Shown: piece by piece, positions 1 through 64,000 of the stretch
How positions within the stretch are numbered: position 1 is the first letter of the stretch
Layout: the number at the start of each line of letters is the position of its first letter
Source of the DNA: Lophium mytilinum
Taxonomy: Eukaryota
Length of the DNA stretch: 64,000 bases
Reading direction: 5' to 3'
NCBI GenBank assembly: GCA_010093605.1
Contig: MU004181.1
Span: forward strand, 3,224,001 to 3,288,000
The notes under the pieces: generated by a model
Told to the model about the DNA's origin: nothing
Database searches by the model: none
What the model saw: only the letters and a program-made list of their open reading frames with translations
Translations under genes and position numbers: made by a program

Positions 1-1
1 T

Positions 2-418
2 CGAGATCATCTCGCCGTTCAAATCGCCTATCTTTATAGCTGGGCCCCTGCGCTGCAAGAGCGGGCGTTCGCAGACCACTTGATGTATGAGCATCGTCAG
101 TATCATTTCGATGTCCTGTCTGGAATGAGCCATGTCACAGTACCTTTCATCTCTCATCAAGGAAAGGTTCGAGAAGCATTACGGAAAGGGACACATGAGC
201 TTCGAGATTGCTCCGCTCGAGACAACAAAGACTTGTTCAGTGGAGAATGGGAGGCACGAGTGTTAGCCTCGATGCCTAATCCTTTCCCTGAAGAGCAAGA
301 AGATGGGAAAGTAGAAGATGGGTGGGAAATTTATGACCATGCAGAGGAGAATGAAAGCATGGCGAGCGGTTACACCAAGCCTGGCGGCTTGAGGGGTATC
401 AATAGGCAAGGATTTTAA
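2..418 (+). CDS. 3' part of a hypothetical protein whose start lies outside the window
   Basis: Frame is open from base 2 (RDHLAVQIAYLYSWAPALQERAFADHLMYEH...) to TAA at 416-418; no recognisable motif. Confidence 0.4.
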   Translation, partial: RDHLAVQIAYLYSWAPALQERAFADHLMYEHRQYHFDVLSGMSHVTVPFISHQGKVREALRKGTHELRDCSARDNKDLFSGEWEARVLASMPNPFPEEQEDGKVEDGWEIYDHAEENESMASGYTKPGGLRGINRQGF

Positions 419-1032
419 GAGCTTTGATAGCCTGGAGACCGCCGTGCGGGATGACACAACGAGCACCATAAAATCGTCCGCGCGAAGCTGATAACGCCCA
501 CTTCTTGCGAGAGCCCTCCTCACTTTTTTTTGGATCATCCGAAGAATTTTGACTAATACTTTTGCATTACCGACACCTCAGGTTCACGTTCAGCAGGGCT
601 AACTAGACCGTTCCCAACACAGCCAACAAGGCCAAGAGCTCGTGCAACTATTTACAATGAAGCAAAAAGAGACAAAGATACACTGTAAGCCGCGGATCAA
701 GCCCAGGCTACAATCAAAAGGATTTGCATCAGGACAAAAGGGGATATAGGTAGGATGCGAGGAGGACTGGCTCGCAGTAGGAAAACAAATGAACCCAGCG
801 CTTCCGCCTCTACATCGAGATAGACGGAATAAGAACAAACATTAGAGGTCGTGACAAACTGGCTGCATTAAGGAGATTTGGCAGTCGGAGGGGATAGGAG
901 GATAGACCAGGCAAACAAGGAACAGACAACACGGTTGACATTAGTGCGAAGTTCATGCACCTAGCTAAACCAATCAAAGCTTTTCGCTCTTAAGTTCGGA
1001 GACAGGAAGGGAATAGGGTCGCGAGCATGTCG

Positions 1033-2711
1033 TCAGACGTCTTCTGTAAACTTGGAACCCCTTGAGCCATCGTGTGAGGGATGACTCCGACCGAGAGTCC
1101 CTAGAGGCAGTGGTACAGGCGAGTGTGGCGGGCTTGGTCCATCGCGAAATGGTGGGTCCTCGTCAGGATGATGAATGACGGGCGTTCGTGCAGGTGACGG
1201 CATCATTTTCTCCTCTGTAATACCACCCACCGCTGCAGCCCCGACAGGTACGCCCGGTCCGCCATAAAAGCCTTGGCTATCACGGTAGAAAGACGAGCCT
1301 GACAGAGTGGATCTATCAAAGGGAACCGCGTCTGAAGTCATGCCTTCACTGAAAGCTGAGGGAAGTTTTCGTCCTGATATCTTCTGGAACCCTCGCTCTT
1401 GACCAGCGCCACCTGTTTCAGCCGTTCCCTTGGAGGATCCAGAAAAGCGGCTAAGGAAAGACGCTGCGGCGACAGGCATGAAGCTAATTTGTTGCGCCAT
1501 AGGCTGGCCAGCTAGGGCGACGGGTCCAGTGTCCGTGGTGTCGTTCGTCGTGGATAGCTGAATTGCTCCTTGTCGCTTTCGCTTGTATTGACGCAATAGG
1601 AAAAGAGCAATTACGAGCAGAATTGCAAGGCCAGCGAGGCTGCCAATAACGCCACCAACCACCTTGGGAGTCGAAACTGAATTGTTGTCGGAGCTGCCAC
1701 CGTCCCCATTGCCTGCCGCTGCTGTAGGCGTACTGCTGGCAGTTCCTGTGCCACCAGGACCTACACCGCCACCGCCCCCGAAAGCTGACGTTGTAGCTGA
1801 TGAAACTTGCTGCGATGTGGAGCCTGTGGTCTGGGATGATTGGCTAGATGAGTCTTGAGAAGTAGATGTGAGTCGAGATGTGGATAAGATTGTACTATTC
1901 AAGTCGACGGAGAAACTAGTACTGGACGAGGCGCTACCTGAGATATTGTGTTAGTGAATGCTCTTTAAAGCCAACAGAGATATTTACTTGAGTTTCCGCT
2001 AAAGCTGGAGAAATCAGCAACAGACACAACTGTTGAAGAAGAAGTAGAAGAAGAATTAGTGGAGTTGGCGGAGTTTGAAGTGGATATGGTTCCGGGAAGT
2101 GAAGTTGTCGCTGGTGAGAAGGTTAATGGAGGAGACGAGAGGACAACCTGGGAGCCCTGAATTTGGACGGATACTGCCGATCCTGCGGTAGAAGTGAACG
2201 GATATGCCGGGACCGAGGGCAGAGACAGCGAGGGAAATGGGGGCACAGCAGGTACGGTGAGGTCGCTGGGAAAAGCCGGCACCGCGGGAACCGATGGAAT
2301 TACAGCCACTGAAGATAGCGATGGTACAGCCAGAGCCGAAGCAATGGATGCAGCTGAGGTTCCTGTCGAAGTTGGTGTCACTGTTTCTACGCCAACTGTA
2401 TTGCCGTTTTGGTCTACGGTCGCGATAACGTTCACAATGACGGTAAGCTCTGAAGGCAGAGCGAGCTGTCGGCGTTGATGCATCCTCCGATGCATGTCGT
2501 GCATATCGCCAACCGCTCTGTGTCCCTTCATCTCGCGTGAAAGGAAGGATTCACGCTGATGTTCAATGGGCGGCTCTGAACCTTGCTTGGATAGTGGTAT
2601 TTCCAACGCAGCGACGTCGTTCACTTTCGGCAATTTGCCCGCGTCAAAGGCACGGCGGTAGGGCGCCTGTACTCTGGATAGTTTCTGTCGTTTTGAGGGA
2701 TGTTCCATCAC
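1033..2711 (-). CDS. Ser/Thr-rich single-pass membrane protein (Mid2/mucin-like architecture)
   Basis: ORFs 1965..2711 and 1033..1902 are joined by a GT-AG intron at 1938..1987 with a CTAAC branch site. Long S/T tract, TM helix VVGGVIGSLAGLAILLVIALFLL, basic stop-transfer RQYKRKR, cytoplasmic tail ending GSKFTEDV. Confidence 0.75.
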
Positions 2712-4153
2712 ACGATTAAGGATGGCAGCGCAGCAGCGCCAGAGGAGGGGCCGACACTCGCTGGGAGGGCGTGGCGTTGGTTCGAGGCGTGCTCAGCAGC
2801 AGGAGGAACGATTAGGGAGCGTGGTGATTGATAATCGTATCGTATCAATGGCGTGAAAGGAGTGGACGGCTTCGATGAAGGCTTGAGGGGGTCCAGTCGA
2901 TGGATTACAGCATGCGGAGCGCAATACGGAGGGCGTGAAACGAGTGGACGCCAGTAAGACTGGCCAGCGACGGAAGCTATCAATGTTAGAGATAGGCACA
3001 AGAGGATGCGCCGGCTGCACCACAGACACACACCTTGAGCAAGCAATTACGAGGGAGCGTGAGGAGCGTCGTGGGAACAGACGTCGTCGAGCATGTGTGC
3101 GCGGTGTGCAAACAGAGGTAGTGCGGCGGGCAAGAGCATAGGGGGTTCGCAGGCGTCCAGGCAGAGGGAGAGATCGCAGGCCGTCCTCAGACTCCTCTTG
3201 CGAGGGTGGCGTGGGTGATTGTCGACGACACAGCGGGCGCGGTGATGGTGAGGCTGCTCGGGGGAGGTGAGGTGGTGGAGCGACCTTAGATTCCACCTGA
3301 GGCCCACAGGGGGCGTCGGGGCTAACGACAGCCAATTTCGAGGAGGCCGGGGTGCCAGCCGTGACAGGAGCCAGAGGCCGCCCATGTCGTGCAAACAAAC
3401 ACGCCAACGCCTGTGTTGCGTCGCGCGGCCATGTGCGCGTCGGGGCATGCATCGCGGCATCGTCGTCGTCGAGGCGCCTGTATTGCAGTGTGCGGCGGCG
3501 GGTGCTGGCGAGGAATGCCCTTCTCCACATGCTCTATCGTGTGCATTTCGCCCAGCAGTGCACCTGCATGAGACCCTCGAGCCGTTCAGGTGGCCCGCGC
3601 CACCAATTAGAGCGTCCAGGTGGAGCCGAGCTCGGACGTGGGTTTCCAGAAGTCTGCTATTTTTGGCCGTTGGAGCTATCACGGCTATCACCACATCAAG
3701 CTCGGCCCTGTTGGTGTTGTCCCGTCGTCTCACACATCCGCCTCGAATCGATCGATCAACGGCTGGCCGTCCTGATCTGGGACAGCTTGGCTCGTTCCCG
3801 CTTCAAACACTCGCAGAAATACCCGAAGTGGCAAGCCTGAGACCTCCCAAGCTCATCGTACTCGTCCACAGGAGCACTGAAGCCGATACCCAGCCTCCGT
3901 TGGGTGTCGACTGGCAGGCCGTCTAGGTTGACTCGAAGAGCTATTAATTTGTCACCAGTGCTACTTCACGAATCCGAACCACAGAAAATAGGGTCAGTAG
4001 CAGTGGTAGCACGCATACACAAGCCAGGCGAACGCGTACTTTGGGAAACCACTTCTCATATATTCGTGAACATGTCGAAGACTTCAAAGCCTATCCGCCG
4101 CCGTTAGACCATCGAGATCCTCTACTCCCGGCATCTCTTCCCCCAGAGGCGAC

Positions 4154-5043
4154 TCACTTTTCCACCGAAGTCTTCTTGGCGTCCTCCTTCATCCCGGCTT
4201 GCACCCACGCTCGGTTGTCTGCCGCATGCTTTTCCGCCTTCGCCTTGTCCTTGATCAACTCTTTGATCTTGTGCGGATCCGGAACATGCCGTCCCTTCTC
4301 TACGCCTGGCCTCTTCTCCATCCTTTCTTCCCACGCCTTGAGCGCTGGAAATTGGTCGATTTCAATGCCTGCCCACCCCGCTGACGCCACCCACCCGTAG
4401 TTCGCAATGTCCGCGATCGTGCACTTATCCCCGACCAAATACTGTCCTGTAGCTGCCAGCTTCTTGTCCATGACGCCGTACAGTCGTCGCGTCTCGTTTT
4501 GGTATCGCGAGATGCCATACTCGAAGATATCTGGCGCATAGCGAGTAAAGTGATTTGCTTGCCCTTGTACATGGGCGTATTAGCGAATGTTTTGGTAAAT
4601 TTGTCCAGAACTCACAGCTTCTCACCTTGCATAGGACCGACGCCAGCATTCTGGAAGAACAGCCAGTTGTTCATCTCGTAGAACTCGCGAGTGCCCGCCG
4701 GGTACGAGATCTTATAATCTGTATCATAGCGGGACACCAGGTACTGCATTATGCTGCCCGACTCGAAGAGGTTGATTTGCTCGCCGTCGGTAAAGACATC
4801 GGTCAGGGCCGGTATCCGTCCATTGGGATTTATGGCAAGAAACCACGGCTCTTTTTGCGTGTTTTTGCCGATGTCGAGCTTCTGAGCCTTGTAGGGTATG
4901 CTAGAAATACTATGTTCAGTCCGAGTATCTAAGCTTGTATGAGGGTTGGAGCTCACGAACCCTAACTCCTCGAGAGTGATTGAGATCTTGATGCCATTGG
5001 GCGTCTGTGCCGTGTAAAGAGTAATGCTTGGGTCTGACGCCAT
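4154..5043 (-). CDS. Glutathione S-transferase (Ure2p/GstA-like class)
   Basis: TPNGIKISITLEELG, INPNGRIP, FESGSI, GPMQGQANHF and TIADIA motifs; introns at about 4901..4960 and 4565..4626. Confidence 0.93.
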
Positions 5044-5630
5044 GGTGTGAGTAGCAAGCTGAAACAACACAGACCAGAGGATGCTACAGATTTACGTGGC
5101 CGGGGTGCCGCTTTTATATGTCGACGTCAGGTGGGGTGAGCTTTGGGTAAATAGCGTTAAAATGAGGGGATGATTTCAAATAGCTGCGATGGCTTAAGGG
5201 TGATGCTCTCTACAACAATGCTCGCAACAAGCTTATATAGGATTTAGGTAGCAGCATTCTCCTTTAGGGAAACTTGCCATACTAAGCCCCAGTCCCAAGC
5301 CTGTAGATTGGATAGGTAAGCTGCTGGTCCAGATACTGAGTGTATCCGAACCTGCATCTGCCGTAGCGACATATGATGATTACTACTCTGGCCTTACAAG
5401 CCAAATAGGGCAACGCTGCCTGCAGCGGTCCAGCACTGCGCAAGGCTGGCATTCCCCTCCTAAGTTTTGCTTCGTTTTCTTGGGTGACAGGGTGAAGTGA
5501 TGCACGTGACGTGATTTGTCGCCAAGGCGCTAGCGAGAGCGCGCCTTCTTACCTGCAAGCTCGCCGCCCTCGCTTCCTCTTCCTTACGCCTCACTAACAA
5601 CAACGGTCGCACGTCGCCGTCGTCGCAGCC

Positions 5631-7852
5631 ATGGCCTGGAGAAACCAAGGAATCACTGGATCTAACAACATCCCGTTAGGCAACCGACGTAGATTCGGCG
5701 ATGAAGGCGGAACTCCTTCTGACGATGGCGGTTACAACCCGTCCGCTCCTGCGACTGGCCTCACCGAGATGAGCGCAAAGCGTGGCCGCAGCCCTGTGGG
5801 TAAGTCAACACCTCCGAGTCCCTCTTTGTCCGTCGCACTGCTAACTGTCATCTTAGTCGACGGAGACGGCAACCGCCGACGCAAGAGACGCAACCGCTGG
5901 GGAGATACCACGGACAACAAGGCTGCCGGACTGATGGGCCTCCCAACCGCCATCACCGCTAATATGACTACTGAGCAGCTTGACGCCTACGCCCTGAATC
6001 TGCGCATCCAAGAGATCACCCAGAAGCTCAGGATCAGTGACGTGGTTCCCGCCGACGGAGATAGGTACGTTTGTCGTGCATCATCCTCCCTCGAACATGT
6101 ACTGACTGTCGACAGGTCTCCTTCGCCAGCCCCCCAGTACGACAACTTCGGACGTCGCGTGAACACCCGTGAATATCGCTACCGCAAGCGCCTTGAGGAT
6201 GAGCGCCACAAGCTCATAGAGAAGGCCATGAAGGTCATCCCTGACTATCAACCGCCGCAGGACTATAGGCGCCCGACCAAGACGCAAGAGAAAGTCTATG
6301 TCCCGGTCAATGACTATCCAGAGATTAACTTCAGTATGATCACTAACCCCGCTTTTTGATTTTTGACATCTTTTCCTCTCAAATGCCCATCCCGATCTTG
6401 CCTGTCGTATTCTTTCTGAGTCGGCATCGCTCTATCACTAACCCATTCACTCACTCACTTACACGCTTGCCTCAATATTTTTGATAAACAGACACTAACA
6501 TACTTTTCTTTGCTACTAACAGTTGGTCTACTTATCGGCCCTCGTGGCAACACCCTCAAAAAGATGGAATCTGAATCCGGCGCCAAGATCGCCATCCGAG
6601 GCAAAGGCTCCGTAAAGGAAGGAAAAGGTCGTTCTGATGCCGCGCACACCAGCAACCAGGAGGAAGATCTGCATTGCTTGATCATGGCCGATACCGAGGA
6701 CAAAGTCAATAAAGCCAAGAAGCTTATCCACAACGTGATTGAGACGGTAAGTCGGGTACCTCGTCACGCCGACCGTACAACGCTAAACTATAATCAAGGC
6801 TGCATCCATCCCGGAAGGTCAGAACGAGCTAAAGCGCAACCAGCTTCGTGAGCTTGCTGCACTGAACGGTACCCTGCGTGACGACGAGAATCAGGCCTGT
6901 CAAAATTGTGGAGAAATCGGCCATCGCAAATACGACTGCCCACAGGCGAAGAACTTCACCGCTAACGTTATCTGCCGTGTCTGTGGTAATGCAGGCCATA
7001 TGGCTCGAGATTGCCCAGATCGTCAGCGAGGTGCCAACTGGCGCAACGATGACAGAGGTGGACCCAACGATCGTCCTGCTCCTAGCAGAATCGGTAATGT
7101 ATCAGCCATAGACAACGATATGAACGCGCTCATGCAAGAGTTAGGAGGCGGTAATATCCCGCAGCATCGCATCGAATCTGGTGCAGGTTCCTATGACAAA
7201 TCTAACTCTGGCTTTCACGACAAACCTGGCTCTGGTGCCTACGACAAGTCTGGCCCGGGTGGTTACGACAAATCTGGTTCGGGTAGATACGACAATGGCC
7301 CGCCTAGCAACGGAAACTATGCGGGTGACGACAACCTCAAGCCCTGGCAGCGTGGCCCAACCGGTGCTGCGGCTCCCTGGGCGCAGCAGCGCGGCCGAGA
7401 TGACCGAGACGGTGGTCCTTCAGGCGCACCCGCTCCTTGGGCCTCCAGCGGTGGACGTGGTGGAGACACCTACGGCTATGGTAACTACAATGCGGCTCCT
7501 CAAGGTCCCCCAGGTAGCGCGACTCCTTGGCAGCAACCGGCTCCTCCTCCACCCCCAGGAAATGGATATGGAGGCTACGGCGCGGCTTCGTACAATCAGC
7601 AAGCTCCCGGATATGGCCCAGCCCCTGGATTGGGTGCTCCCCCGGGCATGGCACCACCGCCTGGACTCGAAGCTCTGTTCCAGAACTATGGTAGTGCGAC
7701 GAGCCCGCCTCCTCCACCGCCGCCCGGAGATGCCCCTCCCCCCGTGAGTTCAAACATTCGTTGTCTTTGTCCGTACCCCCTCCACCAGTACTGGCTGACA
7801 AAGCTTCAAGCCTCCTCCCTCAGACTTGCCCCCTCCACCGCCACCGGCTTAG
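5631..7852 (+). CDS. MSL5: Branchpoint-bridging protein BBP/Msl5/SF1 (KH-QUA2, two CCHC zinc knuckles, Pro-rich tail)
   Basis: RRKRRNRW (ULM), [29 protein letters not shown] (KH GxxG), CQNCGEIGH and CRVCGNAGH knuckles. Introns 5800..5856, 6065..6115, 6334..6522, 6747..6798, 7744..7810; stop TAG at 7850-7852. Confidence 0.96.
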
Positions 7853-8252
7853 GTCGGCGACATTCATCAGTCTAGGGAGCGCTTCTCAATCAGGGATGGC
7901 TTCACATAGTGGGCTCAACGGTAGATGCAGTGGTTGTGGTAATGTGCTCTGTGCTTTCCCCACTTCCAGGTTCCTTTTGCGAAAGTCAACACTTTCGTTT
8001 ACTCCCCTCTCTTGGCATCAAGTTGTATGCAGTTTGACTTCTGCAATGTCTTGGAGGTCTCTTTCTTTCGATTCACCGAGGCAATGGTTTGCTCTCCAGC
8101 CAGTCACTGTACTTTAGTGCAAAATTTTGCATGGGTCGAATTGGCTGTATGTTGATCTTCTTTGCTTGAGTGAGTGAAATGTAACTCTGATGATACTGAA
8201 CCAAGGTCGGCGCTGAAGTGGGCGTGTGGAACAATGAACCATCCTTAGCTAT

Positions 8253-8412
8253 TGCGGTCATGGATGCAGGAGGCACTCTGCGGCTTTGGAACCCGAGCCT
8301 CGTGCAACCGACGAAGAAGAAAGAGACAGCGCTGCGGTCATGGATGCAGGAGGCACTCTGCGGCTTTGGAACCCGAGCCTCGTGCAACCGACGAAGAAGA
8401 AAGAGACAGCGC
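8253..8412. repeat. Perfect 80-bp direct tandem duplication (2 copies)
   Basis: 8253..8332 is identical to 8333..8412 (TGCGGTCATGGATGCAGG...GAGACAGCGC); lies between the convergent BBP and KU80 genes. Confidence 0.95.
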
Positions 8413-8609
8413 TGTAACATCCATGGTTTATAGATGAAGGTTTAGGAAGGCATGCTCACAGCAAGAATCACGGAGAACCTAGCAAGCTGAAAGTGAACAT
8501 TTCGCAGAGCCATCCAGGGCTCGCCAGATACCCGCCCTACATACTCCAGCGATGCATTTTCCGAAGCCAACAATGCTTGTCTTTGTGAGGTAGAAGCCAT
8601 GCCACGCCC

Positions 8610-11358
8610 TCAAGTCGGCGGCTTCCAAAACTCCCTTGCCACCTCCTCCGTCACTTCAGAGAACGGCGATAGCTTCTGATCAATCAGCCCGACCCTGTTC
8701 ATCCGTACCTTCATCCACATGTCCCTACGGTTCCCATTCAGCTCCTCGCGGAAGATCTTCGTCTTGAGCTCCTGCATGAAGCCGTTGAAGAGGGCGGGTT
8801 CCTCCAGCTCTGTCATCTCTTCGCGCATGACGCGGATGCACTCGATGGCTTGGCCGTAGCGCGAGTCGCCGACGCTGTTGGTGATGTATGAGTAGACGAC
8901 CTTGGCGAGGTCGGCGACGGCGATTTTGAAGGTGTCGATGTTGTCCGTGGTCGCGAGGGTTTGCTTGAAGGTGGGGATGGGGTTGCTGGGGTCGACGCGG
9001 GCGCGTTTCGGTTGCCCGCTGAGGAGCTCGTCGATGTTGAGACCTGAGAGGGGCTTTTCGCGTTCGCGGGTGCGTTTGCGGCCCTGTTGTTTGGGTGGGA
9101 CTGGGGGGGGGAGGTTAGAGGGAGGATAGACTGGGGGTTGAAGGAGAAGGGGGTTACCTTTCTTGACATCACTCGCTCGCATCAGCGCTTCGAGGAGAGG
9201 TTTCGATGACTCTGCGAGCTCTTCTGGAGGAGTAGAGAATTTCGTTAGGATGGCAGGTGGGCCGGGTAAGTCTTGAGCGGTAGGATGGGTAGCGCGCCAG
9301 CGGACGATTTGATGGACGCGGTGGACTAGGGGGGAGTAGGTTTCGTCCATGGGCATGTAATCGGCCGGATTACTACCAGTTGTTAGTCTTCGTGATCTTG
9401 CAGGGCAGAAGACAAACTTACCCATCGTCGTCGGCCCCGAAAGTTGATAGGTCCATAGCATCCACATATGCGCTCATAGCATCCATCAACTCCGGCGTCG
9501 GTAGATCTCGATGTTGCGTCAGGCTTTTGCCAGCCACAGTGACCTTTCTGTCGAGCGGAGGAAATTTGTAATCGCGAACATCCTCAGCAAACGGTAGCTC
9601 AAAGTCAATCAAGCCCTCGAAATCTGGCTGGATCAGAGGTGCAAGCAGCAGTATCAAAGGATTCTTCTTTTCTTTTGCGGCGAAGCGAGCGACTGCATAC
9701 GAGGCTGTCTCATATAAAGCGTGGATGAACGAGGAGAGAGCTAGACTCGCCATGTCGTTCCCCTTTTGAGCGACGATGATGTTGGTCTTGGTCATGGCTA
9801 GGTATCGTTCAAACTAAGCAGTGTCAGCATGTTTCTCTTCGTTGCACGCTCCTCAGCTAACCTTGTCCTCCGGTATGAAACCAATGATATCAAGAGAAGG
9901 CAGAGTGTCGAGCTCTAATATGACTTTGTCGGTCTCAGCTATGTGCACAGCGGTTCGGCCATACGCATAGCCGCTCTCCAGCTCCTCTTGTGGGACATCG
10001 ATCTTGGAACCAGTTTCGCCTTCTTTTTGGATTTGAAAAACACGCTGGGTCTTCACTCCACCTAGAACTTCTTCGTTTAATCCGTCCCCGGCGTCTTCAG
10101 CTACAGTGTGTGTTGACTGAGTACCGTCCTCTGCTGCTGGATCACGTTTGATGAACCAAGTTTTTGCAGTTACCGGACGTGCAATAGAGGTCCGGGGGTA
10201 TCGTTCGACATTGATAGTCATGGCAGAGTCATACTTCTCGGGGTTACCTAGAGTGAGTGTGCCTTGATAGGACTTGACGGGTCGAGTTTTCTTCGTCTCA
10301 GGAGTGTCTATTCCTTCCACGGCTTCGGCAAGGGTAGCGAATACACCACCACAGTCATCGGTCAGTTTTTTTAGGTATGCTTCGATTTCAGTCTTTAAAC
10401 AAGTTTTAGCCAATAGCCACGAGTTTTGACAAAAGCAATGAATGGCCTCTGTACCTTTTCATGAGTTTTTTCTTCTTCCTTGAATCCAAAATCAGCGTCG
10501 TCAAAGTCCACTCCGCTAAGGCATTTTAGCTGATGCACTGAAATAGACGTCTAGGTATGGAATAGCGAAGCAACGCTTCAAACTTACATAAGAACTAGCT
10601 GGATCCCATCTTCCTTGATCTTGCTTACAATGGCGTCTAGTTGGTCACTGTCTTCCGGGTTCATAGTGCCTAGGCCGCTCGTAATGAGAACGATTTTCCG
10701 TTTGTATTGAAGCGGTTTGCCACTTTTGCCTTTTGTAGCGTTGGCAATCATCGTGATTGCAGCAACGACGGCGGATATTGCTGCTGACTATTAGAAACGT
10801 AAACACTAGCCAACGCCACAAACTAACCATCGCCTTCATCGGAAGCACTAGGGACAAGCTTTGCTTGCAAATCGCGAACATCCGATAACAGAGTCCTTTG
10901 GGGGTGTCAGCCATGGCTGGGATTTTGGCCACACATTGGGGATGGCATACTGCTTCAGAGTTTGTAGAACGGAGATGTTCTCATACCCTTCGGGATCATT
11001 GACGCCAGCATCAGAAACATTGGTGCCTTAGAACAATGTCAGTAACGAATAATATCACCGATAACGGATGGACGCGTAAAACCAATTGATCAAGTTAATG
11101 CTACCATGAATGCAACGTACCATCTGTCCGCAGACCAATCACACCAAGATTTAACGTTTTACGGCCTGTCATGACCTAGTTGACATTGAGATTCGAACAG
11201 ATGTATAGTTCTATGAGGAGATAACTTACGGCGGACGTGACTTTGTCCCAGAAGTACTGCAGCGCCCAATCAAGATCGGTCTTATCACGATCATGGTGCT
11301 TCTTGCCCATTGACCGCCCGATGTCTACAATGTAGACAGTCGCCTCTTTGTCGGCCAT
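8610..11358 (-). CDS. KU80: Ku80, ATP-dependent DNA helicase II subunit 2 (NHEJ)
   Basis: N-terminus [12 protein letters not shown] (vWA), [47 protein letters not shown]-terminal domain with NPIPTFKQ; multiple GT-AG introns. Confidence 0.96.
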
Positions 11359-11675
11359 ATCGACTGTCGTCTTTGATCATGTATCGGAGGGGAGATGTTG
11401 TAATGTAGAATTGAAACAGGGAAAGGTTAACGATGGCCGGGACCGCATCGCAAGGCAGCACAACGACAATTCTAGGCGACAACGCGCCACTTTGAAACGC
11501 GCGGTCACGAGATTCCGAAACGCGGCACGACTTCGGCATGAAAGCAAGCATCATCGGTTTCCCGAGGTCTATCTATTCTTCACTATCCCTCTGGTAGCAT
11601 TACCTCCAACTAGACTGTACAAACCCCATCTCACTCCTTACGAAACGCCTGTAAATATCATACGCCCGCGCCGCC

Positions 11676-12291
11676 ATGTCCTCTCTATCCGCCCTAACGA
11701 AGCCGGAGCCCTACCATCTTCTCAGGTATGTACTAGACTATTCCCGCGTAATTGCCGCGGCGTTCTTTGAATGCAGCGTCACCAACAGCATAATTCCCGA
11801 GTATAGCAGCTGATATAGACTTGTATAGCTATGGCACGCTCCTCGGAAGCACCCTCTTTCAATCCTTCGTTGGTGGAATAATCGCATTCCGCGTCCTACC
11901 GCGGCCCCAGTTCTCAGTCCTCCAATCCCACATATTCCCAGTCTACTTCACGATGCAGACAGCTCTACCAGTAGCACTTGCTCTGACATACTCCGGCGGC
12001 CCCAAGGTATTGGCGCAGCAGACACTCCCGGCGTCACTCATCGGAACCATGATTGTCACCGGCGTGATCAACTGGGTCTGGATAGGTCCTGCAACAACCC
12101 AATGTATGAAGGAGCGGAAACACCAGGAGACGCGTGATGGAAAGAAAAGCTATGACGCCGGTCCACATAGCACAGAGATGCAGCAGCTGAATAAGCGTTT
12201 TGGGACCCTCCATGGCGTGAGCAGCTTGCTAAACTTGTTTGCGTTCATCTCCACTATTTGGTACGGATTTGTGCTTGGGGAGCGGCTATAG
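11676..12291 (+). CDS. TMEM205/DUF4149-like membrane protein
   Basis: MSSLSALTKPEPYHLLS, intron from 11726, then YGTLLG...FQSFVGGIIAF..LPRPQF..LQ..IFPVYF and FGTLHGVSSLLNL; four hydrophobic segments. Confidence 0.85.
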
Positions 12292-12793
12292 ACTCTCGCG
12301 CTTCAGAATCAGGGCATACTATACGGATGATGCTTGTGCAGGCGCAAGCAGTTTCGCTGTGGGAAAGATAGATAGCCTGTCCTGCCTCCGTAAATCAACA
12401 TCTCCATATTCACTATCGTCGTTCGTAGCCTCTCTTCTGTGCAATTCACTCCGGCAATGCTACCGCCATTCAAGCCGTCCTCGCGCCTATTGGTTACAGT
12501 GGACCCTTGCACATGTCTGCAGGTGAGCCAAACCAGCTCCTGCCGCCGCTAAATGGCTTGGCTGACCTCAGTGCCTTTAGTGGGGTGAGCCAGATTGAAT
12601 CCTCAACACCACCAGCTTCCAAGACATCCAAGACACGCAGCCATCCAATTTCTCGCCAGCAACAGTGCCAGCCTGGCTCGCCACGTAGATTGCTCCCGAA
12701 CCTCTAAGACAAGAGTACTTCACTGTCGCTGCTATTTGTGGCACAGCTCTTGGTCCTAAAATTGTCCAAGCACATAGCTAAAATCACCCAGCA

Positions 12794-15259
12794 ATGATAT
12801 CAATGGCAGATAACACCAGCGCACGTCGCCGTACGCCACCTCCCCTACCTCCCCGTGGCCAGAGCAATGCTGCACTCCTCACTGCCTCCAGCGAGCCACC
12901 ACCGGCCTACTCTCCATATTCACCGTCCATGGCGTCTAACGATCCCCGGACGTCGTCCACACAGTCCCTTGTGCCTGTCCCGGAATCAGAACATGCTGGG
13001 AGGCGTACTCTACTTCTCGTCTATGTACATGGCTTCATGGGCAATGAGACCAGCTTTCAGAGCTTCCCCGCCCATGTCCACAATTTGGTCACTGTCACTT
13101 TAGCGGATACCCATGTTGTACATACCAAGATATACCCAAAGTACAAGTCCAGACGCGCTATTGAGTTTGCAAGAGATGACTTCTCAACATGGTACGCGGA
13201 ACATTGAGCTTAGACTCCTAGCCTTGAGCTAATGCTCAGTGTCAGGCTTGATCCACATGAGTCTCCAACCACCGACGTGATATTACTTGGCCATTCCATG
13301 GGAGGCTTGTTGTGCTCGGAAGTGGCTTTGGTACCGCCATATTCGCCCTCTACTGATCGTGCCCTGCGCCATCGTCTTATCGGCACTATCAACTTTGACG
13401 TGCCGTTCTTGGGGATGCATCCTGGCGTCGTCGTCAGTGGCCTTGGAAGTATATTCAGACCTGCTGATTCGCCTGCTCCACCTACAAGCAACGAAAGCTC
13501 CTCTGGAAGTACCAGCAATGTGAACAGAGTGAACACCTTTTTTTCTCCCAAACCGTCAGATCCGAACTACAACCCCGTGTTCCCAAACGACGTCAACCTG
13601 CCAGAGAGATCAGGCTGGGGTAACGCCCTACACTTCATTTCCAAACATTCTGATGGCTTGATGAATGCCACCAAAACTTACGTGACTTCGCATCTCGAAT
13701 TTGGCGGCACTATGGCCGATTACGGTGCCCTGAAGAAACGTTATGCCCGTATACGCGCTCTCGAGGAAGAGGACGAGGCTGTAAGGAGAACGGCTACAAG
13801 TGGGCCCAGCCCACCACCTCGCGTGCGGTTCATAAATTACTACACCGCCAGCACAGGCAGACCCAAGAAGCCCAAATCTCCGTCGTCATCGCGAAAGTCG
13901 AGTCAGAGCTCTAGTAGAAAAGATGAAGAAGGGGGAGGTCGTCTGGTTGAAGCGGAGATGGAAGACATGCAACTCACATCACCAACTACCAGAAATACGG
14001 AGCAGTCACGGTCGCCGTCTGTGACTTCTTGGAAGTCAGCCGAGGAGCACCGTAACAACGAAGCCGTCGCTAAAGAGTTTGAGGAACCGCTATCAGCAAA
14101 TTCGGAGCATGACGAGGGAATGGACATGCGGCATATCGACTCCATGCCGATAGATGACGAGGTTGAACACAACATTGCTGAATCGACGACAAATCTCAGT
14201 CTTGTCACGACGCAACAGACGACAGACTCATCCGTCAATCCCTTAACCCTAGAAAACACAGCTATCACCTCACCGACCTCAACCTTGTCATTGAGCTCGT
14301 CCATAACTCTGCCGCCGATTCCACCTGTACCTGACGAACCGCCAAGCGTGGACTTCTCTCAATACACTGACAAAGACACCCGCAAACTTGCAGAGAAGGA
14401 ATATGCCCGGGTCATGAAGAACTACAAACAGACAGTCAAGGACCGTAACAGCGCGATCAAGGATCGCGCAAAGCTCGAAGAGAAGATCGAGAAGAGCAGG
14501 CGAAAGGAGGCAGAAAAAGCCAAGAAATCTGCAGAAAAAGAGGCGGAGAAAGCAAAGAAGCTCGCAGAGAAAGAGGCCGCCGACAGGCAAAACGAGCCTC
14601 AGGAGCCAGAAAAGGAAATGCAAGAACCGGAGAAAGAAAAGGAAGAAGAGTTCAGCTGGGAAAAGGTCTGGGCAGCGGACCGAGCACGAGAGACACGGCA
14701 GCGCGACTACGAGCGCCTGACGCGTGAAGGCAAGACGGAGGAAGCCGAGGCCTTGCTTAACGACGGGAAGAAGCCGCCACAAGAGGACCCGGTCCCGAAG
14801 ACTCTGACACGGCAGAGCACGCATGAACCTCTGACACAGCAGAGTACCCAAGAGCCTTTGACACAGCAGAGCACCTTAGAGCCTACCTCGTCGGCCACGT
14901 CGGGAACATACCACCACTCCACCACCAACATCCTCAATAGCGACACGCCATCAGCCCGGACGGAAGCCGCTGCGGCCAAGGCAGAGTCGAAAAAGAAGGA
15001 GAACCCCAAAGCAGCAAAGCCGAAGAGAGATAAGAAATTCTGCATGCTTCCGCCCACAGATGCGCACGGCCGCCTCGACCCGACTTGGTTTCGCGTGTAC
15101 ATGGAAGGCGTGGATGAGGTGGGCGCGCATTGTGGGCTGTTTTTCGTCAGCGAAACGTATGAGAGGCTGGTAGGGGATGTTGGTGCGAGGATTGAGGAAT
15201 GGGTTCGAGAGGATATGACGGAGAGGTTGGTGAGAGAGTTGGGAGGTGACGGATTATAA
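12794..15259 (+). CDS. Putative lipase/serine esterase (DUF676-like alpha/beta hydrolase) with charged low-complexity C-terminal region
   Basis: VYVHGFMG oxyanion motif, GHSMGG nucleophile elbow, FDVPFLG, C-terminal GAHCGLF; intron 13192..13245. Confidence 0.85.
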
Positions 15260-15969
15260 TGACATGCCATGAGGAAGTCAGACCATCATATGGGACTCAT
15301 CAGAAGCGGTATATCAATTGAACGGTGATAGTCATTACGGCTCGGCTGCGTGGTTGAGTAGTTCGTCAATCTTAGATATATTCACTTTATGTCGAGGGCT
15401 CTTCTAGCCTCTATGTTTTTCTATTTCTAACAAGAACACAGGCATGGGTTTTACCGAAGTCGAGGTCAGATCCAATGTACAAAATAATACTTGTAATTCT
15501 TCGTAGCCCCAATCAAGATTGAGTCCGTAAAGAAAACAGCGTGTACACAGCACGAGAAAAAGAGACATAGACGAGCAGGAAAAAGAAAATTGCATATAAT
15601 TTCCAGGCAAGTCTACTTACGAATGCTCGCAAATCCTTCCGATACGAACGTCTAGGTAGGTCTTGAAAATCTTAGCCTTCTTAATCTCGTGTTCTTTAGC
15701 TTGTTTGTCTGACTCCTGGTTGGAGCTCCTTTATTGCTGCAGTGAAAATGGCCACGTCAGATCCAAACGCTTCTTGAACTCATGTCAAACACGGTTTTGT
15801 CCTTTTATCATGGTGGAAATTTTATGGAAGCTATGAGCCTTGGGTGTTCGCTCTCCGCGCTCACACTTTCCCTTGTCACAACCAGAGCTGCAGCTTGTCG
15901 TATAAAACTATGATATTTAAGTCCGGAGCCAACTCATTCACATCCTGAAGCATAGATTTTGCTTTCACA

Positions 15970-16395
15970 ATGGGAAGCTCTCACTCTAGCCCTTCAGGCC
16001 AACGACGTCGACCACCCATGAATCCACCTCCGCGGAAATCTCGCCCAAAAGGCGTCTCCGAACCCAGCAAGCAGGCAGCCGAACGCCCGAGAATGGCAAA
16101 AAAGGGTCTACAGAAAGAAAGAAATAGTCTAACAGCAGAAAGAAATGCTCTCCTAAAAGAAAGAGAGGCTATTCGAAGAGAAAGAGAAACCATTCGAAAA
16201 GAAAGGCAGACTCTTCGAGAAGAAAGAACTAGCGTTCCAAGGACAAGAGAGAGTCTACAAAAAGAAATAGATAGATTGCGAGCGGAAAGAAATGAAACAC
16301 AAGCAGACAGAGATAAGCAGAGGGAGCAAGTGGCGCAGCTAACTAAGAAACTTCGAGTTGTCCGCGAAACTGTTATGCATCTCATGGCAGGATAA
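15970..16395 (+). CDS. Small coiled-coil hypothetical protein
   Basis: 141-aa ORF with about 10 consecutive ER-initiated heptads; TATAAAA at 15901; ACAATG start context. Confidence 0.6.
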   Translation: MGSSHSSPSGQRRRPPMNPPPRKSRPKGVSEPSKQAAERPRMAKKGLQKERNSLTAERNALLKEREAIRRERETIRKERQTLREERTSVPRTRESLQKEIDRLRAERNETQADRDKQREQVAQLTKKLRVVRETVMHLMAG

Positions 16396-16866
16396 AATAT
16401 GTCCTGATGAATTGAGAGCTCAGAAAGTGAGATATCGAGGAAGTTTTGCTTGGGGTTCACCAACGGAAGTGTCAATTTCCCCAGGTTTGGAATGTATCAT
16501 AGGAACGAAAGCTCTACATGAACGTAGTTTTGTTTGATTTAGCTCATTCCCAAGCATAGTATAGTTCGGCAATATGACGCGAAAAAGAACTTAGTGGGCT
16601 ATTCGTGGTTGAAGTCCGCGTGACAAGCTCCACCCTCGGGCGTTTAGCCGGCCCTTCATCTCCACCTGCACTCTCCCCTGGACACCAGAAAGTCGCCGTC
16701 GCAGCTCCGCTTTTCTCTCCACGGAGATGGAAATGTGCTCTTCTACTCCCTGTCACGACAATTATCCTCTATTTTACGCTTACCTATCATTAATTCATAC
16801 TTCAAATCTTCCTGCTCATTGAAAGAGCGATTCCAAATACCCAACGAGAAGCTTCATTAGCGTATC

Positions 16867-19118
16867 ATGTCTTCAGAAGCATCATCCTCCCTTGGCAAGA
16901 GAAAGCGGGTAAGGCGAGCTGCTCGTCCTTGCGATGCCTGCCGACAGCGCAAAACTCGATGTATTATGGAAGATGGCCCTACTTGTACCGTCTGCCAGTT
17001 TCGAGATTCTTCCTGCACTTTTGACGCAGCCCCTCCCGAGCGGAATACATATACCAAGACACCAGACATAGGTCATGTGCCCACAAATGGAAGTTCTGTC
17101 TCGGCCTATCCCCCCTCTAGTACGAGTCCATCGCATGCTCATTCCCACCGCTCGTTGAACGGTGCGGAAGCTGAGCAGTTGCTGAGTAGTGATACGACTT
17201 CAATCTCTCCGTACGATCAAAGACGCCGAGTTACTAGGCAGACTGATGAGGGGCCTTTGACTCAGTCTCTAGGCCTGGTTTCTTTCAGGTTTGCAGAGCT
17301 ATATGGACTAACAAGTGACATGGAGCCAATACTGATGGTGAGTACCGTAAAGACGTTTTGTTCGCAAGGAACGGAGCACTCAGTTGGACCTAACCTATCT
17401 GACTACGATTAGTCCCAGCCGACTATTTGTATAGCTTGATAGAATCCCAGCGAAGAAGATCTGACAATGTACAGAGACACCGGCCCTACGATCCCATTAG
17501 CCATGAATATCGACTTCAGACGCACAGCATTCGTCGCGTCCTGGATCACGATGAGGGCCTGGAGTACCCCGTTACATTCCACTTGGCCACTGATGAGAAA
17601 GCTATTGGCTTCTCACCCGATTTTAGCGATGTGGATGCTATCGAAGCGGAGGTGCGTCCACATGGCATGAGACTGCTCAAGCTGTTCTGGAGGATCGTTC
17701 AACCTTCTTACCCCATCATCTATAAGAAAGGCTTTATGGAGAGTTATACTATATCATACAGAGAGATATCTGCATCTCTTCTTGGCGCAGTCTATCTCAA
17801 CGCGATCAGTTGGTGGTCCTACGACTCGGAACTTTCCAGGTGGCCTGCGCCAGACACGGCGAAACTCAGAAAGCTTACACTTGATGCGACCCAGAGTTCA
17901 TTGCATCGGCCAAAACTATCGTCAATCGAAGCCATATTGTTGCTCTTACAGTGCAAACCTGAGGATCCACTCAACCCGGACCACACGTTCTCATGGGGAT
18001 TGACGTCGCAGGCGCTTGGTGTTGGAGAAGCTATTGGCCTACATCTCGATGCGTCATTCTGGTCAATTCCAGATTGGGAACGATCTCTCAGGAAGCGACT
18101 TTCGTGGGCTCTCTATATGCAGGATAAGTGGACCGCGCTAGCGTACGGACGACCTTCGCATATATCAGACGACGACTGGGACGTCACAGACCTTGCGCAT
18201 TCGGCTTTCCTCGACTGCGAAGATGCCAATCTAGGAGCGCCAAGTAGCTTCTCCGATTCCACATATTCATCAGGCGAAGTCCAATTTCTCATGATGGCCG
18301 AGCTTACCCAATTCCTGAGTACAGTATTGAGGAGCTTTTTTACACGCAGAGCGAGCTCAAATCAAGACACTAGCAATCTCTATCACAAATCGCTTCCCGT
18401 TATCGAAGCCATCAGATTATGGAAGCTCAGAATACCGCCCTCGTTGAGCATGGAAGCTCGTACATCCCGCCAGCTATGCCCGAGCGGCTATCTGTACTTC
18501 TCTTATCATGGCCTGATGATAACGCTGCTTCGACGTCTTGTTCGCTCCACAGCTTTGGCGCCCTTGTGTACCGATCAAATAGTTGTTGGAAATATTCGCC
18601 AATTGGCCTTTGATACGGCAGTGGAAGCAATGACCTTCGTCTCAACATTGAGACCTGACCATCTGGAAGCCTTTTGGTATTTTACTTCACCATTCCTGTT
18701 CTCACTACTCGGCTCCTTTATCACTCTCCTCCTCGTTACGTCTGTCTCGGAGCAGGAAAGGGAATACTGGAGAGAAAAGCTTCACTCGTATCTTTGGGTT
18801 CTCCGCACTATGAGTAAAGGGTGTGAACCAATCCGCTACGCAGTAAATCGCCTAGGTAGGGCCTGTGTCCCAAAACCACCAACACTCGAAAGCTAACGAC
18901 GATCAGAGGGTGCAATTCTGCGCGGCCTAGAACATGCATTAGCAGTAAACGTAGATTCGCCCGTTAACCTCAGAAGCACCCCGTTACTAGTTCCGCAGAC
19001 TGATCAGGACTTTGGTATGTCGAGTTTTGGGGATTGGGATCTTTCAGGTATGGATCTCGGCGCCTTTGACTGGCTCAGCAACGTGGACGTTCAGCAGAGT
19101 TTGAACACACTGCAATGA
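16867..19118 (+). CDS. Zn(II)2Cys6 transcription factor with fungal-specific TF domain
   Basis: CDACRQRKTRC...CTVC....SSC cluster; IGLH..., RKRLSWALYMQDKW..LAYGRP; introns 17338..17474 and about 18856..18906; stop TGA at 19116-19118. Confidence 0.93.
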
Positions 19119-19261
19119 AGCCCTTCATTGCCACTCTTCTAGGGATCGAGATATCAGTCCACGCATTGCTTCACGACGAGCCCACCATAAGCATTTCGGA
19201 CAATTCAACCTCATTGATAACGCGATAAGCGATATTTGCTAAAGATCTTATTTACGAGTAG

Positions 19262-20815
19262 CTAATTTCCGAGCCTCCCATGTTTTTTGTAATAAAGCCG
19301 TATTTGCTTGGGCTGGAAGGTTCCGTCTTCAACGAAGAATCCTAACTCTTTCGTCTCCGAGCTATTCAATCTAGGTGGGATCCTATAGGAGATAGACTTT
19401 CCACCAACAAACAGCTCCATTGTGTCATTCTCCACAACGAGACGGATCGTCTCCTCTAATCTGACAGAACTGTGCCTGGCAAGCTCTGGACCATCCACAT
19501 TCTTAGGGAGATATAGCTCATACTGGTCGGCCCAGAAGTCGTCTAGCGGCGGCAGGTCTGTGAGAAGCGACACGGCATATGATCCGTCAGCGGCGGGCTC
19601 GAAGCGAATACGGTGTCCTCTCAAATCGTCGTCCGTTCGAAGAAGGACACCGAATGACAGGGCATCATGGTGCGACACACTGAACTCCAGAACATAGCTT
19701 TGCACCGATTTTTGCAGTATGGGCAAGTATGTCGCTAACGTTTGGCCAATGGATCGCAGATTCAGCTCTTCAGCAACACGATTGTTCTCATTCCCTTCTA
19801 GAAGTGAAAACTTGTTGTGTAGAACTTCCTCGACCGGGGAGATTTCCAGGGATCCATCGACGCGTGCAGATACTTGTCTGGGCGCAGCTAAGCTTCCTCC
19901 CCAGAGCCATCTGCTATCTTTCTCATTGAAGTCTGCAATCCATCCAAAGAAGATACGCTTGGAACTATCCCCGGCTTTCTGACACGACTTTGCTGCATAC
20001 CATCTTCTTGCATCAAACCTTCCACCTGACCCATCTCGTGGAGTACGGAATGGCCCCCTCGGCGAGTCCGCTATTCGGTACACAGTCCCCGGATTAGGTG
20101 CGGAGAACCGAGAGTACACGAGGTACCACTTCCCATTTGGCAGTGTGAAAAGCTCTGGACATTCGGGACACATCATATCGTTGGGCGCGTACAACGGCGC
20201 TGGCTCTACAGACCATTCTTCTAGATCTGCAGAGGTCAGCAATGCAATACAACCCCGTGTCCAATGCGGGCCACTAGAGAGACGGGTGGCGACTAGCATC
20301 CAGTACTGGCCAGCCTCCTCGTTGAAGAAGACGTAAGCGTCGCGGAAGTCGATGTCTTCGAATGCGGCCAGATTCAATGGTGGAGAGATGATGCGAATTG
20401 GCTCCGAATCTGCATTGAAGCTAGTCCCGTGTTGATCGGAGGAGCGAGCGTGCAAGATGGCTTGCTTCCCGCCTTGGGATAAATTGTATCCCGTATAGAA
20501 GATGTGCAGTGTGCCATCAGGTCCTAAGACTGCTGAACCAGTCCAGGCGCCATCTGCATCAGGCGCTGATTCCGAGGAGCTTGGAGAGAGAACAGGAAGG
20601 GGATCTCGCATCCAGCTGACAAGATCTTTGGAACGAAGCCGAGACCAGCTTGAACGTAGCCTCGGCGGGTGATGTACAGTGTTTGGGGGAGTGCTCAAGT
20701 GGAATATGTGGTAAGTGTCGTCTATCAATACCGGTATTGCGTCTGCAGCTGCCTGAGACGCCGATGGACGGCTATAGCTAGCTGCTTCGGATGGAGGGGA
20801 ATCAAAGGCGGGCAT
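19262..20815 (-). CDS. Intracellular glycoside hydrolase family 32 (beta-fructofuranosidase-like), intronless
   Basis: Beta-propeller motifs ADAIP..YHIFH (nucleophile Asp), WTGS, DFRDAY (RDP-like), PECP (acid/base), YAAKS; no signal peptide. Confidence 0.85.
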   Translation of the reverse strand: MPAFDSPPSEAASYSRPSASQAAADAIPVLIDDTYHIFHLSTPPNTVHHPPRLRSSWSRLRSKDLVSWMRDPLPVLSPSSSESAPDADGAWTGSAVLGPDGTLHIFYTGYNLSQGGKQAILHARSSDQHGTSFNADSEPIRIISPPLNLAAFEDIDFRDAYVFFNEEAGQYWMLVATRLSSGPHWTRGCIALLTSADLEEWSVEPAPLYAPNDMMCPECPELFTLPNGKWYLVYSRFSAPNPGTVYRIADSPRGPFRTPRDGSGGRFDARRWYAAKSCQKAGDSSKRIFFGWIADFNEKDSRWLWGGSLAAPRQVSARVDGSLEISPVEEVLHNKFSLLEGNENNRVAEELNLRSIGQTLATYLPILQKSVQSYVLEFSVSHHDALSFGVLLRTDDDLRGHRIRFEPAADGSYAVSLLTDLPPLDDFWADQYELYLPKNVDGPELARHSSVRLEETIRLVVENDTMELFVGGKSISYRIPPRLNSSETKELGFFVEDGTFQPKQIRLYYKKHGRLGN

Positions 20816-20963
20816 TTTAGGAGTTGGAAAGATTCAAAGTTGACTGGGTCAGCCGACTTTGAGAAGCAAGAAGCGAATGAATATAGTAAAGCTGGAAGAC
20901 AGTGTGCACCGTATTCTGGCGGCATCTTCTCCATGGCCGTACGGCATCTGATGAGTGCTAGCT

Positions 20964-20980
20964 CGGCGGTTTGCCGGCGG
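20964..20980. promoter_or_regulatory. Two overlapping CGG-N8-CGG motifs (candidate Zn2Cys6 site) in the divergent GH32/transporter promoter
   Basis: CGGCGGTTTGCCGGCGG; CGG triplet pairs at 20964/20975 and 20967/20978. Confidence 0.4.
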
Positions 20981-21343
20981 CGACTCGTCAAAGTGGGCCC
21001 CTTTCGCCGCGTTCTCGTTAGAAAGAGGTGATGGTAAAGCAGTCTCGGATAGACCGAGTCAGCAATTCGTAGGGGATTTCTGAAAACAACTCATGTTGCC
21101 CCGTCCCCGCAAGGCTGTTCCGACCCTAGCGTTTTCTCCATCATGCTCACCCCCGCTCTACTTGCCAGCGGCCGGCCGGCCGGCAGCCATGAGGTGCAGG
21201 GTTGAATGTGCCGAATCTGGGGTGCCGATCTTGCGAAATGCAGTCCGTCTCGTTCTCAGGTATTTACCTATATCTACCATGGAGCGATTGACAGCTCCTC
21301 GTCAGTCTTCAGACTGCCTTTCGTCTTCGTCAAAGTCATCTAG

Positions 21344-23755
21344 ATGGCCCTCATCAAGTATCCATACGCCTGGCTTTTCTGTGGCTTCGCTGCTCTCGGA
21401 GCATGCTTATATGGCTATGACGGTGTCTACTTTAATGGCGTATCTGCTCTAGGTATGTTGCTATTGCGTTTCACCAACCTTTGATACTTGGCTCACATCA
21501 AGTTAGACGTTTTTATTCGGAATTTTGGAGACAAAAAGGATGGAACCTACGAGATTACCCCGTCGGCACTCTCGGTGATGACGAGCATGATCAACGTGGG
21601 TGAACTGGTTGGATCATTGAGTGCCGCTCCTATCAACGATTATCTCGGCCGAAAAGGAGCCATGTTGATTGCTAGTATCACCATCAGCGTTGGTGTCATT
21701 ATGCAGCTTTCTACCCAATCATCTCGCGACTTGATCACTGGAGGCCGAGTAGTTGTTGGATTAGGACAATCACCACAGCAAGCAATCACGGTAGCAAACT
21801 TGGGTCCATTCCTGTATATTAGCTAGCCTTCCACCTAATATCAGACGCTACGGCCTGCAATCAACAGGTTATGAGCCCGGCTTCAACGCTGCCCTAAGCC
21901 TCAGGTCGTCCGCCCGTTCCTGCAGGGTGTCACTAGCAGATCCTTTCCACGTCCACCATCATCAGCATGCTTTCCTAGATGCCTTCTTTAATGCATTCCT
22001 AGATGCACATCCTAGATGCATATCAGCCATCGCCATTGTATACCGCCATCGCCACAGGATACCAACCATCACCACAAGATGTCAGCCATCATCACAGGTT
22101 GTCAGCCATCATCGATATCGGGCGCTTCTTTCACTCACCACCATCCCGATCCTGTCAGCATCGCCACGGGATGCCGTTCCTCTCAGCCATCGCAAGCGAC
22201 TTCTATCGTCCATTCATCACTGGATGCTCTCCATCAAGGAGGTTTCCAACCATTATTGCCCGCTGTTAAGATTGAGGGAGGATGTTGGATTAGGACAATC
22301 ACCACAGCAAGCAATCACGGTAGCAAACTTGGGTCCATTCCTGTATATTAGCTAGCCTTCCACCTAATATCAGACGCTACGGCCTGCAATCAACAGTAGT
22401 ACTTGGGTATGGCGTAGGCGTATTTTCTTCTACTTCGCCGCTATACATTGCTGTAAGTCTTCCTATCCTTACTTACTTAGCTATAACTGCTAATCTGATG
22501 TAGGAGATTGCGCCTACTGCCCTTCGTGGACAGCTGCTCATGTGCTGGCAACTCACTCTTTCCGTGTCTCAAATCATAGCCGCAGCTATCAACCGTGGCA
22601 TCAAAGACAACCAAACAACCTTCGCGTACCGATTTCCCATAGGATTCCAGCTGCTTTTTCCCCTACTCGTTCTCCTTTTCCTCTGGTGGGTCCCAGAATC
22701 ACCTCGTTGGCTGCTTCGAAAGGGGCGCTCTGAGCAGGCCGTTCGGTCACTCAGCCTCGTTCATCGCGAGGACAAGATGTACCACGCTCAAGCCGATATC
22801 GACGCCCTCCAACTTGACCTTGATCACGAGGCTGAGCTTAACTCTCAGAGCTCGTGGCTAGACCTCGTTCGGGATCCTGTAGAGCGGAGGAAATTAGTAT
22901 ACTCGGCCGGCGCACTCATTGCCCAGCAGATCAACGGCATCCAATGGTTCTATTACTTCGGAACAGTGTTTTCTAAGGCTATTGGGTTGAGTGACCCATT
23001 TCTCATGACACTCATAGTGTTCATCATCCAGGTCGTCGTCGTTTTTGCTGCTGTTCTCTGCGCGAATCGCATTCCTAGGCGTCCGTTGCTGCTGATTACC
23101 ACCGGCATTATGACAATATCCATCTTCATAGTCGGATGTTTAGGCATTCCTGGAGGCGAGGTCTCGCCAACGTTTGGCAAGGTCATCATCAGCTTCGTCA
23201 TCATCGAGATCACGGCTTTCAACTTTGCTTGGGGTCCCTTGGGCTGGACCATTGCTTCCGAGATGGCAGTTGGCCGGAACCGGAACAAGATATACGCCAT
23301 CGCCGTTGCTTGCTTCTGGGTAAGCTCTTGCTCAAGTAACGACCTTACCGTTTGCAAAAGACTGACCACAACCCACGCAGATAACCGTGTGGGTCACAGT
23401 ATTCACGCTTCCGTATCTTTACTACTCCGCAAATCTCGGTCCAAAGACTGGTTTCATCTACACTGGACTTTGTTTTGTCAGTTTGGCGTACGTCTGGTTC
23501 TGTGTTGGTGAGGTGACTGGGCGGACAATGGAAGAGATCAACGGCTTCTTCATGGATGTAAGTATTAGACCTTACTCGCCCTTCATGAATCCAGTAGCCG
23601 TTCAAGAATTCTAATCACCTCTGCAGGGCATTCCTGCGCGCAAATGGCGGGACCAACCTCGATTAGATGACATTCCAAGATCGCACATGAGCGACGACGT
23701 CGATGTCTCAGACGTCAGACTCGACGAAAAGAACATTGGCACCAAACAAGGGTAA
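21344..23755 (+). pseudogene. MFS sugar porter interrupted by an LTR mini-element (probably a null allele)
   Basis: YGYD, INDYLGRK, PESPRWL, QQINGI, FAWGPLGW and EVTGRTMEEI motifs. Removing 21754..22395 plus one GTAGT restores GGRVVLGYGVGVFSSTSPLYIAEIAPTALRG; as it stands the frame stops at TAG 21824-21826. Confidence 0.9.
21754..22395 (+). mobile_element. Non-autonomous Copia-type LTR retroelement in miniature (TRIM), 642 bp
   Basis: Identical 113-bp LTRs at 21754..21866 and 22283..22395 (TG...CA, TGTTG/CAACA ends); PBS GGTTATGAGCCC at 21867..21878; purine tract GAGGGAGGA before the 3' LTR; TSD GTAGT at 21749-53 and 22396-400. Confidence 0.96.
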
Positions 23756-24126
23756 ACAGATAAAAGAACCCTTGAGTGCACACTCGCTCTTGTACGTAGC
23801 AAAATGGGGGAGTAGCTAGTTGGGATACTAAAAATACAGCTTTTCAGCTACGTACATGAGAAAGTACGGGACGGACACAAGTCAATGGAATTCTCCCTTG
23901 ATTGATAGCTCGCTTGAGTGTGTAATCATGTAAAACCCTGCACATGCCCCACTAGGTACAGTAAGACGAGCTTGGTTTCAGCTTTTCTTGTCATTGTTGA
24001 GAATGATCGCGTACAGCCCCAAACATAGTGGCTTGATCATATCCAAAAATACCACAAAATAGTCGGTCTTATCAGAGAAAGGCAATCTGCGGCGTATAGC
24101 GTACACAGCTTACTCAGTCACACATA

Positions 24127-24253
24127 CAGCTCCCCCCGCTCGGGTCGTCCACCACCGTGCGCAGACCAGGGGATTTCCCATACAAAAACCCTTGTTTGCG
24201 CACGGTGGTGGACGACCCGAGTCAGGGGGGAGGGGGAGGGGGGAGGGGAGCTG
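24127..24253. mobile_element. 127-bp foldback MITE-like element (Tc1/mariner-type TA flanks)
   Basis: TA|CAGCTCCCC...GGGGAGCTG|TA ends, plus a perfect 25-bp inner inverted repeat at 24139..24163 / 24197..24221. Confidence 0.8.
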
Positions 24254-24306
24254 TATAAAGCACAAGAATCCACGAGCTCATTCCTAAGTGGCAAAGCATT
24301 GCAGAT

Positions 24307-25244
24307 ATGTCGGAAGCCAATGGAAGCCTCTCGCAAACCGAGGTATACGAACCCTCGAACGAACTCAAGACCAACGACGACGTAACTCTCCGCTATGTAT
24401 TGGCTGGATCAGGCCCGCCTCTCCTCCTCATCCACGGCTGGTCGTAGGTGATAACTTTTCTCCGCTCTGACGCGCATGGCTGACTGTCTTGTGTAGCCAA
24501 ACTGCAGCACAATTCAGCAAACAAATCGCCGAGTTCAAAAGGAGCCACACCGTGATAGCGATTGATCTCCGTGGACACGGCAAATCGGACAAGCCAGAGC
24601 ACGGATATCGTATTTCACGACTTGCCGCAGACGTCCACGACCTCATTACTCAGCTCAACTTGAACGACCTCACGGTTGTCGGTCATTCTATGGGATGCTC
24701 GGTCATATGGTGCTATCTTGATCTTTTCCCTGGAACCCGAATTTCGAGGCTGGTCTTCATCGACGAACCCGTAAGCCTGGCAATCAATCCAGCCTGGAGC
24801 GAAGAAGAAGCAAAATCACTAGGAGCTGTCTTTATCCCTACAGCCGCGTACGACCTTGCCGCCGCACTCCGCAGCTCCGATGGCGAGGCCGCGTCCGTAG
24901 GGGTACTAGCTTCGATGAAAACGCCGGAGATGCCGCAGGAAGACTTCGACTGGATCGTGGCAGAGAACCTGAAGATGCCCCGGAAATTGGCGGCTGAGCT
25001 GTTTGTTCCGCATGCTCTGGCGGATTGGAGCGACGTGATATCGCGGATCAAGCTACCTACTCTCGTAATTGGCGGCGAGGTAAGTATGATTCCGGAAGGT
25101 GTGGCGCCGTGGATCGCGGCGAGAATCCCTGGAGCGAAGTGCAAGGTCTTGTCGAAGGAAGAGAGGGGAAGTCATTTCATGATGTGGGAGAATCCGTCCG
25201 TGATTAATGCCACCATAAGAGAGTTTTTGGAAGATGCCTCTTAA
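24307..25244 (+). CDS. Alpha/beta hydrolase (non-heme haloperoxidase/arylesterase-like)
   Basis: LLLIHGWSQ, IDLRGHGKSDKP, GHSMG, PTLVIGG and SHFMMWENP motifs; intron 24444..24496. Confidence 0.9.
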
Positions 25245-25401
25245 GATAGTGCGGTGAGTCATCATGAATCAGCGAAACTCAAATAGTTCTTAAATAGAGA
25301 TCAGACAAAACCACACCCTGGACTCTGAAAGCCACCTTAGCAAAATACCCGAGAGTTTTCATCGCGTTGTCTTGAAAGGGCTTAGTACATGAATTATTAT
25401 T

Positions 25402-26285
25402 ATGAAGCTCCTTTCGAGAAGTTACCTTAGGGGAACGATCGATACACATTATGGGTACCTACCTCTACTAATTTGCTGCTTCACAACTGGCCTACTCGAT
25501 AGTGTGAGTTTCAATAATTGGAGTGTGTTCGTCGGAACGCAGACTGGTAGGTCGAATCCTGGTCATTAGCGAAGGACTCCCTTCTTTTATAACCCGTCAA
25601 AAATGACTACATGGGCTAAGCAGAGCGCAACGATTTAGGAAACACCGTTCTTCTTGCCCTTTCCACGGCGTCCCTTCCAGCAACTCAACGATACGCGTAT
25701 GCAACCACGCTTGTTTCAATCGGATCGTTCATTCTAGGTGCCTACTCGACTTTTGTGATCTCGCGGCGAACCAACTCACTCAGTCGGATCTTCATTATGC
25801 TCTCTTTCATCGTTCAGTCCGGCCTCCTCATTCTCGCTGCCGCTCTGGCAACCGCTGGTCTGGTCCCCGAAGACCCTAATGGACGTGGTATCAATGCTAG
25901 TAATATCAAAATTCTGACAGCTCTACCACCGCTCGCCTTCCAATTTGGCATACAGATCGCTACAAGCAGGATCCTTGGATTCAACGAACTGCCCACCAAT
26001 GTGCTGACTAGCGCCTACGCCGATGTGGCGGGTGATCCTAAGCTGTTCTCACTAGCATGGAATGCGAAGAGGGATCGAAGGATAGGCTCCATTGTGCTGA
26101 TTCTGGGCGGAGGCATTTGCGGAGCGTGGATGATGAGAAAAGGGGTAGATCTTTACGTGCCACTCTGGATTGCAGCTGGACTGAAGCTCCTCCTTGCTGT
26201 AGGTGTATGGGTGTGTATGAGCGCCAAGAGCCCAAGTGTCAGCAAAGATAGGCCAATCGGAATATCGAAAACGGCAATAGTGTGA
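25402..26285 (+). CDS. DUF1275/YoaK-family membrane protein
   Basis: CFTTGLLDSVSF....FVGTQTG|NTVLLAL, AFQFG.Q, ELPTNVLTS..D, RDRRI motifs; intron about 25547..25638. Confidence 0.85.
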
Positions 26286-27267
26286 AGAGAGTTGTGTTTT
26301 GGGCAGGAGCTCAAAACAGATCGATATAGTTGTGAAACGTGAGATCTCAAAGCTCGATGTATGGATTGAAAGCCTAGATTTTTAGGAAGTCTGGAGAAAA
26401 TATGGATCGAGTCGCTATTCACATGCGGTCAGACCGTATATTCGACTATCAGTCCTCAGTTCCTGCCACTTGTAAATAATTAGGAAGCTTGGTTCGGGAA
26501 GGCGGATTAGCTAGGGCACTTGATCACTATCTCGATCTGCGATCAGGAACAACCAAGTTCCATGAAGTGGATATCTGCGACACTCTCTAGCTGGTGTTCA
26601 TGATGTAGGAGTGGGAGTATTGGTGGCCCGTGAAAACCATTGAACCAAGTAGCTTTAAGCGCTAATACGGAGGTAACACAAGCACCGGCGAGAGCATGTC
26701 AGGAAAAACTAGAGAATGAAAGGATGGGTATGGTAGAGTCGCAAGTAACCTTCGATTTCGGGTTGAAACATCCCCTCTGCATGGATCGAGCATTTCCAAA
26801 TCTTTGGAGACGTATCCTCGATAATGGCGAACCCGTGGCCTCATGAATGACGTTTGGGAGAGCAAGAGCAATAAGTGTAACGAGCCACCAACACAACGCT
26901 TGGAGTGTCTTACCCAACTCAGAAGTTACTGCAACGTACGAATAGTCACTATCACAAACCTTCAAATCTGATCGTCGATGTGCGTTGTGTCCCTAGGGAT
27001 GGTTCCGAATTGGCTGATCCATTGAGATATGTACATATTCGCCGTTGCTTCTGAGCTTACTTGCTGTACAACCCGACATTGCGATGCACAATTGCGACCT
27101 CGCAAAACAAAGGCAAGGAGGCTTGTACAGAAGATGATGATGATGCCGACCGAGGTGTATCCTAAAATGCACGCTTACCCAGTTAAACTGCTTATGTAAA
27201 CCAAATTTTTTGTTCCATCGCCAAGAACCTCCACCATAATCATCTCGACAACAGCCAGCCATCCGCC

Positions 27268-28429
27268 ATGCCTCCGCGACTAAAGCTCCTCCAAACGGGG
27301 CGCTGCCTCATCTCGGGCTCTGTGCCCTCCTCGATTGCTCCCTCTCTGGCGCCGTTCCTCCTCCCGGCCCAGCAGCGCGCCGCCTCTATCCTCTCCTCGC
27401 TCTCCGACAATGCAGGCGCTTATAGCAAAAGAAAGCGGCTCGGACGTGGACCGGCGTCCGGCAAGGGAAAGACATCAGGAAGGGGTCAGAAGGGGCAGAA
27501 AGCTCATGGAAAGGTGCCCGCGGGGTTCAATGGAGGGCAGACGAAGCTAGAGGTGACGCAGGGCCCGAGGGGTTTCTTGAACCAGTACGTTATACACAGC
27601 AGCACCCGCAATTGGCACCGGGGAAGCAACAAATTTGCAAATCCATGTGGAATGGGATATCTCAATTGGAACAGTGATGCTAATTGCGGCCCAGCTTCTC
27701 CGTCGACATGTCCCCCCTCAACCTCGACCGGCTCCAAAACTGGATCGACCAGGGCCGCCTCGATCCCTCCAAACCTATCACCATGAAGGAGCTGAACGAC
27801 TCGCGGTGCCTGCACGGCGTCAAAGACGGCGTCAAACTGCTCGCCAGGGTACGTAACAACCCTTTGAACCATCCATCCAAATTCCAAAACATGCACAGCC
27901 ACCAACGCAGACACCCTCCCAAACTCTACGCCGCTCTCGCGCACCCACTGAAACTCCCACTGAAACTCCCACTGCACGAACGCTAACATGACCGGCACGA
28001 CAGGGCGCCGAGCAACTGAAATCCCCCATCAACCTCGTCGTCTCCCGCGCCTCGACCGCCGCCATCGCAGCTATCGAAGCAGCAGGCGGCACGGTTACAA
28101 CCCGCTTCTACGCGCCCAACTCAATCAAGCACGTCCTCAAGGGCCTGATGGACCCCGTCAACTCGATTCAGTCGACCGCAGCCGCCGTGGACGAGGAGGC
28201 CGCAGCAGCACCGCAGCGATTGACGTACCCATACAGACTTCCTGACCCCACGAGCAGGAAGGATATAGAGTACTACCGCGATCCAGCACACAGAGGTTAT
28301 TTGAGCCATCTGGTCGGGCAGGGCGAGAGCCCGAGTTTGTTCTTCCGTGTCCCAGCGCCGGTGGGCGCGAGGAAGAAGACGGTGCAGAAGAAAAAGACGA
28401 GTGGGGCGGCGGAGAACAGGATATGGTGA
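27268..28429 (+). CDS. MRPL10: Mitochondrial ribosomal protein uL15m (yeast MrpL10-like)
   Basis: [66 protein letters not shown]; two introns (from 27585 and from 27849). Confidence 0.93.
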
Positions 28430-31400
28430 GCATGGTGGTAGGAGGCGGATCCAAGTCTTGTATGACTACTACTGATAAGAGAGATGTGTACGCGCTGAAG
28501 GGTATTTAGATTGTACCATATAAATGCACTGTATACAAAGGGCCGTCTTAATGGAAATATAGAAACTCAAGTACACTACATATGAACTGATACGGATGCA
28601 TTTTGAGAAGGCGGATTTCATATTTCCTATATATGTGAAGCTTCCTAGAGGCCCGTGGAGGCGTACGACGTTCTAATCGCTATGACTTACAAGTAGCGTA
28701 GCGAGAGTCTTGCTTGTATCCATTATTTCTACAAGGTAGGGCCACGCTTCAGCGCTCCAAGCAGGAGGCGTGGCTATACGCGAGTTGCCAGGCGGCAAGA
28801 TCTAAGATTTATTGGATTTAAGTCCACGTATTGGGAAGCTTCAAGTCAATTCCTTTGAACGCGCGAGGACAGCAACATATAATGCTAGTCTGTATACGCT
28901 TGCTTGCTGCTGCTTAGAGTACTGTAATCCGGTAGTGTGTTGATTAGAGGCGTGTGATAATTAGTCCAGTTCGCGAAGTGGAGTATCTACATATTATCCG
29001 GGGTCTACGAGAATTGTTAGAAGAAGCGCGCCGAACAGTGACAAGCAAGCGTGTCCAGCGCTAAAGTATGGCGTTGTGCGAAGTTAGCTTCGGTAAAAAT
29101 TCTCATCGAAGGACTATGATGCTGCGATTGCCACACTGTCAGCAGTTTTCTGATATAATGGACAGGCGATCATGTCGCTGAAAGCCTTGTTTGATACGCA
29201 TTCTTGAGCCGGTTTTCATTGAAGGCTCTGCTAATGCAGCTAGGTGTCTAGATCAGTCAATTGCGAGCAAGCTACTAGATCGTATCCTAGGGCTGGACCA
29301 TGATCTCTCACAGGTACGACTATGATTCGAGGCTGCGATGCGGTAGTCAAACGCCGGTCCTGTGCATCATGCGCTGTCGCGTACGTCCATACAGCGACCT
29401 GAAGGGGCTGAATCCCTTATTGAGCCAGAGGACTGTGCTCCAGGATTATTCTGGGCATGTGCGGAAGAAGGTGAAAGCTCAGGTGGCACGCCGTGGGATC
29501 GGGATGCTGCGGTGGTTGAAGAAAGGGTGGCGCATGGTTTACAGGAAATCTGCAAAGGCGTAGCCGACATATACTTCGGGTAAGATTTTTGAGTGTCCAG
29601 TCGATTTCCGTATGTACAACGTAGCATGCACCCGGTCGCCGATTGCCTGAAAGGAGCTTGCCTGCGGAGAGTGGAGTATCTGCAGGGACATCTGCAAGTT
29701 GATTCCCTACGCATGCAAGAGAGAAATCAAGTTCCGTGGTCTGATGTGGGTTTCTTGTACGATCAGAACAGAAAGAAACCCGTTGCGGCGAAATAATTTT
29801 GGGTGACGGAGGAGGTATTACAGTCTCAACGCTAGATGTGTACCTTAGCACAAGTCTTAATTAGGCCAAGCTAAGAAGGCCAAACTCTGGAGATGCAGAG
29901 CAGCCACAAATTATTGAGCTCAGCTACGTGGGGGTGAGTCTTTCAGCCCAACGTCAAAATGGCTTGTCTGGGGAGGGGGAGTGCTTGTGATCCGACGCGG
30001 GTTCCGGTGTATTACAAGAAACATGTTTGACTAGGAACAGGCCGATGTTAGACTGGAAACAACTCTTCTGTAGCGCCGGATCGAGCGGCCATAGATTTGC
30101 TAGTCGGCATACGAAATATGATAGAGTGATCGGGCTTGCAGAGATCTCGAACTGTAACACGGAGGCGTTGACCGGTGTGCGCAGCGTGCTCCAGAGATTG
30201 ATCAGCGTAAAATAGCAAAAGCGATCGAGATGCTCCGTCCACTTCTGCAATTAATAAAAGACCTGTCCAATAATGAAAATTTTGGGTGGGCTGATGGCTG
30301 TTTAGGTGCATGCACACCAGTGCAACCTATCCCGCAAGTCTAGCCGCGATATAGTGGTTGCTTGCGGCATCTTGCTTTTGCAACAACGGATGCCCAGCAG
30401 TCTAACTGTGCAGGTATCAGGACGTGAAGTACCCAGGTGGTGCAGGCTGTATGCGTGACGGCATAGTTATTCAACTTTACCTGCTCGGACGTGCCGAGGT
30501 CGGCACCGCTCGCGTTCTAATGCCCTCATGCACAAGGAGCAATGAGTGGAGGGGCCATGCTGGTGCTGGCGTTTGAGTGGGTGTTTTGCAGCCGGTTAAT
30601 GCAAGCCCAGACGGCTGAAAATTTGATACTATCCAACAGTGGCCATGGCCGATCCAGGCTGACGACGCAGCGTCGACGGAAGCAACGCCGACATGGTTGC
30701 TGGTCCTTGATGATTTGCGTGTCCGGGTGTAGATGGACAGCAGGAGATGGCAGAAGATGACTGTGGATTGCTCCTTGCATGGGAAGCCGAAGAGTCTCCA
30801 GTGTCAGTGCAGGCAGCCTGGCAGGCGACGGATGTCGTTGGATTGCAGACTATCGTTTCCGGTTCGGGGAGGTGAGCGAAAGGCTGGGAGAGTTTGCGGA
30901 GGCGTTTCGCCAGCACGCTGGACACTAATTAAGGCCGCACATGATTCAGTCACGATAGCCGGCCTGTCCTGCGGCTGCCTGTCCCCGATAGTGGTCCCAA
31001 TAATCGAGCCGATACTATTGGGACAGGCCACCCCGATTGGGACGCTGCTGAGTGGCTGCTGCGACGGCTGTCGCAACTGGAACACGGCGTCGGGCGTTGC
31101 ACGGGCAAGGCTGGTTGCGAGATTGAGAGCAGCTGCGCGCACGCGTGGCGAGCATGGAAGCGCTCATCTTGAAGCCTGTCGTCCATTTGCTGTCTGTTGT
31201 CTGCGGTCAGCTGCAGCGGGGCGAGGCTATCCTTCAGCGCCGGCGGGCATGTATAACAGCGGCTACTCGAGCTGAGGCATGCACCGCAATCCTCCTGGGC
31301 CTGTGCACCGTCAGATGTACGGAACACGAAAGTCGGAGGCCAGCATGGCGCATGCGAACAGTGACACCATCGCGGAGTGGGAGAGGAGGCTCCAGCGAGA

Positions 31401-34400
31401 CCGCGGGTCATGCTCTCGTGTACCGGCTGCAGACCGACGACAGCCAGGCGGATCGACGGCAGTGGTGGATGAGATGAGGACTGCTGATTGCTACGATGTG
31501 GCGTTGTAGTGTCTCGACTGTCCAGGCATCCCCCATCGAGTTAGAGCTTGGAGACAGGCGGTGGGGTACCGTGTCAAAATGGGGGCATCAAGGCTCCGGC
31601 TCGTAGTCTCGCCACATTCATAACGCGTACGGAGAGCATGGGTAGTAGTTGGAGGCCGTGTCCGCAGCCTCGAAACCTTGATACCGCAAACGACTGAGCC
31701 GGGAAGTGTGGTGTGCGTGGGCGCTGGGCCGGCATCGACCTGCCATCAAGCTGCCACATTTCGCACAAGTCTGACCATCGTGGACGCGTCTGGCTCGAAA
31801 AGAGAGTGCAGACGTCAATCAAGCGACGAAGTGTGATGCATCCATGACTCCCGCAGCGCCGCACGAGGACCAGAGGCCACCACCAACCACCAACCACCTT
31901 CATTGCGACTTGGCCCTGAGGAGCTGCTTGCCGCAGGAGAAACACGCTAGGAGAGCCATCCCAGAGCCGGCAAGCTGCTCGACGATGCAGTTCCTTGTCG
32001 CTAGCAAGCAGCATGCATCCACACGCCCATCAATTCACCCAGCACACCAGGGCGCGTCCAAGAGGCGCGGTACGTCTCAGGCGCCGAGCCCTGGAGGCAA
32101 ACTAATAATCCTTCCAGATCCCGACTAGCGCGTCAGACTTCTTCAACGCATGAGGCCGGTGCTGGGCTCCGGTGACATCGCATGTAAATAAAGAAAGTTG
32201 TTGGGTGGCCGTCGCCCGGCCGTCTAGCAAATAGATCCAGCGCGGCACTCGTATCACGCTGGCTAGAACCCACGTCGAGGCTCCATTCGTCCTTCCTTCC
32301 GACCCATGGTTGCTAAAGATCAAGGACGTTGCGGGGGCGATCGTGACGGGCTATGTATCGTATGTAGACTCTGATTTACGCTCTGGCCAAGACATCGACT
32401 GGTGCCCACCACTTACTGCCAGACGCGAGCATCCAGTAATGGCGAAAATCATGCCCCGAGCAGGGTCGTATCACACCAGTGCGCGCCTCTCGTTGTCTGG
32501 CGCCTCGAACACCCGTTTGGCGGTAGTGCATGGGTCCGTGGTGCGCTGAAGGGGATGCATCGTGGAGGCATCAGAACTCGCCAGTGCCAGCCATCCTCGC
32601 AGCCCACCCGGTGCGCCAGTGTTCCCCCAGCCAATCACCGTGTGCAGTGAATCGTGGCGGTCACTGCACCACTAACCAGACTGCTGTCCATCTACTCGGC
32701 GGAGTCGGCAAAGGCTATCAGGCTCCGCAAAACGTAAAGTGGCAGTTCAACGTATGCCGAGAAGCCCTAGGGAGCCATTAGGTGGCCAGAACTAACGTTT
32801 ATCAAAGAACAACAGCATTCCAGAGGACCAGCGGTGCCGAGCAAGCCCACACACATATTAGTGTGTACGTCAAGGGTAGGAAGTTTGAAATCAGAACCAC
32901 GGCTGCGGACTGCCACTTTTTCTCCAAGGGAGCCTAGTCTCCCTTACCTCGTCTTTAGCTTTGTTTCCACTTTCCACCACCACATCCGGCCATCATTCGC
33001 CAAGGGAGCGGGGCGAGAACAAGCGTGGAAGCGTCAGTCCGTGGGCCGCCAGTTCGCCCTCCATGTCCACGCAACCAGCAAACTTCTGACCGATCGCGAA
33101 TTGCTTTTCGAGTCGGCATCTGCTTGCATTCCGCTTGGCACTCTCCAGATTGTGCGAGAATTAGTTAGGAGTGCCCCGGCTAGCCCGGCCCAGCACCACC
33201 TCGCCACGGGACCGTAATGCATTCTCCAGTCGCGAAACCCTGGCACTCCCAGCAGGCAACGCAACAGCCGAATGACACCGGGGTACGCAGACTCGGGGCC
33301 GGGCGCGGAGAGCAGACGGAAGGCGATGCGCAGGTGCGTGTTTCGCAGGGGGCGACAAGGCGGTCCTGCAGTGCAGATTGCTTCAACTCAACATGGAACG
33401 GCACACCAGCGCGCTGCTGTCCGGGGCCGGTTGGCGGGCGGAAAGCGTGATTGGGGCGGCGGGACAAGCTCACAGGATGCGAACAATTTGGAGAGAGGAG
33501 CATTCGATCAGCAGGCGTCAGGGGGCGCGCTCGGAAGAGGAGCTTTTGGGTAAGACAGCAATTAGGCCAGCGAGCCACAGCGGCCGGCTTCGTATCGAGC
33601 TCCAGTCCTCTACGCTGCACAGGACAGAGTCGAGGCGTGCAGGGAGTGAGAGTGCAGTCGCCGGGCTAGAAATCAAACACGGCATGGCGGAATGATGCAC
33701 CTGCAAAGGCCCTCTGAAAGCGAGCCATTCCAGGCCGGCTGGGGCGATTGTTCGCTGGAGGGGACGCTACTCAGACCTCAGGCTCTCAGCGCATCACGAC
33801 GACTGGCGAGTGTGACGATCGCAGGCTGACGCAGCGGCCGAGGGTTCGGCGGTGCGAGAGTCTTCCAAGTTGTTGACGAAGCAGACTGAACCCCAGACTC
33901 GCAAGCCATGCCATACGCAACCCGGATGTCGCAGGCAGCGTGACTGTTTGTGGACGGGTTCGTGGCGGAGTGTCATGGTGGTGAGGCCACGTCTTTTCTC
34001 GAGGCCGTCCTCCCAGGCCTTGCTCCCAGGCCGTCCACGGTATGCCTCCCACACAGGTCCACCGCTCGTGACTCGCCGCGGCGGGCCTGGTGTTCGACCT
34101 CAGCGACGCGACCAGCAACGGCAAAGCAGAGGCCGTCGACGCAGCCAGAAAGGAACATGGCACAGCGCCAATCACAGCGGCGGGCGGCGTGGCACTCGCA
34201 GCTCGCGGGCTACGGCGCCTTCGGGATAGCGCAGTCAGACGCCATCACCCATGGGCCGTGGAGAGGCGGCCAGGGTGAGGTGAGCGTGCAGGCCCGTGGG
34301 CTTGTGGGCTCGCTCAGGCCGTCCAAGCGGTTCAGACAGACCAGGAGTCGGCCGGGCGTGGCATGGCTTCGTTCGTGTGGGTGAGGAAGTGCGCGGCAGG

Positions 34401-35387
34401 AGACTCGCCGAGGAGGGCGGTGGAGCTGGTGTTGGACCCAATGCCACCAATGCCACCCATCCATGCTGATATGCTGATGAGGCAGCGTGGTGATGCGGCT
34501 AGCAACGCCGGCTGGGTGCCAATTCGTGCTCGATTGCTGCGCGGTCCGCGTCTGTTCGTGTGTGAGCATCTGCGAGGTCTGTGGGTTGTCTGTGTGTGCC
34601 CGGCAAGTGCTGGCTTCGCTTTCACCTGCGCCTCAGCTTCCCACGCTTGGAGTCTGCTCCCAGCTCCCTGCGGCCGCAATCCTGCTCCACGGCTGGCGGC
34701 GTTGCTCTTGTCCCATAATTATCACGGCGGGTCGCTCGGCCCTGGTCGGTGCTGTAGCTTTGCAGGCCTCCCCGCCGGCGCCAGGGCGCGTTGATGTCAG
34801 AGGGACGCTGCTTCTCATTCTGGCCGCTGCGGCGCTGAAGCCCTGCCTGGAACCTTCCGACTGCCAGTCCATCGACCGTCACCACGCGGAGCGAGCAACA
34901 TGTTTTATCAAAACCCTCCCGCCCTATGCCCGAGAGCAGCAAGCCAACCACAGCCCGCCGAGAGCCCCAGCGTCTTTGAGCGCTCTGATTGCTTCTCTTT
35001 ATCCTACCGTGCACGCCCTCATCCACCACCCCCATCGCCGTCGCCAACCTCAACCTCACCCGCTGCCCCTTCCGCCTCCTCACTTGCCCGTCCCAGCGCT
35101 CCCTCGCCGGTGCTCGCTGTTGACATACCTCGAAACATACCAGAACACCAGCGGCCATATCCAGCCAGCGCCTCCTTGCGTCGCCCCCGAGCACCGCACT
35201 CGCCCGCTGCCCAGAGCCGTCTGTGGCATTCACTCGTTCTGGCAATGCCGTGAAGGCGACGCCGCCTTCTTTTTCCTTCTGCCACGTCCCTTGGAGTAGA
35301 CACCGCGCGACCGTGGACCCTGGGTGCTTGTTACCAGCCAGCAGACCTCACTGAATCATCGGCCCTGGCCCTCGCCCCGCCGCTCTC

Positions 35388-37341
35388 ATGCTCGAGCTAC
35401 AACTGCCCAACCCAATGCCTCATGCCGTGGGCTCCGACCGCCCCTTCGACTCCTACTCTCACTCCTCCAAACTGGAACACAGCAGACCACCGCTCCCCAG
35501 GCCTATCTCGCGAGCAGACCTTCTCTATCACACCAGCGTATCGCGGGCCCCGCCAACTCCACCTACAGACATGTCGAGCTCAGCTTTGGGGCCAGTTTCT
35601 GTATATCGGCACAGCAGCATGGGACCAGACTTTGGATCCAACCGCCAGATGAATGCATCTGCTTCGCAGTATTCGGTGCCAGCCAACTCGACTTACCAGC
35701 TGCCAACCTACAACACCTCGAGAGCGGCCGCGGCTCCCTCGAGTCCCATTGTTCAGGGAGCTCCGGCGTCCTCGCAGTCTGTCCACCGCCGGAAAATCTC
35801 GAACAATACGATTGCTCCAAATCTGAAGACACCCCCCACTATCAGCACTCCCCAGGAGGGCCTGCCGCAAGTTGCTGCCGAGGTGCGTCTTTCAGTTTCC
35901 CGGAAAGAAACCCCACTGACATTCGCAGATAACATGCCTCTTCTGGTTCGAGAATTCATCGACCCTGAAGCGCGTTCTAGAACCTGGTTCACCGCGGCCC
36001 ATAGGCCCTCTAGTTCCAGACGCTACCCCAACAACTGGATTTCGGAAATGGGTCACCACGATCTTGACTACTACTCAAGTTGCGCAGAACGTCATCTTAC
36101 TGGCCTTGATGTTCATTTACCGGCTCAAACAGATCAACCCCAGCGTCAAGGGCAAGCTAGGCAGCGAGTACAGGCTTCTCACTGTAGCACTGATGCTGGG
36201 CAACAAATTCCTCGACGACAACACGTACACCAACAAGACGTGGGCTGACGTTTCTGGTATCTCGGTGCTCGAAGTCCACATCATGGAAGTCGAATTCCTC
36301 AGCAACATGAGATATAGCCTTTTCACCTCTGAGAAGGAGTGGCTAGATTGGCACGTCACCTTGGGCAAATTCGGTACCTTCTTCGACCATGCATCCCGTA
36401 TGCCAACGCAGAATGTTCTCCCGAGTCCAATCGGCCCGCCCACTCCATCATTACAGCTACCACCAAATCTTCTACCATCTCCGCCTACCTCGCTTCATAC
36501 ATCGCCACCGAATCTTTCCAACTACTCACCCAACAGGCAGCCAGTACTTTCAAATACCCCGATGCTTTATCCCCAGGCAACGTCGACTGCTGTGTCACCA
36601 ATCGGTCCTCTCCCGGAACTTGGACCATTGAACCACAGGAAGCGGAGCTACGACGAGTCACTGGAGCCACCTGCGAAAAGACCGGCCCATACATACAGCC
36701 AACCACCGATAAACAACGGTCTGAGTATTCCATCACTCCATCCGCCTGTCGGGAGGCCTTTCCAGAACCACCAAAACTTGCCACGTCTACCACCTCTACC
36801 GAGTTTGTCGATTCCGCCTCCCCAGCCTGGTCGTACACCTGTGCAAATGAGCAATTTGCCCCAATTGCCAATGCCAGGAAACAGGTCTATGGCGATGGTT
36901 TATCCGTCCGTCAGCCAGTGGGGTCAACCTTACGCGACTCCAGCATCTTCTGCTCCGGGACACTCGGCGATGCATACTCCTATCGATAGATCACGACAAG
37001 TCAGTCCGTACCCCGTTGGATCTACCAATTCGTCTCCCGTCAGCGCAACTTTCCAGGCTGGAAACCAGAATCGCCTATCCCCCAACTACTTTCTTCAGCA
37101 AAGGCAGTCGCCTTATCGGCCTGTCCGGAGCGTTACTACTCTTCTGGTTCCTCCACCGTCTGGCTCGATGCATATGCCGCAAAGACCTATTCCAATGGAT
37201 CAAATGCAATATCAACCATTGGGTAGGCCGATGAATGAGCGGAGAGTCGGGCCACTACCTTACATGCATCATGAAGCGTGGCCGGAAACGAATCAATTCA
37301 ACCAGTTGCCCGGCTTGGTTCAGCCTGTGTTCCGTCGCTAG
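35388..37341 (+). CDS. Pcl/Clg1-type cyclin-like protein with Pro-rich C-terminus
   Basis: AAE|ITCLFWFE across intron 35883..35928; cyclin box LLALMFIYRLK..GSEYRLLTVALMLGNKFLDDNTYTNKTW..ME.EFL; start codon uncertain. Confidence 0.88.
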
Positions 37342-39290
37342 CTCGAATGGACTTGTCAGCAGGATCATCGGCCACGTGATGAAAAGGCCAATCCCTGACA
37401 CCGCGTTTGGAACAAGGAGCGTGTGCTTGCATGCTCCTAACGCTGGTGACGATACGACGGAAATTCTCTCTTTTTGTCCTTTTTTGTTGCGTTACAGCGA
37501 TTGCATTGCACCCGGTTGGCGTCTTTGTCTTACTATGGGTATGGGCAAAACTTGCCTCGATTCAAGCCGGCGGCTTTAGCACCCTGCATTTCCCACAGAA
37601 CATATGCATCTGGACGGCGTTTCTCTCGTCGAGACAATCTCTTGACGAGCCCTCACTTTGGAGGAATGGGCAATAACAAGGCGTTTTATTACTGGAAGGA
37701 TAGATCTGTAACATAGTATTCGGCTTCCTCGAAGGCTCTGGCATAGGTAGCCCCTCCTTCCAGTCCCCACGGCTTTTTGGTCTGCTGCGGCAAACCTACA
37801 TTAGCTAGTATACCTAGGTAGTTGACAGATTCAAAAATCTTTCGTTCAAGCTGGATAGAGCTTGAGCTTGAGCTTTCAGTCAATTACCAAGACTCTTGAC
37901 CAAATGCAGTGCTTATTGTCCGTGAAGCTGATAACACAGTTGATATTCCACGAGGTGACGTTTCCGGTATGCTCGATGCATTCGGCAAATACTGCCGAAG
38001 TTCGCGTAAACCTTCACACTAACACCTATTTTCACGACTTTAAACACCACCCAATCCACAGCCACTTATGCCGGATCAACGGGAGGCGTGCTACATATTG
38101 ACAAGATATCACCTCGGCACCCCATCGGACCCATAGACCATGGGTTCGGGATGAGGACCAGCGCTTACCACGTTGTACCCGCTCATTCACAAAGATGCCA
38201 ACACGCTGGCGCGACCGGATCGTCTGTACGAGCTTTCGACCTTCACCCTTTGTAAGCATGAGGAACACAAAGGAAGTCACCTCACGCAATTCGCAATCTT
38301 GAAGGCGGAACTGCATTCGTATCTGCCTGCCTGGTCCGGAGTATTGGCGCGCGTACCCAGCACTTCTTCATCCCATACGCTCAAGGTCAAACAATCCTAA
38401 AGTACCGGCTGCATCCTGCCGATCCTTTGGAACAATAGACTGCAAGGCTGCACGCGGACAGGACACGCAACACGCGGCAGTTTGAAATAGCTTTCGGTCC
38501 GTCTTGACGACGCTAGATTTTGAAAGGGGGAGGGTTGGGAGGCTTTGAGTTTTCGTGCCTGCAGGGTCTGTCCCGTGTGGCGCTGTGGCTCGTGCGCGCG
38601 GCTGGTGGGATATCGGCATGGCGTGAGTTGGTGCGTTTGCGAGATCTTAATGGGAACTTGGTCAGGAGGTGGCTGTCGGGTTGACGGCAGGGCTAGTTGG
38701 AGCTTGTGGTTAGAGATCGCAATGGGTGAGAGTTATGAGCCAGTTCGTGCGGAGAATGCCGTAGACGGCGTTGTAGCTATAGAACAACACCTCGACGCTC
38801 ACACGGCGACAACTTTGGGCGCATTCACCGGCTCATGATATATGAGGCTGCAGATGAGCCCTCAGCGGTTGAGAGATTGAACTGCTGTGTTAAAGAACAA
38901 GATACTTGCTCGTCCAATTATTATTCTTTTTCCTATTAGATCAACAGGTATAAAGCCAACTTTCGAGACGTCGCTTCTTCAGTCCGATCGATCTCAGTCA
39001 AATTTCCTGTTCGCGATTGCTATCTTAGCACATTACAGTTTGTCAGTTGTTAGCAGTTCTTAGAGCGTGAGCACCCAGAGTTCGTTGTCATGTCTCGACG
39101 TGCCCCTGTCAGCTTTCTCTCTTCCCTTGTGCCTTCCAATGGAATGGTCGCTGTCGCTTGGCATGCAATATGATGTATTCCCCCACGTAACGTATGCTGA
39201 CCTTCGTGCGACCATCTCAATGATAAACCTGTAATTCCCACGACAATAGTCCTCTTCTTCATATTAGCAACACAGTTCAAACAGCCCACC

Positions 39291-41042
39291 ATGAGCTCGC
39301 AGTTGGTGTCGTCCATTGATGAGACTCTGCTAAGCATTCTCTCACAACACCCTCTTTACCTCGTTGTTTTCGCAGCCACTGTCTTCTTCATCGTCGGCCG
39401 ACTCCGTCAATACTGGCGATTAAAGCATTTTGACGGCCCTTTCAGCACCGGGTTCTCTTGGCTCTGGCACTCAAATGTCGTGCTGAGCGGAAATGCGCAC
39501 AAGCACTACGGATATGTCACTGAGAAATACGGTACGGCGAAGGCCATGTTATCCAAGGAGGAACCAAAGAGGTTGACCGCATGACAGGGACAATTGCTCG
39601 TGTCGCGCCAAATCACCTCATCACTTCGTCGTCAGAGTTATGGGCTCACATAAATGCCGTTCGCTCACCGTATTCTCGTTCCCAATGGTATTATCATTGC
39701 GCACGCTTTGAGGCTGGTAAAGACAACGTCTTCACCGAGTGTGACAATGACAAGCACGATGCCAGGAGGAAGAAAATGGCGTCTGGGGTAACGTAGCTCG
39801 TGCAAATTGGAGCCGCTTCGTTATGTACTGACAGACTGTGAACAGTATTCCGGAAAAGAGAACCCGACTCTGGAACCATCCATTGATACACATGCCAAAG
39901 AACTGGTACATCTAATTCGATCGAAATATGCTACTCCCGCCGCCTCCGTCGGTGTCTCCAAGCCAATGAATATGGCCTCCAAAATGCAGTACTTTACCCT
40001 AGATGTGATTAGCCATGTTGGGCTTGGCCAAGCGTTTGGAGACCTGAAGGAGGATGCCGATACCAATGATTATCTAAAGTCACTTGAAGAAGGCCTGACG
40101 ATTAGCAATATAACTTGGGGACTAGGACTATCCTGGATTCTCGACGTGCCCTTCCTTGGAAAAGCGATAAGTCCATCTGAAAAAGATGAGCGAGGCTTTG
40201 GGAAGATGATAGCGTAAGGATTCACGTGCTATACTTCACTCAGAGTCGCCGCGTTAACTTTATGCAGTCATGCCCGCAAGAGCATCGAACAGCGCTTGCT
40301 CAAGTCGACTAGCGAACGCTCCGATATGCTTTCGTCCTTCGTACGCCACGGCCTGTCCGGCGATGAGTTGTTTCAAGAGACCTTTGAGCAGATCCTCGCT
40401 GGCTCGGACACGACAGCTGCTTCTTTGCGGATTATCATGCTTTACCTGATGAGCCATCCCCGCGTATATGCCACACTCCAAGCTGACATCGACCGCGCAG
40501 TCAAGGCGGGCGTCGCTCCAGCTTCGCCAGAAATCATTTCAGATATCGAAGCCCGAGGCCTTGTTTATCTAGGGGCCGTAGTCCGCGAGGCCTTGCGCGT
40601 ACATCCTCCGGTAGTCAATATTTTCTCCAGAGTTGTTCCTAAAGGTGGAGACGCCGTCAAGGTCGATGGTCAAGACGTCTTCCTCCCAGGCGGCACCCTG
40701 ATCGGCTATTCAGCCTGGGGTATGCACCGTAACAACAAGGCTGTGTATGGAGAGGACTCCCACGTCTTCCGCCCTGAGCGCTGGTTTGTCGACGAGAACG
40801 AATCCGGCGGAGCTGAACGTCTCGCGCAAATGCTCAAAACCAACGACATGATTTTCGGCTACGGAAGATGGCACTGCTTGGGTAAGGTTGTTGCCATGAT
40901 TGAAATTCACAAGGTCATCTTCGAGCTTTTGAGGAACTTTGATTTTGCTCTTACGAGTCCTGATAAGCCGTGGACTATTTCCAATGCCATGGGATTGTTC
41001 GCCATTGGGGATATGTGGGTTGAGGTTACGGAACGCTCTTGA
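39291..41042 (+). CDS. Cytochrome P450 (pisatin demethylase/benzoate monooxygenase-like clan)
   Basis: N-terminal TM anchor, AGSDTT, EALR, PERW, heme motif FGYGRWHCLG; three introns. Confidence 0.95.
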
Positions 41043-41890
41043 ATCCTTGAAGGAGTCGGGATCCTTATATAATGACCCTTTTCTCCTTACATACCTCTAT
41101 CATGATTTGATCCAAGTTTGCTGTGCTTGTACACACTGCTTCAAGAGCCTTTCTTCCTTGCTCTAGGGGGACAGAGCTTCGAAGTCACCACCAGATGCTC
41201 GTCTCATACAAGGGGCTGTGATACACAAAAGAGATTCGGCGCCCGAATTAGCCCTCACACGCTGAGATCTGTTCGGCGCCAACGGTCATGGGCTGCCTGA
41301 CGTAGAAGATGACACTGGCTGTGGAGAGGTGTCATAAGAATAGGGTCTTTGTGCCCCGTTGCAATAACATCACCATATTACAAGGGATTATGTCGATCAC
41401 AAGAAGACAGGTCAGCCGCCGTGTTGAAAGAAAGAGTAGTGGGTCAGGTATGAGCTAGGTATGACTTTGAGAACGACCTCCCAATAGCCATAGCTCAAGT
41501 CACCAAAAACAAGGTCTAAACCAAGTGGAGTAGGTAATCAAAAATCTTTCTCCTCACCTTTGTGCACCTTCTTCTTACTGTTAGTCTATTTCTAAATGTC
41601 TCAACTCCTGGAATACTCAGACGATAGTCATGGACTCAGGCCTTGCTACGACATATAACAATAGGCACGAACCTCGACCATTGAATTCATTCGTTATGGG
41701 ACAAAAACAAAATGTTGATTATTATGGTCAATAGGATTTCTAAGGCAAGAGAGCATTGCTTGCGTACTTTGTGCATACTCTCTAAAGACAGCGTCTGTAC
41801 AATGGGGACTTCCTTGGACTATAGAAGTTCACCGTCGACGCTTCTGAGAGCCTACGCTCAGCTCTGGAAAATATTACCTGCGCGAGCACG

Positions 41891-42358
41891 ATGTTACATC
41901 ACCGTTACCGCTATTGGAAGCATTTCCACCCAGCGGAAGCGCAATCGATTGACATTCGAAACCCCACTTCGAAATCAAGCCAGCTCTCAGAACCTCGCAT
42001 GCACCAAAACCTGATCATTACAATTTCAGTCCTCGTCCCCATAGCATTCCTGCTACTGTGTCTGTATCTGATCAATAAAAACTGCTGCTGGAGAGTAGGG
42101 AAGGTTGGTCGTCAGCAGAGGCATTCTGAAAAGCAGATGAGCAACTTGAGCGATCTTGCTGCGCAATACCTCGACCCTGATCACGAGCTAGGTGTTTCCG
42201 AAACTTAGTCCGAATCTTCAAGTTTTCAAATGCCGCGGAGAGCCCCTCCGCCGCCTGGTGTCCTGGTCACTCCAGCATATTCATACGCCGATGATCAAGC
42301 AGGGGTTGTTCGTGAGCAGAGCCTCCCCGTAGAAGATCAAGAGTTCACTTGGCGATAG
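41891..42358 (+). pseudogene. Small single-pass membrane protein gene, possibly with a premature TAG at 42206
   Basis: TM LIITISVLVPIAFLLLCLYLI followed by NKNCCW; the frame continues 49 codons past the TAG with RRAPPPP and PAY. Confidence 0.35.
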
Positions 42359-42861
42359 ATGGCGATATTAACTATGACTCCGCTGTGGGCTATCAGTAAC
42401 AGAGTCCGTGAAAGCCACGGGCTCACTCAGCGATGAATAACGATTTCGCTTCGAACCTTAAGGAATTTGATATGCCTACGGCAAGGTACTTCTCAATGTG
42501 AACCGATGAGCGTGTGGAGTTCCAACTTCAAATCAAATATCTCGGCCAGCCCATCTCCCTTATTGCAATGCACGTACGTTCTTCTCTAAGATTGAGTAAA
42601 TTCAACTTTACAATCCCGTCTCTCTTGAACAATACATCTTTCGGTCCATTCACACATCGTCAGTGGAAGATTTCTCACTCACCTCATGATCCTGAGGTCT
42701 ACAAATATACTCCAAGGGCCATACTATGGCGAAAACACCGCATCATTCTCCGCAGCTCTGCAGCTTAGATGGTATAGAAAGACTTGGCGTACAATATATA
42801 TGAACCTTTCAGAATATATCGACACACATTGCATAGACACATTGAGCATTGTAGCCATACA

Positions 42862-43471
42862 ATGAGCCCTCTCTCGGTATGTATAGCACATCAGGAAGCG
42901 TCATGATGACGAGACAAACTCGGATCAAGATTCGAAAACGCATGCCAATTGGAAGACTAGACACAAACCTACTTCACATTTCTAGCTTCAGCATATTTTC
43001 TCGTCTGATTCGCGCCTTCCTCGTCTTTACTATCTCAAAGACGGTACAGCCTTTACCTGTACGAAACCCAACAATCACAATGCCCACATCGGCAATGGCG
43101 TCAACTTCTCCGGGCAGATAGTTTCCAAGCAGCCAATCGCAACTACGGTGGCTGATACGCTTCGAAAGCGGGATCCACAAGTCTGGACTTCCGAAGCACC
43201 AGCTTGGAGCGAGCCCGCATGGACTGAACCGGCGTGGACTCCCACTTCTGTCTGGACACCAGTCACGTCCTCAACCCCGACCGTCGCCACGACTCCAACG
43301 TGAGACCGTGCCTTGTCGGGAGACAATAAGCCCACCACCACGAAGTGGGCGACGGACCTGATAGTGCCCATTAGCATCGTTGGCGGCGCTGTATTCTTGA
43401 CCCTATGCTTATGCATATGGAGGTGCTGCAGCTGCTTCCGTTCGAAGCCCCGGGAATCATCACAAGTCTAG
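42862..43471 (+). pseudogene. Thr/Pro-rich single-pass membrane protein gene with internal TGA at 43301
   Basis: Frame from 42986 reads ...LRKRDPQVWTSEAPAWSEPAWTEPAWTPTS...*...LIVPISIVGGAVFLTLCLCIWRCCSCF; putative first exon 42862..42876. Confidence 0.4.
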
Positions 43472-43994
43472 GCTCATAGCGGGTCGATGTTCAAGGAGAG
43501 TCCGCTAGGGGGTTGTCGGCTCTAGTTGCTGTCCTCTGAGGACTGAGTCTGATGGGGCTACATAAGCATAACCCCAGACCGTTGAACGGACAACGGTGAA
43601 CGAGTGGCTGCGAATAGGCTGAAAAGGCTTTTGTGCGTTAAGTCACCTTCAGCTTCTCGTCATAGCCATATCTTCCCATTTCACAATAGATGAGCTGAAA
43701 CAGAATGAAACAAAATAAAAAATCTCAACACGAATTGGCTCCTGAAATGTGACTGGTGATTTGAATTCGTAGAGCAAGTACTTTTAGCCCAGCCCTAATT
43801 TGCTTAAAACAAATGCCCGTCCTCTCCACCATTGTAGATCTATAGAGCAATATATATATTTTTGCTGAAGCCCAGTGACCCCCAATAACTTTCATGCCAT
43901 ACCCCAAAACTTAGTTGCACCTCCAGTCTTGTCGATAAAGGCTTCCCATGCTGTACCAAGAAACATCCGATGGACTCTCAGCCAGTATCTGGAG

Positions 43995-45081
43995 TTAGTC
44001 TAGCCTGCAAATGCTGCAATCTTCGTACAGAGAGTGGCCTGTGTGTATCATTCCTTTGGCCCAGAAACCCTCCATGGTTCTTTCGCTCTGGTTGCATCCG
44101 CCAAAGAACGATAACTGCCAAACAACATCATCTGTGTCAAAATAGTCGAGGGTAACTTTTCCGTCTCCGCTCACTGTGTGTGTGAAGAATTGCAGGCCCT
44201 TTGCTTCAAGGTGGTGTACCAACCGCCTGGTATTGTCGAGCAGATGTACTTCAATAGCACTACTTAGAACTTGCTCCTGTAGAAAACCGCATATTATGAG
44301 CCTGGGGGTAATCAGATAATGGTAACATCCTCGCGCCCTACGCACCATTTGAAATGTAAGGTTTGGAGTTTCGTCTGGCATGCGCTTGAACGGTTCAATC
44401 TTGGACTTGGTGGTGATGAGTTGCTTTGATGTCGTGCGGACAGCTCCGATTCGATTCAACATGACCCATTTCTCGCTCAATACAGGAGCATATTAGCTCA
44501 AATTCGAATTTGGAGGCATTAGTGGAAGAACTCACACATGCGCTAGCCTAGGCACTGCTTCTCGCACAGCGGGTGGAACCTCGAATGCGACCTTCCAGTA
44601 TCGATGCGTCGGGAAATAGTAGCCAAAGCGATCAGACTCGGCGTCACGTGCGACCTCTTGCCAAGTTGGGGCCAGGAATTCGGCGTCGAAGCTGCCGACG
44701 ACTTCGTACACGCTCATCTAGATATATCAGTCTGCAATCTTGTAAAATATCGGAAGAGAATGAGCTCACGGCTTCGTCGTGAAGTTCTTGCCAATGCTCT
44801 TCTGGGATCAAGCCGTAGTCGTTCAGATGGTCCTCGGGAACGATGCCATACTCAACAGCCTTGGCAGAGAGAACGCGCCAAATACGATTCTCCCAAGATA
44901 GGCGCTGCTCGACGTTGGCAGATTCGAAGAACTCGAGGTATTTGCTGTTCGTGCCCTTCAACTTCGTCTGCTTGTCGGCCTTAGCCCGATAGAGCTTGTT
45001 GACTGCCGCTGCAGACATGGCATTGGAAGTCGCCGTTGTAGGTCGTGGAATGAGCGGATGAGGTCTCTTCAGAAGTTGCAT
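43995..45081 (-). CDS. Hypothetical multi-exon protein
   Basis: Three co-directional protein-like ORF segments (44644..45081, 44532..44717, 43995..44480) separated by GT..CTAAT..AG-like sequences; TATATA upstream near 45112. Confidence 0.5.
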
Positions 45082-45528
45082 GGATAGACCGAGGAAGAAG
45101 GGCCAGCTTGTATATAAATCCGGGTCAAGTCCGAATCGGCCGGTGCCTTGAAAGTGTGATCAAGTGAAGAGTAAAGTGAAGAGTGAGCTACCGTCTGGAG
45201 TAGTGCGGCTATAACTGAGTCGTCTGAAATACGACCATAGTAGCAGTGTATAAGGATGTGAGTAGAACAAGAGACACAGAGATGAAAGAAAACACGCTAT
45301 GTGATTGAATATACTTAGGTCTATAAGACTTGAATAGGAATATTACAAGAGCGTAAAAAGGAAGGGGGTACACCAATTGCCGATGCTCATGCCTGGTATC
45401 TACCTTCGGTCTTATGTAACGCCATGTCCAGAAACAAATTATGCCGCCCAGCCCACCACTATTTACCGAGGGGGCGATCATTGACATCCATGATCCCGCT
45501 GTCTTCTATCGGCCTCCCATCTAGTCGA

Positions 45529-47149
45529 TCACAAGACCCTTGCGACGCCGACACCAGACGGGATTTCCCCCCGCTGAGGCGGAACGATCCATTCTTCACT
45601 CCCCTCGCTTATATCATCTCGGTCGCTCCGTTTCGCCGTAACCAGGCTCGCGTTGCCCTTGTAGCTCTGGCTGTGGGGGTTCTTGTCGTATTCAATGGTA
45701 AAGGTGTTGTCTTTCACGATTCCGCCGTGCAGCTCATGGAAGGGAAAGCTTTGGCTGTTTGGTGGGAGAGTGCGGCCGTTGGAAGGATTATCAGAGTCGT
45801 GAGTGCTGCCAAAGATCTTGGGGAAGAGCTTGGACATCAGTGGCTTGCACCCAGTGATGCAGCCGCAGATGATTCCGACGGTCATTTCGATAGCAGTTAT
45901 CGTGGTCAGAGTTGCACCGTTGTCTGCTAATGCATTAGCAATCGGGAGGCAGTGGCTAGGGTAGGGTTACCGCTCACAAGGGACGTCGTAGGTACTGTAA
46001 TACACAGACATGAACCAGACACGACAAATGCCCGCAATGCAAACTCTGTGCATAGTAAGTGGAATGTACGGCTATGAACCAACATCATGTTTCACTCACA
46101 TTACTCCAAATCCAAACATGAGTATCAGTCCTAATCTCTGTTTCATCGGGATTTGAACCAACCACAGATCTCGAATTGGCCAAAGAAATATGATGAAGTC
46201 GCTAAAACTGTTCAGGGCTGCTGTTGCGTATGAAAAGACCGGTTGATTTACGCAAGTATGATTGGGGTACTTCTCCGGAGAGTAGTAACTCGCGACCGGC
46301 CTAAAGTGGTATTGAGTAAACTGTCAGAAACCTAAGGGCGCTGATAGAGGACGTACGAGCATTGGAAGATTGTGCCAAAGAACATTCCCATGAACCAGCA
46401 TACTTCGTAGCAGATCATAGTCCAGCAAAAGTGTTTATTGAGTTGAGATGGGAAGATGCCTATACAATTGTCAGCATTGGACATTATCCCGAGGCACGGA
46501 GAGGAGATGTACTTACGCAGATACGTAAAGCATACGCTCATCTTTGTCAGGGTAGTTATAGCAGCGAAGAAGACTTGCGTAGCCAAAGCTATCTGGAGGG
46601 CGTTAGTATTAGATCAATGCTCACCACTGAAATGCGTTAATAGTGCCTGTAGAGGAAATTTACCTGTGAGTTTACTTTGAAGCTGGTTCCAGGTGGGATA
46701 TCCCCTTCGGAGTGTTAGTGGACATCTCATGGGACTGTATGCAAGAGCCTCACAAATGTGGTACCCTGTGTGAAAAGCGGGCCCGGTGGATATACAGGTC
46801 ATGATAGTTGATGCTAGTACCAGTACCTAAGAAATGACGATTAGCAACAACCACGATAGTGAAAGATTTGTTCGTCGTACCGCTGCCCCTAACATGATCC
46901 AATCATCAATCCCAAGAGTTCTACGTAGGATGGTTCGGCTGTAGAAGCGCCCCTACAAAAGAAACCTGTTAGTAATTATAACGATTAGATAAGGCAAGCA
47001 GAAGTACTTTCCCCCACAAAAAGAACCGCGAAAGCAGTCAAAGGGATCTCAACGCCCAGAACAAACGGCCGGTGAGTTTTTGGGTTGATATAATTGGGAG
47101 CAGGCCATGAGGCTATCTCGGCCGGCGTGGGTGTCTGTTTTGATGCCAT
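45529..47149 (-). CDS. PTH11-like (fungal rhodopsin-domain) integral membrane protein, no CFEM domain
   Basis: WPAPNYINP, RFYSR...LGIDDW, TKMSV..TYLRIF, IFQC, SDFIIFLWP, IEMTVGIICGC...KPL motifs; many introns. Confidence 0.88.
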
Positions 47150-48421
47150 GGTGAATTAGGTGTTGCAACATGCAGCTCTCAGCACGGTGAATGAAGGATA
47201 GGTTATGAGAGAGTTCATGTAAAGCGAGCAGGGAGGCACGCCAACATATAGAAGCAGAAAGGCGAGAAGGAGAATCTATTGGTCTGTTTGTACCTGCCCA
47301 GGGCCAAATCGCCCGTGTTGGGCAAAACTTCGGTGAGAAACTAGAATTTAGGGCGTCCGTCAGGAAGCCGCTGCCCCGATAAGGTTCATGGACAGGGACC
47401 AGCGATGCAAACTCTATTCTCTAGTATGGGCTATCTGTGCCGAACTTACAGGCGTAGACGCGTCCCGTCGTAGAGCGGGCGAGAAGCCACCCAATCAGTC
47501 TAAAAAAGAGGATCATCTTTGCAAGTAACGAATCTAGATGCTGTGATGCCTTGCTTCAGGCAGATGATGCTCAGGGCCGGTAAAGTTTACTCAACTCTAG
47601 AAGATGCCTACGTTCGATCTGATACTACCTATATCCTCTTTCGCTTGAAGCGTCAACCTTGTCTGTTGAGCTCTCCTAGCGTCAAGCCGCACAGGTCTCG
47701 GCTGAATGCGAGTGACAGGTGACAGGACGGCGTAGATTGTGCATTATTCAGACACCGGCCCCTGCAGCACAAGGCTGGTGTCAGGCCTTGTATCCCACCA
47801 GTTCAGACGTAAAATGTCAAGGTTAATCCACTAGAGCCTGAGTCGTGGGCTTGAGGAGTGATGTTTCTCAGGAGTCAGAAGTGCTTGCTGGAAGAGACGG
47901 CAAGCTTGAGGCGTGCTGGGAGGCGGGCTGCGAGGCTCCGCGGACCAAGCGGGGAAGACTGGACTGACTAAAGGCTCGCAAAGACGGTCTCGCCGGTGGT
48001 CTAGTAGACGTTTAATACGAAATGTCGAGCGTCGGAGGGTGGATGGGTGGGTCGGGGTCCCTGGGGTTTATACCTGTCAAAGTGAAGGGAAGGACGGAGG
48101 GTGGCGGAGGATCGGCTGATCGTCACCAAGGAAGGGGCTCGATCCTATTCCCGCCGCAGTGTCCCCGGGTCTTTTCTCCTGGGTCACCCCTTGAAGCATG
48201 CCGCCCAGCCCAAGCGGCCCGATCCTGCATCAACACCATCGACTCTGCAGAGCACGTCCATCATCATCGTTCACCATACCTGGAACGTCATCCAACTCTT
48301 GAGTTGGCTGTCCGCATGCTATAAAGTTCAGTGCTAATTGCCTAGTGGACCGTCGATTTGATATATCTCGGATCTCGATCGGCGCGTTACCGGATTCGGG
48401 GTGGCTGTGATTGATGCGCTA

Positions 48422-48624
48422 CAGCCTCTTGACACGTCCGGTGGACACTCTCTAATACCAAGCCACAAACTTACCGTATAAAGGAGCGACTCCGAGCGCC
48501 TTTAGGGAGGAATAGCACCCTTCTGACCAACCAATTCTCGAGTCGCTTAAGTTCTAGCCCGGAAAAGAGGAATACCAGGATCGACTCAGTTTAGCGCTGG
48601 GTCACCGGACGTGTCAAAAGACTG
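48422..48624. mobile_element. 203-bp MITE-like element with 22-bp TIRs and TA flanks
   Basis: Left end CAGCCTCTTGACACGTCCGGTG versus right end (reverse complement) CAGTCTTTTGACACGTCCGGTG, 20/22 identical; TA at 48420-21 and 48625-26. Confidence 0.78.
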
Positions 48625-49407
48625 TACTCCATAAGGTTTATACTTGACGCACGGTTTATCCACATTTCCCTGAGGTAGCCTATCCTTTCCGCCTCTACAC
48701 CGTGCTAAACCCACAGCGTCCGGTATAGATACAACTACTCTGTATTTCGATGGCCAAGATGCTCGGCCCAGGCAAATGGTGTATCATTTGCTCTATTCCT
48801 GAGCTGTGCGTATGTATACAGGTTCCCGGAAGCCATGCTGACCACCAGAACAGAAGCTGCAAGCTCAATATTCATCGTGTCTCTAGTTATCTAGACGTGT
48901 TACTTTATCTGTCTCACTTGTAGAGCGGTATTTGTCTCACTTGGAGAGCGGTGTTTCCTGCTCCCTTGTGGGACTTTACCGTCGTCTCAGGGACTCCGAA
49001 GCAGTGGAGACGACGGAGAATATTCCGACTCCTCTGGACGGGCTAGCCCGTGGTAAAGGCGCACTGATGAAGTGTGTCCCGGTTCCCCTAGATCGGTCAT
49101 TCAGTCACGTGACGGATCGAGCCTGTCCCTGTCTTAAAGGTCTTGTAACCTTAGTCGCTTTACCCATGCGTATTTCATAGAAGGCTCTTTCTAACCTCTT
49201 ATAACACACAGCTAATAGCTTCGTCCACTCCTCATAGAGTTTGCTAGACTGCTCACAAGCACCATCCTTGCAATATGAAAGCCTCGCCATCACAGCAGCT
49301 AGCAGGCAGGTGAAATAGACGCGTAAAGGACGTAAGACAGGCCGATCATTAATCAACTATTACGTAGGTGTAACACTACCATCTACACTTCCTTAGCCCT
49401 CTCTAGT

Positions 49408-51490
49408 TCAAGCCTCCTCTAGTTTCTTCTCTTCATGCCGAATAATGTGCCCAGCCCCTGTATCCATATGCCCATGGATGATCGCGCCCTCCTCGAGTCG
49501 AATCTCAATCTTCCGCGTCATCAGATGATCCACATCCGACGCAAACGCTACAATCACGACTCCCACCACACCAAATGCGATAGTCGTCAAGTACACGATC
49601 TTGAACGCGCTCGCAAACGCTTGCTTCAGCCCTGCCACAGCGAGCCCCAACACCTGTGGCTTCACCGCTGCGAGAGCCGGATCCGCCACGTTGCCAGCGA
49701 GTAGTGCCTCGATGACCTCGGGGATAGTCGCTGGGGCCACACCACCTAGCGCCAGCGGCATGCCGACGTCTTTGGCGATGTTGTCCGTGAGCTTATTCTG
49801 TAGGATGGAGACGTAGATGGTGGAGCCGATAGCACCTCCAACGGTGCGGACGGAGATCATGACGCCTGTCGCGACGCCGATGAACTCGTGCTCGACGTTG
49901 AGCTGCACCATGGCGGCGGTCAAAATGGAAGTGCCGGCAACGAAGGAGTAGACGAGGAAGACGAGAGCCGTTGACGCGACGTGGCTCTCCGGCGTTACGA
50001 CAGCCTGGCATCCGGACAGTAGCGTAAGGCAGGCGATGATGAAGGTGAGCTGCCACCGTACATGGCCGAACTTGCGCATCGACCAGCCGTATATTGGACT
50101 CGTGCAGAGACCTCCAAAACCAGACGCGGTCGAGTACCACCCGTTTTGCATGTTAGATTTTGCGTAGAGAGCGACGACTTGCTGTGGCCAGATGACGGCC
50201 GTGCCGTAGAATAAGATCCCGTATATGAAAACTCCCGCGAGGATCACGGTAACTCCACGGACATTACGGAAGATGACAGGTGGGAAGATGGGCCAGTGGG
50301 CCCTTCCGTACGCTTCGTAGAAACCCATTGCAACCATGAGGAAGAAGCCGATGAGGAGTGGGGCCAATGCGCCAGCAGATTTCCTAGGAACTCGTGTTAG
50401 GGCAGAGCATAAACATATCAGCCAGGTGAAGATTCGCTTACCATGCGTAGAGCTGTCCTCCGACCGAAATTCCCCATAGAAAGAGCACAATTCCTGCAAT
50501 GTATAAGAACGTTCCGATGAAGTCTGTCTCCTTGAGCTGATCCATGGTTGTTTTTCCTTCTTCGTGCTGTGCGACGACATTCTTAGCTGATCGATCTTGT
50601 CAAGAGGTAGTAAGTGCTTACAATATACTGATTGATGGGGTGATAGAAGAAGAAGACCAAGATCAAGGCAGTAGCGTTAAGGGCAAATGTGAGCCAGAAG
50701 AGCGGTCGCCATGATCCGTTCTGAACGAAACCCCAACCTAGAGCTTCATCAGTACTACGCTTCCACGTTGGTCAGGGTTGTATCGTACCAATAAGTGGGC
50801 CTGTTACAGTTCCGCATGCAATACTAGACTCGAAGAAGCCGAAGGCAAATCCCCGAGAGCGCTTTGGGACAACCTCTCCTAAGCACGCCCAGGCTACCTA
50901 TGCATTGGTAAGTCAAGTCGTCTTCCAACCCAAGAGCTATTGTCTATCTTCATACCTGATGCATGGCATTGGCCATCCCCAAGAATGTCCCTCCTGCAAT
51001 CATGGTATTGACATCTTTGGACGTGGCGGCTATAATGGCTCCGATGATGCCGAAAATGTTTCCCACGAAAAGAATATTTCGGCGACCAAAGATGTCGCCG
51101 AGACGACCACAGACAGGCGCAAGAGCTGCAGCGCCTACGATCTGCGACGTAGCAATCCAGGAATAACTTGGCGATGGACCTAGCCGCTGTCAGCTCCCAT
51201 GTCAACATTTTCTATGGCCTAAGGACCTACCTATATCGCGGTTGATGACGGAGAGCACGGCAGACGTGCCAGTCAAGCAGAGGAGGTCAGCGAAATATCC
51301 CAGTTGAAACGACTATCCTCAATTAGTATCAAACTTGAATGCGATATTGATGATTGGTACGTACAAGTATCGCCAGGAATTTGCCAAAGGTGAAATTGAA
51401 GTCATCACCTGAGCGAATGCTTTCGTTACTCCTCTCATCAGTCGTCTTCTCGATATGGGAGGGCTCAAAGGAGGACGGCTTCTCCTCCAT
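49408..51490 (-). CDS. MFS transporter, TRI12/trichothecene efflux pump-like (14-TM type)
   Basis: GRLGDIFGRR, GEVVPK..RG, WRPLFW, RTVGGAIG, AFKIVYLTTIAFG motifs; several GT-AG introns. Confidence 0.9.
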
Positions 51491-53073
51491 ATTGTCCGAG
51501 TATGATTGAGGGTTGAAGTAGGAGTTGTGATTAGTACTCGATCAGATTGATGGATGATCCCTTGAAAAAATCCCGACAGAACGGTTGGGCAAACTGCAGC
51601 ATCCTATATGACAGCGATCTGATACCAAGCTCAGGGGTTCCCAGAATGCCGATACACGTTTCCGTTAGCATTCCGTCGGCAAGGGACGTGCCTCAACGAC
51701 ATCCTTGAACGTTTGCAAGGTGGGCTAGAGCCATCCAGGCTCACAGGCAAGTTCATATGCGGGGTTAGCGAGGCGTTATCCAGGGTGCAGTTGTTCACTG
51801 ACCACACGTAGGCATGCGCTCAAAATCCGGGGTAGCGGTATTGGCTTTCAAAAGGTTCGACTGAGTCGTGAGCATCCCGAGTCCCGGGTTTCTCTCATTG
51901 GACATTTGGGATTTCAAATCAACTAGTCCTACATTTCGTTGGGCGCTCGGCGAAGTCCTTGATTTCCATCTGTGGAGGAGCGGTAGAGGTGGGGGTGGGG
52001 GTGGGGATGCTTTGAAAATCCGGGGTCCGGGGATGAACGTCTGAATATGGGAAAGTCTGAAAATGCAGCCTCTCAGAGAGCGTATAGTGTTCTTAGACTC
52101 GGTTTAGGGCAACGATGATGAAGTAAAACTTAGTAGGAATCGAACAGTCAGTTAGTAGAGGTAGAAGGCTCATAAGTGATAGAAAGCATTGAGTAAAAAA
52201 AATCATCTGAGTTACCCCTGGGAGAATGCACGACGGAGATTCGACGACCCATAATTGCAATAGTGTCATCTAGAGCTCAGATCATGATCTCAACTTGACC
52301 CAAACGCTAAATGATATGTATCGTGTGTTCCGTTTACGACCTCCGGAAAGATTAGTCATGCCAACATCGAACAGAGTTAGCTGAGCGGCAAACAATTTTG
52401 TAAAACAAGATTCAAGCCGGCAGCATGTCTTCGCTTCATGTTGAGACGAGACGGTGAAGACCTTCGAGTTGTCTGATCAGATGTGGGTAGGCGGGCAGCT
52501 TATATCCCAACGAATCGTGCCGCTCGACCCGTCCCCGCGGTGAAGTCCCTTGTCCACAGGCACAGGACCGCTCGCTTAAGGGAGGTTCTGCGAGATTTGC
52601 CAATAGTTCCAGGTAGGCTAGAGCCTATGGCAGTGCATAGACGTGTCAGATGATTATGCCAGGGAGAGCTGATGAGATTGTTCTGGGTGGAAGGCTGGCT
52701 CGAATCAGTGCGTCCTAGCTTACTTAGCAATCACGTGCCTTGGCCAGACCAACTCCTTTCTTGAAGATTGGCAATTGCTCGCAATGCCTTGTGAAGCATG
52801 TTTCTTAGTCAGAGTCGCTAAGTACCCTCAGGTGTAGATTGGATGCCAGTGTATCACATCCCTCACGCTTAAACGTGAGAGTCCTCAAAGTCGATTAGAA
52901 TAGAACTAATACTACGGATATCGAGGTCTTAGGAGAAGAAACACTGAGCCCGGCACTCCATCCAGCCTTCACAAGAAGAAAGTCCAAGAGTCTTACCAAA
53001 CCTTGTCGTTCCCTGTACGACGCCCAACCTTGCTTTCAACTCCAACAGCCTACGCATGCCCACTTTCCAATGT

Positions 53074-55889
53074 CTACGTGTAGATACTCTCGGTGTACGC
53101 ATTCAAAGTCAAGCCCTGTTCAGCCATATCTGCATTCTCCAAGAACTTCATAGGCATCCACACTAGATGACCTTTGACCCTGTCCAGCTCCTTCCTTACT
53201 TCTGCCACTGGACGGTTTTTGTCATACAAATGACCCTGCTTGTGTTCCTTGTCGCCCTTCGGATTGGGGGTGAATTTGTCATAGTCCTCAAAAGTCAAGA
53301 TGATATCGTCAGGATCGGCATGGAACAGATCGCGGAATACGCTGGTGTTCGTGGAGGCATTCTTAGTCCACATATCCCACACCTGGTCAGAAAGTGGATC
53401 TGCAACGAACTCGTACTCGGGTCCTTCGTAGTTGTCATTCGGCGAGTCACCAGGCGGCTGTGCGTTTGGATCTTCTGAGGCATCAAGACTTTGAGCTGGG
53501 AGCAAGCCTAGATGCTCGCGCCAGAGGTTGCGACGAAGAGTTGCGGCGTGTCGTCCGGCTTTGAAGGGGACGCCATCCATTGTAGTCTCAATGAAGTCTG
53601 TATCGTTCATAACGATACTGAGTTCGGAGTCGTGGTAGCCGAGTTGAGACTAAAGAGATGATTAACTATTTTTCGTGGCAAAAAGAAGTTCGGGTTTGCA
53701 CTTACGCGATCGTTGATGTTTGAGCTTCCACAAATAACTGTCCTATCATCCACAATGCAAACCTTTGCATGGATATAAAGTTCCTCTTGGAAGAAATTCT
53801 CCTTCTCATCTTCTGGCTCACCATCCCACTCTTCAGTGCTGACCAACTTGTCGTTCAGCATGGCGTTATCAGCTATCGAGTCCGCATCGATGATACCGCC
53901 TTCATCGCCTTTGCCCACGTCGACGGATTCATCCATGAAATGCCGCCTCTTCTCGGCCGCAGCTTCTTTTGCTTCAGGTCCAGCATCAGCAGGTGCCATG
54001 ATCTCGTCTGCCTCTGCGCGTTGAAGTTCTGCGTACTTCATTCCTGATTTTTCTTCCTGCGCCTTGAGCTTGGCGTTAACATTGAGTCGATCGTAGGAAC
54101 GGAGATTGAACACGAAGATGTGTTGCTCTGGATCCACGCCTTGAGCCTTGATCTGACCGAATATGCTATGCTCTCCACGGCATATGCTTTTGTACTGGTA
54201 GTCCATGATGGCTCGAGTACCCGTTGCAGCGCTTTCACGGAGATCACCAGCAAAGCCCGGGATAGCTGGAATCACTATAATTACCCGGAATTTGCGACCT
54301 TCCCGGCCAGCGCTCACGCAGGCATCGACGATGGCACGTCCAATTTGGTTGTGTACAGGAGTCTGCTCTTCTCCAGTCGCAGTAACTATACTCATTAGCG
54401 TTACTCCTTTGTAAAGCCAAGGCACACTTACTGAAGAATTGGTTCTCAATGTATACATAGTGCTGTGCGTTGCGGATGGTGTCGCAATACGCGGTTTGGA
54501 TGCTATGTTCCGCAGGAAGGATCCCGCTGCTCCAGTCCGCGCTACTTCGTACTACTTGTGCGTGTACGGTACCTCGATTTTGAAGGTTCTTCGTACTGAC
54601 TGGGCTCAAGGGATGATGTATATACTCCCCAACCGGGAACTTCGGTCGCTGTACACCTATAAGATCTTCATCCTCGCCCTCTCGTCCTTCTAGAGTCAAC
54701 CAATCGTATCGGCCATCGCGTTTGTATTTATCACGCTTGCAAAAGTTCCAGCGGAGGACAAAGTGTTCGGCAATATCGAGGACGCATGGCCCAATGACTC
54801 CCATCGCGACGTCGTGCCACGGCATACGGCCGTATTCAGCTTTGCTGAGTTGGTTAGATTTCCAGTCCTCGACGTTTTGGAAGTCCATGATGCGGTTGTT
54901 GTTGAAATCTTGGCCAGGGAAGATCTCATTCTGCACACCCGAAGGATGCACGTCGGCTAAAGGGTGTTGTCTGTAATCCCAGCGCCCATAGCAAAGGTCC
55001 AGACCACCAATGAATGCCAGGGCATAGTCAATTACGATGAATTTCTCGTGATGAGCCTATTCTTACATCAGCACGGATGTAGGCATGACAGACGAGAATA
55101 ATTACCCAGTAGAAAGTCATGTCTCCAGCATTCTCAAGCACATTGTGATCAGGATGCCTCATCAAGTTGATGTTGCCATATCCAGGAGTGCCCTCAGGGC
55201 AGAGATTCATGATGGCCTTCTTCGTATGCTGGCTGTTGCAGGTGAGAGCCGCCGAAACCTAATCAAGCTAAGCTTCGAAAGAGTGTAAGGTCGATCCTCT
55301 AAGCACATACCTCCTTGTACACTATGATGTATATCTTGACGCCTTCTTCCGCCTTCTTCTTCAAAAGTCTATCAAGACGCCATTCTTGGTTGTAGAAAGG
55401 GGGACGACGGAGGAACTAGGCCATCAGGAGCTTTCACCATGGGAGCATTTTGAACCACGTACAAGTTCTGGGGACAGCCACCAATCTTCGATATAGATAG
55501 TTTCTTTCGCCCTCTCTAACGCAACTGAAACGGCCTAGTCGACATCAGTCTCAGGAGGTAGTCCCGTTCACGCGACGCATAAAACTTACCCAAAAGTAGT
55601 CCCTACCGTCAACATACCACTTGATCATGTTCCCGTCTCTTTCGGGCGCAAAGGAGTTGAAGCGATGGTTCTCACAGACCCTGCTTCTCTTCTCGTCCGT
55701 CTTCTGCTCATGCTCCTCGTCGTGACGATGATTTGGGTTAATCAGGTTGCCGAACTTTCCGATTTTGTGCTTCATATGAGTCGCCTTGACCTTGACATCG
55801 TGGAGATGAGTGTCCTTGAGCTTGTCGCGAAGGTGGCCGAATTTCCCTTTGAGGCCATGGCTCTCGCTGTCGGCGGCGCTCCCAGACAT
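53074..55889 (-). CDS. Phospholipase D (two HKD motifs, no PX/PH domain)
   Basis: WYVDGRDYFW, HHEKFIVID....FIGGLDLCYGRWD, RMPWHD, YIENQFF, LYIHAKVCIVDD...ICGSSNINDRS, LWREHLG. Confidence 0.95.
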
Positions 55890-56709
55890 GTCAGCTGTAC
55901 TTTGATACCGCGGGCTGGAGGACTAGCAGGGCGATTTGGGTGGAAAGTTCGATTGGCGGGGTAGGAGGCCAGTGCCACGATGCAGCGCGGGGGACTGTGG
56001 ATGGATATAAGAGCTGCGCAGGGGTTTGGTGGTGAGATACTTTTCCTTGAAAGATGGCTGGATGGCCTTGCAGGAAGCTTGGATGGTGGGGCCACAGGGC
56101 GGAGCGCGCTTGCCCTGGTGACGTAGAGCCAAGCCCGGTCTGCCCCTCCCATTTCCTAATCTTGTTCTATTAACAGACCTCCCTTCTCAACGACGCTATT
56201 ATGGCGAGGTTGACAACGTTGCACGCAAATCAAGATAACGAACTTAGGTCTCTTTCGGCGCTTGAAAAGCACTGGAGCACTCGTGGCGTACAGAAAAATG
56301 ACCTCTTTGGTGTGTCGCCTTTTGCATGCCCAGACCTAACCACCTAGATCTTGCATTAGCCCCTTGCGTATCAAGATTAGATTAGATAGTTCATGCACGG
56401 TAACATCATTCAGAAAATCACAAGATATCTAACGGATCTAAACGAGCAAGAAACCTGCGCGTTAATTGGATTTATACCGGTGTCCCACTCAACTATCGGC
56501 TATGAGAGGACCAGAGTAAGTCTGCCCGTAGCATGCTTTCCCTACTAGTATAGACCAAGCACGCCCCTAAGGAACTTGTGGGTTGTAAGTAAGAACAGCC
56601 TTGTCTCGCCATGATCTGTGTCTCTGATCCTCGCTCTTTCCCGCAGTGGATCACATTTGTCTTCCACATGCGACAAGAAATTATGATGAGACATCGTAGT
56701 GGACTCTCC

Positions 56710-57738
56710 TTAGACCCTCGGCCTCTTCCGGAGACCGTCCTCCTTATCATCATGTCGCTCTCTCTCGACCATCATGGGTTCTTCCAACCACTTGTACAGA
56801 GGTTCATTTCCTGTATGGATAGTCAGCTTCGGGATGTGAGCTTTCAACCGTCGGAGCTGTAACATCTCGCAGCAAGAGTCGAAGAGCTTTGGCTTGAAGA
56901 ATGACTTGCTCAGCCCAGAACGGTTCGGGATCAAGACCTCAACCATCTGGAGACTCTTGCACTCTTCCAGAAGGGTAGTAAAGCGTCTCGCAACGCTTTC
57001 CGGACCGCCATTCAGCAACGGTCCCGTACCGGCGTGGTAAGAACCACGCAGCTCGCCTATGTCCCATTCTTGAGACCACCAGACGATCTTGATCGCAGCC
57101 ATGTTTCTGCGGCCGATTTCGCCAATGCCCTCGACAAAATGACATGCCAAGTTGAGGTCGCCTCTCCTTCCAGAGTATGCTGTGAGGTCGAAAACAGTGC
57201 ACGCAAAAAAGATTGAGCCGACCTCAAGACGCATTTGCTTGTTGACTGCCAAGCATGAGAGCTTGGGGTGGCTCGGTAAGAAGAACTTATTCGGCTCGTC
57301 GTCGCCTAAGTCCTCATCCATTGCGAGAATCTGGCCTGGGTGCAGTTTCAGCTCCCAATAGCCTTCCGTCTCATTCTCGAGAACGAAATGGTAGATGATA
57401 AGCCGAAGCTCGGGAGGGAGCTTGAAAAGGGGAAAGCCCTTCTTGTTGCGGCGTTGGAATAAGGAACTGATGACTGGAACAGCGGTCACAACTCGAGATC
57501 CTTGCTCCTAGAGGAGATAGTTAGGGGAGATTTCTCTCGGCATGGACGAAGAAGCTTGACTTACCTTGACTAGTGGACGAGATATCCTGGTCATGGTTGA
57601 CAGGCGCTTCGCCGGGCGCTTCGGAGCTTTGGCTTTGGAGATTGTTTTGGCTCTGCCGCCTCCTCCCTAACGAGCAGTCAGTACTCTGAAGCAGCATATG
57701 CTCATTGGTAGGAAGTTACTGACCTTCGACTTGTCCAT
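56710..57738 (-). CDS. Hypothetical protein with F-box-like LPxELR motif; paralogue of 58513..59728
   Basis: FPLFKLPPELRLIIYHFVL; exon 1 MDKSK|GTCAGT; basic C-terminal RKRPRV. Confidence 0.72.
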
Positions 57739-58512
57739 GGTTGCCGGTGCACCTTCGTCTTGGACAAAGACGAGGATGGAGGTTAGAGGGAGAGTGAGGT
57801 GGACAAAGTGTCGGTAGATAACGGTTAGACGAGTAGTGCCCTTCACTTCACTTTGAAGGGACCACGTGACTTCATCAGAGATGGTAAAGCCCTCGAAGCA
57901 ATCAGACAGCAACGACGCAGTTGAAGTGGTCAGATCCATATTGCCAACCTTGAGAAGCGTTAGGGAAGCTAAAAATCTGATAACAAGGACTTGTGTGGTA
58001 TGAGGGCTTTTGCAAGAACAGCCTTTGGGACACTAGATCATATACGTTACCAGGACATAAGCTTGAGCACTATCTCTTGGCACAGTAGGCCTTGATGCCT
58101 CTTCTCGATCTCTAATAGCACGCTGCATCTCCCCGAACGGCGGCATAGCTGGATCATGAGCTTATCGGCACTATTCCATTTTGCGCCGTTTACACTCCGA
58201 CATCTTAGCTTCACTTTTTCCGATGTACCGAAGCATTTCAAATGGTAGCAATCGATTGAGCATGGACGTTTGTTCAGATCCTGTACAGACCACAAACAGA
58301 CCGCCAATTAAGGACGGCAGTCACAACTCTTCAACACTGCTGCACAATGTACTTCCACGAGAAAACTGCCGTGAATTTATAGCATATCTATATGCTGACC
58401 TTTAAGAAACTCTATTTCCATAGGCTTTGCAGCTTGCTACCCATGAATAGCACTTCTCTCATGCCCGTGTAGAAGATAAGGCCCAGCTGCCCTTTAGGAG
58501 TCCCCAGCCCAC

Positions 58513-59728
58513 TCAACCCTTCCTCTTCTTTCGTGACTCTGAAGCATCATCAGCCTCCGCACTTCTCTTCGTCGCCACGGGCGCCATCAACCAATTCTTG
58601 AGAGGCTCGTTGTCCTTGCTGATGATGTTAACGTGGGGTACGAAGCCACAGAGCGAGCGGAGATTCTCCAAGCCGCAGGCCCAACTGTAGTCGTTCGGTT
58701 TGAGGGTACCAGAACCGAGGCCACAGCGGTACGGGATCGTTACATCCAGCCAGCGAAGTCTGGGACACGACTTCAGTAGCTTTGTCAACGCCTTGGAAAA
58801 TCCAGACTTAAACCAGGCCGTGGATCGTGGCGAAAAGTGTTTGTTGACGTGCCATTCACTGGTCCACCAGCCCAAATCGATCGCGGTGATATTGGCACGA
58901 CCTATTTCGCCAATCCCGTTGATAAAAGCGCAAGCTAGTTCGAGATCGTTGTAGAGTGAGTTTGAGCATCCTTTTGCAAGCACAAATGTAGTGCGCTCGA
59001 TCGCCAGCGGTGCGAACTCCGACCGAATCTGGCGATTAACGTCTAGGCATCGGAAGCGTCCGTCATGAGGGAGGAAAAAGCCTGCAGCGCCAGTCGGAGG
59101 AGCTATATTTGAAACCGTACCGGAGTGCCCCAGACCACGAGCCCTGAATAGGCATAGTCGCATTTTATACCCGCAAAATTCGTAGCTCTCGTTCTCAAGC
59201 ACCCATCCATAGACCATGTTTCTGAGTTCTGCTGGGAGCTCAAAGAATGGGAAGGTATGCTTGCGGCGGCCGTGGGTGGATATTTCAATTTCGACCTTCT
59301 TTCCAGCGTGGGATACAATTTCCTTAAGCAAACTTAGCATTGCCTCAATGTTTTGATACCTTGGGGCGTAATTACTTGGCTAGCGATGAATCGATCTTCC
59401 TTGTTGAAGGCATTGAACGTAGTTGCGACTCTCTCGTTTCCTTCAAAAGCCAGATCAACGACAACATCGTGGCCGCTCCGCGTGATTCGGATCTTCCCGT
59501 CAGAAAACTTAAGGATCTAGATGTCGATGAGTCTGGGCTTTCAGATCAAATTGGGTAGGACAGTGTCCTACCTTGAAGTCCGTATCTGAACAGATAACCT
59601 CGCCATCGGGTTCCTCCTTCTGGCCTCCATCGCCGTCGGGGGGTTCACCACCACCCTGGAATCTCGTTAGATATCTGATTGTGCAGAAACGTGGTGCGGA
59701 AGTGGTCACTGACCTTGAAGACCTCCAT
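58513..59728 (-). CDS. Hypothetical protein with F-box-like LPxELR motif; paralogue of 56710..57738
   Basis: FPFFELPAELRNMVYGWVL; shared DL.LAC.F..GIGEIGR.N..AI...WW..EW; exon 1 MEVFK|GTCAGT; basic C-terminal RKKRKG. Confidence 0.72.
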
Positions 59729-60335
59729 CGCGGTGTTACTGCTGAATAGTTTCACGGAGGAGGATGAAGATGAGGATTGATAGAAGAACGAGAGGTGAGG
59801 AGGTTGAAAGATACGAAAGCCGCTAGCGCGATTGCACTTCACTTTCGACTAGATGGGGTGATCCAGGACTAAGCGATAAGTCCAGGCACATAGATGTACC
59901 GCTTGCCCGTTACAAGAGCTGGACATTACTCTCTGGAGCAGCCTATTGCCATGAAGCCAGCCAGTCAAGGTCGATCAATAGCTAGCTCAATTTCCGGCGC
60001 ATACGTAGAATTTACCTCGCTTTGACGGCAGCAGGGTATTAAAAACAGTGGTTAAAGACTCCACAGAGATGTATTGCCAGCCACAGTAGGCCCGTTGTGC
60101 GTAAGACAGATAGAAAGAGAGCTAATGAGATCAACGAGGAATAGTCAGACCCTACGATATATATTGCAGACTCCCGTTATGTGAGGAGCATATGCAGCTC
60201 TACTACAGAAGGAAATTACTCGAGGAGGAAGAAAAGACTCCGCTTGTGTACCATTCTAGAGATCCGTTACGCGTATTCCACATACTCTAATTATCGGTAA
60301 ATCATTCTTGAAGAACTCTAGAACGTGCTGCGCTC

Positions 60336-61665
60336 CTATTTGTACAGCAGTCGCTCAACCATCTCTGCAATCGCCAGACTACTAGTCAGCCCAGGACTCT
60401 CTATCCCCAGTAGATTTACAAAATTCTCAAATCCCTCCTCCGTCTTTATGTAAAAGTCTTGGAACCCCTTCCCACTCGCCACAGCGCCCATCTTTCCTAG
60501 CTTCGGTCGGATACCAGCGTAGTCCAGGCCAATGGCATCGCGGTCGATACCCGGAAGATATGACTGGATGTCGTCAATAGCGGTAGTAAGGTTCTTGTCG
60601 TTGACTCGTAGATCCATCGGGTCATCGACCCATTCAACATCCGGGCCAAATCGTATGCGGCCAGCCATGTCGAGAGTCAGATGCGTACCAAGCCCACCAT
60701 GTCCTGGTATTGGAGCCGGGTACACGAGAATTGATGGCTTCGGTCTGGACAAGGAGTAGGAAAAGTAGGAACCCTTCGCGTAGTAAGGCTTGAGATGACG
60801 ATCTGAGGGTAGAATCATGTTCGAGATCGGAATTGCAGCAAGGCCCGCAGAGTTGATGAGGGTCTCTGCTGTTATACTAGACTCCTCGCCTCCAGATACG
60901 GTCGTGATCTTCCATCCTCCAGAGCCAGATTGAATAGGCTCGACTGCAGTGACTTCCGCGTTGAATGCGCACATGCCGCCGCTCTCTTCGAAGTCGCCTT
61001 CAAGATACTGCATGAGGGAATGACTGTCCACAATGCCAGTTGATGTGCTCTCCAGAACTCCCGCTTCGGCTCGAACGTCGGGCTCACGCTGCTTGGCTTC
61101 TTCTGAAGATACGAAATGCGTCGGGACGCCGATCGTGGACGCGAATGAATGGACCTTTTCTAACGCTTCCATCTGCTGCTCATCCTGTGCCACGATCCAT
61201 TTGCCACAGTTCATATGCGGTATATCATTCTTTCTACACAGTTCATACATCATTTCTTTACCGCGCAAACATAGCTTGGTCTTGAGCGACGTCTCGCCAT
61301 AATAAAGGCCGGCGTGAATCACCTAGAACAGAAACATGAGTATCTCCGCTTGAAAAGTGACTAACGTCATTTGATCTTCCTCTCTTGAAGTGGCGCTGCG
61401 AAGGAGACGAGAGTTGGAGGTATTCAAGAAAAAATATCATATACACCTCAGAGTTCCGACTGCTGGTCTCGGTGCCCACGGTCCCGTGCTTCTCGACTAG
61501 CACCGTGCTCGCCCCGTCTCTTGCCTGTAGTTTCCGTGCGATTGCTAACCCTACAACACCTCCTCCTACGACAGCATGTGTGAAGTCTGCGTTTCGGATA
61601 ACGCTTGTGGAGAACAGCCGACCCTCCGCGCAGCCCACTGCCCGCCGGGATGCGCAGGCGAACAT
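60336..61665 (-). CDS. L-2-hydroxyglutarate dehydrogenase-like FAD oxidoreductase (mitochondrial)
   Basis: Presequence-like N-terminus, [33 protein letters not shown]...[27 protein letters not shown]; intron 61323..61446. Confidence 0.93.
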
Positions 61666-62129
61666 GTTACGCAGACAGAAGAGTACTATATGCTAGAAAA
61701 GAGCCAATTGAGAGGCAATGGTACGTAAAGCTTGGAAGGAGAGCAATCGGACTTTTGTACAAAGGGTAATGGCTGAGGCATTGCTTTTGACCCATGACGT
61801 TGGCTATGAAGATCTCCACTAGTCTCCGTCGCACTAGCGTGACAAGGGGTAAGCTTCCTAGGTCCTTTGCTCGTTTAATTTTAGTGAACGTTTTAGACTT
61901 TGCATAAGAAAGAAGGAGTCGTAGAATGCTTGTTGTGATGTAGTAGAGAATCTCTACATTTTCGGATCCCGACTGCTTCGCCAGGAAGTATGATCATATA
62001 GTCGTAAAAGTCTCAGCAGTCGTGAGCCGCAGGAAAGCAGACACGAGGACCATTTTCGCCCAATACCAGATCAAGACAATGAAAGATCCTCCATGCATGA
62101 ACCATCCCATACCCCTCGCCCAGACACGA

Positions 62130-62783
62130 CTATCCCTCCTCCACAGTGCTGGAGTATCCCGGATCCTCATTCCCCTTCACCATCAACCTCTCGCTGTACA
62201 CGTGCTTGAAGTCCTCCGGGCTCCAGCTCTGCTTCCTGCCCAGATCCCCCAGCTTCAGCCCCACCGGCTTCGCCCTCTTGACCGCCTCCGCCTGGCCCTC
62301 TCCCACTCCCGTCTTCAATGGCACCACTCCCTTCCCTGCAGCAATCGAGTCCGGCGACATTCTGCCTGGTTCCTCGTAGACAGCCGAAGTGTGCGGCACA
62401 GGCGACATTCCAGCCCCAACCAGCGCCTCTGCATAGTTCGAGCTGCTAGTCCGCGCTGGCGCTCGTCTGTACGCTAGCTTCGCCTCGTCGTCCGCACCGT
62501 CCCTTCCCTGGGTCTTTTCTCCCGCGCCGTCCGTGCTCGCAGCCATGTATCCGGATTTGCTTGCTGCGAGGGCGTGGATGGCCTCGAAGCGGGCTGCCGC
62601 GTCTGGCAGTGGAGTAGTCGGGGCGGCGGAGTCGGTCTGCGCCTGCGAGTTTGCCGTGAGGGCGGCTTCGGCTTCGGAGCGTGTGTTTGGTGTTAGTTGG
62701 GAGGGTGTACCGAGGCCGTATGATGGACTGCTTGTGAGTGCGGCTCGGGTTGAGAGGAAGGCAGTGGATTCCGAGTCGCCCAT
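62130..62783 (-). CDS. Hypothetical fungal protein
   Basis: Coding-like ORF from GCCAACATG (MGDSEST...) ending LGRKQSWSPEDFKHVYSERLM...; TATAT upstream. Confidence 0.6.
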   Translation of the reverse strand: MGDSESTAFLSTRAALTSSPSYGLGTPSQLTPNTRSEAEAALTANSQAQTDSAAPTTPLPDAAARFEAIHALAASKSGYMAASTDGAGEKTQGRDGADDEAKLAYRRAPARTSSSNYAEALVGAGMSPVPHTSAVYEEPGRMSPDSIAAGKGVVPLKTGVGEGQAEAVKRAKPVGLKLGDLGRKQSWSPEDFKHVYSERLMVKGNEDPGYSSTVEEG

Positions 62784-64000
62784 GTTGGCGGCGGTCGGGT
62801 GGGGATATATACGTAAACAAAGGGTGATGGGGTGATGTTTTAATTCAAATTGGGCCTGTTGAGCTCCTGATCTGTGACGTTGGTTGCTCCAGAATAGGCA
62901 GACAGTGGAGACTGGAGGCCGGGTCCGTGGTGGTGGTACGGAGCTGCAACCTGCTCCGCCGCTGGCCTGCCTATTTATCTGACCGTCTCCTTCGGTAGAG
63001 AAGATGGCGTGCGCCAAGAACGGGTGACGTCCTGCCGTCCAGACGTAAATGCAGGGACCTTTTAGCGCCATTCTTGCGGGGAGACTTGACGCAGTTCGGG
63101 CATTCAATATGGTGATCTCTATCAGGTGTCGAACGCGCCCATTCGTCATAGGTGCCACCGTCCTGACTCTTTATTAACACCGCGGAACCATTATGCAGAT
63201 CTGTTCACTATATTCCAATCGCAGATGCTGCAGATTCGGCCCAGGACGGGTGACAGACTTCGCCGAACAATAAGTCGAATACCGTCTGCTAAGGCGCGGA
63301 CAGCTATCCTGCTTGCCCAAACGGCAACTTCACGAATTCAAACAACATACCAAAGGACCTCAAGCGGTACTAGACAAGGGTACACCATCACAGAAAGAGT
63401 GATTACGTCAAGTAGGGACCCTCAAGTTAGCACCATGGATTCGTAGACTGCTAGAGAGCTCTGGAGAATCCGGCACCGAAATCGGACGAGGTAAGGAAGG
63501 GAATGGCATTGCCTATGGCTGGGTCGGGGGTGTAAGTCTTGAGGACTGATAAGCGGACGTACTCATCTTGTCTATCAGGAGGAACGGGGTCCGGGTTGGT
63601 CCTCCGGTCATGCTCCCACATATGAGACTTCTGTTCCGCTATCAGCTGTGAAGTCTATTTTTCGTTGTAGCATCTGGAAAGACAAACCCTAGCCGCCGTC
63701 GCTTACCGCCCACCTACCTTTTGCACCTTTTTTACACCTCCAGTGTAGGCGAATAGCATTTGCATGTATATATAAGAGACATTTTGCTGACATCTTCCAC
63801 CGCCCTGACCGCCATCCGAGATTCACGTACTAACGAGAATTGGTGGAAGGATTCCATGGAGCGAGCCGCTAGCCCCAGTTGCTCTAAGTGTGACCAAATC
63901 TGCACGTAAAGTCCTCACCAATTCTCGTGTGTACGTGAATCTCGGATGGGGTTGGAAGACGTCACAACGTTAGGAAAGATAGCTATACTATAATGTGCAG

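Follow-up and report, generated by a model that had tools for sequence, protein, structure and literature searches.

Why should the gene for a general splicing factor keep one long intron inside its KH domain, and why should that intron be crowded with the motif that the gene's own product reads? An essential component of the early spliceosome, BBP/SF1 has UACUAAC as its recognition motif. The assignment of this motif to BBP/SF1 is also supported by the available parts of two published studies (PMC3116199, PMC11483029). The locus considered here lies in a 64,000-nt stretch of Lophium mytilinum contig MU004181.1, referred to below as the window. The product of the gene on its plus strand at 5631 to 7852 is BBP/SF1, as the original prediction had proposed. 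In Pfam searches run exon by exon, SF1-HH (PF16275) was matched on exon 2 (3e-13) and exon 3 (1.7e-23), the BBP-type KH domain (KH-I_KHDC4-BBP, PF22675) on exon 4 (1.4e-20), and two copies of the zinc knuckle zf-CCHC (PF00098) on exon 5 (1.7e-12), while the C-terminus that follows the KH domain and the knuckles is Pro-rich. All five modelled introns were joined exactly by one RNA contig (depth, 760) of run X1, which comes from the window's own species and includes sequence identical to the window; in this contig, 6333 is joined to 6523.

Intron 3, which splits the protein between PEINF and (I)GLLIGPRG, had been singled out for its length of 189 nt, compared with 51 to 67 nt elsewhere in the gene. 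Both the coordinates and the splicing contig agree with this (the other four introns measure 57, 51, 52, and 67 nt). The sequence also bore out the YACTAAC copies starting at 6341, 6436, 6493, and 6514, the degenerate variants at 6448 to 6462, the placement of the first copy 7 nt past the 5′ GT and of the last one against the 3′ AG, and the reading frame in which retention of the intron leads to TGA at 6357 (Table 1). We regard site A as a candidate decoy because a lariat is impossible so near the 5′ splice site, while site E is probably the productive branch point. The upstream CAG, proposed as an unproductive acceptor, would indeed add 31 nt and bring a stop at 225 aa, but the corresponding isoform was not seen: no joint to a 6491 acceptor was found in the contigs of the compared runs, among which X2, X10, and X11 cover the window partly. 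A nested arrangement (stwintron) was rejected, given that three runs showed the single joint from 6333 to 6523 and none inside the intron, and that the alignment held no conserved internal donor.

Table 1. Features of the BBP/SF1 gene and its third intron (positions in the window)
Feature	Position	Strand	Description
BBP/SF1 gene	5631..7852	+	Start codon to stop codon, 601 aa, six exons
BBP/SF1 exons	5631-5799, 5857-6064, 6116-6333, 6523-6746, 6799-7743, 7811-7852	+	Model and translation
Intron 3	6334..6522	+	189 nt, GT..AG, phase 1, within the KH domain; holds the CTAAC cluster
Suboptimal 5′ splice site	6334..6339	+	GTATGA, A at +6; in relatives GTATGA 41/61, GTACGA 8/61
Site A	6341..6347	+	CACTAAC; starts 7 nt past the 5′ GT; candidate decoy
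TGA met on intron 3 retention	6357..6359	+	Stop after 206 aa
Site D	6436..6442	+	CACTAAC, mid-intron; aligns as a CACTAAC column in relatives
Degenerate copies 3′ of site D	6448..6462	+	CACTCAC/CACTCAC/CACTTAC
Upstream CAG	6489..6491	+	Candidate acceptor for unproductive splicing; 31 nt added, frame shifted, stop at 225 aa
Site E	6493..6499	+	CACTAAC; distance from branch A to the 3′ end, 24 nt
Site F	6514..6522	+	TACTAAC fused to the 3′ AG (TACTAACAG)

In order to place the intron among its relatives, we used the 80 metagenome loci with the highest KH-exon similarity, 75 of which were informative. An intron at the position of intron 3 was present in 72 of the 75, and in 70 of these 72 it was 137 to 264 nt long with two to six CTAAC copies, compared with approximately 0.5 in the flanking introns of 54 nt. 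The expectation that position and multiple CTAAC copies would be conserved in relatives was thus upheld, since position, length, and copies recur together in these 70 loci. As to taxonomy, the protein atlas returned nothing narrower than Ascomycota, with low scores, and the intron sizes suggest Pezizomycotina.

The number of copies is far above what composition would give. Within the window, 4 of the 21 ACTAAC occurrences on both strands fall inside the 189 nt of intron 3, which is also the sole 200-nt span of the 64 kb with four CTAAC; in 5,000 dinucleotide shuffles of the intron, the mean was 0.31 (probability of four or more, 0.0004). Along similar lines, the 61 unique related introns hold 284 CTAAC, versus 29.9 ± 4.9 (maximum, 48) in 200 dinucleotide shuffles, and the average per intron 3 was 4.68, versus 0.46 for intron 2 (n = 35) and 0.59 for intron 4 (n = 49) of the same loci. 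Across ca. 182 kb of these loci, both strands included, no span outside intron 3 had four or more CTAAC per 200 nt, and only five had three. One minus-strand span of the window with three copies, near 57963, was checked and is no intron cluster. The count of 294 sense CTAAC versus 0 antisense GTTAG indicates a function at the RNA level. The BBP/SF1 pre-mRNA therefore holds the recognition motif of its own product above chance, which is a feature of autoregulatory unproductive splicing.

The copies also follow a common layout, with a weak GTAYGA donor, CTAAC at +10, a mid-intron copy, ACTAAC near the 3′ end, and either AAG or TACTAACAG as the terminus. The first CTAAC lies at +10 in 53 of the 61 introns and at +9 in 6, so that in 59 of 61 it is too near the 5′ end for a lariat. 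In 56/61 introns it belongs to a 5′ cluster of two to four copies spaced 7 to 9 nt apart, and the mid-intron copy is found in 52/61. The ACTAAC of site E is 98 to 100% conserved and sits 20 to 28 nt from the 3′ end in every intron (61/61). The introns end in CTAACAG (22/61), CTAAAG (13/61), or CTAAG (4/61); 56/61 carry a TAG 6 to 7 nt past the site E branch A, too close for use as an acceptor, and 29/61 have an AG at most 12 nt upstream of site E. The window's own intron is a reduced version, without the second and third 5′-proximal copies that are common in relatives and without the TAG that most of them conserve after the main branch site. Runs of ACTCAC resembling those at 6448 to 6462 are present in some relatives.

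Pairwise identity was 0.878 at site A and 0.989 at site E, while it was 0.51 to 0.52 at third codon positions and 0.275 in the variable stretch of the intron. Such values (88 to 99% in the motif columns versus 27 to 52% in neutral ones) suggest that the motifs are under purifying selection. They also bear on the idea that a short motif simply built up, by chance or neutrally, in a C/T-rich intron. The shortness of CTAAC and the need of each intron for a copy would favor it, but the roughly 10-fold excess over shuffles in 61 introns, the conserved +10 position, and the difference between motif identity (0.88 to 0.99) and neutral identity (0.27 to 0.52) leave this idea with practically no probability, and we consider it refuted by the conservation data.

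The same comparison separates intron 3 from its neighbors at the splice sites. None of the 61 introns has T at +6, while the flanking introns mostly begin with GTxxGT, and the AAG acceptor occurs in 39/61 of them but in only 2/35 and 3/49 of the flanking introns. Judged from these consensus matches, the splice sites at both ends of intron 3 are weak and conserved as such. The FgRbp1 CAAGR motif was considered as an explanation of the AAG acceptors, and the available part of the study describing it gave no link (PMC8113354).

If the intron is kept, translation would stop early, with an in-frame stop inside it in 58 of 59 relatives. Retention of introns is a frequent event among fungi, to which long introns with weak sites are more prone in any case, and this weakens the argument for autoregulation. 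Among the relatives, four loci (L006, L018, L024, and L025) keep intron 3 and are without every neighboring intron of their nearest genomic relatives, and because those neighbors are missing, we take these sequences to be RNA derived. Contig 4 of run X10 likewise has intron 2 removed and intron 3 kept. All introns were removed in two further loci (L004 and L023), and the fully spliced form was dominant in runs X10 and X11. For the window's own species, the retained form was looked for in run X1, which gave a fully spliced contig and no other; since contigs drop rare forms, this counts as weak evidence. The large number of retained contigs suggests that nuclear detention fits better than efficient nonsense-mediated decay (NMD). 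The original proposal of autoregulatory splicing is therefore supported in part: the conserved layout and the retained contigs in at least four relatives and in X10 speak for it, while the spliced-only result in its own species, the failure to see the 6491 isoform, and the reduced layout of the window's copy speak against it or weaken it.

These data can be read in a simpler way, in which the extra CUAAC copies act as splicing enhancers that recruit BBP or U2 to help remove a long intron with poor splice sites. The intron would then be spliced constitutively, and the contigs that keep it would be ordinary unspliced precursors. The species' own RNA assembled only in the spliced form, spliced RNA was dominant in X10 and X11, multiple branch sites may in general be redundant, and the CTAAC bases were mostly unpaired in predicted folds (0.80, versus 0.54 for other bases), all of which agrees with this reading. 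It is nevertheless rather improbable, given that branching is impossible for the copies lying between +10 and +30 as well as for the one fused to the AG and that five independent contigs keep intron 3 with all neighbors spliced. It also leaves unexplained the weak 5′ (61/61) and 3′ (39/61) sites, next to flanking introns that are short and strong, and offers no reason why the intron has not shrunk.

Alternatively, the intron could host a small (snoRNA-like) RNA, a structured RNA, or a DNA site, with CTAAC incidental to it. In some relatives, the variable middle does contain local hairpins and TGATGA strings that resemble a C box, and 15 of 60 introns folded with a z score below −2. However, the median z score was only −0.87, RNAalifold gave no consensus pairs in 60 sequences, and neither the window nor eight loci had any match to Rfam, so that a snoRNA or other Rfam family was rejected. 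Conservation, moreover, is seen at the CTAAC sites and in the flanks of the splice sites and not in the middle, and the strict strand asymmetry speaks against a DNA site. A hosted element thus appears very unlikely.

The reading that we prefer, at a probability of about 0.5, is that branch-site decoys that cannot be used for branching let BBP throttle the productive splicing of its own transcript. Intron 3 would be a conserved, inefficient regulatory intron with weak ends and a single near-perfect branch site (E), accompanied by extra CUAAC copies where branching is impossible, that is, site A (together with B and C in relatives) at the 5′ end and site F over the 3′ AG, and by a further copy, site D, in the middle. 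At a low BBP level, the strong site E would be the only one engaged, the intron would be removed, and full-length mRNA would result. When BBP is abundant, the decoys would be occupied as well, and BBP bound there would get in the way of U1 snRNP at the 5′ site, of 3′ AG recognition, or of both; it might also trap the 5′ site in an unproductive bridge to a branch-site complex that lies too close. The intron would then be kept, the stop codon would break the KH domain, the transcript would be held in the nucleus or degraded, and the BBP level would come under negative feedback. That BBP binds the decoys, which way the effect runs, and what becomes of the retained RNA are our inferences. Stated in full, the proposal would be that the BBP of filamentous ascomycetes gauges its own concentration through decoys set against the two splice sites, with one super-consensus branch site between them, surplus BBP yielding a retained form that is detained or decays; this version we put forward tentatively.

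Several observations count against autoregulation by BBP. The copies of the 5′ cluster are mostly G/T/C-CTAAC rather than full TACTAAC, and at a distance of 8 to 9 nt, it may be doubtful that all of them can be occupied simultaneously. In addition, three lineages manage without the element: the introns of L031 and L037 measure 97 and 52 nt with no CTAAC, and L047 is intronless at this position. A compensating CTAAC cluster was looked for in the introns of these three loci, and none was found. Separately, three CTAAC occur at 2993 to 3094 of L031, in an apparent short duplication downstream.

The closest alternative accepts a regulated (detained) intron but gives it another sensor, the CUAAC copies trapping U2 snRNP or some other factor, so that BBP output would track spliceosome capacity or an external signal and not its own level. 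Conservation, weak sites, and retention are equally compatible with this possibility. It is well established that U2 pairs with a site whose core is likewise CUAAC, and since U2 snRNA reads the same motif, sequence alone cannot decide whether the ligand is BBP or U2 snRNP. The conserved AC-T-TAGCT that follows site E likewise implies a constraint beyond the BBP heptamer. On the other hand, this alternative leaves the presence of the cluster in the gene of its own reader as a coincidence, and the copies of the 5′ cluster are mostly without the upstream TA that would extend pairing with U2. We know of no other fungal protein with CUAAC specificity, which counts against a different factor. Overall, we consider a sensor other than BBP unlikely, albeit the most serious competitor of autoregulation by BBP.

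Autoregulation through decoy branch sites would share traits with several known systems. It resembles detained introns, in that the contigs show one intron persisting in transcripts of the polyadenylated type that are otherwise fully spliced. The yeast ribosomal protein L30 reportedly binds near the 5′ splice site of RPL30 and blocks splicing of its own pre-mRNA. The likeness is a gene product proposed to bind beside the 5′ splice site in its own pre-mRNA and to stall spliceosome assembly; the difference is that L30 reads a folded mimic of rRNA, while the candidate BBP sites are linear copies of the normal substrate at both intron ends. Quaking, of the STAR family, is likewise said to be regulated autogenously via ACUAA elements. 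SF1 and QKI are competitors for one motif (PMC11483029), and the parallel extends to a KH-QUA2 protein acting through ACUAA-type elements on its own transcripts. Quaking, however, is dimeric and absent from this context, its loop works via isoform-specific 3′ ends and translation, and no decoy branch sites at splice sites are described for it in the available part of the source.

The tandem UACUAAC repeats of Gomafu (MIAT) bind SF1 with a higher affinity than mammalian branch sites do and slowed splicing in vitro (PMC3116199). They share with the BBP intron the close-set branch-site heptamers placed where branching is unused, but Gomafu acts in trans, as a nuclear sponge in vertebrate neurons, while the BBP repeats lie in cis, in its own pre-mRNA, flanking the splice sites. 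Among fungal splicing-factor genes, srp2 retains an intron of unusual length, and this intron is a target of NMD in Neurospora (PMC4379411). Both srp2/SRSF5 and BBP combine a splicing-factor gene, a conserved and unusually long intron at a fixed position, a retained form with a premature stop, and what would be a homeostatic logic. They differ in that the BBP intron contains an explicit cis-element made of clustered copies of the factor's own motif, while for srp2, according to the available part of the study, the retained-intron sequence is not notably conserved among Aspergillus and NMD sensitivity was shown (PMC4379411).

Our search of the literature found no paper on self-regulation of BBP/SF1 in any organism. 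If the autoregulatory reading is true, this would be the first such loop described for BBP/SF1 and a case in which the regulatory code of a general splicing factor consists of copies of the universal splicing signal itself. A conserved element built from the factor's own motif is also a directly testable model, with the ratio of retained to spliced RNA as its readout. Branch-site-like sequences that are unable to branch can, in this case, face strong selection, which matters for intron annotation and for the reading of "cryptic" branch sites elsewhere. Intron 3 itself is liable to be mismodelled in gene prediction because its ends are nonconsensus and its length is three- to fourfold the usual one.

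Two further ideas about the intron were discarded. In some lineages, the 5′ site could be paired by eye with a TGATCATAC-like stretch, or with a CGTAC stretch near the 3′ end, but the idea was dropped because there was no covariation. A choice between sites D and E as the branch point, leading to a frameshifting acceptor, was reduced to a loose idea, since the first AG after D would be in frame in 28 of 54 introns, and there is therefore no consistent frameshift. Finally, the bases that follow the ACTAAC of site E (consensus ACTT, with only 60% T at the third position) could extend pairing with U2 snRNA.

The motif-rich long intron belongs to a gene whose predicted product is BBP/SF1, given the SF1 helix-hairpin domain (3e-13 and 1.7e-23), the BBP-type KH domain (1.4e-20) and the two CCHC zinc knuckles found in an exon-by-exon domain scan, together with a proline-rich tail in the translation. 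Its introns 1 to 5 measure 57, 51, 189, 52 and 67 nt, and sequencing run X1, which contains sequence identical to the window, has one contig (depth 760) joining all five as modelled, the 6333-to-6523 joint among them. The original prediction was that this gene controls its own splicing through surplus branch-site motifs in intron 3. All of its sequence statements proved correct when coordinates and motif copies were re-checked, including the TGA reached at 6357 upon retention of intron 3 and the frameshift from the upstream CAG at 6489-6491 (the 6491 acceptor), which would add 31 nt and lead to a stop at codon 225. Across the whole window, ACTAAC occurs 21 times on both strands, 4 of them inside the 189-nt intron; 5,000 dinucleotide shuffles of this intron gave a mean of 0.31 CTAAC (P of at least four, 0.0004), and no second 200-nt span with four CTAAC was found elsewhere in the window.

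Features of the BBP/SF1 gene, its intron 3 and its surroundings (window coordinates)
Feature	Position	Strand	Remarks
Glutathione S-transferase gene	4157-5091	-	two exons; upstream, divergent from BBP; GST_N 5.5e-09, GST_C 7.6e-11
Fifth ACTAAC	5593-5598		extreme 5' end of the BBP transcript assembled from X1 (contig end 5594), 33 nt before the ATG
BBP/SF1 gene	5631-7852	+	six exons; product 601 aa
BBP/SF1 exons	5631-5799, 5857-6064, 6116-6333, 6523-6746, 6799-7743, 7811-7852	+	
Intron 3	6334-6522	+	phase 1; divides ...PEINF / (I)...
YACTAAC copies in intron 3 (sites A, D, E, F)	start 6341, 6436, 6493, 6514	+	
CACTCAC/CACTTAC variants in intron 3	6448-6462	+	
Coding repeat	7217-7295		24-nt unit, 3.3 copies, 80% match; codes SG-YDKS-G repeats, BBP C-terminal region
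Tandem duplication	8253-8414		spacer between BBP and the Ku-like gene; period 80, 2.0 copies, 100% match (perfect)
Gene with Ku C-terminal domain	8613-9473	-	8.7e-37; downstream, convergent with BBP

Metagenome contigs were scanned with the KH exon, and the best 80 of 420 confirmed matches were used; all counts among relatives refer to these 80, which are 93 to 100% identical in the exon, so that the survey covers the nearer relatives of the fungus only. Exon 3 was also present in 75 loci, 72 of which were interrupted by an intron at this position in phase 1 (3 had none there), and 70 of those 72 introns were 137 to 264 nt long with two to six CTAAC. The expected conservation of intron position and multiple CTAAC copies in orthologues is thus borne out, and the pattern is far stronger in the relatives than in the window. 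Among 62 unique sequences, there were zero copies in 2, two in 1, three in 2, four in 18, five in 24, and six in 15, with a mean of 4.68 in intron 3 versus 0.46 in intron 2 (n = 35) and 0.59 in intron 4 (n = 49), the flanking introns having a median length of 54 nt. A chance cluster has practically no probability: 61 introns held 284 CTAAC compared to 29.9 ± 4.9 in dinucleotide shuffles, and ca. 182 kb of the same loci minus intron 3, searched on both strands, had no span with four CTAAC and five with three. The strand bias was absolute (294 sense CTAAC, 0 GTTAG), an asymmetry that speaks against a DNA element in intron 3; for a hosted RNA, we found no Rfam match in the window or eight loci, no consensus structure, and a median fold z of only -0.87. 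A hosted RNA or DNA element is very improbable. Short neighboring introns were gained or lost among loci while the long intron 3 stayed; intron 4 was absent, with introns 2 and 3 kept, in L009, L011, L013, L032, L042, L043, L050, L054, L059, and L065, several of them on contigs of 10 to 70 kb.

The layout was compared in 61 sequences from these matches, window included. The donor of intron 3 was GTATGA in 41/61 and GTACGA in 8/61 (the remainder being other GTAYGN or GTAAGA) and never had T at +6 (0/61); introns 2 and 4 were mostly GTxxGT. The first CTAAC lay at +10 in 53/61 and at +9 in 6/61, with two to four copies within the first 45 nt in 56/61, mostly separated by gaps of 8 nt (37), 9 nt (23), or 7 nt (10), and a mid-intron copy in 52/61. 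The ACTAAC of site E was 98 to 100% conserved, and in each of the 61 introns its branch A lay 20 to 28 nt before the 3' end; as the sole copy at a normal acceptor distance, and nearly invariant, it is likely the productive branch point. Between this branch A and the true acceptor, 57/61 had an AG; in 56 of these it followed the branch A by 6 to 7 nt, was mostly TAG (consensus, ACTAAC-ACTTAG-CT) and lay ca. 20 nt before the 3' end. Splicing to it would cause a frameshift in 44 of the 56; it could be a binding site, or an acceptor hidden by its closeness to the branch A. The true acceptor was often a weak AAG (39/61; CAG in 22/61), found in only 2/35 and 3/49 of the flanking introns, and the last bases were CTAACAG in 22/61, CTAAAG in 13/61, and CTAAG in 4/61. 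With a single CTAAC in its first 45 nt and no AG 6 to 7 nt past the main branch A (equivalent positions 6499-6510), the window intron has a somewhat simplified version of the shared layout.

Selection was gauged by pairwise identity, which averaged over 60 sequences was 0.52 and 0.51 at third codon positions of exons 4 and 3, 0.275 in the variable intron stretch (ungapped), 0.878 at site A, and 0.989 at the ACTAAC of site E. Exons 3 and 4 (47 distinct rows) gave a star-like tree in which twelve forks were well supported; the element occurred on either side of the tree's midpoint, and the row closest to the window was only 84% identical. The two exceptions among the 72 introns, L031 (97 nt, locus positions 1402-1498) and L037 (52 nt, locus positions 1447-1498), were short introns of conventional type with ordinary GTAAG donors and no CTAAC, and these loci also lacked intron 2; L047 had introns 2 and 4 and no intron 3. 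Since the L031-L037 clade and L047 both stem from the unresolved base, loss and primary absence are both possible. No compensating CTAAC cluster was found in the other introns of these three loci. Downstream in the element-free clade, L031:2993-3098 has three CTAAC in an apparent short duplicated segment (GGGACTAAC...CTTGCTAG twice).

RNA-like contigs were picked from the KH-exon matches by their intron content relative to the nearest genomic relatives, and by this measure, six loci appear to derive from RNA. L004 corresponds to the transcript of the L002 species with every intron removed (blocks 100% and 99.8% identical), and L023 has introns 3 and 4 spliced out. L006, L018, L024, and L025 lack neighboring introns of their relatives and keep intron 3 complete (gaps of 248, 210, 192, and 175 nt); against L075, L018 lacks four introns. 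Contig 4 of run X10 spans 6111-6552, intron 3 included, and the unaligned sequence at its 5' side looks like the 3' part of exon 2, indicating that intron 2 was spliced and intron 3 retained. Runs X2, X10, and X11 have further exon-into-intron contigs, with introns that start with stacked CTAAC or end in ...ACTAAC...TACTAA-CAG. Among the X1 contigs, none retained the intron for the window's own species. The autoregulation proposal is partly supported, by the motif conservation and by the apparently RNA-derived contigs of relatives that keep intron 3; use of the 6491 acceptor, also part of the proposal, was seen as a joint in no run examined. A retained intron carries an in-frame stop in 58/59 introns, and how often retained contigs occur suggests a fairly stable, perhaps nuclear, RNA and not rapid decay.

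Copies at +10 to ca. +30 are of no use as branch points for the donor of intron 3, nor is the AG-fused copy (site F) for its acceptor, and these unusable copies are conserved on the RNA strand next to splice sites kept weak. Both features are left unexplained if the CTAAC copies are enhancers for a hard-to-splice intron, which we regard as improbable. The simplest reading is that the decoy copies bind the protein that reads CUAAC, which would be BBP itself, encoded by this gene. When in surplus, BBP bound to the decoys would impede U1 snRNP and/or recognition of the acceptor, and intron 3 would then be kept, truncating the KH domain. We put at about 50% the probability that intron 3 exerts negative-feedback control of the BBP level in this way, with BBP binding, the direction of the effect, and the fate of the RNA as its presumed parts. 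It is unlikely, though less so than enhancement, that the ligand is U2 snRNP or another factor, in which case intron 3 would sense something besides BBP.

Certain yeast proteins act close to the donor to prevent splicing of the intron in their own pre-mRNA, a geometry shared with intron 3 of BBP/SF1. We found no description of self-regulation of BBP/SF1/Msl5/Bpb1 in the full-text literature, a coverage outside of which many subscription papers lie, so absence is not proven. QKI and SF1 compete for ACUAA branch sites, and the relevant passages of that report do not mention SF1 self-feedback (PMC11483029). The logic is common to the unproductive splicing of splicing factors, as in fungal srp2, whose long retained intron is an NMD target (PMC4379411). 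The motif is common to Gomafu/MIAT RNA, whose tandem UACUAAC repeats bind SF1 with high affinity and delay splicing in vitro (PMC3116199).

Follow-up and report, generated by a model that had tools for sequence, protein, structure and literature searches.

A 642-bp non-autonomous LTR retroelement of the TRIM type (positions 21754-22395) lies inside a coding exon of a sugar-porter gene within the 64-kb window, the whole stretch of DNA analysed here, and it belongs to a multi-copy family. The reading we favour, and consider very probably correct, is that this TRIM was mobilised in trans, most likely by a Ty5-like Copia element, and disables the porter.

The anatomy of the element can be followed signal by signal along the + strand. 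Two copies of the target-site duplication (TSD) GTAGT (21749..21753 and 22396..22400) frame a 5′ LTR (21754..21866) and a 3′ LTR (22283..22395) that are 113 bp each and 100% identical, starting with TG and ending with CA within the longer tips TGTTG..CAACA; a repeat finder gives 114 nt because a G comes after each LTR copy. Directly 3′ of the 5′ LTR, the 416-bp interior (21867..22282) opens with GGTTATGAGCCC(GG). The primer-binding site (PBS) occupies 21867..21880 and starts with 12 nt antisense to initiator tRNA-Met, of the Ty5/copia half-tRNA type; the same 12-mer forms the end of a yeast probe. The interior closes directly 5′ of the 3′ LTR with the purine run GAGGGAGGA, and the polypurine tract (PPT) adjoining that LTR (22268..22282) consists of purines at 13/15 positions, the last 9 (22274-22282) being all purine. 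Chance falls far short of explaining the combination of a perfect repeat of 113 nt, the same 5-mer on either flank and, exactly at the LTR edge, a 12-nt word antisense to a tRNA. TRIMs are defined in the relevant part of PMC10886601 as elements of <1000 bp that encode no protein and carry LTRs, a PBS and a PPT, and the element displays every one of these structural features: 642 bp, LTRs, PBS, PPT, no mobilisation protein and, in addition, a TSD. No second copy was found in the 64-kb window, where the top blastn match other than the element to itself spans 16 nt (E=1.4).

The interior has no detectable coding relative. A Pfam search with three ORFs of the element returned 0 families at E<=10, and a 186-aa read-through frame gave 0 matches at E<=0.001 among 137 word-sharing candidates of near length. 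Searched against 1.84 billion representatives, the same frame produced one match, to the TPR-repeat protein P0241 (E=1.1e-4), which we regard as a repeat-inflated chance match because a single 32-aa stretch was matched four times, across the PPT/LTR junction. On its + strand the interior is C-rich (33% C, 19.5% G) and stop-poor, with 19 stop codons in the three + frames vs 47 in the three − frames, and the three + frames are simultaneously open for ~250 nt. A 186-codon open frame was equalled in 6/2000 mononucleotide shuffles, which disregard stop-free tandem repeats, and the stop poverty is due in part to such repeats: 12/13-nt units in ~4.5 copies (21967..22024) and 20-nt units in ~4.6 copies (22020..22110), all on the + strand. 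A coding remnant was therefore rejected, since all three + frames are open together, there is no homologue and the repeats are stop-free; we read the stop-poor strand as composition, not coding. The initial annotation had described an intact TRIM with this arrangement of TSD, LTRs, PBS, interior and PPT and with no recognisable gag/pol similarity, and the present coordinates, sizes, Pfam result (0 families) and homologue searches agree with it on every point.

A tRNA- or 5S-derived module in the LTR was likewise considered and rejected on Rfam and ARAGORN results: the sole match of an Rfam scan at E<=1 was sR28 (E=0.7; 13.6 bits vs a gathering score of 39), and ARAGORN returned 0. Lacking such a module, the element is therefore not of the Helenus/Cassandra type and would be a canonical 'TRIMp2'.

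The interrupted gene (21344..23614, + strand) is an MFS sugar porter (PF00083, Sugar_tr) whose exons lie at 21344-21452, at 21507-21753 joined to 22401-22452 (a single exon split by the element), at 22504-23319 and at 23381-23614. The insertion point thus falls inside exon 2. The introns measure 54, 51 and 61 nt, with donors GTA.., GTAAGT and GTAAGC and acceptors ..AG. PF00083 is recognised on both flanks of the element, profile positions 25-116 in 21485-21823 and positions 129-399 in 22504-23508, and the profile positions absent between the flanks come from 22401-22452. When 21754-22400 was deleted in silico (647 bp, that is, 642 bp plus one TSD copy) and the three introns were spliced, the result was an open frame of 485 aa free of stops and frameshifts. 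The excised protein aligns with 6 orthologues at 73.5-78.5% identity over 480-485 residues, ungapped at the insertion point, and retains 278/292 of the columns invariant among them, with 14/292 altered. The only sizeable difference is a C-terminus ~22 residues shorter than in most orthologues, a shortening that may reflect either natural variation of the tail or another lesion. These results agree with the earlier proposals that the element sits in a coding exon, that its removal restores a sugar porter (485 aa, collinear with orthologues) and that the remainder of the gene is undecayed. In the filled allele, by contrast, the exon runs into the LTR and meets an in-frame TAG at 21824-21826, giving a product of 142 aa (118 from the host gene, 24 from the LTR); judging from this truncation, we infer a loss-of-function allele in which transport would be lost.

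The porter stands in a small cluster. Upstream and divergent from it is a single-exon GH32 beta-fructofuranosidase-like gene (19265..20833, − strand), and beyond that lies a gene for a Zn2Cys6/fungal-specific transcription factor (16861..18893, + strand); the element does interrupt the transporter of a transcription factor-GH32-transporter cluster, as the initial annotation had it. In the lists of database matches, 11 other genomes have orthologues of the GH32 and transporter genes under consecutive locus tags (Diplodia intermedia, Stylonectria, two Aureobasidium, Elsinoe, Kalmusia, two Fusarium, Tolypocladium and two Sporothrix), and on this ground we consider the pair a conserved unit. The closest relatives of both proteins are in Botryosphaeriaceae, at 60% identity for GH32 and 82-83% for the transporter exon. 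By eye, the N-terminus of the GH32 protein has no obvious signal peptide; the enzyme is probably intracellular, and the porter would be expected to import its substrate.

Seven public runs matched part of the window, and contigs from four of them (X1-X4) were aligned to 21000-23200; the other three (X5-X7) match small shares. X1 and X2 come from one sample, which may be the source of the assembly, and X3 has a different sample, study and organism label. Contigs of X1 and X2 cover 21000-21783 and 22369-23200 with 0 mismatches, reaching 30 and 27 nt into the LTRs; in X2 the first interval is covered by two overlapping records (21000-21200 and 21171-21783). Two exact interior pieces, 21840-22095 and 22076-22300, were also recovered with 0 mismatches, at depths of 159 and 210 vs 173-174 for the flanks. 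A 4856-nt X3 contig skips the 54-nt GT..AG intron, so that the intron-1 joint is visible in it, and continues with 0 mismatches to 21783, 30 nt past the LTR edge; it provides independent support for the 5′ junction. Its form is that expected of a spliced transcript, the RNA label of X3 being a guess. X3 has no cover at 22406-22923 and a depth of 4.3 at 22930-23149 vs 45 upstream, a drop that is unusable as evidence of premature termination because the parts of a gene cannot be compared by the depth of contigs. From the metagenome X4, a 151-nt contig that is ~85-90% alike joins 21754 to 22402 and skips 647 nt; this orthologue belongs to a different organism, is the one uninterrupted version seen and contributes little that the protein alignment does not already show. 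The initial annotation had allowed for reads that do not support the insertion; the contigs support both junctions with 0 mismatches.

Contig depth and contig ends place the element in a multi-copy family, in line with the TRIM family first proposed. Summed X1 depth, which indicates copy number only roughly, reaches 2448-3941 in LTR bins and 429-1175 in interior bins, against 173 in the flanks. There were 70 aligned contigs in X1 and 82 in X2, of which 49 and 58, respectively, fit both LTRs; among the matches listed, 24 loose ends run into unrelated flanks, with 86 further loose ends, and long contigs of 12,885 and 4,453 nt hold LTR copies with 14-15 mismatches. Sibling contigs preserve the order of the short interior except that 69, 74, 86, 163 or 200 nt are missing or replaced, and among the variants listed one sibling interior shows 8 mismatches and 11 gaps in ~160 nt and another 21 mismatches in ~237 nt. 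By rough contig depth, then, LTRs of the family number in the tens, and short interiors a handful. Propagation of short copies may be reflected in these diverged collinear interiors together with the many LTR flanks, all of them contig pieces.

Two kinds of cis signal bear on the source of the enzymes. The 12-mer at 21867-21878 equals the 3′ end of the oligonucleotide oPA1732, a probe specific for yeast initiator Met-tRNA (PMC11230868), which makes the PBS antisense to an internal part of tRNAi and not to its 3′ end; this assignment consists of 12 nt in common with the yeast probe. Priming of Ty5 is described in PMC5371799 as starting from the 3′ end produced by cleavage within the tRNAi anticodon loop, and a preprint (bioRxiv 10.1101/2025.04.25.647736), in the portion that concerns us, gives TGTTG/CAACA tips and an initiator half-tRNA PBS as Ty5 hallmarks. 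Initiator-tRNA anticodon-loop priming is known for Ty5 and for fungal Copia elements (PMC5371799, PMC10886601, in the sections on priming). As far as the account in PMC10886601 extends, truncated-tRNA (anticodon loop) priming is confined to Copia lineages, and fungal Copia elements and the TRIMs dependent on them produce 5-bp TSDs. PBS type and LTR tips therefore point to the Copia, Ty5-like side, in keeping with the affiliation suggested at the outset. Within the window, reverse transcriptase, integrase, RNase H and gag families were found in 0/127 ORFs of at least 110 aa; the sole zinc knuckle of the window is part of an SF1/BBP splicing-factor gene. Pattern scans for the LTR-end/PBS combination and for the LTR end found 0 loci among either metagenome or viral contigs.

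We propose that enzymes acting in trans reverse-transcribed the RNA of the element and integrated the copy, their source most likely being a Ty1/Copia element of Ty5-like type that would prime from the anticodon stem-loop of initiator tRNA-Met. Integration would have generated the 5-bp duplication inside exon 2 of a predicted sugar:H+ porter, the conserved neighbour of the GH32 fructofuranosidase. The transcript would then pass from the exon into the LTR, where translation would stop after 24 foreign codons, and the 142-aa product, with ~3/12 helices, would leave the allele without function.

Several other accounts of the locus have to be weighed against trans-mobilisation of a family member by Copia. 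Misassembly or a chimeric join can practically be dismissed: the LTR is a repeat of the kind at which unitigs break, yet nothing else speaks for an artefact, contigs of two studies span the junctions without a mismatch, exact pieces cover the interior at the depth of a single copy, and misassembly would not produce so perfect an arrangement of TSD, PBS and PPT. Mobilisation by Ty3/Gypsy rather than Copia is very unlikely. Five-base-pair TSDs and TG..CA ends occur there too, and the element has no coding sequence by which to classify it; 3′-truncated tRNA priming is nevertheless reported only for Copia lineages in the part of PMC10886601 that deals with it, and the LTR tips and PBS fit the description of Ty5. 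We also find it improbable that the element is a one-off remnant of a full-length Copia, integrated in deleted form or deleted in place, with no short family propagating. X1 and X2 give the exact interior the depth of one copy (159 and 210 vs 173), no partner or identical sibling was found and the 64-kb window holds no other copy, all as such a remnant would have it. Against this, several diverged contigs follow the short interior in order for 160-240 nt, with a depth near single copy in each case. They depart from it solely through point changes and through 69-200-nt segments that are missing or replaced, the pattern a family of short elements gives, and the interior bears no trace of gag or pol.

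More serious, though still not the account we would back, is the possibility that the insertion is old and fixed in the species, the transporter being a young pseudogene common to all isolates. With zero differences between the LTRs over 113 bp, the age bound is ~1-13 million years (1.3 at 1e-8 and 13 at 1e-9 substitutions per site per year, both rates assumed). Within that bound, a fixed insertion would fit the filled 5′ junction in both data sets with the locus (X1/X2 and X3), the divergence of the listed siblings, the 14/292 altered residues at otherwise invariant positions and the shorter C-terminal tail. Weighing against it are the canonical splice sites and the absence of any stop or frameshift over 485 codons, an intactness of the rest of the gene that argues against great age; the two data sets, moreover, may be one strain. 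No same-species empty allele was seen in the two data sets covering the locus. The initial annotation had called the insertion very recent and probably strain-specific, and neither description is supported: the bound is wide, the exact interior is single-copy, the listed sibling variants are diverged, and the insertion is present in both data sets with the locus. The single-copy depth of the exact interior and the divergence of the listed siblings give no sign of a very recent burst. The same single-copy depth leaves neither an identical sibling nor a master copy in evidence, which weakens a claim of current activity. The initial annotation had also suggested that the short LTRs may be too short for efficient targeting by RIP. 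With regard to a RIP signature, differences among the listed siblings show no CpA bias in this small sample of best-supported sites: C>T changes are followed by A at 7/15 sites vs a background of 79/200, and G>A changes are preceded by T at 1/6 sites. A bolder version of trans-mobilisation, which we think rather doubtful, would have a TRIM family confined to this ascomycete lineage and active at present, with Ty5-type half-tRNA priming, pol II-type LTRs, an LTR sequence very abundant in the apparent RNA data set, no identical master, perhaps no partner that shares its LTRs, and segregating knock-outs such as the loss of this fructan/sucrose-cluster transporter.

The preferred reading, a family TRIM mobilised by a Ty5-like Copia, gives the locus its interest on two counts. 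The element is a textbook-clean fungal TRIM in which each cis signal can be read, and ascomycete TRIMs are mostly pipeline labels, rarely dissected. The locus also carries what would be a natural null allele of a transporter beside a probably intracellular GH32 enzyme; if empty-site isolates exist, the pair permits a direct test of the import substrate of the GH32-transporter unit, and if the family is still moving it would serve as a convenient marker and mutagen for a lineage of which few members have been sampled.

The closest known systems include the TRIMs of Cochliobolus heterostrophus, for which PMC4112212 describes 7 TRIMs related to Copia-1_CH. Like the element, they are short, non-autonomous, Copia-linked and have TG..CA ends in a dothideomycete ascomycete host, and their Copia relatives have 5-bp target sites (PMC4112212), in keeping with the 5-bp TSD here. 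The Cochliobolus TRIMs appear there as pipeline annotations made through LTR similarity to a known Copia, whereas the link in the present case is PBS type and LTR tips. The TE library of Zymoseptoria tritici, as summarised in PMC10652580 and PMC12612061, holds a single, manually curated TRIM family of low copy number, likewise in a dothideomycete; both it and the Cochliobolus TRIMs were compared with the element by description.

Helenus (TRIMp3) is reported, in the part of Kojima 2024 (PMC10886601) devoted to it, as 113 families in Pucciniales (rust fungi) and also in several agaric fungi. According to that description, Helenus resembles the element in its size (<1000 bp), PBS and PPT, 5-bp TSDs and Copia-type anticodon-loop PBS, including that for initiator tRNA-Met; the LTRs of Helenus contain a tRNA-derived pol III promoter, unlike the LTR here, which has no tRNA- or 5S-like match, and the Helenus hosts compared here are basidiomycetes, the host of the element an ascomycete. 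Plant TRIMs, SMARTs and Cassandra share the architecture, size class and trans-mobilisation in another kingdom, and the LTRs of Cassandra are 5S-derived, unlike that of the element (both from the corresponding passages of PMC10886601). Ty5 of Saccharomyces and relatives, in the descriptions we drew on, has the same TGTTG..CAACA tips and a 5-bp TSD. It is ~5 kb long and autonomous, with gag-pol, whereas the element is 642 bp long and encodes nothing.

The suggestion that this might be an undescribed fungal TRIM accordingly divides in two. As a kind it is already known in fungi, since Copia-related TRIMs are reported in Cochliobolus, Zymoseptoria, rust and agaric fungi, and thus in ascomycetes and basidiomycetes alike. 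The particular family has probably not been described before, given how thinly its host lineage has been sampled (GH32 <=60% and transporter exon <=83% identical to relatives). Set beside these systems, the element leaves knowledge of retroelement biology unchanged and stands as a clean but ordinary example of a known fungal element type.

The interior of the 642-bp LTR element that splits exon 2 of the sugar porter gene is unusually open on the plus strand: across window positions 21795-22352, all three forward frames are simultaneously open over ~250 nt, and one of them stays open for 186 codons, a length reached by 6 of 2000 shuffles. The minus strand, by comparison, carries 47 stops. Pfam and protein similarity searches found no homologue, and we attribute the openness of these frames to the C-rich composition of the element and its stop-free tandem repeats.

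Elsewhere in the window, serial SF1-HH, KH and CCHC zinc-knuckle ORFs mark a gene for splicing factor 1/branch-point-binding protein (5598-7872, plus strand). The zinc knuckle is part of this SF1/BBP gene, not of a retroelement gag. The window reaches its GC maximum at 32001-36000 (61%, versus 49-55% in the remainder), upstream of a cyclin-domain ORF (35920-37338); the many overlapping ORFs of at least 110 aa on both strands of this stretch returned no Pfam matches.

Using summed contig depth as a rough guide to copy number, we found that LTR bins (window 21754-21887) total 1784-4866 in X3, a public run whose RNA nature is a guess, compared with 45 across the exons of the transporter. A contig of 3561 nt from this run (depth 362) begins within an LTR copy and then extends into unrelated sequence. 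Copies of the LTR may lie inside abundant transcripts elsewhere in the genome, or drive them.

The C-terminal tail of the interrupted transporter (23381-23614) falls ~22 residues short of most of the six orthologues compared, which could reflect natural variation or a subtle second lesion. At 19265-23614, the porter adjoins a GH32 (beta-fructofuranosidase-like) gene, with a Zn2Cys6 regulator (16861-18893) next to the pair. In similarity-search match lists, the locus tags of the GH32 and porter orthologues directly follow one another in 11 further ascomycete genomes, spanning Dothideomycetes and Sordariomycetes, and the neighbourhood looks like a conserved unit for sucrose/fructan uptake and hydrolysis.
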